Positions 1 through 28,206 of a DNA stretch of 28,206 bases are shown piece after piece. The notes below the pieces were generated by a model. That model had not been told where the DNA came from. It saw only the letters and a program-made list of their open reading frames with translations, and searched no databases. Location of the stretch: NCBI GenBank assembly GCA_964628775.1, contig CAZVOT010000001.1, positions 1 to 28,206 on the forward strand. The letters run 5' to 3'. The DNA comes from Candidatus Woesearchaeota archaeon (GTDB lineage Archaea; Nanobdellota; Nanobdellia; CAZVOT01). Made by a program: the position numbers and the translations under genes. How positions within the stretch are numbered: the first letter of the stretch is position 1; every line of letters begins with the position of its first letter.

Positions 1-399
1 TCTAGGAATATAATAGGTTTTTTTCTTGTAATTCTTGTTTTTTTGGCTGTTTCATTTGTTTATATTTTTATAGTATCCAAATTAAAGATAAAATTTCTCT
101 TAGAAAAATTGTCTTTTTATGCAATGCTTGGACATTTATTTGACGCTTCTGCCACTTTTGTTGGTATTGATTTTTTCGGACTCTCTGAACAGCATGTCTT
201 AACCAGGTTTTTTGGCGAGATTTCAGGAACATATTTTGTGTTTTTTATTCTGAAAATTTTAGTTGTCGGTACAGCAGTATATTATATAAGCAAAGATGTG
301 AAAGAAAAAGAACTTGGCAATTGGCTTAAAATTGCTGTTGCTATCTTAGGTTTTGGAACAGGAATTAGGGATACTTTTATGATTTTGACTCTAACTTAA
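1..399 (+). CDS. Membrane protein, DUF63-like (5' truncated by window edge)
   Basis: Frame is open from base 1. Hydrophobic helices with GHLFDASATFVGIDFFGLSEQHVL, resembling the DUF63 HxxDxxxT...ExH motif. Confidence 0.55.
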   Translation, partial: SRNIIGFFLVILVFLAVSFVYIFIVSKLKIKFLLEKLSFYAMLGHLFDASATFVGIDFFGLSEQHVLTRFFGEISGTYFVFFILKILVVGTAVYYISKDVKEKELGNWLKIAVAILGFGTGIRDTFMILTLT

Positions 400-404
400 A
401 AAAG

Positions 405-412
405 TATAAATA
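405..412 (+). promoter_or_regulatory. Putative TATA box
   Basis: TATAAATA ending 23 nt before the ATG at 436. Confidence 0.4.
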
Positions 413-435
413 TAAGAAAAATCTTCTAAAATACT

Positions 436-795
436 ATGAATATTGATTTGTTAGTGTCTGCTGTAGTGATACTTTCAGGTATCTTATTTATGCTTCTTCA
501 GTCAGTTACTCTTAGAAAAAGCAAAAGATTAGTAGATTACTATGCTTTTTTTACTGTCGGGCTTGGCTGGTTTATTGCAGGGGTTATACTTAATAATCAC
601 ATACTTTACCTGTCTGGAGCAGTTTCACTTGCTGTTTCTTTTATGAACAAGAACAAATGGGATTTGGACCCTAAAAAATGGAGAAAATTAGACAGCAAGG
701 AGATTAAGCTTTTCTTTATTATTGCAGTAATTACTTTTTTTATTTTTATAACTGGGGTTATTGTTTATTATATATCAATAAACAAACTTTTATAA
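436..795 (+). CDS. Hypothetical membrane protein (about 4 TM segments)
   Basis: ATG start, hydrophobic stretches separated by basic loops, TATA-like box upstream. Confidence 0.6.
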   Translation: MNIDLLVSAVVILSGILFMLLQSVTLRKSKRLVDYYAFFTVGLGWFIAGVILNNHILYLSGAVSLAVSFMNKNKWDLDPKKWRKLDSKEIKLFFIIAVITFFIFITGVIVYYISINKLL

Positions 796-900
796 AAACT
801 ATAAACCATAAATTTCGATTTAGAGAGTATTAATGAGTTTTAGGCTTAAAAATCCGTTTTTGGAAATTTGAGTATAATAATAAATTTTTTTAACTAATAC

Positions 901-916
901 AAAACATTTTTAAAAT
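901..916 (+). promoter_or_regulatory. Putative BRE/TATA promoter of the rps17e operon
   Basis: AAAAC followed by TTTAAAAT (909-916), ending 22 nt before ATG 939. Confidence 0.45.
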
Positions 917-938
917 TAGCATATTTGGAAAATTACTA

Positions 939-1130
939 ATGGGAAGAATTAGAACAAAAGCAATAAAAAGGCTTGGAAGGACTTTTATTAAGGATTTTGA
1001 AAATGGTTTTTCTTTAGAGTTTAATCATAACAAGAAAAAACTTGATGAAGTGTCTGATATTTACTCAAAAAAACTTAGAAATAAGATAGCAGGATACATA
1101 ACAAAATTGATAAAAACACCTAAACTATAA
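939..1130 (+). CDS. rps17e: 30S ribosomal protein S17e (eS17)
   Basis: MGRIRTKAIKR...F..NKK...SKKLRNKIAGYIT signature. Confidence 0.95.
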   Translation: MGRIRTKAIKRLGRTFIKDFENGFSLEFNHNKKKLDEVSDIYSKKLRNKIAGYITKLIKTPKL

Positions 1131-1149
1131 ATAAAGGAGGACTACAAAA

Positions 1150-1431
1150 ATGGAACAAGAAAAAAATGAAGGAACAGTTTTTATCGGGGATAAACCTTGT
1201 ATGGTATATGTTACCAGCGTTGTCATGCAATACAACAGCGGAGCAAAAAAAATTTTAGTCAAGGCAAGAGGAAAGAATATTTCCAAAGCAGTTGATGTTG
1301 TAGAAGCAACAAAAAACAAATTTTTGAAAGACTTAAAAATTTCAAACATAAAAGTTGGTTCAGAGTCATTTGAAGGAAGAGAAAAAAAAACAATAACAGT
1401 ATCAACAATAGAAATTGAAATTGAGAAATAG
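1150..1431 (+). CDS. albA: DNA/RNA-binding protein Alba
   Basis: VFIGDKP.MVYV...VKARGKNISKAVDVVE...IKVGSE...VSTIEI. GGAGG Shine-Dalgarno at 1136-1140. Confidence 0.95.
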   Translation: MEQEKNEGTVFIGDKPCMVYVTSVVMQYNSGAKKILVKARGKNISKAVDVVEATKNKFLKDLKISNIKVGSESFEGREKKTITVSTIEIEIEK

Positions 1432-1435
1432 AAAT

Positions 1436-2101
1436 ATGTTTTTTGATGTGCACTGCCATCTAATTGAAAAAACTTCTTTTTTAACTTTTAATAAAAATAA
1501 TATTTCTGTAATTTTCAATGGACTTGATTTTGAATCCAATAAAAAACTTCTTGAACTTAAAAAACAGGGAAATGTTTTTATTGCTCTTGGAATGCATCCG
1601 ACTCTTAAATTTGATGATAGAGTGATTTACCAGATTAAAGAGAATAGAGATAAGATTATTGCAGTAGGTGAGATTGGATTAGATTACCTGAAAGTAAAAG
1701 ACAAGGAAGAAATGAAAAGAAATTTTCTTAAAATGCTTGAACTTGCTGAAGAAATAAAAAAACCAGTTATAGTGCATTCTAGAAGAGCAAAAGGAAGGGT
1801 TATTGAGATGATTTCGAACTTTAAAGTTCCGGTTATAATGCACTCTTTTTTTGGAACTAAAGAGGAGTTTGACAGTGCTTTAAAAACCAAATGTTATTTT
1901 TCTTTTTCAAGAGTTCCTGCAAAAGCAGAAGATATTGATATGGACAGAATATTTTTGGAAACTGACTCGCCGTATATTTTAAAATCTCCTTTAGATGTTG
2001 TTGAGAATTACCTTGAGCTCTCAAAAATAAAGAAAATTGACATAAAAACAGCTGAAAGACAGATTGAAAATAATTTTAAAAGGGTTTTTCTTTCTAATTA
2101 A
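1436..2101 (+). CDS. tatD: TatD-family nuclease/hydrolase
   Basis: DVHCHL, GMHP, VGEIGLDY, VHSR, MHSF and LETDSPY motifs. Likely start is ATG 1436 rather than 1415. Confidence 0.88.
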   Translation: MFFDVHCHLIEKTSFLTFNKNNISVIFNGLDFESNKKLLELKKQGNVFIALGMHPTLKFDDRVIYQIKENRDKIIAVGEIGLDYLKVKDKEEMKRNFLKMLELAEEIKKPVIVHSRRAKGRVIEMISNFKVPVIMHSFFGTKEEFDSALKTKCYFSFSRVPAKAEDIDMDRIFLETDSPYILKSPLDVVENYLELSKIKKIDIKTAERQIENNFKRVFLSN

Positions 2102-2103
2102 CT

Positions 2104-3009
2104 ATGATGGAAATAACTTTTCTTGGAACATCCTGTATGTATCCAACAAAGGAGAGGGCGCACCCCTGCATTATGATTAGGAAGGATTCTGAGTATATGC
2201 TCTTTGACTGCGGAGAATCTGCGCAGAGGCAGATTAGAATTGCTGGAATTTCTCCTTACAAAATAACAAAAATTTTTCTGACTCATTTTCACGGAGACCA
2301 CTGTCTCGGACTTCCTGGACTTATTGAGAGTTTGAACGGCATGAAAAGAAATTCTGCAATTGAGATATTCACTCCTACCGGCGGAGAGAAGAAAATAAAA
2401 TCATTTTTTTATGCTATTGGAACAAAGCCCAGATTTGAAGTAAAGATAACTGAAATCAAGGACAAGAAGAAAAAAATAGTTTCAAACAAGGAGTTTGAAG
2501 TCTATGCAATGCCAGTTATACACGGGAATATACCTTGTCTTGCTTATTCAATAAAAGAAAAAGACAGGAGAAAAATAAACATTGAATACACAAAGAAATT
2601 CGGATTAGTCAGAGACAAGATTCTTGGGAAATTACAGCAGGGAAAAACAATTGAATACAAAGGAGAGAAAATAACTGCAAAACAAGGGACAATAGTTGTT
2701 CCTGGCAGGAAAATAACCTACATAACTGATACTCTTTTTGACAGAAAATTAATAAAATTTGCAGAAAATTCAGATGTCTTAATATCTGAATCAACTTATA
2801 TGGAAAAAGACAGGGAAAAAGCAAAGGATAGATTTCATATGACCTCTATTCAGGCAGGAGAACTTGCAAAAAAATCCAAGAGCAAAAAATTATATCTGAC
2901 TCACTTTTCTCAGAAATATGAGGACTTAAAACCTATGCTTGCAGAGGCAAAATCAGTATTTCCTGAAACAGAACTTGCAGAAGATTTTATGAAATTCAGC
3001 ATTAATTAA
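2104..3009 (+). CDS. rnz: Ribonuclease Z (tRNA 3' endonuclease)
   Basis: FLGTS...P..ER, LFDCGE, THFHGDH (HxHxDH), exosite arm, YITDT, ESTY, H-MT, LTHFS. Confidence 0.93.
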   Translation: MMEITFLGTSCMYPTKERAHPCIMIRKDSEYMLFDCGESAQRQIRIAGISPYKITKIFLTHFHGDHCLGLPGLIESLNGMKRNSAIEIFTPTGGEKKIKSFFYAIGTKPRFEVKITEIKDKKKKIVSNKEFEVYAMPVIHGNIPCLAYSIKEKDRRKINIEYTKKFGLVRDKILGKLQQGKTIEYKGEKITAKQGTIVVPGRKITYITDTLFDRKLIKFAENSDVLISESTYMEKDREKAKDRFHMTSIQAGELAKKSKSKKLYLTHFSQKYEDLKPMLAEAKSVFPETELAEDFMKFSIN

Positions 3010-3040
3010 CTTTTTAATTTTTTCTATTTTATCTAATTAT

Positions 3041-3295
3041 ATGACAAAACCAGAATACTTTTATCTGCCCTGCGGTAAATTCGCAAAAACTGATTTTTCT
3101 GTAAAAAAAGAAGAAAAAACTGAGAGTTTAACTTCAATTTATGTACCAAGAAGCACAGGCAGTTCTTCAAATCCGATGAGTTTATGTTCTCTCCTTGAAA
3201 AATCACTTGATATGGGTATTGAGATACTAGATAGGATAGATAAAGAACTTAATGAGGGCATTCTTTATCTTTCCTTTGCTTTGGCTAACCAATAA
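3041..3295 (+). CDS. Hypothetical protein (orphan, uncertain)
   Basis: ATG-started 84-aa ORF filling the gap between rnz and the next promoter; no recognisable motif. Confidence 0.35.
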   Translation: MTKPEYFYLPCGKFAKTDFSVKKEEKTESLTSIYVPRSTGSSSNPMSLCSLLEKSLDMGIEILDRIDKELNEGILYLSFALANQ

Positions 3296-3320
3296 AAAGC
3301 AATTGTTAATGATATTAACC

Positions 3321-3336
3321 AAAAACCATTTAAAAT
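3321..3336 (+). promoter_or_regulatory. Putative BRE/TATA promoter
   Basis: AAAAACCA then TTTAAAAT (3329-3336), ending 23 nt before ATG 3360. Confidence 0.45.
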
Positions 3337-3359
3337 AGAGATTTGTTAATAATGTTAAC

Positions 3360-3695
3360 ATGAATTTAAAAGATGAACTTAAAGACAATGCCTTGAGATT
3401 CTACTCTTCAGCTAATTTAGTTTATTCGAATATGACAGATTTTACATCTGCAACCAGTTTATACTTTAAATCTTTATTTTCTTATTATGACTTTAAATTA
3501 TTTGATAAATTAAACACAGCTCTAAAAAATCACACAGAGAGATTCCAATTTCTTAAACTTTATTTCAAGAATTTGTATGAAGAAATAGACCCAATTTTTG
3601 AAATATACAGAAGTACATATACAACAAAAATATCGAAAGAGAGATGTGAGTATGCCAAAAAAATCGCTGAAAAACATATTAAAGAACTGCAATAA
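3360..3695 (+). CDS. HEPN-like helical protein
   Basis: 111 aa, all-helical pattern: A..FY.SA...Y...D...A..LYFKSLF...D, NHTERF, YRSTY. Overlaps an MNT gene. Confidence 0.55.
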   Translation: MNLKDELKDNALRFYSSANLVYSNMTDFTSATSLYFKSLFSYYDFKLFDKLNTALKNHTERFQFLKLYFKNLYEEIDPIFEIYRSTYTTKISKERCEYAKKIAEKHIKELQ

Positions 3696-4233
3696 ATTTA
3701 TTGTAGATAATTCTGAAGTTTTAGATGTAATAATCTTTGGTTCTTTTGTTAAAGGGAAGGACAAACCTACAGATATAGATTTTCTTTTAATTTTTAAGGA
3801 CAAGATTAATTTTGCTGTTTCATCTAAATTAAGGAAATTATTTGATAAAAGTGAGGTTACATCAAAAACATATAAAGAAGTATTTGAAATAACTTTTCTC
3901 CCAAGAGAGAGTATACTATCTGACAGTATAAGCTGTGTTACTGGTAAAAAACTATCTGAAAGCTACGGCTACGATTCTTTTGTTCTTTTCTCTTATAATC
4001 TCAAAAATTTTTCAAAAACAAAAAGAATACAATTTTTTTATGCTTTAAATGGAAGAAAAAGTGAGGGAATGATAAAAAAATTAAATGCCTGCAGATTATC
4101 AAATACTATCCTTATTGTTCCAACAGAAAATTCAATAGAGATGAGAGATTTTCTAAATGTGTGGAATGTTTCTTTTTTTGAATCTGAAATTCTCCTGCCT
4201 GAAAAAAAATTAAAATTATTGATAAAGAAATAA
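3652..4233 (+). CDS. Minimal nucleotidyltransferase (MNT) with extra C-terminal alpha/beta domain
   Basis: IIFGSFVKGKDKPTDIDFLL (GS...DxD). Likely start ATG 3652 (MPKKSL). About 75-aa C-terminal extension. Confidence 0.75.
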   Translation: MPKKSLKNILKNCNKFIVDNSEVLDVIIFGSFVKGKDKPTDIDFLLIFKDKINFAVSSKLRKLFDKSEVTSKTYKEVFEITFLPRESILSDSISCVTGKKLSESYGYDSFVLFSYNLKNFSKTKRIQFFYALNGRKSEGMIKKLNACRLSNTILIVPTENSIEMRDFLNVWNVSFFESEILLPEKKLKLLIKK

Positions 4234-4237
4234 AAAT

Positions 4238-6097
4238 CTATTTTTTGTCAAGAAATTCTTTTATTTTCAAGTCAGGGGTTTTGGTGAAATTTATTATCCA
4301 GTCAGTAGGCAGACATTTTAAGTAATTCTCCCAAGTGTATCTCTTGTCAATAAGAATAATAACACCTTTGTCTTTTTCAGAACGGATGCATCTCCCTGCT
4401 GCTTGTATGGTTCTATTCATTGCCGGATAAATATACCCATAATTCCATCCTGCTTTGAATTTTTTGTCATAATAATTTATAAGAGAATTTGTAAGCAAGT
4501 CTGGTTTTGATAGAGGAATTCCTATTACTGCAACACATTCTAAATTCTTTCCAGGCAAGTCAATACCTTCTGAAAAACTTCCTGCAGTACAGGCAGAGAG
4601 AACTGCTCCTTTGCTTGAAAGTGAAGTGAAATTTTTTAATAATTTTGCTTTGTCATCTTTTTTCATATTCTGCTTTTCAAGAATTATTTCCTTGTCTGTT
4701 ATTATTTTTTCTGTTATCTTGTCTCTTAAGAAATAGGAAGGAAAAAATAGAGCCATATTTGTTTTATAACAGTTTGTTATTTTTGAGCAGTACAGGGCAA
4801 TTTTTGAAAATTGGGAGTCATTTCTTTCTGAGTATTTTGTTGTTCCGTCAGGAACTATCAGTACAAGGCGGTTGTTTTTTGGAAAAGAACTTTCATATTC
4901 TTTTATCATTGTTCTTTTTTCTTCAAGTCCAAGAACATCCTGGTGCATTTTCTGAGGACGCATTGTTCCTGACATCAGTATTGAACAATGTGCTGAATCA
5001 AAAACTTCTTTTGAGACAATTGAAGGGTCCAGACAGGAGATTTCAAGTTCAAAATATTTTCTGTCATTGAATTTCTTTTTTCTCATTATTCTTGTAAATG
5101 CCGGTTTTTTTGATTCTTCGCTTGTCCAAAATTCAAGAAATTTTGCAACTGAGCCAAGATAAGTTCTTTTTTTTGTTTTTCTTACTTCTTCTGCATATTT
5201 GTTAAAAACACTTATTATGTCGTCAATTTTTTTGTTCAGTGTTTCTTCTACTTTTTCTCTGAATTCTTCTTCTTTTACAAAATATTCCTCTTCTTCTTTT
5301 TCAAGTTCCTTTATGCAGTCTAAAATCCAAATCAAGTCCTCCTGAATTTCAGTATTATCCAGTTCTCTTGCTTCTTTTATTGCCTTGTTTATTGTTGATG
5401 TTGTCAGTTTGCTGGATAATAATTCTCTTACTCTTGTTCCTAAATTATGGGCTTCATCAACAACTATTATGCAGTCAGAAAGTTCTTTTTTCATTTTTGT
5501 CAGGATTATTTTTCTTGGACTTGGATGGAATATATGATAATAATCTGCTATAATTACTCTTGCTGATTTTGCAAGCAGAAGGGCTATTTCATAGGGACAG
5601 AAGTTTTTGCATTTTTCTTTTGCTTCTTCTGCGTGAAGAGGACTTAATTTTTTTAATTCATCAATTTTTGATTTTGCGTTTTCTGAGAGTTCTGTTTTTT
5701 TCCAGATGTTATTATAATAAGCGCATAATTCTTCTGTTCTTAAATATCTGCAGTATTCTGTAAAATCTGAACTTAAAAGTTCATCTATATCAGATATACC
5801 ACAGAGCCATCTCTTTCCTATTAAATCAACTGTTTGTATTTCTGTTTTTGTTTTTTCCTTTATTTTTTTTATTGTGTCTATTACAATCATGTGCTGTGTG
5901 TGCCTGGGAGTCAAGAAAAATATTGTTTTGTCATTTTTTACTGCATATTCAAGTGCAGGAACAAGGACAGAAACAGTTTTTCCAAGTCCTGTTGGTGCGT
6001 GGGCAATAAGATTTTTCCTGCTTTCTACTGCTGTTTTTATATCTGCAATTAATTTGTCCTGTCCTTTTCTAATTTCATTATAAGGGAAAAAATCCAT
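4238..6097 (-). CDS. xpd: XPD/Rad3-family Fe-S DNA helicase
   Basis: APTGLGKT Walker A, DEAH, four Cys (RWLC, EYCRY, ELCAY, FCPYE), SGTM, SEGIDLPG, QAAGRCIRS. Confidence 0.9.
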   Translation of the reverse strand: MDFFPYNEIRKGQDKLIADIKTAVESRKNLIAHAPTGLGKTVSVLVPALEYAVKNDKTIFFLTPRHTQHMIVIDTIKKIKEKTKTEIQTVDLIGKRWLCGISDIDELLSSDFTEYCRYLRTEELCAYYNNIWKKTELSENAKSKIDELKKLSPLHAEEAKEKCKNFCPYEIALLLAKSARVIIADYYHIFHPSPRKIILTKMKKELSDCIIVVDEAHNLGTRVRELLSSKLTTSTINKAIKEARELDNTEIQEDLIWILDCIKELEKEEEEYFVKEEEFREKVEETLNKKIDDIISVFNKYAEEVRKTKKRTYLGSVAKFLEFWTSEESKKPAFTRIMRKKKFNDRKYFELEISCLDPSIVSKEVFDSAHCSILMSGTMRPQKMHQDVLGLEEKRTMIKEYESSFPKNNRLVLIVPDGTTKYSERNDSQFSKIALYCSKITNCYKTNMALFFPSYFLRDKITEKIITDKEIILEKQNMKKDDKAKLLKNFTSLSSKGAVLSACTAGSFSEGIDLPGKNLECVAVIGIPLSKPDLLTNSLINYYDKKFKAGWNYGYIYPAMNRTIQAAGRCIRSEKDKGVIILIDKRYTWENYLKCLPTDWIINFTKTPDLKIKEFLDKK

Positions 6098-6143
6098 TAG
6101 AAAGAGAATAGAATTTAGATTTAAAAAGGAAGCGGGTAATCTT

Positions 6144-6383
6144 TTAACTATCTTCTTTTAGTATTCTCATAAATTCTTCTTTTGTTATGTTAAAATCTTT
6201 TTTTATTATCTTTATTAAAAGTCCTGAGCCAATTTCTTCGCCATTATGAAAAGGAATTGTTGTTCTTCTGCCGTCTGGACGTTTATAAATATTATGACTT
6301 CCTTTTGTATGACTACGAAAAAAACCTAACTTTTCTGCTATTTTTCCAAGTTCTTTTTAAGTTAATTTTGGGAGTTTATCCAA
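6144..6383 (-). pseudogene. hicA: HicA-family mRNA interferase toxin with in-frame premature TAA (not in ORF track)
   Basis: Read by hand from TTG 6383: LDKLPKLT*KELGKIAEKLGFFRSHTKGSHNIYKRPDGRRTTIPFHNGEEIGSGLLIKIIKKDFNITKEEFMRILKEDS*. Has the GSH and TIPFH motifs. Internal stop at 6357-6359. Confidence 0.85.
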
Positions 6384-6387
6384 AAAT

Positions 6388-6600
6388 TTACACCGTTATT
6401 TGCTGAACACCTACAAATTCCTGTTCAATTTCTTGTTTTTTATTTTCTTCCAAACAAGCTGGTATTGCTTCTTTTGTTCTTCTTAAGAGTTCATCCATTG
6501 TTTTTGCTTGAGTGTGGCAGCCAGGAATTTCCAAAACTTCTGAGATTAACCATCTTTCTTCGTCTTTTTCTATTGCTATAGTATATTTTCTTGGTTTCAT
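6388..6600 (-). CDS. hicB: HicB-family antitoxin (short, no DNA-binding domain)
   Basis: EIPGCHTQAKTMDELLRRTKEAI motif; directly upstream of hicA. Confidence 0.85.
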   Translation of the reverse strand: MKPRKYTIAIEKDEERWLISEVLEIPGCHTQAKTMDELLRRTKEAIPACLEENKKQEIEQEFVGVQQITV

Positions 6601-6655
6601 AAAAAAATTAAGTCAACATAAAAATTTAAATAATTGCTTTTTAGTCATTCACAAA

Positions 6656-6663
6656 TTATATAA
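6656..6663 (+). promoter_or_regulatory. Putative TATA box
   Basis: TTATATAA ending 24 nt before ATG 6688. Confidence 0.45.
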
Positions 6664-6687
6664 AAAAATAAGGATATTAATAATAAT

Positions 6688-7260
6688 ATGAAAACTGAAG
6701 TTAGAACAGATATTCTTAATGTTTTATACAAAGCAGTTGAATGCCTGCAAAGAGAAGATTATAACTGCCTGCGCAATTTAAGCGATAAGACAGTTCATAA
6801 TTCAAGTATTTATCAAGATACCAGTTCCATTGGAATAAGTGTATTGATTTATGCTTTATCAAAACTTCTTTCAAAAGAGAGAATAAAACAGAAACATCCT
6901 GATGAATACAGAAGATTCCTTTTAAATTCCACGAAAAAAACCGTAAAAATGATTTCTTTTCTTGAAAGTTCAGATTATACTCTTTTTGAAGGACTGCTGA
7001 AAAGTTTTTTAAAAGACATATCTAATTTTGACAAAAAGTATTCTGAATATGTTCAGTGGGTTGTAACAAAAGCAAAAATAACAAAAGCAGAGAGGATATA
7101 TGAACACGGAATTTCACTTGGACAGGTTTCTGAACTCTTATCTATTCCTATTGCAGAAGTTATGTCTTATGTTGGACACACAAAGTTTTCAGAGAGAGAT
7201 GAATTTAGAACACTTAGCCCCAGAGAGAGAATAAAAAAAACCAGGAAGATTTTTGAATGA
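6688..7260 (+). CDS. Hypothetical helical protein with possible C-terminal HTH
   Basis: 190 aa; YEHGISLGQVSELLSIPIAEVMSY resembles an HTH. ATGA overlap with the next gene. Confidence 0.65.
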   Translation: MKTEVRTDILNVLYKAVECLQREDYNCLRNLSDKTVHNSSIYQDTSSIGISVLIYALSKLLSKERIKQKHPDEYRRFLLNSTKKTVKMISFLESSDYTLFEGLLKSFLKDISNFDKKYSEYVQWVVTKAKITKAERIYEHGISLGQVSELLSIPIAEVMSYVGHTKFSERDEFRTLSPRERIKKTRKIFE

Positions 7261-7937
7261 GAACTGTTGTTATTGATTCTTCAACATTAATTACTCTTTC
7301 TATGAACTGTCTTTTATGGACAATTGATAAATTAAACGACAAGACAGAATTTTATATAACTGAAGAAGTTGGAAAAGAGTCAATTTATAATCCTCTTAAT
7401 TCTGAAAAATGGGCTTTTGGAGCAATTAGAATAAACAAGAGTGCAGTAAAAACAATGAAGGTTTTCAGGAATTCTCATAAATTAAGAGATGGAACAGAAA
7501 AACTTCTTGAACTTATTAACAATACTTTTTATGCTAAAGGCAGAGCAATGAAAATAATTCACAGAGGAGAAATAGAATCAGTTGTTCTTGCAAAATACCT
7601 TTCTGCAAATGTTATTGCTACTGATGAGAAAACAATGAGATTACTGATTGAGGCTCCAAATCAGGTAAAGAATCTGCTTGAATCAAAACTGCATACATCA
7701 ATTAGGATTAATAATGATAATTTTAGGAGGATGACAGATTATCTTTCAGGTATAGAAGTTCTCCGTTCAGTTGATTTGATTTCATACTGCTTTGAAAAAG
7801 GTTATTTGGATTCTTTTTTAGCAGGAGAATGTAAAGGAAAAAAAAAACTGATTTGGAGCCTGCTTTGGGGGCTTAAATATTCAGGCTGTGCCATTTCCAG
7901 AGATGAGATAAATGAATATATAAGGGAATTAATTTGA
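7257..7937 (+). CDS. PIN-domain-like protein (extended)
   Basis: VVIDSSTLI, HRGEIESVVLA and ATDEKTMR provide PIN-type acidic residues; longer than a typical VapC. Confidence 0.6.
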   Translation: MRTVVIDSSTLITLSMNCLLWTIDKLNDKTEFYITEEVGKESIYNPLNSEKWAFGAIRINKSAVKTMKVFRNSHKLRDGTEKLLELINNTFYAKGRAMKIIHRGEIESVVLAKYLSANVIATDEKTMRLLIEAPNQVKNLLESKLHTSIRINNDNFRRMTDYLSGIEVLRSVDLISYCFEKGYLDSFLAGECKGKKKLIWSLLWGLKYSGCAISRDEINEYIRELI

Positions 7938-9055
7938 AAGCAGATAAAATTGGAATACAAAAAATAAAAACTCTGGCAGGAACAGATACCGTAGAAGTTA
8001 AGTTATATTCTGGAAGTAATATAACAAAAGCAAGTTCGCCTGCTGGAACTTCTTTTGGAAAGTATGAGACTCCGGCTTTTCCAGGAGGAATTGAAAAATG
8101 TTTATTAGAATTCAACAAAATAAAAAATAAAATAATGGAATTTGATGTTTCTGAACAGAAAAATCTTGATGAATTTTTGAAAAAAAATTATGATAGAATT
8201 GGAGGGAGTGTATCTCTTTCTGTATCTATTGCTTTTTTTAGGATGAATGCTTTAGTTCAGAATAAAGAACTTTATGAGTCATTCGGAGGGAAAAAATTTT
8301 CAATGCCAATATTATTATCCAATATAATAGGAGGAGGAGTTCACTCCAAGGACGGAGCAGATATACAGGAATTTCTTGTTTTTGAGCCAAAAGCAAAAAG
8401 TTTTCAGGAGAGTTTTTTTAAAAATATGAGCGCTTACAAACTGATTGAAAAAAAATTACAATCAAAAATAAAAGGAAAAAATATTGAATTTGCTTATATT
8501 GTTGATATGAACACAGAGGAGATTTTAGATAATTTATCACAAATCTGTGATTTTTACGGACTAAAAATTGGACTTGATGTTGCCGCCAACTCGTTATTTG
8601 ACGGGAAGAATTATGTTTATAAAAAGGACAAGAAAGTGCTTTCTTTTGAAGAGCAGAGAATGTACTTAAATTCCTTGATTGATAAGTATAATATCCAGTA
8701 TATAGAGGATCCTTTAAATGAGGATGATTTTTCTGGTTTTGGCAAAATAAAATGCAGAATGGTTTGTGCTGATGACTTGACTGCAACAAATAGGTTTAGG
8801 CTTAAAAAAGCAGGAAAATATGTGAATTCTTCAATAGTAAAGCCCAATCAAATAGGAAATGTAAGCGATACAATTGCTTATGTTAAAGAGTGCAGAAAGA
8901 TGAAAATAACACCTGTTGTTTCCCACCGCTCGCAGGAAACTGATGATGATTTTATCGCACATTTGGCTGTCGGCTTTTCAATCCCTTTTGTTAAGATAGG
9001 ACTAAACAGAATTTCAAAATTAAACACATTGAGAGATATTGAGGAGAGATTATGA
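7934..9055 (+). CDS. eno: Enolase (short, divergent)
   Basis: GGGVHS, IQEF, GLDVAA, IEDP, ADDL, VKPNQIG, SHRSQET, VKIG. TTG start overlapping the upstream TGA. Confidence 0.9.
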   Translation: MKADKIGIQKIKTLAGTDTVEVKLYSGSNITKASSPAGTSFGKYETPAFPGGIEKCLLEFNKIKNKIMEFDVSEQKNLDEFLKKNYDRIGGSVSLSVSIAFFRMNALVQNKELYESFGGKKFSMPILLSNIIGGGVHSKDGADIQEFLVFEPKAKSFQESFFKNMSAYKLIEKKLQSKIKGKNIEFAYIVDMNTEEILDNLSQICDFYGLKIGLDVAANSLFDGKNYVYKKDKKVLSFEEQRMYLNSLIDKYNIQYIEDPLNEDDFSGFGKIKCRMVCADDLTATNRFRLKKAGKYVNSSIVKPNQIGNVSDTIAYVKECRKMKITPVVSHRSQETDDDFIAHLAVGFSIPFVKIGLNRISKLNTLRDIEERL

Positions 9056-10231
9056 GGAATTATTTTCTACCGGCTTTTTTTCACAGATTAATTCATGTTT
9101 TAGCAAATCATTTAATGTTTTAAATTGTTTTGAACAAAATTTGCATTTTCCCTCTCTTAATATAGCATCTAAATATACCATTCTAAAATAAAGAGAATTT
9201 ACCAAATCTTCTGAAAGTTTTTCTTCATCAATTTTTTTAAAAAGAGTATTAGAATTATTTTTTAATTTATTTTTTATTTTTAAAGAGGATATATCTATAT
9301 TAACTTTTTCAATCCTCTCTTTTAAAGTTGGATGAGATGAAAATAATGATGTTTTTTCTTTTTTTAATATTTCTTCTTTTATCTTATTAGTATCTTCTTT
9401 TTTATAATTTTCATAAATTAATTTGTATACATTTACACAACTTTTTTTTTCTTTTATAAGTTTAAAGATATCTTCACTTCCTTTTTTGTTAAAATAATAT
9501 GAATAAGCAGAGTAATTTAACAAAGCATTTGCAAATGTTTTTTTACCAGAAAATTTTGAAGATATATAATCCGCTCTATACTCAACTTGTCTGGAATAAA
9601 TTGAAGTAAAAATATTGAATATAAATAGATAACATCTTAAAAATAAAATTAAATATAAGTTAAGTAAAATATTTGCAGGATGCCGGGATTTTTTTATTGA
9701 ATTTTTTCCAAAATTGTATAAACTGACAAGAGATATATTTATTTTTGAAAAAATAGAACTAATAACTGTATCTTTTCCATAGAAATGTCCAAATTCATGG
9801 TATAATATAGATTCTAACTCTTTCTTTGAAATTGCTCTTAAAGTTGTGATACCCAAACCTAATATTTTTTTGTTAAAACCAGATACGTATATATCTGCAG
9901 TTGGAAGAATTATTACTTTGGATGGTATTTTTACATTTAAATCTCCGGAAATTTTTTTTATTATTTCAAATAGTTCCTCATTATCCTCTTCATTTATTTT
10001 TATACCTTTTTCACTGGATTTCAAAAAAAGAGAATATACAAGAGGAATCAAAAAAATTATAATGAGTATAAATCCTGTTTTTGAAAAAATAAAAATAATC
10101 TCTTTTCTTTCAGCGAAAACCCCCAAAAAATATAAAAATAAATACATTGAAAAAATAATCAGCAATGAAAAAATTAAACTAGAATAAATTCTTAATCTGG
10201 TATCTTTTGGAATTTTTATTTTTTTATTCAA
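9050..10231 (-). CDS. M48/HtpX-family membrane zinc metalloprotease with C-terminal Cys/His finger
   Basis: N-terminal TM helices, HEFGH (HExxH), EYRAD, SHPTLKERI; ends CKFC-x12-HELIC. Confidence 0.85.
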   Translation of the reverse strand: MNKKIKIPKDTRLRIYSSLIFSLLIIFSMYLFLYFLGVFAERKEIIFIFSKTGFILIIIFLIPLVYSLFLKSSEKGIKINEEDNEELFEIIKKISGDLNVKIPSKVIILPTADIYVSGFNKKILGLGITTLRAISKKELESILYHEFGHFYGKDTVISSIFSKINISLVSLYNFGKNSIKKSRHPANILLNLYLILFLRCYLFIFNIFTSIYSRQVEYRADYISSKFSGKKTFANALLNYSAYSYYFNKKGSEDIFKLIKEKKSCVNVYKLIYENYKKEDTNKIKEEILKKEKTSLFSSHPTLKERIEKVNIDISSLKIKNKLKNNSNTLFKKIDEEKLSEDLVNSLYFRMVYLDAILREGKCKFCSKQFKTLNDLLKHELICEKKPVENNSS

Positions 10232-10296
10232 TATAAAAGTTAATACTTTTAGATTTATAAAAATTTTTTAATTAAATTCTATCAATTAGGAATTGA

Positions 10297-10791
10297 TTAA
10301 TAAATTTCAGAAATCAGTTCTTTGGGCAGTATACTTGTAATTTTTGAAAGTTCTAAGAAAAGAGAAACTTCGCATGGATGGGTTAAATTGAATTCTCTTA
10401 TTGTTTCTCTCAAGGAATTTTCATTGTACTTGATAAAATGTATACTCTGTACATCAAGTTCTTTTTTCTTTTTGTCATTAAAAATTTTATTTATTTCATC
10501 TTTTGATAGATTCACTCTTATTCTTGCGTGAAGTTCCGGTTTTCTAACTTTCCAGGTTTTTGGATTCTCCCATTTATCCTGGCGCCACATAAATAATTTA
10601 TCATTTGAAAGGGCATTTACTTCAATTGAATCTATATCAAAATGTTCTTCTTCTAAAATTCCAAGTTCTTCAAAAAGTTCTCTTGACATTTCTTCAACTG
10701 GGTGAGTTCCAGCAAGTTCAATATTTCCTCCAAAAACATGATAAGCACTGGGATAGAATGGCGTGTTATTTCCTCTTTTTGAAAGAGGCAT
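10297..10791 (-). pseudogene. N-terminally truncated duplicate of the Nudix gene at 13937-14899
   Basis: 164-aa ORF nearly identical to the C-terminal half of that protein; its ATG overlaps the PMK 3' end. Confidence 0.6.
10297..10791. repeat. Direct repeat copy 1 (offset 3640 bp from copy 2)
   Basis: 10335-10746 is identical to 13975-14386 (412 bp by manual comparison); both margins are diverged but alignable. Confidence 0.95.
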
Positions 10792-11905
10792 CTTCTTTTA
10801 TTCCTTCTTTGTCAATTTCAGCAGAAATAACATAAATCCCTGATTTTCTCCATTCAGATTCTATTTTATTCTTAATTTCATCAGAAAAACAAAGAGCAAT
10901 ACCGCAATCTCCACCACCTGCTCCTGATAATTTTCCAGCTCCTTTGTTTTTATCTGCAATTTCACAGAGTAATTTTAATTTTTCAGTTTCAATTTTTATA
11001 TTTGATTTTTTTCCAAGTAAAGATAATAATTTTTCATTTTCTTTTATTAATTCTAATATTTTGTTTTCATTTTCAGTTTTTAATGAAAAGATAAGTTGTT
11101 CTGTTAAAATTTTGATTTTATTGATTATTTCAAAATATTGGGATTCTCTTTCTGATTTAAATTCTTTCATTTTTTTTATCATTTCTGATGTTGATGCAGA
11201 ACTTCCTGTAAAACCAATTGATAATTTAAGATTTTTTGGAATTGCAGCATTTTTAACATAAAAACCATTCCACTTGGAATCAACAATGTCCTTTATACTT
11301 CTTTTTTGTTCAAATTGACTTAAAAACCAGTCCTGATAAAAAGTCCTGTAAACTAAAAATCCACCGAATACAGAAGCAGCAATATCAAAGCAGGAGCCGG
11401 ATTTTCCCTGAGCAAAATAATGAGCTATTGCTGAAAGTTTATATATCAGTTCTTTTGATTCTTTTTTTTCAATATCAAAATTATTGAATTTCAATATAGA
11501 TGAGATTATTGAAACGACAGATGCAGCAGAAGAACCAAAGCCGATTTTTTTTGATTCACTGTTGATATTTATTCTTGTTTCTTTTCCAGATGTTTCGAGT
11601 TTAAAGGGGTTTATTTTTTTGAGATAGGCATAAACTGTTTCAACTGCGGAGTTTGTGAATTTCAAAATCTCTTTTTGTTTATCTGTTAACTCCTTTAAAT
11701 AAACTAATTTTCCTTCTATAATTTCAGCAGGTATATTTCTTATGTTAAAATCTAAAAGGGAGAGGTATATGTTATTATCTTTTGATTCTGAAACTGATGA
11801 ATATATTCTTTTATTTACAGCACAGACAACTGCTAAATTATCTTTTTCTAAAATACTCCACTCTCCTGAAATCATAAGTTTTCCTGGGGCTGAAACTTTT
11901 ATCAT
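10766..11905 (-). CDS. mvaK2: Phosphomevalonate kinase (ERG8-like GHMP type, Gram-positive/mvaK2 style)
   Basis: SAPGKLMISGEW, KKIGFGSSAA, HYFAQGKSGSCFDIAASVFGG, GFTGSSAST, KLSGAGGGDCGIAL. Confidence 0.88.
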   Translation of the reverse strand: MIKVSAPGKLMISGEWSILEKDNLAVVCAVNKRIYSSVSESKDNNIYLSLLDFNIRNIPAEIIEGKLVYLKELTDKQKEILKFTNSAVETVYAYLKKINPFKLETSGKETRININSESKKIGFGSSAASVVSIISSILKFNNFDIEKKESKELIYKLSAIAHYFAQGKSGSCFDIAASVFGGFLVYRTFYQDWFLSQFEQKRSIKDIVDSKWNGFYVKNAAIPKNLKLSIGFTGSSASTSEMIKKMKEFKSERESQYFEIINKIKILTEQLIFSLKTENENKILELIKENEKLLSLLGKKSNIKIETEKLKLLCEIADKNKGAGKLSGAGGGDCGIALCFSDEIKNKIESEWRKSGIYVISAEIDKEGIKEDASFKKRK

Positions 11906-11911
11906 TTTTAG

Positions 11912-12919
11912 TCAAAATAGGTGTTCTTCAGTTAAATATGCGGATTTTCCGCATTTTAATTCATAAATTTCTTTAATTCCTTTTATTTTCCTGCATTCTG
12001 AAATTATTTTTTTTGCATCTTTTTCAAGACATATAATCTTGAGCTGTGGTCCAGCATCCATTGTAAAATAACATTCAATTCCTTTCTTGTTTATTTCATC
12101 AATTTTATAAATAATCTCTTTTGTTTTGTCATTTATGTAAATAATTGGAGGATTTGTAGTCAGCATTACTGCGTGCATTTTGAGGCAGTTTTCCTGCGCT
12201 GTTTTTCCAAGAAGAGAAAAATCTTTTTCAATTATCGCTTTTCTTGTTTTCTTTAAATCATCTTCAATTGAAGAAAGCCAGGAACTTTTGTAAATAGGAC
12301 TTGTTTTTACACTCTGAGACATACCTGCTCTTGATTTTATTTTTTTTTCTTTTTTTGAAGTTACACAAGCAATTAATCTGAGTTCTTTCCAATGATTCTC
12401 ATCTCTTATTGTTTCTGCATAAGAGTCCTTTCCGTCTTTTCTTTTTCCTTTTTTCCATTCAACAAAACCGCTTGGAATTGAACGAGAAGCAGAACCAGAA
12501 CCCCTTCTTGCTAAAATTGAAAGTTCTTTTTTATCAAGTCCTAAATTTAAAGCAGAATTTACTGCAAGAGAAAGAGCTGCAAAACCTGATGCTGATGATG
12601 CAAGTCCTGCTGATGTAGGGAAGTTGTTTTCTGTTTTTATTTTGACATTTTGTTTTATTTTAAATTCTTCCCGGATTATATTTAAAAATTTTTCAATGTA
12701 TTCTTTATAATCCTCTGAATTTTTATTTAATTTGTTATTATTTAGAATAAATATATCCTCTTTATATTTATTATCAAATTCAACAGTTGTTTTAGTAGTC
12801 ATTTTATCCAGAGTCATACTTATACTGCTGTTATACGGAAGAATAAGTTTGTCATCTCTTTTTCCCCAGTATTTAACAAGAGCAATATTTGAATTTGCTG
12901 CAGCCGAGGCTTTCATCAT
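11912..12919 (-). CDS. mvaD: Diphosphomevalonate decarboxylase
   Basis: SNIALVKYWGK, LPYNSSISMTL, NNFPTSAGLASSASG, ARRGSGSASRS, SRAGM, FTMDAGP. Start probably ATG 12919 or 12916. Confidence 0.9.
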   Translation of the reverse strand: MMKASAAANSNIALVKYWGKRDDKLILPYNSSISMTLDKMTTKTTVEFDNKYKEDIFILNNNKLNKNSEDYKEYIEKFLNIIREEFKIKQNVKIKTENNFPTSAGLASSASGFAALSLAVNSALNLGLDKKELSILARRGSGSASRSIPSGFVEWKKGKRKDGKDSYAETIRDENHWKELRLIACVTSKKEKKIKSRAGMSQSVKTSPIYKSSWLSSIEDDLKKTRKAIIEKDFSLLGKTAQENCLKMHAVMLTTNPPIIYINDKTKEIIYKIDEINKKGIECYFTMDAGPQLKIICLEKDAKKIISECRKIKGIKEIYELKCGKSAYLTEEHLF

Positions 12920-12989
12920 TAACTTAATAAAAAACACATTATTAAAATTTTTGAAAAGATATTTAATTTCTTGTTTTTTATAGTTATCT

Positions 12990-13940
12990 ATGTTTGAATC
13001 AAAATCAGCGGGAAATCTTTTTCTTTTTGGGGAACATGCAGTTGTTTATGGAAAACCTGCGGTAATAACCTCTGTTGATTTAAGAACAAAATGTTCTCTT
13101 GAAAAAAAAGACAGCGGGATTTCAATAAACTCAAAGGAACTTGGAACTGCAGAGGAAATAAATGGAGAAAAAACAGGAAATCCTGATTTATTCATTCTTC
13201 TTGATTTTTGCAGGGAACTTCTTTTTAAGTTTGAAATGACTTCTGGACTTAATATTTATATTGAATCAGAAATACCTGTTGCAAGCGGTATGAGTTCTTC
13301 AACAGCAGTTTTATGTTCAATTTTATCTGCTTTTTCAAAAGAATTTAACCTTAGTATAGAAAAAAAAGATTATTACAATTTAATCATAGAATCACAGAAA
13401 AAAATTCACGGAGGCAAGGCATCAGGTTCAGAAATAATAAGCAGTTCAATCGGCGGTTTTAATTATTTGTCTTTTAAAGATGGAAAATTAAATATTGTTG
13501 AACTTGATAAACTGCCTATTGATGTTGTAATAGGTGATACAGGAATTTCTATGAAAACTTCAACAACTGTTGGAGGATATATACCGAATTTAATGAAAGA
13601 AAAACCAGAGTTTGTTAAAAATGCTTTTGATAGAATTGAGGAAATATGCAACAGAGGAGTAGAGGCGATAAAAAGAAAAGATTTTGCTTTAATCGGACAA
13701 TTAATAAATGAAAACCAGAATGTTCTTTTCTCACTTGGACTTTCGCATCCAAAAATAGACTTGGCTGTAAAAAATGCTCTTTTGGCTGGTGCTTACGGCG
13801 CCAAACTCTCCGGCAAAGGACAAGGAGGGATTATGTTTGCAATAACAGATAAAGAACACAAAGAAAAAGTTGCTTTGGCAATAGAAGATTCAGGACTTAA
13901 AGTAATAAAAACAAAAATCGGAACAGAAGGATTAATCTAA
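12990..13940 (+). CDS. mvk: Mevalonate kinase-like GHMP kinase (atypical motifs)
   Basis: LFGEHAVVYGKPA, SEIPVASGMSSS, HGGKASG, GAKLSGKGQGG; next to mvaD and mvaK2. Confidence 0.75.
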   Translation: MFESKSAGNLFLFGEHAVVYGKPAVITSVDLRTKCSLEKKDSGISINSKELGTAEEINGEKTGNPDLFILLDFCRELLFKFEMTSGLNIYIESEIPVASGMSSSTAVLCSILSAFSKEFNLSIEKKDYYNLIIESQKKIHGGKASGSEIISSSIGGFNYLSFKDGKLNIVELDKLPIDVVIGDTGISMKTSTTVGGYIPNLMKEKPEFVKNAFDRIEEICNRGVEAIKRKDFALIGQLINENQNVLFSLGLSHPKIDLAVKNALLAGAYGAKLSGKGQGGIMFAITDKEHKEKVALAIEDSGLKVIKTKIGTEGLI

Positions 13941-14431
13941 TAAATTTCAGAAAGAAGTTCTTCTGGTTTTATATTTGTAATTTTTGAAAGTTCTAAGAAA
14001 AGAGAAACTTCGCATGGATGGGTTAAATTGAATTCTCTTATTGTTTCTCTCAAGGAATTTTCATTGTACTTGATAAAATGTATACTCTGTACATCAAGTT
14101 CTTTTTTCTTTTTGTCATTAAAAATTTTATTTATTTCATCTTTTGATAGATTCACTCTTATTCTTGCGTGAAGTTCCGGTTTTCTAACTTTCCAGGTTTT
14201 TGGATTCTCCCATTTATCCTGGCGCCACATAAATAATTTATCATTTGAAAGGGCATTTACTTCAATTGAATCTATATCAAAATGTTCTTCTTCTAAAATT
14301 CCAAGTTCTTCAAAAAGTTCTCTTGACATTTCTTCAACTGGGTGAGTTCCAGCAAGTTCAATATTTCCTCCAAAAACATGATAAGCTCCTGGGTAGAATG
14401 GGGTGTTATTTCCTCTTTTTGAAAGAGTTAT
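13937..14431. repeat. Direct repeat copy 2
   Basis: See copy 1; lies within the 3' half of the full-length Nudix gene. Confidence 0.95.
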
Positions 14432-14899
14432 ATAATCATCGCTTGAAATTACAAGAACATCAACTGCCAAGGGAGCTGATGGAACTTTATTGTCTTTGAA
14501 ATAATAAAAATAAGCAGGATTTTTTACTGCAAGAACTTCCGGGAAAGTTATTTGTGATACATCTAAGGTAAGTTCACTTTTTTTGAACATTTTTAGAGCA
14601 GTATAATTATAATTTTCTAATCTTGAAACAAAGCCCGGCCATATAAGCAGGTTTTCTTTATGATAAAGAGAATTATATTCTGTTTTTTTGTTGTATTTTT
14701 TATAAGGCTCAAATCTAAATTCTTCTCTTGGTGAATTTTGTTTTGTTATCCTTTCTTCTAAAATCATGTTCCAATTAGCATTTATTAAAAATTCAAGTCC
14801 TTCGGGCTTTTCTTTTGGTTCTACTACATTAACTTTGATATTATCTTTATATAAAGAAAAAATTTCATTTATTTCCCAGTCTTTTGTTGTGCAAATCAT
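13937..14899 (-). CDS. Nudix hydrolase, NUDT22-like architecture
   Basis: APLAVDVLVISSDDYITLSKRG...YPGAYHVFGGNIE...RELFEELGI (variant Nudix box) after an N-terminal domain. Likely start ATG 14899. Confidence 0.7.
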   Translation of the reverse strand: MICTTKDWEINEIFSLYKDNIKVNVVEPKEKPEGLEFLINANWNMILEERITKQNSPREEFRFEPYKKYNKKTEYNSLYHKENLLIWPGFVSRLENYNYTALKMFKKSELTLDVSQITFPEVLAVKNPAYFYYFKDNKVPSAPLAVDVLVISSDDYITLSKRGNNTPFYPGAYHVFGGNIELAGTHPVEEMSRELFEELGILEEEHFDIDSIEVNALSNDKLFMWRQDKWENPKTWKVRKPELHARIRVNLSKDEINKIFNDKKKKELDVQSIHFIKYNENSLRETIREFNLTHPCEVSLFLELSKITNIKPEELLSEIY

Positions 14900-14973
14900 A
14901 GTTTTAAAGTAAATTAAAAGATTTTTAAAACTACCTAAAAACAATAGTTTCTTTAATATGATTAGTGAAAAAA

Positions 14974-14981
14974 TTTAAAAT
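14974..14981 (+). promoter_or_regulatory. Putative TATA box of gpsA
   Basis: TTTAAAAT ending 22 nt before ATG 15004. Confidence 0.4.
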
Positions 14982-15003
14982 ATCTGTGTAATTTTAAAAT
15001 AAG

Positions 15004-15972
15004 ATGAAAATAACTGTTCTTGGTGCTGGTAATTGGGGGACTGCTTTTGCCAGAATTCTCTCTAAAAACAAACACGAGATTGTTATATGGACAATTGAAG
15101 AGGATGTTTTTCGCGATATAAATGAAAATCATGTTAATACAAAATATCTAAAAGGTGTAAATCTGCCAGAATCAATAAGAGCAGAAAGGGATTTAGGCAG
15201 TGCTGTTTCAAAAGCAGATTTTATTGTTATAGCTGTTCCTTCGCACATAGTTTCTATTGTTTCCAAACAGCTTGCAGAATTTTACAAAAATCAGCCCATT
15301 ATTGACCTTGCCAAAGGATTTGAACCGAATATCTTTCTCAGGATGAGCGAAACAATAAAAAAAGAGATTCCAAGTGCTGATGTTATCGCTCTTTCAGGCC
15401 CATCTATTGCAAATGAAGTTGCTTTAGATATTCCAACATCAGTTTCAATTGCTGGAGATAATAAAGAAACCTTAAAATTAGCAAAAGAGATTCTTGAATC
15501 AGAGAATTTCCATGTTTTTCCGAATAATGATATTATTGGCGTTGAAATGGGCGGAATTTTGAAGAATGTTATTGCTATTGCAGGAGGCATGTCTGACGGA
15601 CTTGGATTTGGCTGTAACACCAAGTCTGCCATTATCACAAATGGACTTAAAGAAATGAAAAGAATTGGTGTTTCTCTTGGAGCAAAAGAAGAAACTTTTT
15701 TTGAACTTTCCGGGATAGGAGATTTGATTGTAACTTCTATTTCAGAGGATGGAAGAAACAGGACTCTTGGCGAGAAACTAGGCAGGGGTATGACTCTTGA
15801 AGAGATAAAAAAAGAATCGCTTCAGGTTATGGAAGGAGTCAATGCCTGTTCATTGGCAATAAAGATTGCAGATGAGAAGAAAATTTCTGTTCCTATTACA
15901 AGGGAAATCTATGATGTTCTTTTTAATAATAAAAAGCCAATATCTGCTGTTAGAAAAATTCTTTCTTTATGA
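15004..15972 (+). CDS. gpsA: NAD(P)H-dependent glycerol-3-phosphate dehydrogenase (bacterial type)
   Basis: VLGAGNWGTA, NTKYL, AVPSH, LAKG.E, LSGPS.A.EV, DIIGVEMGGILKNVIAIAGG, GIGDLIVT, RNRTLG, EGV. Confidence 0.93.
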   Translation: MKITVLGAGNWGTAFARILSKNKHEIVIWTIEEDVFRDINENHVNTKYLKGVNLPESIRAERDLGSAVSKADFIVIAVPSHIVSIVSKQLAEFYKNQPIIDLAKGFEPNIFLRMSETIKKEIPSADVIALSGPSIANEVALDIPTSVSIAGDNKETLKLAKEILESENFHVFPNNDIIGVEMGGILKNVIAIAGGMSDGLGFGCNTKSAIITNGLKEMKRIGVSLGAKEETFFELSGIGDLIVTSISEDGRNRTLGEKLGRGMTLEEIKKESLQVMEGVNACSLAIKIADEKKISVPITREIYDVLFNNKKPISAVRKILSL

Positions 15973-16022
15973 ATTTATAAAATTCAATAAGATTTATAAT
16001 ATTATGTTCTTATCTGTTTGAT

Positions 16023-16658
16023 GTGGGGGGAGGATATAGAATAAATGATTTTAATTTAATAGAACAGGCAGTTGCAGAGTCAGTTATACCTTATTTTAAA
16101 AATTTTTTAATGGAAAAAATAAAAATCCTTCAAGTGTTCAAACATTATGAAGATAAAAAAAATAATTTAATTTCAGTGATTGAAAATTTAAAGACAAATA
16201 AATCTTACATCTCTGCAAGGATAAATAATTATCTTCACGAGAATAATAAAAAAATTACTGAAATTGGAAATTTAGAAATTAAAGATATATCCTCAGATAT
16301 AATAACTGATGCAATTTTAATAAATAGACTTCCAAAAGCACTTGAAGAATATTTTACTTTGGAGGAGAATTCTCTTTCTCAGATAGGACTTTCTATTGAT
16401 GATTTGGATTATATACAGGATATTTTAGATAACCAGGATATATTAATTATTTCTAAAAAAGCAGAGGACTATAGAAGAACAACAGACAAAACTTTTTTTA
16501 ATTTAGATGTAAAGGATATTGAGAATATGTCTTTATCTGTGATAATCTATGCTCTTTCAGAGTATGTAGAAAACAAAAGCTCGAATGATATAATAACTAT
16601 AAAAAAACCAACAGCACAAGATTTCAAAAGACAAATAATGAATTCAATAAAAAAATAA
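16023..16658 (+). CDS. Hypothetical protein (start uncertain)
   Basis: Long open frame in AT-rich DNA, convergent on ppsA; no motif recognised. Confidence 0.55.
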   Translation: MGGGYRINDFNLIEQAVAESVIPYFKNFLMEKIKILQVFKHYEDKKNNLISVIENLKTNKSYISARINNYLHENNKKITEIGNLEIKDISSDIITDAILINRLPKALEEYFTLEENSLSQIGLSIDDLDYIQDILDNQDILIISKKAEDYRRTTDKTFFNLDVKDIENMSLSVIIYALSEYVENKSSNDIITIKKPTAQDFKRQIMNSIKK

Positions 16659-16661
16659 AAA

Positions 16662-19600
16662 TTAAGTTTTATTCAGTTCGTCAATTATTCTTTTTTTTTC
16701 TTCTTCATTCAAGTCTGTTTTTTCCAGAAGAATTTTTCTTTCAATTGAAGAAACAAGGACTCTTGTTTTATTTACAACATCAGGATTGACACTCATACTG
16801 TCTATGCCTTCTTTCACTAAAAATTCACAGAAATCCGGATAGACACTGGGAGCCTGCCCGCATATTGAAACCTTGACTCCATTTTCGTGTGCTCTTCTGA
16901 TTAAATTTACTATTGCTCTTTTTACTGCTTCATCTCTTTCATCAAAGTAGCCCATTTTTGCAAGAAGCGCTGAATCTCTGTCACATCCAAGAATTAACTG
17001 GGTCAAGTCATTGCTGCCAATTGAAAAACCGTCGCAGAGTTTTGAAAATTCATTTGCCATAAAGATAATGCTCGGCACTTCTGCCATAAGCCACAGTTCA
17101 AATGAATCCTCCCCTCTTTTTAGTCCTTCGCTTTCCAAGATTGAGATTATTCTTTTTACTTCCCATAAATTCCTGACAAATGGAAGCATTACCTTTACAT
17201 TTTTATGTCCGTAGATATCTCTTACTTTTTTTATTGCTCTGCATTCTAGTCTAAAAGAGGATTCAAATTCTGGAGAAATGTATCTTGAGCATCCTCTCCA
17301 GCCAATCATCGGGTTTTCTTCTTTTGGTTCAAATTTTTCTCCGCCTTTTAAACTTCTATATTCATTTGTCTTGAAATCAGATAATCTAACTACAACCAGC
17401 TTTCCGTCCATTGCTTTTGCTGTTTTTGCAATTCCTTCTGCTAATTTGTCTATATATTCACTGCCTCTTCCTTGTTCTAACATTGCATTTGGATGTTCTG
17501 CTATGTAAGATGCTATAATAAATTCTATTCTCATAAGTCCTATTCCGTCGCACCATAATTTGGAATATTCATCTGCTTTTTCTGGAACTCCTAGATTCAT
17601 GTATATTTTTGTTGATGTAATTGGTTTTGATGTTTCTCCATTTAGGAATTCTTCTTTTTTCTCTTGTTTTATTTCAATCTTTCCGCCGTAGACTATTCCT
17701 CTTACTGCATCAAGAGTTACTTCCTGATTATGTTTTATTACTTTTGTTGCAGTTGAGGTTCCCACTATGCATGGGATTCCAAGTTCTCTAGATACAATCG
17801 CTGCATGGCAGTTTGAAACAAGAACAGGAGAGTATTTTTTTGTAAATACAACATAGTTATGCTGTATTTCATTGTCTGCTTCAACTTCAATATTGTAAAC
17901 ATCAATAACTCCAAGTTCTTTTACTTTTTTTGTTCTGTACATTCTTAAATCAGAATTAATAACTTTTGAAAGTTCTTCCTTTGTTTTTCCATCAAGCATA
18001 GGAAGAATCTTCTGCTTTATTTTTTCAGAATCAATCAGTAGATTGCTGTTTACATAGGGTTTTACTTTTCCTTTGTAATTTACAGATTCAATTATATCTC
18101 TTAGAACCTGTTTTGCTGAAAATAATTTTGTTCCATTGATTTTTTTATGTGTTTCTCCTTTTATTCTTTTTGAATAAAATAGAATATCCTCTATCTTTTC
18201 CATTATCTGGATATGATGTATATTCCTATTTACAGTAACTTCCGGAACAATGCCTAATTTTAAGCAGGCAAGAACAACTCCTTGGATTACTTTTTCTTTC
18301 TGTATATAGATATGCAGTCTATTTTCATAAAATGAGCCGTCGCCGTCAATAAGTCCTGCAAGGAAATTTAATGCTGAGCTTTCTGATATTTCAAGCAGCC
18401 ATGAATCAAGATTCTCATAAATTTCCATAATTTTTTGTGCAGGAACAAGTTTAAAACAGACAAAATCTGTTGCACATCCACAGATTGTTTTTCCTCTTAA
18501 AGTAGATGAACTTGATTTATCTCTTTCAAAAGTCATTTCTTCACTGAATAAATCGCTGTAATATTCTTTTACTATTTTGATAAACTCTGCTTTTTGTATA
18601 TCCTGTTTTTGAGTAAAAGTTACTCTTCCTATTCTGGCATTTCCTGATTTATATTTATCTACCCTTATGTTCCCATCAGATAAAAGAGCACCCATTAGAT
18701 ATCCTAATTTATCATTTTTAATGCTTGCTAAATTTATTGGAAGTTTTTCAACAATACAGAGATGTTCATTATCTTCAAGAATACTTTTTATTTCTTTTTT
18801 TATCAATTCTCTTCCTTTGAATGTAAATACTTTGTGATTCTCTGTTATATCTAAAGTATTATGTTCTATTCTATTTGATTGAGAAGTAGATATACTAATT
18901 GCACTGCTTTTTCTTTTAAATGAATTTATGATTCTTTTCCAGACAGGTTTTAAATTTTTAGAATCAAATGAGAAGATAAATAACTCCTCATTAGAATTTA
19001 TTTTTTCATAAACTTCGCTTATTTTTAAAAATCCTTTGTTTGTCAGGATATTTGTATGTTCTCCAAAACAAGTCATTCCACCTTCATCAGTTATTATTCC
19101 TGATGCTTTTAGCATTATTGGAACCCAGTCAGGGTCAGTCATTCTTGTAACTAAAATATCCCCTTTTTCTATTTTATCAGCTTGTTCAGGAGATAAAATC
19201 AATGATGCTTTTCCTGATGCAATTCCTGGACTTGCTCCAAGTCCTTTTATTATAATATTGCCTTCAGGTTCTTTTCTTTCCTCTGTTTCTTCTTTTCCAA
19301 AGAAAGTAATAGGTCTTGACTGGACAATATATAGATGTCCTTCTTCAATGCACCATTCAATATCCTGCGGAACTTTGTAATAATTTTCTATTTTTTTTAC
19401 TATTTTTGCAAGTTCTATTATCTGGGAATCATCAAGAACCTGGGTTTTCTTTTTGTTTTCAGGAAGTTCTACTTTTATCATACCCATATCATCAGGATTT
19501 CTTATATACTTCCACTGCTGTTCGCCGATGCTTTTATTTTTTATTTCAAATGTTTCTTTATTAACAATATAATTGTTTGGAGTTATTTCTCCTCCTACAA

Positions 19601-20327
19601 CTGCATCACCCTGCCCCCAGCCAGCTTCAATTATTATTTCGTTTTTATTTCCTGTTGAAGGATGAATTGAAAATGCTGTTCCAGCTTTTTCAGAGTCAAT
19701 CTGTTTCTGGACAATTGCACATAAAAGAACTTTTTCATGTTCAAATCCGTTTTTTTCCCTGTAGAATATTGCTCTTGCAGTATAAAGTGAAGCCCAGCAT
19801 TCTTTTATTGCTCTGATTAATTGTTCTTCTCCTTTTACAAATAATATTGTTGCCTGCTGTCCTGCAAAACTAGCATTAGGCAAATCTTCTGCTGTTGCTG
19901 AAGAACGTACTACCACATAAGGAATGTCTCTTCCTGCTGAAATTAATTTCATTGCATTATCGCTTAGATTTTCGTATCTCTCACTTCCAGCTTTCATTTT
20001 TTTGTATGCTTCCAATATTTTTGATAAAATATGTTCTGGAATACTTTTTGACATTACTATTTCTCTGATTTTTTCTGATGCCAACTGGATTGCTTTTGTG
20101 TCATCAACATCAATTGATTTTAATATTGAGAAAATGCTTTCTTTAATTCCTGTTTCTTCCATAAACTCCTTGAAAATGTAAGCATTTATTGCAAATCCCA
20201 TGGGTACAGGAAAACCTGCTTTTGTCATTTCACCTAAGTTTGCAGCTTTTCCGCCGACAATTGGAATATCCTCTTTTCCAATTTCCTTAAACCATAAGAT
20301 AGATTTTTCTTTTTTGTCAATTTCCAT
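16662..20327 (-). CDS. ppsA: Phosphoenolpyruvate synthase (PEP synthetase), intein-containing; about 801 aa after splicing
   Basis: VGGKAANLGEM, VRSSATAEDLPNASFAGQ, DIEW, VQSRPIT, GGMT-CHAAIVSRELG (phospho-His), GLMRIEF, PMIGWRG, SIGSNDLTQ, ICGQAPS. Confidence 0.95.
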   Translation of the reverse strand: MEIDKKEKSILWFKEIGKEDIPIVGGKAANLGEMTKAGFPVPMGFAINAYIFKEFMEETGIKESIFSILKSIDVDDTKAIQLASEKIREIVMSKSIPEHILSKILEAYKKMKAGSERYENLSDNAMKLISAGRDIPYVVVRSSATAEDLPNASFAGQQATILFVKGEEQLIRAIKECWASLYTARAIFYREKNGFEHEKVLLCAIVQKQIDSEKAGTAFSIHPSTGNKNEIIIEAGWGQGDAVVGGEITPNNYIVNKETFEIKNKSIGEQQWKYIRNPDDMGMIKVELPENKKKTQVLDDSQIIELAKIVKKIENYYKVPQDIEWCIEEGHLYIVQSRPITFFGKEETEERKEPEGNIIIKGLGASPGIASGKASLILSPEQADKIEKGDILVTRMTDPDWVPIMLKASGIITDEGGMTCFGEHTNILTNKGFLKISEVYEKINSNEELFIFSFDSKNLKPVWKRIINSFKRKSSAISISTSQSNRIEHNTLDITENHKVFTFKGRELIKKEIKSILEDNEHLCIVEKLPINLASIKNDKLGYLMGALLSDGNIRVDKYKSGNARIGRVTFTQKQDIQKAEFIKIVKEYYSDLFSEEMTFERDKSSSSTLRGKTICGCATDFVCFKLVPAQKIMEIYENLDSWLLEISESSALNFLAGLIDGDGSFYENRLHIYIQKEKVIQGVVLACLKLGIVPEVTVNRNIHHIQIMEKIEDILFYSKRIKGETHKKINGTKLFSAKQVLRDIIESVNYKGKVKPYVNSNLLIDSEKIKQKILPMLDGKTKEELSKVINSDLRMYRTKKVKELGVIDVYNIEVEADNEIQHNYVVFTKKYSPVLVSNCHAAIVSRELGIPCIVGTSTATKVIKHNQEVTLDAVRGIVYGGKIEIKQEKKEEFLNGETSKPITSTKIYMNLGVPEKADEYSKLWCDGIGLMRIEFIIASYIAEHPNAMLEQGRGSEYIDKLAEGIAKTAKAMDGKLVVVRLSDFKTNEYRSLKGGEKFEPKEENPMIGWRGCSRYISPEFESSFRLECRAIKKVRDIYGHKNVKVMLPFVRNLWEVKRIISILESEGLKRGEDSFELWLMAEVPSIIFMANEFSKLCDGFSIGSNDLTQLILGCDRDSALLAKMGYFDERDEAVKRAIVNLIRRAHENGVKVSICGQAPSVYPDFCEFLVKEGIDSMSVNPDVVNKTRVLVSSIERKILLEKTDLNEEEKKRIIDELNKT
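17811..19070 (-). mobile_element. Intein with LAGLIDADG homing endonuclease (420 aa, residues 420-839 of PpsA)
   Basis: Interrupts GGMT|CHAA. Starts Cys (CFGEHT), block B TENHKV, LAGLIDADG-type blocks YLMGALLSDG and FLAGLIDGDG, block F VYNIEV..HNYV, ends Ser-Asn before Cys+1. Confidence 0.93.
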
Positions 20328-20420
20328 TTTGAAAATTAATTATCCTTCCTTTTAAAATTTTTATGAATTGGAATACTCTCTTTCATATTTGAAAACTTTA
20401 ATAAAATTTAAAAGAAAAAT

Positions 20421-20951
20421 TTACTGTTTTGGATTGTTTATTACTTTAATATGTCCTGTTATTGGCAGTTTTCCTGTTGCTCTTTTCATTGCTGTTTTAG
20501 CAAAGGGAATATTTGATTTATCGCAGTAAATTGAGATTACTTTTGTTCCTGTTTTTACTCTTGCTGCTCTTCCGTAAGGTTTTCCAAAAGCGTGAGTCAT
20601 ACCTTTTTGGAATCTGTCTGCACCCGCTCCTGCTGCAATTGGGTTTTCTCTCATTATGTGGTGTGGAAATGGATGAATAACTAACCTGAAATTATTTTTT
20701 CCTGCTTTTAATTCTATAAACCTAACTGAAGCTATACGAGCTGATTCAAGGCAGTTATGTCTTAGATTAATGTCTTTTTCAGAGATTAATACAACTTGAG
20801 AATCAAATTTCTTGCTTTTTTCTCCAAGAACAAATCTTACAATCTTGCTTCCCGGTATACCTACAATAAAAGCCTTGCTTTTTCTTTTTGAAGTTCTTGT
20901 ATAAGGTATTTTTAAATGCCTGTAACAAGTTCCGTTTCTTAACTTGGACAT
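20421..20951 (-). CDS. rpl10e: 50S ribosomal protein L10e/uL16
   Basis: CYR...PYTR, IRHN-like LRHNCLESAR, PFPHHIMREN, GADRFQKGM..AFGKP.GRAARV. Confidence 0.95.
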   Translation of the reverse strand: MSKLRNGTCYRHLKIPYTRTSKRKSKAFIVGIPGSKIVRFVLGEKSKKFDSQVVLISEKDINLRHNCLESARIASVRFIELKAGKNNFRLVIHPFPHHIMRENPIAAGAGADRFQKGMTHAFGKPYGRAARVKTGTKVISIYCDKSNIPFAKTAMKRATGKLPITGHIKVINNPKQ

Positions 20952-21067
20952 ATTGTTTTTAGAAAATGGAATGAATTTTTAAATATTTCTAAACAGATAT
21001 TCTCCATTTTTTCTTTAAATAATACAAAAACATAATGTTTTTTTATTTGATTATACATAGAAAAAAG

Positions 21068-21775
21068 GTGAAAGCCCTTATATTTTCAAATCTTAATGGG
21101 AATATAGATGTTTTGAAATTAATGCAGAAGGAGAAGGATTTTGATGCTGTTTTCTTTTTAGGCGGACTTATTGCAGGAGGGATTTTTCCTAAAATAACAG
21201 AGGGTATGAAAGAAATAGAAATTAGAAAGATTATTTATGATTCAATGAAACAAAAAACAGAAGACAACACTCTGCAGTTTAAAATGATTTTAAAAGAACT
21301 TGATAAATTCAAAAAAAAAGTTTATTTTATCCCGGGAATTTTTGAACCCAAAAACTGGAAGTCAATGATAAGAAAATGTGATAATATTGAAATATTCCAC
21401 AAAAAAAGACTTTTGTTTTCTGATTCTAATATACTGGGGTTGGGAGGATTTGTCCTTCCAATTGAAGAAGAACTTTTAAAAAAATGTCCGTTTTTCTCGC
21501 ATGATTCTGAAAGTGTTAAAATGTTTTTTTCCGAACATATATCCAGGGAGCTTGTTGTTCTAACCTATGATTCTCTTTCTTTTTGGATTAAAGATATAAT
21601 AAATAAAATTGAACCCTGTGTTTGGATTTCCGGTTCAGACAAAAAAACAAATTTTGAAAAAAGGAACATGATAAAGATTGCGGATGCTGAACTTGGCAAC
21701 TATGCTCTTTTTAATTTTAAAACAAAAAAAGTTGAATTCAAAAATGTATTCCAAAGAACTCTTGGCAAGAGCTGA
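21068..21775 (+). CDS. Calcineurin-like metallophosphoesterase fold, degenerate metal ligands
   Basis: LIFSNLNGN (cf. SDxHGN), FLGGL (cf. GDL), FIPGIFE (cf. GNHD), GLGG. Probable GTG start at 21068. Confidence 0.55.
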   Translation: MKALIFSNLNGNIDVLKLMQKEKDFDAVFFLGGLIAGGIFPKITEGMKEIEIRKIIYDSMKQKTEDNTLQFKMILKELDKFKKKVYFIPGIFEPKNWKSMIRKCDNIEIFHKKRLLFSDSNILGLGGFVLPIEEELLKKCPFFSHDSESVKMFFSEHISRELVVLTYDSLSFWIKDIINKIEPCVWISGSDKKTNFEKRNMIKIADAELGNYALFNFKTKKVEFKNVFQRTLGKS

Positions 21776-22394
21776 AGAAAATAAAGTATCTAATGAAAGG
21801 TTAGAGAGGATACTCTCAGTTCTTTTTAAAAAATACAAGAAGATAGAATACTTAGACAGAGGAAGGCACGCAGTTGTACTTATTGCTGACAGAAAATATG
21901 CTGTTAAAATTGAGAAAGAGATACCTGCTGCAAAAGACTCAGTTAAAAATGAAGCAGAAATGCTTAAACTTGCCAACAAAAATAAGCTTGGCCCTAAATT
22001 TACGTTTTATAATCAAGAACTTAGATTTGTTGTGTATAAATTCGTAAAAGGAATTTTTATGAAGGATTACTCTCTTGACAGGAAAACAGTTCTAGATTTG
22101 TTAGAGAAAGCCAGGATTCTTGACAAGATGTATATGAATAAGGAAGAAATGCACCGCCCGTATAAGAATATAATTGTAAAGAAAAAAGGAAAAGTCCAGC
22201 TGATTGATTTTGAGAGAATGAAGCGGACAGCAAAACCAAAAAATGTTTCACAGCTTGCTGGATTCTTTAAAATGAAAGGAATTTTTGATGATAAAATAAT
22301 GAAACTTGTAAAAGAATACAAAAAAGAAATAGACGAGAAAAAAAAAGATAAAATCTTTTTTGAAATTGAAAATCTTCTTTTGAAGTGCAGGTAA
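21744..22394 (+). CDS. Atypical Ser/Thr protein kinase (RIO/Bud32-like fold)
   Basis: LDRGRHAVV, YAVKIE, NEAEML, GPK, EEMHRP.KNII, LIDFE. Probable start ATG 21744. Confidence 0.75.
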   Translation: MYSKELLARAEENKVSNERLERILSVLFKKYKKIEYLDRGRHAVVLIADRKYAVKIEKEIPAAKDSVKNEAEMLKLANKNKLGPKFTFYNQELRFVVYKFVKGIFMKDYSLDRKTVLDLLEKARILDKMYMNKEEMHRPYKNIIVKKKGKVQLIDFERMKRTAKPKNVSQLAGFFKMKGIFDDKIMKLVKEYKKEIDEKKKDKIFFEIENLLLKCR

Positions 22395-22499
22395 TTTTTA
22401 ATTTCTATTTTAAATATTGATTCAAAGAAAATAGATTTTGTATTTTCCAAGTAATATCTAACCTTTATACATCAACCAAAAAAAATGTTTCTAATGCAA

Positions 22500-22775
22500 T
22501 TAAACAATATCCTCTTCAGAAACAACTACAAAATCACCGATTGCTATTACTGAACTAAATGGAATCTTTATCCCATTCCTATCTTTTTCTACATCCATTG
22601 TGCTTAATGTTTCTGTGGGATTTTTAAGTATTATATTAATTAATTCTCCTGTTCTTGTTTCAAAAACAATGTCTCCAACTTTGCCAAATATCTTACCTGT
22701 TTTTGAAATTATTGTCTTATTTAGAAGTTCCCTTGAATATTTTCTCTTATCCTTTTCAGCTGCCTTTTCTACCAT
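22500..22775 (-). CDS. PRC-barrel domain protein (CdpB-like)
   Basis: LLNKTIISKTG..FGKVGDIVFE..TGEL...IPFSSVIAIGDFVVV. Confidence 0.85.
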   Translation of the reverse strand: MVEKAAEKDKRKYSRELLNKTIISKTGKIFGKVGDIVFETRTGELINIILKNPTETLSTMDVEKDRNGIKIPFSSVIAIGDFVVVSEEDIV

Positions 22776-22780
22776 ACTTT

Positions 22781-23470
22781 TTATGTATATTTTTGGCTAA
22801 ATATAAATATTGCGATTACCAAAGGAGTGATAACAAAAAAGGATATAAGCAGATTTGCGAATCTAAGAAGGAATAAAAGGGTAGTAGTTGAGGAAATTAC
22901 CATTAACCAGATAGTCCAATCATAAGAAAGTATGTGCGAGCCGTCAAGAGGAGGCAGAGGAATTAGACTGAAGAAAGCAATTGTTAAGTTTATTATGACC
23001 ATATCCAGCACTATTTCAGGATTTAACAAACCCTCAAACATTTTGAATAAAACTGCAAGTCCTATGTTGAATAACGGACCTGTAAGAGCAATTCTGCCTT
23101 TTTCATTGAAGCTCAAGTCAACATATTTTTTTCCAAGACGGCTGAAATATGAGGAGGACATTGCTGAAAATCCAGAAAGAGCGAATAAAATTTTTCCATT
23201 GAAAAGCAAAGTTGCAAAAAGCGAGAAAGCAAGTCCTTGAGGCCAGATTATGTATTTATGCCTGCATTCATATTTATCTGCAGTATACTTATGTCCAATC
23301 ATTTTTATTAAAAATGAAAAACCTACAAGGAGTATTGTTAAAAAAAAGTTGGAAATACCTGCTTCTATTGAATCCCACTTGTTGAATGAGAATATAAATC
23401 CAAGAACAAAAACTGAAAGAAGGATGTCTCTTATTTCGCTTGGTTCCATTTCCAGAAATTTAAAGTCCAT
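22781..23470 (-). CDS. Site-2 protease (M50)-like membrane protein lacking HExxH
   Basis: IALTGPLFN and SLIPLPPLDG are present, but the zinc motif reads KMIGH. Confidence 0.7.
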   Translation of the reverse strand: MDFKFLEMEPSEIRDILLSVFVLGFIFSFNKWDSIEAGISNFFLTILLVGFSFLIKMIGHKYTADKYECRHKYIIWPQGLAFSLFATLLFNGKILFALSGFSAMSSSYFSRLGKKYVDLSFNEKGRIALTGPLFNIGLAVLFKMFEGLLNPEIVLDMVIINLTIAFFSLIPLPPLDGSHILSYDWTIWLMVISSTTTLLFLLRFANLLISFFVITPLVIAIFIFSQKYT

Positions 23471-23514
23471 AATTTATATAAAAAAGAAGGGCATAAAAAG
23501 GTTTTTCTCCTGTT

Positions 23515-24267
23515 TTAAAGTTCTTTTACCCAGTTAACATAGTAAATTTCAGGGGTTGTATACCTTGTTGTGAATTTTCCGCAGATTTCCACCGTTTTAT
23601 TCTCTTTTAATCCTACAAAATCTTCTTTTCTTTTCCAGACAGTTATTTTTTCATTATTACAGAGTTCAAAGATTTCATATTCAGTTCCTGAACTTGATTT
23701 ATAGGTTTTTATCCCAGAACAGATTGTTCCATTTGTTAGAACCTGCTTTTCATTGTATTTTTCTTTTAAACTTAACATTTCTTCTATTGATGTTATACTG
23801 CAATTACTGCATGAATTTGTTTTATTTGAAAAAAACATAAGTAAAACAAAAGCAGAAGCAACTGCAATAACTAATTTTTTCCGGCTTAAATTAATTTTTG
23901 TCTTGTTTAGCAGAAAAACAGAACTTACTGTAAAAACAAAGATTCCTGAGATTTCTGAATTTACTGGAATGTAGAAATTATCCTGTGAGAGAGGGTAGAG
24001 AAATAGAACTCCTGTATTTGAAAACATATCCAAAATCAAGTGAGAAGTAAAGCCGATAAAAAAAGAAGGAAAATATTCTTTCTTTTTTATAAAAATCAAT
24101 ATTGACAGGAGAATCAGGAAAAATACTGAATGGAAAACAACTCTGTGGGGGAGGTTAAATAAAAATTCTGCATCAGGCAGCATTGAAGAGATTAATGTTA
24201 CATATGGATTTAATGATAGTAACATTGAAAGCATTCCTGCAAAAATAACATGGACTATTCCTATCAC
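23515..24267 (-). CDS. YdjM-like membrane metal-dependent hydrolase fused to a C-terminal OB-fold-like domain
   Basis: H.IFAG, LPDAE, HRVVFHS, SHLILD, then a TM helix and a beta-rich tail. Probable GTG start at 24267 (ORF track starts at 24330). Confidence 0.65.
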   Translation of the reverse strand: MIGIVHVIFAGMLSMLLSLNPYVTLISSMLPDAEFLFNLPHRVVFHSVFFLILLSILIFIKKKEYFPSFFIGFTSHLILDMFSNTGVLFLYPLSQDNFYIPVNSEISGIFVFTVSSVFLLNKTKINLSRKKLVIAVASAFVLLMFFSNKTNSCSNCSITSIEEMLSLKEKYNEKQVLTNGTICSGIKTYKSSSGTEYEIFELCNNEKITVWKRKEDFVGLKENKTVEICGKFTTRYTTPEIYYVNWVKEL

Positions 24268-24352
24268 CTTCTTTTTTAAAATAATAAAAAATTTAAACTC
24301 ATTGAAAATTGCTGATTTTTTAAATTCCAAAAAATAATTTGGCAGTAATTTT

Positions 24353-24895
24353 TCAACTAAAAAGAGAAGTCAATGCCTGAAAGCCGTCTGTTCCTGGCAG
24401 AGGAAGAAGATTGAAAATCATCAGCCATAAATTTACCTGTTTTGTTATGAATAATGCCTCAAATAAGTCTGATTCAATGTCTTTTTTATACTTTAAATAC
24501 AAAGAACTTCCAATAAACATTAAAAAATTTACAAGAGGGCCTGCAATTGAAATTAAGAAATGATTTATTTTTGAATAATTGCTAAACTGTATTGAAACAT
24601 ACGCAGGGATAAAAATTATAGGGAAACCTATTGTTTTTGCCATTATACCCAAAAAAAGCCCGAAATAATTTGCATGATAAACTGCGATATTTCCTGTTGC
24701 AATAGCAGCAACTTTATGTCCGATTTCGTGGAATATGACTGCAGGACTTACAATCATTGCTGACTTCAAAAATCTCTTTTTTACATCCTCTATTCCAAAA
24801 TAATAATTTTTTCCAACAATTATACCCATTGCCAAGTATCCTATTGCAAGAACAGTAATTATCATTTCAATTATTTCGGTTATTGAAAAAATCAT
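24353..24895 (-). CDS. Site-2 protease (M50) family intramembrane metalloprotease, intact motifs
   Basis: HEIGH, SIAGPLVN, NLLPLPGTDG. Confidence 0.85.
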   Translation of the reverse strand: MIFSITEIIEMIITVLAIGYLAMGIIVGKNYYFGIEDVKKRFLKSAMIVSPAVIFHEIGHKVAAIATGNIAVYHANYFGLFLGIMAKTIGFPIIFIPAYVSIQFSNYSKINHFLISIAGPLVNFLMFIGSSLYLKYKKDIESDLFEALFITKQVNLWLMIFNLLPLPGTDGFQALTSLFS

Positions 24896-24936
24896 TGAGT
24901 AGAATAATTTTTATTCGCTTTTATTCTTTTTTATTT

Positions 24937-25398
24937 ATGGTTTATGTAATGGATTCAAGTGCAGTTATGCTTTCAAACTCCCTTAATTTTGAAAATATGA
25001 TAACAACGGAACTTATCAGGAAAGAAATAAAGGATTTCCGCTCAAAGATGCTTTTTGAATCCGGAAAAATAAAAATATTCTCACCTTGTCCAGAATCAAT
25101 TCTTTATGTAAAGGAAAAAGCAAAGGAGACAGGAGATATTGACAGATTGTCAGAAGCAGATATTTCAATCTTGGCTCTTGCTTATGAAAAAAAAGGTATT
25201 CTAGTTACAGAGGATTACGCTGTTCAGAATACTGCAAAAAAAATGAGGATAACTGTGAAGAGTGTTTTTTTTGAAGGCATAAAAAAAGAAAGAGAGTACT
25301 TGAAATACTGTCCTGTATGCAAAAAAGGATACTCTATTGATTCTGATGAATGCGATATCTGCGGTTTTGAGCTTATCAGGAAATGGAAGCAGAAGTAA
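24937..25398 (+). CDS. nob1: Nob1-like rRNA maturation endonuclease (PIN + Zn ribbon)
   Basis: VMDSSA, TGDIDRLSEADISILALA, VTEDYAVQN, CPVC...CDICG. Start ATG 24937. Confidence 0.88.
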   Translation: MVYVMDSSAVMLSNSLNFENMITTELIRKEIKDFRSKMLFESGKIKIFSPCPESILYVKEKAKETGDIDRLSEADISILALAYEKKGILVTEDYAVQNTAKKMRITVKSVFFEGIKKEREYLKYCPVCKKGYSIDSDECDICGFELIRKWKQK

Positions 25399-26072
25399 TT
25401 CTTGTCCGTTCTAAGTTTCCGGGAGGTATAGGGGCAGTTTTCAGAATAATAGCAAATTTCGGAATTAATAAATTAATTCTTGTAAATCCTTCATGTGATT
25501 ACTTATCAGAAGAATCAAGGAGATTTGCAAAGAATTCACAGGACATTCTTCTAAATGCTGAAATTGTTTCAAGTTTAGATGAAATTAAGAATGTTATTTT
25601 AATCGGAACAACTGGAAAAACAGGTTTTTTTGATAATATTTTAAGATTTTATCTGACTCCAAAAGAGCTTGCATTAGATCTAAATAAAGATTCTAAAATA
25701 GGACTTGTATTTGGAAATGAAGAATCAGGACTTTCTAAATATGAAATTGAAAAATGCAGTTTTTTAGTTCATATTCCAGCAGGTAAAGGGTATCCTGTTC
25801 TAAATATATCCCACTCAACAGCAATAATCATTTATGAATTTTTTAATTCTAATTATGAAAAAAGAAAAACAGCAGATAAAAAGGAACTTGAGAGTGTTTC
25901 TTTTATGATTGATAAAATATCTGAAAAAATTTGCATAAATAATACTGAAAAAAAAGTTTTAAATAATATACTAAACAGGGCTGTAATCCAGAAATTGGAA
26001 GCAAGAACCTTGGCTGGTTTTTTTTCAAAAATACTTAAAAAAATTCAGTTTGAAAAGAGAAGTGAGAGATGA
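25383..26072 (+). CDS. trmJ: SPOUT RNA 2'-O-methyltransferase, TrmJ/TrmH family
   Basis: VILVRSKFPGGIGAVFR...FG, LVFGNEESGL, YPVLNISHS. Confidence 0.8.
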   Translation: MEAEVILVRSKFPGGIGAVFRIIANFGINKLILVNPSCDYLSEESRRFAKNSQDILLNAEIVSSLDEIKNVILIGTTGKTGFFDNILRFYLTPKELALDLNKDSKIGLVFGNEESGLSKYEIEKCSFLVHIPAGKGYPVLNISHSTAIIIYEFFNSNYEKRKTADKKELESVSFMIDKISEKICINNTEKKVLNNILNRAVIQKLEARTLAGFFSKILKKIQFEKRSER

Positions 26073-26254
26073 AAAACTGGAATCAATGCCAATGCTCCAA
26101 TGAATGTTGCATAATAGCAGATTTCCAAGTCCTTTTGGTACTTTTCAAGTGTATATGGTTTTTTTATTTCTTGTTTTGGCAGATGAGATTCTAATGATTG
26201 AGGTGCAGATTTTTTTGAGAAACTTTTACTTTCAATTAATTCATCAATAACCAT
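26045..26254 (-). CDS. Small hypothetical protein with C-terminal TM helix
   Basis: ATG start, hydrophobic C-terminus, downstream of the SPFH gene; overlaps the trmJ end by 28 nt. Confidence 0.45.
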   Translation of the reverse strand: MVIDELIESKSFSKKSAPQSLESHLPKQEIKKPYTLEKYQKDLEICYYATFIGALALIPVFHLSLLFSN

Positions 26255-26292
26255 AGCAAATATGGAGTTGTTAAATTTTATAAAGATACTGT

Positions 26293-27186
26293 TTATTTGG
26301 ATTCAAGAATTTTGTTTTTTACTGCATTTATTGCTTCATTAATATTTACTCCGCCAATATTTCCGCCAATTGATTTTCCCACATTTTCAATTACATTGAA
26401 AAATTCTGCTGGGAAAAGAATCTTTGTTGCCTGTCCTTGTCCTATTTGTTCCAATGCTTTTATGTAGATGTATGCAATGGCATTTTGATTTAATGATTCT
26501 CCGGCTTTACCTATTGCTTCAATAAGAACTTTTTTTGCTTCTGCATTGAATACCTGCGCCTGCATCATTTCTTTTGCTATTGTTTTTTCTTTCATTGCAT
26601 TTACTATTTCCTGACTAGGACGGACTCCTTGAATTTGAACCATTGAAATATTAACGCCCCATTTCCAAGTTTCGTGCCTTATTACATCTGTTAGTAAGTC
26701 ATTTAATTTCTCTAAGTTGGCGAATAATTCTCTCATTTTTAAAGTTCCAATTATATTTCTAACTTCGCTGTTTACCATATTTATTATTCCAAGCTGATAA
26801 TTCTCAATCTGGAGCATTGCTTTTGTCGGATCTTCTACTTTATAATAAACAAAACCAGATAGTCCAATTTCTAAATCATCATTTGTAAATGCGCTTGGGA
26901 CATTAAGAGCCATCATTTTTACTCTTACATCAATTTTTGCAAATTCTTTTTCAATAAAAGGCAAAACAACACTCCAACCTGGACCTGCTACTCTGCTGTA
27001 TCTGCCCATTCTGAAAATAATTCCTCTTTCGTATTCATCATATTTTCTTATGAAATACCTGAAAAATATTAAGAATCCGAATAAACCCAGTATTCCGTAT
27101 AAAATATACCTAAATACTGGAAAGAATTGAAATAAATAGTATAATCCTATAATTACAACTGCAATTAACATTAATTCTGCAACCAC
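26293..27186 (-). CDS. SPFH/Band 7 (stomatin-like) membrane protein
   Basis: Two N-terminal TM helices, EYERGIIFRMGR...GPG...PFIE, DVRV, VEDP.KA, RNIIG, WGV, AEAKK. Confidence 0.9.
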   Translation of the reverse strand: MVAELMLIAVVIIGLYYLFQFFPVFRYILYGILGLFGFLIFFRYFIRKYDEYERGIIFRMGRYSRVAGPGWSVVLPFIEKEFAKIDVRVKMMALNVPSAFTNDDLEIGLSGFVYYKVEDPTKAMLQIENYQLGIINMVNSEVRNIIGTLKMRELFANLEKLNDLLTDVIRHETWKWGVNISMVQIQGVRPSQEIVNAMKEKTIAKEMMQAQVFNAEAKKVLIEAIGKAGESLNQNAIAYIYIKALEQIGQGQATKILFPAEFFNVIENVGKSIGGNIGGVNINEAINAVKNKILESK

Positions 27187-27254
27187 ATTAAATTACCAGC
27201 ATATTATAATTAAAAATGTTATGGAAATTTAGAAGCATTTTTAAAAAATAAAAA

Positions 27255-27407
27255 TTAAAAATTAAATTGTTTCATTTCTGCTGAATTTTGTTTTACACTT
27301 CGCCAATTTTTTAAGCAGTTTGTGCATACTCCATATCTAACTAATATACTTGGGAAAAATTTATTGCAGTATTTGCATTTTGATTTATATCCTCTTAGTT
27401 TTATCAT
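27255..27407 (-). CDS. Zn-ribbon-like microprotein, 50 aa (not in ORF track)
   Basis: MIKLRGYKSKCKYCNKFFPSILVRYGVCTNCLKNWRSVKQNSAEMKQFNF*; CxxC-x13-CxxC; GAGGTG SD 7 nt upstream; T-rich tract downstream. Confidence 0.7.
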   Translation of the reverse strand: MIKLRGYKSKCKYCNKFFPSILVRYGVCTNCLKNWRSVKQNSAEMKQFNF

Positions 27408-27525
27408 TTTGATGCACCTCTAGCAAATCTATGGCAGTACACATTTATAAATGTTTAACTTTAAGGTAGTAACTATTTTATGGAATCATAAAAAGATATA
27501 AATTCTTTATTGATTAATTAAAAGT

Positions 27526-27726
27526 ATGACTGCAATTGTTAATAAATCAAAATGCACTGGAAACGCTGTTTGTGTCAGTGTTTGTCCTGTAAATGCAATT
27601 AAACTTGTAAAAGGGAAAGCAGAAGTTGATGCAAATTTATGCATATCTTGCGGAGCCTGCGAAGCGGCGTGTCCAAATAATAAAAACGCCAAAACAAACA
27701 AGGATAAAGCCATTTATTTAGAGTAA
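27526..27726 (+). CDS. fdx: Dicluster-type ferredoxin
   Basis: CTGNAVCVSVCP and CISCGACEAACP. Confidence 0.88.
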   Translation: MTAIVNKSKCTGNAVCVSVCPVNAIKLVKGKAEVDANLCISCGACEAACPNNKNAKTNKDKAIYLE

Positions 27727-27761
27727 TTATGCTCTTTTTTAAGCTAAAAAAGAAATTTTAA

Positions 27762-28055
27762 CTATTTATGTCCCATAAAAGTTAGAAAATCTCTGAAATT
27801 GTTCTTTTTTGCTTCAATTTCAGTTTTTCCTTCTCTTGTTATTCTGTATGCTTTGTTAAAACCTGACATTAACGGAACATCCATACTTATTATAAACTTC
27901 TTTCTTTCAAGAGAATCAAGAGAAAATACAAATTTATCAGCAGGAATATTCTCTTTTAACCTTTCTTTTAATTCTCTTAGAATCATAGAACCGTGAATAG
28001 TTTTTTCTTCTAGGGTTTTTAGAATTGCAAAATCGAGATAATCTTTGTCTTCCAT
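27762..28055 (-). CDS. PadR-like winged-helix transcriptional regulator
   Basis: LDFAILKTL...HGSMI..EL...L..LERKKFI...KAYRITREG. Likely start ATG 28055. Confidence 0.75.
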   Translation of the reverse strand: MEDKDYLDFAILKTLEEKTIHGSMILRELKERLKENIPADKFVFSLDSLERKKFIISMDVPLMSGFNKAYRITREGKTEIEAKKNNFRDFLTFMGHK

Positions 28056-28079
28056 TAGGATAATAACTAATAAAGCAGA

Positions 28080-28206
28080 AGTTAAAAATCTTTTTGAAAT
28101 GGATGAGAGATTTTTAAAAATCAAAATTTAGGTTTGTGAAGTATTTTGATCAGTTAAAAATCTTTTTGAAATGGATGAGAGATTTTTAAAAATCAAAATT
28201 TAGGTT
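28080..28206. repeat. 55-bp direct repeat with 72-bp period, running off the window end
   Basis: 28080-28134 equals 28152-28206; non-coding in all six frames across the unit; contains the palindrome GATTTTTAAAAATC. Confidence 0.9.

Follow-up and report, generated by a model that had tools for sequence, protein, structure and literature searches.

A duplicated fragment of a NUDT22-like Nudix gene brackets the lower mevalonate genes of a DPANN-like archaeon and probably evolves in concert with its parent

Our results showed that a 491-bp segment of a putative Nudix hydrolase gene occurs twice, in the same orientation and 3640 bp apart, in the window (the whole stretch of 28,206 nucleotides that was analyzed). 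The segmental duplication is genuine and the repeat is real. The preliminary description had proposed that the 3' half of a Nudix gene is present twice, the copies enclosing exactly the genes for phosphomevalonate kinase (PMK), diphosphomevalonate decarboxylase (MVD), and mevalonate kinase (MVK), and the repeat and gene coordinates bear this out. The structure probably arose by a single rearrangement followed by concerted evolution of the duplicated segment, in an uncultured, low-GC, DPANN-like groundwater archaeon. Read in this way, the locus shows nothing beyond segmental duplication and concerted evolution, both ordinary processes.

The two copies were compared position by position at an offset of 3640. 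Copy A (10297..10787, minus strand) is a truncated 3' fragment of the gene, and copy B (13937..14427, minus strand), also 491 bp, makes up the 3' half of the intact gene. They share a 412-bp core (10335-10746 and 13975-14386) that is 100% identical in the window's assembly. In the left margin, 10297-10334 and 13937-13974 differ at 9 of 38 positions (10297, 10314, 10315, 10323, 10324, 10327, 10328, 10329, and 10334); the right margin (10747-10787 in copy A) has 5 mismatches in 41 positions (10747, 10749, 10750, 10753, and 10762). The core length and both mismatch counts reproduce those given earlier for this DNA. The homology begins on the left at the Nudix stop codon, which is TAA in copy A and TAG in copy B, and ends on the right at 10787/10788. 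Three of the four altered codons in the right margin are silent (ACG/ACC, TAT/TAC, and CCC/CCA), the same synonymous changes that had been listed before, and the left-margin changes are mainly non-synonymous (S/N, L/K, K/E, and I/L). The 28-kb window has no second long repeat and is without any N or scaffold gap.

The enclosed genes are PMK (10766..11905, minus strand), MVD (11912..12916, minus strand), and MVK (12990..13940, plus strand). Each scored above its NCBIfam equivalog cut-off (TIGR01220, 253 bits against 165.7; TIGR01240, 327.1 against 171.35; TIGR00549, 175.7 against 163.05), and MVD also matched the Pfam families MVD-like_N and MDD_C; as judged from these models, the trio is a bona fide lower mevalonate set. 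MVK is convergent with the full-length Nudix gene (13937..14899, minus strand), and its stop codon overlaps that of copy B by 4 nt. At the other end, the final 22 nt of the PMK ORF (codons SFKKRK and the stop) lie inside copy A. The native PMK sequence stops at codon 372/373, and copy A then supplies six out-of-frame codons and the stop; alignments with PMK relatives reach residues 369-376 only. The left unique flank of copy A carries an M48-family metallopeptidase gene (9050..10231, minus strand; Pfam PF01435, E 9e-17), and the right unique flank carries GpsA, a bacterial-type NAD(P)H glycerol-3-phosphate dehydrogenase (15004..15972, plus strand; Pfam PF01210 and PF07479). A mobile genetic element (transposon, integrative element, or integron cassette) was considered and rejected. 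No integrase or transposase was found among the Pfam domains of the scanned window ORFs of at least 80 aa, no tRNA gene that could serve as a target was found in the window, and there were no inverted repeats at the unit ends; the "duplication" consists of 491 bp of coding sequence.

The full-length gene encodes a protein of 320 aa, with its ATG at 14899. The Nudix label depends on a PF00293 (Pfam NUDIX) score of 17.2 bits, which is under the cut-off of 21.1, on the intact motif RELFEELGI (REUXEEXGU), which is preceded by a spacing one residue longer than that of MutT, and on a fold match of the predicted structure. The AF2 model (pLDDT 89.1, pTM 0.88) was compared with the PDB using Foldseek. 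The top six matches were all NUDT22, with human NUDT22 the best (E 5e-14 to 1e-12, TM 0.62-0.75), and they were followed by single-domain Nudix proteins at E ~4e-6 or weaker. The product is predicted to be a NUDT22-like two-domain protein, with an N-terminal beta domain and a C-terminal Nudix domain. Human NUDT22 is a UDP-glucose/UDP-galactose hydrolase (PMC10101856; PDB 5lf9). The archaeal predicted structure matches it over the full length and in both domains (TM 0.66-0.75) and likewise has its Nudix domain at the C terminus, but sequence identity is ~10%, and the archaeal family, from which homologues of ~300 aa were recovered, has no Pfam or NCBIfam model. The homologue P0003 has ribosomal and NOG1 genes as neighbors, without mevalonate genes. 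Type 1 IPP isomerase was rejected as an identity for the protein: no IDI model occurred among the NCBIfam matches at E < 0.01, and the fold is NUDT22-like instead.

The ORF of copy A (10297-10791) is 164 aa long, and its ATG lies on the PMK side of the junction. The fragment begins at residue 157 of 320, within the strand E156-162 of the model; the N-terminal domain is missing, as is the opening strand of the Nudix domain, and S replaces the family-conserved G of the YPG motif. Copy A is probably a non-functional remnant.

The junctions were followed in assembled contigs (Logan at k=31, MEGAHIT, and JGI; ~3-10x), in which assemblers can mis-join across the >412-bp core. All four junctions between repeat and unique sequence recur in ENA, JGI, and Logan assemblies of other aquifer samples: M48-copy A in L004, L031, X2, X3, and X4; copy A-PMK in L002, L004, L005, L029, X2, X4, and X5; MVK-copy B in L001, L002, L029, X1, X2, and X4; and copy B-Nudix 5' half in L001, L003, X3, and X5. 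Whole copies are crossed in the window's configuration by L004 for copy A (9775-10841) and by L001 (12913-20926) and L003 for copy B, and the 37,471-nt source contig, L004, and L001 are mutually consistent. Because every junction recurs in independent assemblies and contigs span each copy as in the window, false junctions from a chimera of strains, previously named as the main alternative, are largely excluded. The joint between the Nudix interior and the PMK 3' end occurs in at least seven independent contigs, and therefore two copies of the segment must exist. In X1, the core contig had a depth of 9.7, against ~5-6 in the flanks, as two copies predict.

All 14 differences between the copies lie in the outer 79 of the 491 bp (p = 7.8e-12 if spread evenly). 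The left margin of copy A is A-like in all M48-anchored contigs. Its right margin is polymorphic, A-like in the window and L004 and B-like in L002, L005, L029, X2, X4, and X5; in copy B, position 14402 is A-like in L003 and X1. The core of copy A is a polymorphism hot spot among samples, and polymorphism was 0.75% within the repeat versus 0.06% outside it (~12x; Fisher p = 1e-10). Variants anchored to copy A (10395T, 10397T, 10445T, and 10513T) were found in L004, X2, and X7, and variants anchored to copy B (14015C, 14019C, and 14091G) in L001, L003, and X1. As phased by the assemblers, 10395T/10397T and 10513T were present in A-anchored and B-anchored contigs alike. The complete core haplotype of the window was absent from every other assembly. 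Since the copies in the copy-anchored contigs of other samples seem to differ at 3-6 core sites, perfect core identity is specific to the window's assembly and does not hold for the population.

Gene conversion between the copies best explains the identical core and diverged edges. The preliminary description had suggested conversion or a crossover between paralogues, and the confinement of the differences to the edges, the mosaic margins, and the core variants common to both copies support conversion. The earlier view of the margins as an old divergence is less certain: the five right-margin differences are polymorphic and all lie within 16 bp, so they may derive from a single patch event. 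No relative above ~60% amino acid identity was found in the databases, which leaves the duplication without dating or polarity. The window's perfect core may result from collapse of the repeat into one consensus; the window's assembly is the only one that contains both copies. Part of the variants common to both copies could likewise reflect mis-phasing by the assemblers and not real conversion.

Copy A would stem from one rearrangement, in which the interior of the Nudix gene was fused to the very 3' end of PMK, so that PMK now ends in six out-of-frame Nudix codons. Homologous recombination, presumably as gene conversion, would later have homogenized the interior of the repeat. Gene conversion needs a minimal stretch of homology on either side of the tract, and for this reason the outer ~40 bp at each end would seldom fall within a conversion tract and would have kept their differences. 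Copy A, if unconstrained, would act as a reservoir of variants, and this would account for the much higher polymorphism of the repeat relative to the genome around it. Through the same homology, the 3640-bp unit could be duplicated in tandem by unequal crossing-over or could pop out; the single integrated form appears to predominate in the sampled populations, and selection probably acts against loss of the trio.

The origin of the unit might instead be an integration scar, a possibility that we regard as tentative and that is compatible with later conversion. A circularized trio from another archaeon, carrying the 3' half of the donor's Nudix gene, would have entered the resident Nudix gene by a single Campbell-type crossover, and the cassette-side margins would then be donor sequence and the outer margins recipient sequence. 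A single crossover would give exactly this geometry, with direct repeats of the homology segment around the insert, one intact gene, and one 5'-truncated copy. A left end of homology at the stop codon is expected where the contexts of orthologues diverge, the prevalence of silent changes in the right margin is as between functional alleles, and the affinities of the trio suggest lateral mobility: MVK shares 56-62% identity with MVKs of CPR bacteria, which have bacterial neighbors, and at most 49% with DPANN MVKs, and the best matches of MVD (58-59% identity) are likewise CPR-labelled. However, recombination would be inefficient at the divergence seen in the margins (12-24%), and a crossover between such alleles would leave the copies different throughout, so conversion would still be required. 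The right-margin state is polymorphic and maybe recent, trio and flanks cannot be told apart by composition, and no relative was found that had either the empty site ("M48 - Nudix - GpsA") or the adjacency expected of a donor ("MVK - Nudix"). Unlike a Campbell-type integration, the locus has diverged margins and is without vector, replicon, integrase, or att site, and a templated insertion of 491 bp in situ at the PMK end would yield the same structure. An assembly artefact, which is very unlikely, would consist of mispaired junctions (the true arrangement being M48-Nudix-GpsA and a separate molecule) or of a 412-bp identity imposed by the consensus. The repeat is longer than the reads and the k-mer size, short contigs show more than one crossing configuration (L002 and L029 versus L004 and L001), and the copy-anchored haplotypes described above differ in other samples, with the full haplotype of the window seen in it alone. 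This reading is opposed by the recurrent Nudix interior-PMK joint, by the agreement of the source contig with L004 and L001 in a window without N, and by the need of the alternative pairing for a 3.6-kb circle at chromosomal depth without replication genes.

It had also been suggested that the trio is a potentially switchable cassette. In an active cassette, RadA-type homologous recombination between the copies would generate the 3640-bp unit as a tandem duplication or circle in part of the population, and with it copy-number variation of the lower mevalonate pathway. We consider such activity unlikely. The predicted recombinant joint (PMK 3' end-repeat-MVK 3' end) does occur in L002 (2276 nt, ERZ27293393) and L029 (787 nt, ERZ27293412), which come from two additional samples, and the fourth path, from M48 through the repeat to the Nudix 5' half, is absent among the repeat-crossing contigs, as a tandem array predicts, but the absence of one of four paths among five low-coverage crossing contigs is expected by chance in ~24% of cases. 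Because coverage is ~3-10x and the 412-453 bp of identity far exceed both the read length and k=141, chance loss of competing edges is enough to produce a crossing contig. The ratio of trio to flank depth was 1.46 in X1 and 1.34 in X4 but 0.98 in X2 and 0.90 in X3, roughly flat overall and with no excess of at least 2x. The JGI metagenome scan and the protein cluster yielded no empty-site contig (M48-repeat-Nudix 5' half), and a circle would be without replication function. With no empty site, depth ratios of 0.9-1.5, and neither recombinase nor tRNA, the switchable cassette is unproven. L002 and L029, the sole positive hint of it, are short, low-coverage MEGAHIT contigs, and a mis-join of the k=141 graph across the >412-bp repeat could give the same joint. 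A wider version, in which a CPR-like lower mevalonate cassette was captured by a DPANN archaeon and, being bracketed by 491-bp direct repeats, is still tandemly amplified or looped out through homologous recombination in natural aquifer populations, is very unlikely. If it were true, L002 and L029 would be real joints of an isoprenoid module that varies in copy number without a transposase, in an archaeon perhaps dependent on hosts for lipids.

Concerted evolution by gene conversion is known in prokaryotes from tufA/tufB of Salmonella and from rRNA operons. Segmental duplication with concerted evolution resembles these cases in that RecA/RadA-type recombination keeps the interior identical while the edges and the sequence beyond diverge; here, in contrast, one partner is a 5'-truncated and probably dead fragment of 491 bp, and the direct repeats lie 3.6 kb apart around essential-looking genes of a DPANN-like host. 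Tandem amplification and deletion between direct repeats occur in bacterial heteroresistance and in E. coli lac amplification (PMC12892994, PMC1428787), with a few hundred bp of direct homology around a gene block and an end-to-start joint like that of L002 and L029. Our locus differs in showing no depth excess of 2x or more, in having the joint in low-coverage short contigs only, and in a repeat that is a gene fragment and not an IS or rrn copy.

The locus may offer an example of an ordinary process in an uncultured, small-genome archaeon: a gene fragment left by a rearrangement goes on swapping sequence with the intact gene and supplies it with variants. Population data should guide the reading of a "perfect repeat" in a metagenome contig, and neither circles nor tandem arrays are proven by repeat-crossing short-read contigs alone. 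Should the joints prove real, they would provide a simple handle on copy-number variation of isoprenoid-precursor genes in DPANN archaea.

The classical lower mevalonate cluster MVK-MVD-PMK occurs in Gram-positive cocci and CPR bacteria (Hoshino & Gaucher, 2018; PMC6107057). The MVD-PMK adjacency is conserved in the window, and all three enzymes pass the equivalog cut-offs, but MVK is inverted relative to MVD-PMK, the PMK tail consists of repeat-derived codons, and the host contig is archaeal (Alba, L10e, and Nob1-type PIN genes). The closest homologues of MVK and MVD sit in CPR operons (MVK>MVD>PMK in L027), and the CPR-like trio beside a bacterial-type GpsA is a data point in the debate on lipid-gene exchange between CPR and DPANN.

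The lower mevalonate pathway of the window (GC 30%, no N; aquifer and groundwater metagenomes) is enclosed by two directly repeated stretches of a Nudix gene. An M48 peptidase gene (9050–10231, minus strand) is separated by a 65-bp spacer from copy A (10297–10787, minus strand), which holds an ORF of 164 aa. The genes for phosphomevalonate kinase (PMK, 10766–11905, minus), diphosphomevalonate decarboxylase (MVD, 11912–12916, minus), and mevalonate kinase (MVK, 12990–13940, plus) come next, and all three products passed the NCBIfam equivalog cut-off. They are followed by the full 320-aa Nudix gene (13937–14899, minus), whose 3′ half is copy B (13937–14427), and by GpsA (15004–15972, plus). Archaeal markers in the window were Alba, L10e, a Nob1-type PIN, DUF63, and an XPD-type helicase.

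Compared base by base with a shift of 3640 nt, the window showed exactly the repeat reported in the preliminary description: a core of 412 bp (10335–10746 and 13975–14386) without a single difference, nine mismatches in the 38 bp of the left margin (10297–10334), and five in the 41 bp of the right margin (10747–10787). All 14 differences in the 491 bp therefore fall within the outer 79 bp (chance 7.8e-12). To the left, homology extends as far as the stop codon that closes the Nudix frame (TAA in copy A; TAG in copy B, overlapping the MVK stop by 4 nt); to the right, it runs out at 10787/10788. The window had no second long repeat besides this pair.

Copy A starts at residue 157 of 320 of the full Nudix protein, so that the entire N-terminal domain is missing, as is the Nudix domain's first strand (E145–151 in the model); the ATG of its ORF is contributed from the PMK side of the junction, and the conserved G of the family YPG motif is replaced by S. 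Copy A is probably a remnant rather than a gene. Native PMK sequence ends at codon 372/373, the final six codons (SFKKRK) and the stop being copy A sequence read in a different frame, and alignments with PMK relatives reach residues 369–376 and no further. A single breakpoint thus joined the interior of the Nudix gene to the extreme end of PMK.

The source of the window is a 37,471-nt NCBI contig, and we compared it with independent assemblies of other samples (L, contigs or loci; X, samples with Logan contigs). The junction of M48 with copy A was present in L004, L031, and the Logan contigs of X2, X3, and X4; that of copy A with PMK in L002, L004, L005, L029, X2, X4, and X5; that of MVK with copy B in L001, L002, L029, X1, X2, and X4; and that of copy B with the Nudix 5′ half in L001, L003, X3, and X5. 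One JGI contig of 1067 nt (L004) runs from M48 through the whole of copy A into PMK, an 8-kb MEGAHIT contig (L001) runs from MVK through the whole of copy B as far as the gene for ribosomal protein L10e, and L003 covers both copy B and GpsA. Since the joint that truncates the Nudix gene is present, the segment exists twice, and since every junction was found in independent assemblies, a chimera that invented them is excluded. The assembly chimera of strains, previously considered the main alternative, is thus largely excluded as the source of the repeat. This evidence is at the level of assembled contigs (those of the 2017 runs being Logan contigs, none of which crosses the core unambiguously), and contigs cannot prove how the junctions pair across a core longer than any read. 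Several contigs end at 12.80–12.91 kb; we rejected a structural variant there, as the ends mark a coverage gap in an AT-rich spacer and X3 spans 12767–13434 with no difference. The missing Nudix 5′ half in X2 (depth ~3–5x) was treated as sampling noise and not as a sign of another structure, since X3, X4, and X5 cover it.

The repeat is real, and its form is best explained by gene conversion. In the window and in L004, the right margin of copy A carries its own bases; in L002, L005, L029, X2, X4, and X5 it carries the copy B bases at five of five positions, yet runs into PMK. At position 14402 of copy B, L003 and part of X1 have the copy A base. The variants 10395T/10397T and 10513T were present in both A-anchored and B-anchored contigs, where mis-phasing by the assemblers is possible. 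Over seven contigs, L001–L005 and L029 among them, the 2,664 nt of repeat sequence held at least 20 differences and the 14,700 nt outside it 9, which makes the repeat about 12-fold more polymorphic (Fisher p = 1e-10), and the core variants were mostly protein-changing in the intact gene (RE>KK, S>N, V>A, H>R). Such a pattern is consistent with a fragment under no constraint that gathers changes and hands them on to the intact gene, with exchange in the reverse direction as well.

The gene conversion proposed in the preliminary description is supported by the edge-only differences, the margin state that varies by sample, and the variants common to both copies. Its perfect core holds for the window only: the copy-anchored haplotypes of other samples (10395T, 10397T, 10445T, and 10513T in copy A; 14015C, 14019C, and 14091G in copy B) differ mutually at 3–6 core sites, so perfect identity is particular to this assembly or strain and not to the population. 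"Old divergence" is uncertain for the right margin, where the five differences are polymorphic, fall inside 16 bp, and may instead be a single patch.

Direct-repeat geometry of any kind permits excision or amplification (PMC12892994, PMC1428787), and the proposed switchable cassette had this much in its favor, together with the new joint that it predicts, from the PMK 3′ end through the repeat to the MVK 3′ end; two contigs, L002 (2276 nt) and L029 (787 nt), each from a further sample, contain it. With a coverage of ~3–10x and an identical stretch of 412–453 bp, longer than k = 141, such a crossing contig can arise regardless when competing edges are missing; for the five low-coverage crossing contigs, one of the four paths would be absent by chance about 1/4 of the time. 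The search for an empty site, M48 leading directly to the Nudix 5′ half, returned no such path in the JGI metagenome scan or the protein cluster. Relative to its flanks, the trio had a length-weighted depth of 1.46 in X1, 0.98 in X2, 0.90 in X3, and 1.34 in X4, with no amplification of twofold or more in these samples, and the core contig of X1 had ~2x flank depth, which is what two copies in each genome would give. We consider it unlikely that real tandem or circular forms exist, and a role of the trio and its repeats as a switch is less likely still and speculative. The PMK–repeat–MVK contigs are ambiguous; the structure is a fresh case of a well-known kind.

Two models would give this arrangement. 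A Campbell-type single crossover, by which a circularised fragment with the trio and a Nudix 3′ half would have been integrated, would account for the homology limit exactly at the stop codon and is consistent with the bias towards synonymous changes in the right margin. Alternatively, an in situ templated duplication would have inserted 491 bp at the PMK end. Neither the synteny search nor the homologues revealed a relative close enough to choose between them: the synteny search, aimed at an empty site or the ancestral arrangement, gave nothing closer than ~60% aa identity, no word-level relatives of the Nudix protein were found, the GpsA and Nudix homologues lay in archaeal, non-syntenic contexts, and relatives of MVD and MVK showed only the MVK/MVD/PMK cluster. 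A mobile element was rejected, since neither the window ORFs nor a scan of the window yielded a recombinase, a tRNA, or inverted repeats at the ends; a compositional island was rejected as well, the trio matching its flanks in GC, GC3, and trinucleotide profile.

Over a longer time scale the trio looks laterally exchanged. MVK was 56%–62% identical to CPR bacterial homologues versus at most 49% to named DPANN homologues, and the top MVD matches (58%–59%) were CPR-labelled as well; PMK was not clearly nearer to CPR (44%–45% versus 49% to an Aenigmatarchaeota homologue). In two of the CPR contigs with MVK homologues the neighbouring genes are clearly bacterial (S20p, DNA polymerase III delta, RecG, sigma-70), and an MVK>MVD>PMK operon is present in one. 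The classical pathway in CPR, and PMK and MVD derived from horizontal transfer in some DPANN, have already been reported (Hoshino and Gaucher, PMC6107057). The trio (10766–13940), with its closest relatives in CPR/Patescibacteria (L026, L027, L028, and L007), is a candidate for inter-domain transfer in either direction. A 164-aa ORF downstream of PMK in L027 equals the copy A ORF in length and is unrelated to it.

The Nudix assignment of the full-length protein is weak at the sequence level (PF00293, 17 bits, under the cut-off), with an intact Nudix motif (RELFEELGI). Its AlphaFold model, built on an alignment of 15 distant homologues, was confident (pLDDT 89, pTM 0.88), and human NUDT22, a UDP-glucose hydrolase (PMC10101856), accounted for all six of its top PDB matches, which extended over the full length (E 5e-14, TM 0.66/0.75). 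A trio-linked type 1 IPP isomerase was rejected: no IDI model matched, the fold is NUDT22-like, and a homologue in another archaeon lies among ribosomal-protein and NOG1 genes with no mevalonate genes adjoining, for which reason the idea of a pathway partner was abandoned. This family of ~300 aa had 55 hits at E < 1e-3 and no Pfam or NCBIfam model; one member from another archaeon, P0003 (309 aa; L023/L024/L025, 6001–7401), has a separate 145-aa canonical Nudix gene directly downstream. In L003, a 1-nt deletion in a T run (window 14578) frameshifts the full-length gene, and a protein of 111 aa, P0002, is recorded there; either a sequencing error or a strain with the intact copy broken too could account for it. 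L003 is a JGI contig.

GpsA is a bacterial-type NAD(P)H glycerol-3-phosphate dehydrogenase adjoining isoprenoid genes on an archaeal contig, which bears on the discussion of the DPANN "lipid divide" (PMC8204110); among its relatives on long contigs, the nearest (48%, L030) likewise lies in the company of archaeal ribosomal-protein genes. At 16662–20327, a 1221-aa PEP-utilising enzyme (PPDK_N, PEP-utilizers, PEP-utilizers_C) is split by an intein that includes a LAGLIDADG homing-endonuclease domain, as judged from the Pfam families of the identical gene in L001. Two separate ORFs (22781–23470 and 24353–24895) on either side of a YdjM-like membrane protein gene each match only part of the Peptidase_M50 model; they may represent a site-2 protease that is split or duplicated. 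At the extreme end of the window, a 55-nt exact direct repeat (28080–28134 and 28152–28206) has a 72-nt period; each copy holds a 10-bp inverted repeat (TTAAAAATCT...AGATTTTTAA), and further copies may lie past the window end.

Follow-up and report, generated by a model that had tools for sequence, protein, structure and literature searches.

A classical-type lower mevalonate pathway gene cluster in a repeat-bracketed cassette of a DPANN archaeon

Three intact ORFs at positions 10766-13940 of the window (the whole 28,206-nt stretch of DNA that was analysed, from a contig of a Candidatus Woesearchaeota archaeon) encode phosphomevalonate kinase (PMK), diphosphomevalonate decarboxylase (MVD, or DMD) and, divergently from these, mevalonate kinase (MVK). 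They probably represent a working classical lower mevalonate (MVA) pathway, whose lineage is common to CPR bacteria and DPANN archaea and which feeds ether lipid synthesis and is carried in a cassette bracketed by a direct repeat. The host is a DPANN archaeon with a genome of 1.22 Mb and 30% GC, from a class that includes the Woesearchaeota, and its assembly consists of 224 contigs (N50 9.7 kb) with an estimated contamination of 5.4%. Classical PMK and MVD have already been published for DPANN archaea (2018, 2024), and the present locus is a new and well-documented example of a 'eukaryote-type' lower pathway circulating between CPR bacteria and DPANN archaea, with the assets of independently confirmed junctions on its left side and of one gene of the three, MVK, being clearly of CPR type. 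The features of the region are as follows.

10298..10787, minus strand: left repeat copy, a truncated duplicate of the NUDT22-like gene that corresponds to its C-terminal half (ORF 10297-10791, 164 aa)
10766..11905, minus strand: PMK, GHMP family, mvaK2/Gram-positive type, 379 aa; TIGR01220 'Pmev_kin_Gr_pos', 253 bits (cut-off 165.7)
11912..12937, minus strand: MVD/DMD, 341-aa ORF, with a likely start at 12919 (335 aa); TIGR01240, 327 bits (cut-off 171)
12938..12989, no strand: AT-rich spacer separating MVD-PMK from the divergent MVK, read from the sequence; 52 bp long, increasing to 70 bp if MVD starts at 12919
12990..13940, plus strand: MVK, CPR-type clade, 316 aa; TIGR00549, 175.7 bits (cut-off 163)
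13937..14944, minus strand: full-length gene for a NUDT22-like two-domain Nudix hydrolase, its 3' 490 bp (13938-14427) forming the right repeat copy
15004..15972, plus strand: GpsA, bacterial-type NAD(P)H glycerol-3-phosphate dehydrogenase, neighbouring the cluster; NF000942, 366 bits (cut-off 257)

Gene organization and enzyme identity

MVD and PMK are spaced by 6 bp and lie on the opposite strand to MVK, across a gap of 52-70 bp. The three are the sole GHMP-family genes genome-wide, and no second MVK was found in the genome. All exceed their curated cut-offs and are located on an archaeal contig, which bears out the claim of an earlier, sequence-only reading that a DPANN archaeon carries a classical lower MVA pathway. 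PMK was fitted best by the NCBIfam 'Gram-positive' model, against 109.5 bits with the Sulfolobus-type Arch_PMK model NF040957 (cut-off 500) and 99.9 bits with ERG8; its best match among solved structures is the Lin0012 PMK of Listeria innocua (3K17, 168 bits), and the motifs APGKL, GFGSSAA and SGAGGGDCG are all present. A single-query search of genome contigs with PMK returned just two distant MVK-like loci of Nitrosopumilus, and the back-translated patterns were of low complexity. MVK keeps the catalytic-Asp motif IGDTG. Its unusual GHMP motifs raised the question of a defective or neofunctionalised enzyme, an idea that was rejected, as the motifs are common to the whole CPR/DPANN MVK clade.

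The mvaK1-mvaD-mvaK2 operon of Gram-positive bacteria (Staphylococcus, Streptococcus, Listeria, Enterococcus) includes the same families and catalytic residues, yet identity is 31% between PMK and the Listeria enzyme and 43% between MVD and the S. epidermidis enzyme, and these are not proximate relatives. An initial description of the enzymes as 'Firmicutes-like' had to be given up: they are members of a CPR/DPANN clade, showing 44-63% identity to CPR/DPANN sequences versus 31-43% to those of Listeria and Staphylococcus.

Relatives and evolutionary origin

CPR bacteria as well as DPANN archaea, Micrarchaeota among them, have been described as carrying a eukaryote-type MVA pathway; PMK and DMD are on record for Asgard archaea too, in addition to Micrarchaeota and other DPANN. 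In the published trees, sequences of DPANN archaea interleave with those of CPR and other bacteria, from which HGT was inferred (Hoshino & Gaucher 2018, PMC6107057; Zhu et al. 2024, PMC11052028). The GHMP trio of those cases, MVK, PMK and DMD, is the same as here; the present case differs in its host, which is of the Nanoarchaeota/Woesearchaeota class, in its CPR-type MVK, in that HMG-CoA reductase (HMGR) and thiolase were undetected, and in a 490-bp target duplication around the cassette. The view that the Sulfolobales are the known archaeal exception is, given those publications, out of date, and within the class of the present host MVD adjoins a PMK-like gene in at least 18 of 401 genomes (about 4.5%), the pairs being spread over at least five families. 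The Sulfolobales, for which a classical MVA pathway was described by Nishimura et al. 2013 (as cited in PMC6107057), resemble the present archaeon in combining PMK and DMD with isopentenyl phosphate kinase (IPK), but their PMK is of another type, and the window MVD is closer to the staphylococcal enzyme (S. epidermidis MDD, 3QT5, 260 bits) than to that of S. solfataricus (5GMD, 194 bits).

A link to CPR bacteria had been suspected from the sequence, and it stands: the clade to which MVK belongs is of CPR type, and Nealsonbacteria and Patescibacteria are among the nearest matches of MVD and PMK. Five related contigs (L050, L051, L052, L094 and L097) were verified as bacterial, and three of these (L051, L052 and L094) carry tight MVK>MVD>PMK operons. 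MVK is 54-62% identical to the MVKs on verified CPR contigs, versus 27-33% to those of its own class, and in the MVK tree its clade, which has support of 98/92 and 99/96, contains five verified CPR members. A position nested within CPR diversity is favoured (96/66), although the alternative was not rejected by the AU test (p = 0.087). Identities to CPR operon members are 57-62% for MVD and 43-48% for PMK. The CPR (Parcubacteria/Patescibacteria) operon contigs JAZDJT010000027.1, Ga0210017_1000838 and k141_66377 have the same gene content as the window, MVKs, MVDs and PMKs that are 54-59%, 57-58% and 43-44% identical, respectively, and the same MVK clade signature (GN..., SGKGQGG); their operons are co-linear and reside on bacterial contigs with RecG, sigma-70, MurA and MreB, whereas in the window MVK is inverted. 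The enzymes belong to a lineage common to CPR bacteria and DPANN archaea by way of inter-domain gene exchange, the direction and number of transfers being a matter of inference. The codon composition is fully host-like (GC3 of 0.17-0.19 for the trio, matching host genes, versus 35-40% GC in CPR operons), and therefore any transfer would be old.

Two histories could account for the mixed signal, and the stronger, a serious candidate if somewhat short of probable, is that DPANN archaea, or this class, have long had the MVD-PMK pair, by vertical descent or ancient transfer within DPANN, and that MVK alone came from CPR, as a replacement or as an acquisition. In the concatenated MVD+PMK tree the pair branches deep in a mixed CPR/DPANN clade, the window and one Woesearchaeota genome (G170) branching first and other genomes of the class further out; this agrees with an old pair, as do the presence of such pairs in several class families and an MVK that lies on the opposite strand and is so distant from the MVKs of its class. 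However, the basal placement has support of just 83/84 on a long, compositionally odd branch, and could be long-branch attraction, because PMK and MVD both sit on long branches with compositional bias. FastTree trees of PMK alone and of MVD alone gave no resolved position for the window. A trait seen in so small a fraction of the sampled class genomes would also require very many losses under vertical descent, and there is no relative of the same order for a comparison of synteny.

A less favoured history, possible but on the unlikely side, is transfer of the whole trio from a Parcubacteria-type CPR donor with a co-linear MVK>MVD>PMK operon, MVK being inverted later. The occurrence of the same trio as an operon on verified CPR contigs, the placement of MVK within the CPR-operon clade and the identities of MVD and PMK to operon members all speak for it. 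Against it, the gene order and the strand of MVK differ, and the MVD+PMK tree places the window outside the CPR-trio clade (support 100/100); forcing the window and the CPR trio to be monophyletic cost 16.4 lnL (AU p = 0.046), a borderline result for a group that was named after the first tree was seen.

A woesearchaeotal case of a different kind was reported by Castelle et al. 2021 (PMC8204110), in which bacterial MEP genes are co-located with a bacterial G3P dehydrogenase and UbiA. There, as here, a bacterial-type route to isoprenoid precursors adjoins gpsA in a Woesearchaeota-group genome, but that route is MEP and the present one the classical lower MVA pathway.

Predicted pathway and supply of mevalonate

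Judged from sequence, MVK would phosphorylate mevalonate, PMK would make mevalonate 5-diphosphate and MVD would decarboxylate this to IPP, which would be isomerised by a type-1 IDI encoded elsewhere and would feed a cluster for GGPP synthase, GGGP synthase, DGGGP synthase and CDP-archaeol synthase; the pathway would thus supply the ether lipids of a DPANN archaeon. A genome search, as the sequence-only reading had advised, recovered IDI-1 (contig C27, 141.6 bits, cut-off 105.8), an intact IPK (contig C2, 256.7 bits, cut-off 120) and, elsewhere in the genome, a lipid cluster with GGPPS, UbiA, GGGPS (246 bits, cut-off 161.6) and a CarS-like gene, giving a series of enzymes that begins with GGPP synthase and ends with CDP-archaeol synthase. 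IPK and IDI-1 being on other contigs, the trio does lie away from the rps2-mvk-ipk-idi context, as had been proposed. CPR genomes likewise keep IPK and IDI-1. A search for G1P dehydrogenase (PF13685) found none in the genome.

Thiolase, HMGS, HMGR and IDI had all been noted as missing from the window; for HMGR and thiolase this extends to the whole assembly, but IDI-1 and an HMGS-like gene exist elsewhere in the genome. No PF00368 candidate for HMGR was found in the 224 contigs, and tblastn with six HMGRs from relatives gave a best E of only 0.72. The acetoacetyl-CoA thiolase model PF00108 matched only the HMGS-like gene, and tblastn with six thiolase queries from relatives gave nothing at E <= 1. 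HMGR is present in all 17 of the other MVD/PMK-bearing genomes of the class, and HMGR and thiolase together in nearly all. The HMGS-like ORF (contig C7, 554 aa) exceeds the Pfam cut-offs but none of the NCBIfam cut-offs for HMGS. Its identity to the HMGS of relatives is just 24-31%, and it is extended by a Zn-ribbon at the C-terminus. Since HMGR and thiolase are absent from the assembly, mevalonate scavenging stays possible but, with the genome in 224 contigs, unproven. A stronger version, which we regard as unlikely, is that the archaeon is a natural mevalonate auxotroph that has lost HMGR and thiolase, retains just a CPR/DPANN-type lower pathway and lipid-assembly genes, and builds its lipids from mevalonate, or a phosphorylated derivative, supplied by a host or community, the lower pathway being a 3.6-kb cassette that can be excised by recombination and is mobile within the population. 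The lack of detectable HMGR and thiolase alongside a lower pathway and a full set of lipid-assembly genes goes beyond the published pattern, and would mark out mevalonate as a metabolite that a DPANN symbiont may obtain from its host.

The presence of IPK with no isopentenyl phosphate source found in the genome leaves room for some decarboxylation of mevalonate phosphate. The archaeal trans-anhydromevalonate phosphate route has no support here, as a search for its UbiD-family anhydromevalonate phosphate decarboxylase (PF01977) gave no match, either in this genome or in 17 of the class. It is nevertheless very improbable that the route is of the haloarchaeal type, with 'MVD' acting as a phosphomevalonate decarboxylase together with this IPK, and with the PMK-like gene doing something else. 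MVD scores 171.7 bits with the phosphomevalonate decarboxylase model NF040704 (cut-off 475) and is well above the cut-off of the DMD model, and the adjacent gene exceeds the PMK equivalog cut-off. All 13 positions that were checked against S. epidermidis MDD are kept in MVD (Y18, K21, A105, S106, S107, S139, G140, S141, R144, S192, R193, M196 and D283), so that, at the level of sequence, it retains every checked substrate and catalytic residue of the DMD type. Among these are the DMD-type lysine of YWGK and the Ser-Arg pair, which in the structures from S. epidermidis make contact with the diphosphate. IPK is also retained by organisms that use the classical route, for instance Sulfolobus and plants. 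The sequence-only reading had named a monophosphate-preferring decarboxylase, with IPK encoded elsewhere, as the finding that would overturn a classical pathway; the IPK is indeed there, but the residues of MVD and its adjoining PMK point to a diphosphate substrate.

The contig and the direct repeat

The cluster is on an archaeal contig and is neither chimera nor contamination, because the flanking genes are archaeal, independent contigs reproduce the arrangement, and GC3 is host-like. Genes on both sides of the trio include Alba, Rad3/XPD, an archaeal/eukaryotic-type uL16, DUF63, a Nob1-like PIN protein and an intein-bearing PEP synthase, and the order HtpX, truncated Nudix-like copy, PMK and MVD is reproduced at 99.5-99.7% identity by two independent JGI metagenome contigs. 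That a CPR trio was mis-assembled or mis-binned into an archaeal scaffold, the repeat being an assembler loop, is hardly credible. There are CPR bacteria among the closest relatives, assemblers mishandle structures such as a perfect 412-bp repeat, and the assembly has some estimated contamination; but two independent assemblies of other JGI samples span HtpX/left repeat/PMK and left repeat/PMK/MVD, the composition is not that of CPR operons, and archaeal genes flank the trio on one contig.

The repeat is formed by the 3' half of the NUDT22-like gene, present twice in direct orientation with a 3.6-kb cassette in between. Its identical core spans 412 bp (10335-10746), and all 13 mismatches lie in the two margins. 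The last seven codons of PMK fall within the left copy, the junction of which with PMK was confirmed by the independent contigs L098 and L099, and at the other end the stop of the full-length NUDT22-like gene overlaps that of MVK. The protein of the left copy is 96% identical to residues 172-335 of the full-length product. Such a footprint would be expected if a circle of gene fragment plus trio had integrated by homologous recombination, or from a segmental duplication, and since direct repeats bracket the trio it could presumably be looped out again. The 490-bp duplication scar may therefore indicate how such cassettes are inserted and lost, which goes beyond the published pattern. A search for an empty site by way of the Nudix-like protein found none among 40 relatives; there is no relative of the same order, and the family is nearly absent from the class. 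A metagenome scan with the left flank found no empty-site allele and one more 'filled' contig. Genes of 163-164 aa located 3' of PMK in CPR operons were considered as counterparts of the truncated 164-aa copy, but show no similarity to it, and the match in size is coincidental.

The NUDT22-like gene was also considered as a cryptic IDI and rejected, given the bona fide IDI-1 elsewhere in the genome and a predicted fold that is NUDT22-like. The protein falls below the threshold of the Pfam NUDIX model (17 bits), and its AlphaFold model (pLDDT 93, pTM 0.91) has human NUDT22 as its top Foldseek match (E = 3e-13), with TM values of 0.65-0.71 and both domains matched.

The mevalonate genes and their host contig

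The sequence-only reading had located three genes of a lower mevalonate pathway at 10766-13940 in a DPANN-like archaeon. Intact ORFs for all three occupy exactly this interval:

10766-11905, minus strand: phosphomevalonate kinase (PMK); TIGR01220 ('Gram-positive' phosphomevalonate kinase equivalog, NCBIfam), 253 bits, cut-off 165.7
11912-12937, minus strand: diphosphomevalonate decarboxylase (MVD); TIGR01240 (diphosphomevalonate decarboxylase equivalog), 327 bits, cut-off 171
12990-13940, plus strand: mevalonate kinase (MVK); TIGR00549 (mevalonate kinase equivalog), 175.7 bits, cut-off 163

MVD and PMK are 6 bp apart, and MVK diverges from them across an AT-rich spacer of 52 bp, which lengthens to 70 bp with the MVD start used in public gene calls (12919). 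When all ORFs of the genome were searched by HMM, no GHMP-family gene besides these three turned up, so this MVK is the only one in the genome. The archaeal assignment also stands, since annotated archaeal genes lie on both sides of the trio and the 400 genomes drawn from the phylum all belong to the same class (none to the same order). The contig encodes a Rad3/XPD helicase (TIGR00604, 255 bits), a ribosomal protein uL16 of archaeal/eukaryotic type (NF003239, 179 bits, cut-off 91), Alba, DUF63, a Nob1-like PIN protein, RNase Z and an intein-bearing PEP synthase (16662-20327, minus strand; NF005057, 987 bits). The genome comprises 1.22 Mb in 224 contigs (N50 9.7 kb, 30% GC) with completeness estimated at 100% and contamination at 5.4%. 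That the trio stems from an assembly chimera can be all but dismissed. The PEP synthase intein, of about 400 aa and with a LAGLIDADG homing endonuclease, separates the mobile from the PEP-binding domain. Directly after the window comes a scaffold gap of 100 Ns (28207-28306 of contig C1), beyond which the contig runs on for another 9.2 kb.

Predicted enzyme activities

The MVD aligns with the S. epidermidis enzyme (3QT5) at 260 bits. When mapped onto that protein, all 13 positions checked are conserved in the window and in 119 homologues: Tyr18 and Lys21 (YWGK motif), Ala105, Ser106, Ser107, Ser139, Gly140, Ser141, Arg144, Ser192, Arg193, Met196 and the catalytic Asp283. We take these to be the substrate and catalytic residues of the S. 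epidermidis structures. The PMK retains motifs I-III, and its closest solved relative is the Listeria PMK. A route through phosphomevalonate decarboxylase and isopentenyl phosphate kinase (IPK) in place of the classical one is unlikely, being contradicted by the MVD residues, by the adjoining PMK and by the model scores (the phosphomevalonate decarboxylase model NF040704 stays at 171.7 bits, its cut-off being 475). Most likely, judging from these sequence features, the classical order is followed, from mevalonate to the 5-phosphate, the 5-diphosphate and IPP. Phosphomevalonate decarboxylase-like enzymes are marked by loss of a conserved lysine (Zhu et al. 2024, PMC11052028), for which the text of that paper names no position; it is probably the YWGK lysine, which the window MVD keeps.

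The MVK differs from that of Methanosarcina mazei in all three GHMP motifs (GN for GK, SGMSSS for SGLGSS and SGKGQGG for TGAGGGG). These changes are common to its whole clade and are therefore a family trait, not the mark of a defective MVK. In the MVK alignment, the motif-I lysine is missing across the whole CPR/DPANN lineage (GN or GS for GK), motif III reads SGKGQGG in the CPR-type clade and SGGGWGG in a large DPANN clade, and in the latter Asn replaces the catalytic Asp (IGNTK). This suggests that the catalytic lysine or base has been relocated in these kinases.

The remainder of the pathway

A search of the whole genome, as the sequence-only reading had proposed, recovered IPK, a type-1 IDI, GGPP synthase and a UbiA-type enzyme, and no HMG-CoA reductase (HMGR). 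The features found are:

Contig C2: IPK; NF040647, 256.7 bits, cut-off 120
Contig C27: type-1 IDI, apart from other pathway genes; TIGR02150, 141.6 bits, cut-off 105.8
Contig C11: cluster of GGPP synthase, UbiA-type DGGGP synthase, GGGP synthase (TIGR01769, 246 bits, cut-off 161.6) and a CDP-archaeol-synthase-like gene
Contig C7, 2262-3926: divergent HMG-CoA synthase (HMGS)-like gene, 554 aa, with an internal insertion and a C-terminal Zn-ribbon extension (CxxC...CP..H)
Window, 15004-15972, plus strand: GpsA, bacterial-type sn-glycerol-3-phosphate dehydrogenase, two genes from MVK

The four genes noted as lacking from the window thus divide: the type-1 IDI and an HMGS-like gene lie elsewhere in the genome, whereas neither HMGR nor acetoacetyl-CoA thiolase was found in the 224-contig assembly, in agreement with tblastn searches using six HMGRs and six thiolases of relatives. 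The other MVD/PMK-bearing genomes of the class carry HMGR (17/17) and thiolase (16/17), usually in one cluster with other pathway genes. As the two tend to sit side by side, one gap in the assembly could conceal them together, and the upper pathway may be either truly lost or unassembled; the proposed scavenging of mevalonate survives the genome-wide test, in a fragmented MAG that cannot prove absence.

The HMGS-like protein shares 24-31% identity with the HMGS of relatives, which share 53% among themselves, and its Zn-ribbon extension may represent a fused DUF35-like scaffold. Its gene adjoins three glycosyltransferase genes and no mevalonate genes. Type-2 IDI and UbiD-family decarboxylase were not found in the assembly, nor, genome-wide, was G1P dehydrogenase (PF13685), despite the genes for GGGP synthase, DGGGP synthase and a CarS-like protein. 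In Woesearchaeota, MEP genes of bacterial type have been described at the same locus as UbiA and a bacterial G3P dehydrogenase (Castelle et al. 2021, PMC8204110).

Precedents, distribution and origin

The earlier statement that Sulfolobales are the known exception among archaea is outdated. MVK, PMK and MVD were reported from a few Micrarchaeota and ascribed to horizontal transfer, and CPR bacteria were found to have the bacterial/eukaryotic pathway in full, together with IPK and IDI-1 (Hoshino & Gaucher 2018, PMC6107057). The classic pathway has since been stated for Sulfolobales 'and some DPANN archaea', with PMK and MVD in several DPANN MAGs and in Asgard archaea, phylogenetically intertwined with bacteria including CPR (Zhu et al. 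2024, PMC11052028). Because these cases precede it, the window trio is a further example of a published pathway type.

Within the class the trait is patchy and not unique to the window genome. TIGR01220 scores above cut-off in six of 401 genomes, and HMMs built from homologues reveal an MVD beside a PMK, or a gene resembling one, in 17 of the 401, spread over five families including that of the window genome; these pairs are of at least three sequence types. An eighteenth genome has PMK on an 8-kb contig, with no MVD seen on that contig. In one family (f9; genomes G304, G070, G120, G200 and G273, loci L064-L068) the neighbour of MVD scores nearly equally as MVK and PMK (about 160-190 versus 130-142 bits), with an additional, ordinary MVK some 5 kb off; the neighbour seems to represent a PMK lineage that is intermediate or divergent.

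The closest PMK homologues are 45-51% identical, those named being Aenigmatarchaeota, Diapherotrites or 'archaeon', and one homologue cluster includes a Nealsonbacteria PMK encoded on a contig of 689 kb. For MVD (57-63%) they are a mixture of Nealsonbacteria, Patescibacteria, Aenigmatarchaeota, Woesearchaeota and Nanoarchaeota. MVK homologues at 54-62% are, where named, Patescibacteria/Parcubacteria only; DPANN MVKs reach at most 51%, and those of the same class 27-33%. Domains of homologue contigs were assigned from neighbouring genes. Five (L050, L051, L052, L094, L097) are bacterial, jointly carrying S20p, Pol III delta, Fpg, RecG, sigma-70, MurA, MreB, ClpP and D-Ala-D-Ala carboxypeptidase; three of these (L051, L052, L094) have a co-linear MVK-MVD-PMK operon. 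L048 has an S12-S7 pair of bacterial size, and L049 is archaeal (exosome genes). L095 (GCA_053530815.1, JAIYSC010000067.1) is probably archaeal and, if so, would add a second archaeon to the CPR-type MVK clade; it carries two TrmB regulators, a GlyRS 53% identical to that of the window genome and a CPR-type MVK with no adjoining MVD or PMK.

The proposal of horizontal acquisition, possibly shared with CPR bacteria, was examined on two trees. In the MVK tree (IQ-TREE, PMSF) the window and five verified CPR sequences form one clade (98/92 and 99/96), the window being nested within it at 96/66, although a topology with the window outside the other 19 members passes the AU test (p = 0.087); by sequence, the MVK is of CPR type. 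The concatenated MVD+PMK tree (38 taxa, 706 columns) places the window outside the CPR-operon clade: it branches first in a CPR+DPANN clade (83/84) and the Woesearchaeota genome G170 next (94/96), with CPR and Aenigmatarchaeota subclades inside. Forcing it into the CPR-operon clade costs 16.4 lnL (AU p = 0.046), a borderline value for a group named after the first tree was seen. Since the window MVD and PMK branches are long and compositionally odd, this deep placement may be partly artefactual. We conclude that the trio belongs to a lineage shared by CPR and DPANN; the three genes may have arrived en bloc, or MVK alone may have been swapped in later. The trio has the GC3 of the host genes (0.17-0.19) and CPR operons are 35-40% GC, so any transfer would be old.

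A repeat bracketing the trio

Direct repeats at 10298-10787 and 13938-14427 bracket the trio, with an identical core of 412 bp and 13 mismatches, all in the two margins. They derive from a NUDT22-like gene:

10297-10791, minus strand: truncated duplicate, 164 aa, 96% identical, between HtpX and PMK (left copy)
13937-14944, minus strand: full gene, 335 aa, its 3' half being the right copy and its stop overlapping that of MVK

The end of the left copy supplies the final seven codons of PMK. The left junction recurs with an identical breakpoint on two independent JGI contigs, one spanning HtpX to PMK and the other the repeat core to MVD; in the latter the margin has the variants of the right copy, which makes these differences polymorphic. 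A circular molecule of gene fragment plus trio could have integrated into the resident gene by a single crossover, giving an A-trio-A layout, and the trio would come out again if the two copies recombined. No empty-site allele was found among relatives' genomes and metagenome contigs.

The structure model of the full gene (pLDDT 93) has a two-domain fold resembling human NUDT22 (TM 0.65-0.71, E = 3e-13), and a role as IDI was rejected on this fold. The truncated copy keeps the Nudix box and lacks the N-terminal domain. With 54 representatives in a set of 1.84 billion proteins, this two-domain family is small; its members are at most 31% identical to the window protein, bar a fragment of itself, and share invariant R162, G178, E198 and D269.

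Follow-up and report, generated by a model that had tools for sequence, protein, structure and literature searches.

Genes and active-site residues of the locus

We analysed a window of 28,206 nucleotides from the genome of a Candidatus Woesearchaeota archaeon, in which genes for a phosphomevalonate kinase (PMK) and a diphosphomevalonate decarboxylase (MDD) adjoin an intact open reading frame (ORF) that starts with ATG and encodes a 316-residue protein of the mevalonate kinase (MVK) family (Table 1). The protein contains GHMP_N and GHMP_C domains and scores 175.7 bits on the TIGR00549 equivalog model, a narrow margin over the cut-off of 163.05. PMK models score it far below their own cut-offs (TIGR01220, 38 bits vs 165.7; NF040957, 27.7 bits vs 500), its motif 3 ends in GQGG and not in the PMK-type GGGD, and a bona fide PMK adjoins it. 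The AF2 model of the protein has a pLDDT of 94.3, the structures ranked 1-12 by Foldseek are all MVKs, with M. mazei MVK (6mde, TM 0.87-0.90) as the best match, and HMMER comparison with solved MVKs yields E-values of 1e-13 to 7e-21 for the eukaryotic and trypanosomatid forms. The neighbouring PMK retains the canonical motifs APGK, GFGSSAA and SGAGGGD, as a previous sequence-only reading of this locus had stated.

Several other features were observed in the window. A bacterial-type gpsA gene lies beside the mevalonate cassette, and the PMK-MDD-MVK trio is bracketed by a 300-nt direct repeat (97% identical, 3640 bp spacing), which corresponds to the C-terminal part of a 335-aa Nudix-like ORF and to a 164-aa truncated copy of it; the Nudix match of the longer ORF is weak (PF00293, E = 0.006). 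Further along, a PEP-utilising, PEP synthase-like enzyme of 1221 aa is interrupted by an intein of about 420 aa, seen in translation.

Table 1. Features of the window, with the evidence for each (positions in nucleotides of the window)
Feature	Position	Strand	Evidence
Direct repeat, first copy	10298..10597		97% identity to second copy
Truncated copy of Nudix-like ORF, 164 aa	10297..10791	-
Phosphomevalonate kinase, Gram-positive type	10766..11905	-	TIGR01220, 253 bits vs cut-off 165.7
Diphosphomevalonate decarboxylase	11912..12937	-	TIGR01240, 327 bits vs cut-off 171.35; MVD-like_N and MDD_C
Predicted MVK, N/Q/E subfamily, 316 aa	12990..13940	+	TIGR00549, GHMP_N/GHMP_C, AF2, Foldseek
Motif 1, A7-G8-N9 (N encoded by AAT)	13008..13016	+	Codon translation, HMMER alignment
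E15-H16 of GEHAVVYG, mevalonate-recognition residues, retained	13032..13037	+	Aligned with LmMK E24/H25 and MmMK H16 (PMC1851959, PMC6283576)
Motif 2 (P-loop), P96-A106, PVASGMSSSTA	13275..13307	+	Codon translation, HMMER alignment
Q136 in place of the Mg-ligand Glu (rat E193, LmMK E144)	13395..13397	+	HMMER pairing with 2hfs chain E147 = native E144 (PMC1851959)
Catalytic loop, H140-E148, HGGKASGSE	13407..13433	+	Codon translation, HMMER alignment
Motif 3, L273-G280, LSGKGQGG	13806..13829	+	Codon translation
Direct repeat, second copy	13938..14237		97% identity to first copy
Nudix-like ORF, 335 aa	13937..14944	-	PF00293
gpsA, bacterial type	15004..15972
PEP synthase-like enzyme with intein	16662..20327	-	Translation

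Residues were mapped through HMMER alignments to the M. mazei enzyme (MmMK; 6mde/4hac), to 8teb and to Leishmania major MVK (LmMK; 2hfs), combined with the published equivalences between LmMK and rat MVK (PMC1851959). Codon translation and these alignments bear out the four departures from canonical MVKs that the sequence-only reading had listed (AGN, PVASGMSSST, SGSE and GKGQGG). In motif 1, N9 aligns on the conserved Lys (rat K13, LmMK K18, MmMK K9); A7 is shared by only a few sequences, and Pro occupies that position in at least 90% of the clade described below. The P-loop Gly (rat G144) is changed to S102, next to S103 and S104, which are kept and correspond to rat S145 and S146, the Mg/phosphate serines. 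E148 aligns on the catalytic Asp (rat/human D204), so that the carboxylate is kept on a side chain one methylene longer, and in motif 3 K276 and Q278 align on the second and fourth residues of GAGGGG. Two changes absent from that list belong to the same package: of the Mg2+ ligand pair of rat MVK, Ser146 and Glu193, the Ser is kept (S104) and the Glu becomes Gln (Q136), and the catalytic loop carries a one-residue insertion, G142, ahead of the catalytic carboxylate.

The residues expected to bind the substrates follow the canonical pattern. E15 is invariant in the clade alignment, and among the 120 nearest homologues 107 have H16 and the remainder F, Y or P; S145, equivalent to rat S201 (LmMK S152), is retained. 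On the basis of motif alignment in the S-x-x-P register, we take S93 (13266-13268) to be the adenine-contact residue Ser135 of the human enzyme, and S93, S103 and S104 are invariant across the clade. S274, at the position of rat T243, is retained. As far as alignment can tell, the putative adenine (S93), phosphate (S103, S104, S274, K272) and mevalonate (E15, H16, S145) residues are thus retained and mostly invariant.

Conservation and distribution of the N/Q/E subfamily

Homologues were collected as the best 120 matches in a 5.8-billion-protein collection, with 40-62% identity to the window MVK (mean about 45%). S102, Q136, S145 and E148 are present in 120/120 of these nearest homologues, position 9 is N in 113/119 and S in 6/119, and the clade shows no variation at H140, G141 or G142; we refer to proteins with this combination as the N/Q/E type. 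The pattern is reproduced in independent collections: all 18 loci of the type in GTDB genomes, and all 28 on metagenome contigs, read N/S-S-Q-E at the four positions, the metagenome loci having been retrieved by an alignment-based scan where a single-protein scan gave no match. The other 62 GTDB loci all carry the Lys, the P-loop Gly and the Asp, and at the E193 position they mostly carry Glu, with Val or Asp in the rows of PMK-like class 3 kinases discussed below. Of the other 34 metagenome rows, 31 read K-G-E-D; the remaining three score low and are irregular, none of them with the N/S-S-Q-E set. No row mixing the two residue types was found in the GTDB or metagenome sets, or among 50%-identity representatives. 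The pattern at residue 9, conserved throughout the subfamily, also rules out the suggestion of the sequence-only reading that the AAT codon might be a read error for AAA.

Phylogenetic analysis places these proteins in a single lineage. The N/Q/E type forms one clade in a FastTree phylogeny of 182 rows (SH-like support 99), requiring one change, and in an IQ-TREE LG+C20 phylogeny of 68 rows (SH-aLRT 100), and its support is still 99 when the motif columns are removed. On this sequence evidence, the N/Q/E type is an old, monophyletic and strongly conserved subfamily. Since all changes fall on one branch of the tree, the apparent covariation of the residues is a single historical event, beyond statistical testing.

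The motif-3 Lys does not share this conservation. K276 is found in only 24/118 clade members, essentially the subclade of the window MVK itself, and position 278 is W in 88/118 and Q in 19/118, which makes the K276/Q278 combination specific to the CPR-linked subclade of the query. Lys, Arg or Trp at these positions are also found in canonical K/E/D MVKs, and basic residues in motif 3 occur in a canonical enzyme of our set (L096, LSGKGLGGC) and in Chloroflexi (GGGRGGN). Where the sequence-only reading had proposed a compensating rearrangement of the active site around the new motif-3 Lys, a rewired and compensated site remains the best reading, and the Lys loses its part as general compensator. 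We also considered and rejected K/R143, in the HGG-K segment, as a clade-specific substitute for K13: a basic residue is present there in 101/120 homologues, but canonical MVKs, too, commonly have K, R, T or N ahead of PSG, and 11 members have no basic residue at 143, 276 or 278.

The type is found in Iainarchaeota/Diapherotrites, Aenigmatarchaeota, Undinarchaeota, Micrarchaeota and Nanohaloarchaeota, plus some CPR bacteria. None of 340 further genomes drawn from the class/phylum of the window carries it, and their MVKs, where present, are canonical. The closest relatives of the window MVK, with 56-59% identity, lie on bacterial contigs (L121, 3417-13875; L124, 2112-11912, and L125) that also carry RecG, a Mur ligase, a PBP5-type carboxypeptidase and an MraY-like transferase, a gene content that agrees with their database labels of Patescibacteria/Parcubacteria. 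The archaeal identity of the host is marked by XPD with an HBB domain, L10e and DUF63 in the window, and by S28e in the genome. Because the type is missing from all 340 sampled genomes of the class/phylum and its nearest relatives reside on bacterial contigs, the lower-mevalonate cassette of the window archaeon was probably acquired laterally, with CPR bacteria as its nearest known holders.

The genome of the host (G000; loci L005:1468-3129 on contig C7 and C2:26411-27130) encodes GGGPS, UPPS, IPK and HMGS, the last as a 554-aa protein with a C-terminal extension, and IspH was not found in it. The presence of GGGPS, UPPS and IPK, together with the missing IspH, indicates that the host needs the mevalonate pathway. 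HMG-CoA reductase (PF00368), archaeal AACT, UbiD, AcnX and IDI2 were not found in this assembly of 224 contigs (median 3 kb), and the absence of HMGR and AACT could reflect an assembly gap or mevalonate salvage. Elsewhere in the genome, on contig C77, a 596-aa ORF (L004:256-2043) is a fusion in which a GHMP-kinase N-terminal domain (residues 106-180) is followed by a class I SAM methyltransferase domain (about 403-570).

Genomic role and competing explanations

The TIGR00549 model is a sensitive probe for GHMP kinases, because PMK and MDD surface as sub-threshold matches in its searches. In the window's own genome the window MVK is alone above the cut-off. In five DPANN genomes (Iainarchaeum, two Aenigmatarchaeota, an Undinarchaeota and a Micrarchaeota) the N/Q/E orthologue, with 172.6-208.8 bits, is the sole match above it, and in four of the five it is the only match of any score; the search thus found no second, canonical MVK in any of these genomes.

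Gene neighbourhoods, read by neighbour clustering together with Pfam/NCBIfam scans, place the N/Q/E kinase in both variants of the mevalonate pathway. Two Iainarchaeum loci (L011 and L130) hold an archaeal-route operon with the order HMGR-HMGS-AACT-DUF35-[N/Q/E kinase]-UbiX-UbiD-AcnX large-AcnX small-IPK(-IDI2). The L130 operon (3088-13254) has eleven genes, all on one strand, which encode the archaeal mevalonate route in full, HMGR through IDI2; the N/Q/E kinase lies in mid-operon. From acetoacetyl-CoA to DMAPP, the other genes of the L011/L130 operon account for all steps but that of mevalonate kinase. Parts of the archaeal-route set surround the kinase at seven further loci (L015, L016, L018, L020, L023, L024 and L138). 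The classical route is represented by the order MDD-PMK-[N/Q/E]-IDI2 in L013, by association with PMK and MDD in L014 and L123-L126, as in the window, and by association with MDD and a PMK-like "class 3" kinase in L017, L121 and L122. Both routes start from mevalonate 5-phosphate (PMC11052028), and the occurrence of the N/Q/E type in the kinase slot of each indicates that it is most likely a real MVK.

We therefore predict, with fairly high confidence, that the window ORF encodes a working ATP:(R)-mevalonate 5-phosphotransferase that provides the PMK and MDD encoded next to it with mevalonate 5-phosphate, because its genomic role, its operon context, the retained binding residues and a structural model closest to M. 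mazei MVK concur on this function. The protein is then a homologue that most likely works as an MVK and departs from the literature-defined catalytic residues at three positions.

The sequence-only reading had also entertained a changed substrate or a pseudo-kinase. A kinase of altered specificity, acting on another acceptor, with another regiochemistry, or with another nucleotide donor or metal, so that mevalonate 5-kinase activity would not be its function or not its sole one, would account for the clade-wide, invariant replacement of three chemistry and metal residues and for TIGR00549 scores just over the cut-off (173-209 vs 163 bits). The P-loop GxSSS of the N/Q/E type, which resembles the galactokinase loop, was counted in its favour as well. 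We nevertheless consider altered specificity unlikely, since the mevalonate-recognition residues E15, H16 and S145 and the adenine Ser S93 are kept, and the type fills the MVK slot in two pathway architectures whose downstream steps both consume mevalonate 5-phosphate. Four of the five DPANN genomes searched have no other GHMP kinase, and a shift in metal or nucleotide preference alone would still leave an MVK.

A catalytically dead protein with a structural or regulatory role is suggested by the loss of a Lys/Asp pair described as strictly conserved (PMC1851959, PMC6283576) and of the Mg-ligand Glu. It is very unlikely given that the carboxylate E148 is kept in 120/120 homologues, that the P-loop serines, motif 3 and the substrate-binding residues are invariant, and that the type has persisted in CPR and in no fewer than five DPANN phyla. 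The genomes with complete mevalonate operons, in which the N/Q/E type is the sole MVK candidate, would moreover be left with no MVK. That the window gene is a private degenerate copy, or the product of a sequencing or assembly error, might be suspected from a fragmented MAG of 224 contigs and from the near-identical direct repeat that flanks the trio; with the ORF intact and the pattern shared by all 120 nearest homologues and by 46 independent loci of two other collections, the chance of this is negligible. A working MVK thus remains the preferred reading.

Proposed mechanism and comparison with known systems

In canonical MVKs the active site is built around a Lys-Asp pair, with a Glu and a Ser holding Mg (PMC1851959, PMC6283576). 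In the N/Q/E subfamily the chemistry residues have been exchanged as one package: Lys to Asn/Ser, Glu to Gln, Asp to Glu with a loop insertion, and P-loop Gly to Ser. E148, as the sole remaining active-site carboxylate, may take over as general base or as organiser of a water network, with the inserted G142 re-spacing the loop for the longer Glu side chain and N9 orienting E148 by a hydrogen bond that would stand in for the Lys-Asp salt bridge. One positive charge (Lys) and one negative charge (Glu193) would be lost together, leaving the net charge of the site the same, and Mg-ATP could be bound, directly or via water, by S104 together with S102 and Q136, with the Gly to Ser change supplying an extra P-loop hydroxyl. 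Alternatively, transfer might be substrate-assisted, as has been proposed for homoserine kinase (PMC6283576).

In human MVK, kcat falls more than 40,000-fold when Ala or Asn is put in place of the catalytic Asp, and about 56-fold when the Lys is changed to Met (figures cited in PMC6283576 and PMC1851959); the literature yielded no data on an Asp-to-Glu mutant of MVK. The human mutant data could mean that the natural residue combination is slow or that its mechanism is different. We tentatively propose, as one possibility, that the N/Q/E subfamily is a mechanistically distinct MVK lacking the Lys-Asp pair and the Glu Mg ligand, with Glu-centred or substrate-assisted chemistry and perhaps another metal or nucleotide dependence, which has been exchanged between DPANN and CPR in mobile lower-mevalonate cassettes.

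The closest known relatives are the archaeal MVKs (EC 2.7.1.36, TIGR00549) of M. mazei (4HAC, 6MDE, 6MDF) and Methanococcoides burtonii (8TEB), which have the same fold (TM 0.87-0.91) at about 30% identity. They share with the window MVK the short archaeal architecture, GEHAVVYG, the P-loop serines, the Ser before the catalytic carboxylate, the motif-3 glycine loop and the position in a mevalonate operon. The window MVK has N9, S102, Q136 and E148 in place of K9, the P-loop Gly, the Glu aligned with E193 and D138 of MmMK, plus the G142 insertion. The eukaryotic and trypanosomatid MVKs (rat 1KVK, human 2R3V, Leishmania major 2HFS/2HFU) are homologous GHMP kinases and the source of the residue equivalences used here (PMC1851959). 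Their catalytic pair is K13/D204 and their Mg ligands are S146/E193; K13, D204 and E193 are changed in the window MVK, and the eukaryotic forms have a lobe of roughly 50 residues that is absent from it. Hoshino & Gaucher reported that DPANN MVKs cluster apart from those of other archaea, and noted a link between the mevalonate-pathway enzymes of CPR and archaea (PMC6107057). The N/Q/E subfamily offers a clean marker for the exchange of mevalonate genes between the ultra-small DPANN and CPR lineages.

Two further groups of proteins match the MVK model. The "class 3" MVK-like kinases of CPR and DPANN (APGKLM...VLDVQ-GxGSGFD...GAGGGDC) pass TIGR00549 (P0132, 219.7 bits), are annotated as MVK and occur in the same operons, as in L017:2849-3805, L121:5991-6953, L088, L092, L099, L100 and P0132. 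They keep the Lys and Asp and have a GGGD motif of the PMK type. An MVK of the canonical or N/Q/E type accompanies them, often together with MDD, and they are probably the PMKs of their operons, annotated in databases as MVK. A further rewired class was observed in P0139, P0140, P0154, P0167, P0170, P0172, P0181, P0185, P0200, P0215, P0228 and P0229, in which Glu or Gln mostly replaces the motif-1 Lys, Gly stands where the catalytic Asp would be, and two residues upstream there is a Lys or Arg (AS-K-x-G); P0139 scores 248.5 bits on TIGR00549. For annotation, three classes pass the MVK model (canonical, N/Q/E and PMK-like), and filters based on catalytic residues would wrongly drop the N/Q/E type.

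The textbook mechanism proposed for MVK, with an Asp base, a Lys that lowers the pKa, and Glu and Ser on Mg, rests on residues of which the Asp, the Lys and the Glu are replaced here. Miller & Kung describe the Lys as "strictly conserved among MKs" (PMC6283576), and in the structure paper of Sgraja et al. the Lys, or the Lys/Asp pair, is called strictly conserved (PMC1851959); in the open-access literature we found no description of these substitutions and no assayed DPANN/CPR MVK of the type. An apparently functional and widespread lineage in which three "strictly conserved" residues have changed at once provides a natural test of their necessity. Among known systems, homoserine kinase and other GHMP kinases without a catalytic base transfer phosphate without the Lys/Asp pair, through direct deprotonation via the ATP gamma-phosphate (PMC6283576). 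Homoserine kinase is distant from the window MVK (TIGR00191, 36.6 bits; NF002288, 44.6 bits), which, unlike the base-free enzymes, keeps a carboxylate at E148; the N/Q/E type could be used to test whether GHMP kinases switch between base-assisted and direct phosphoryl transfer.
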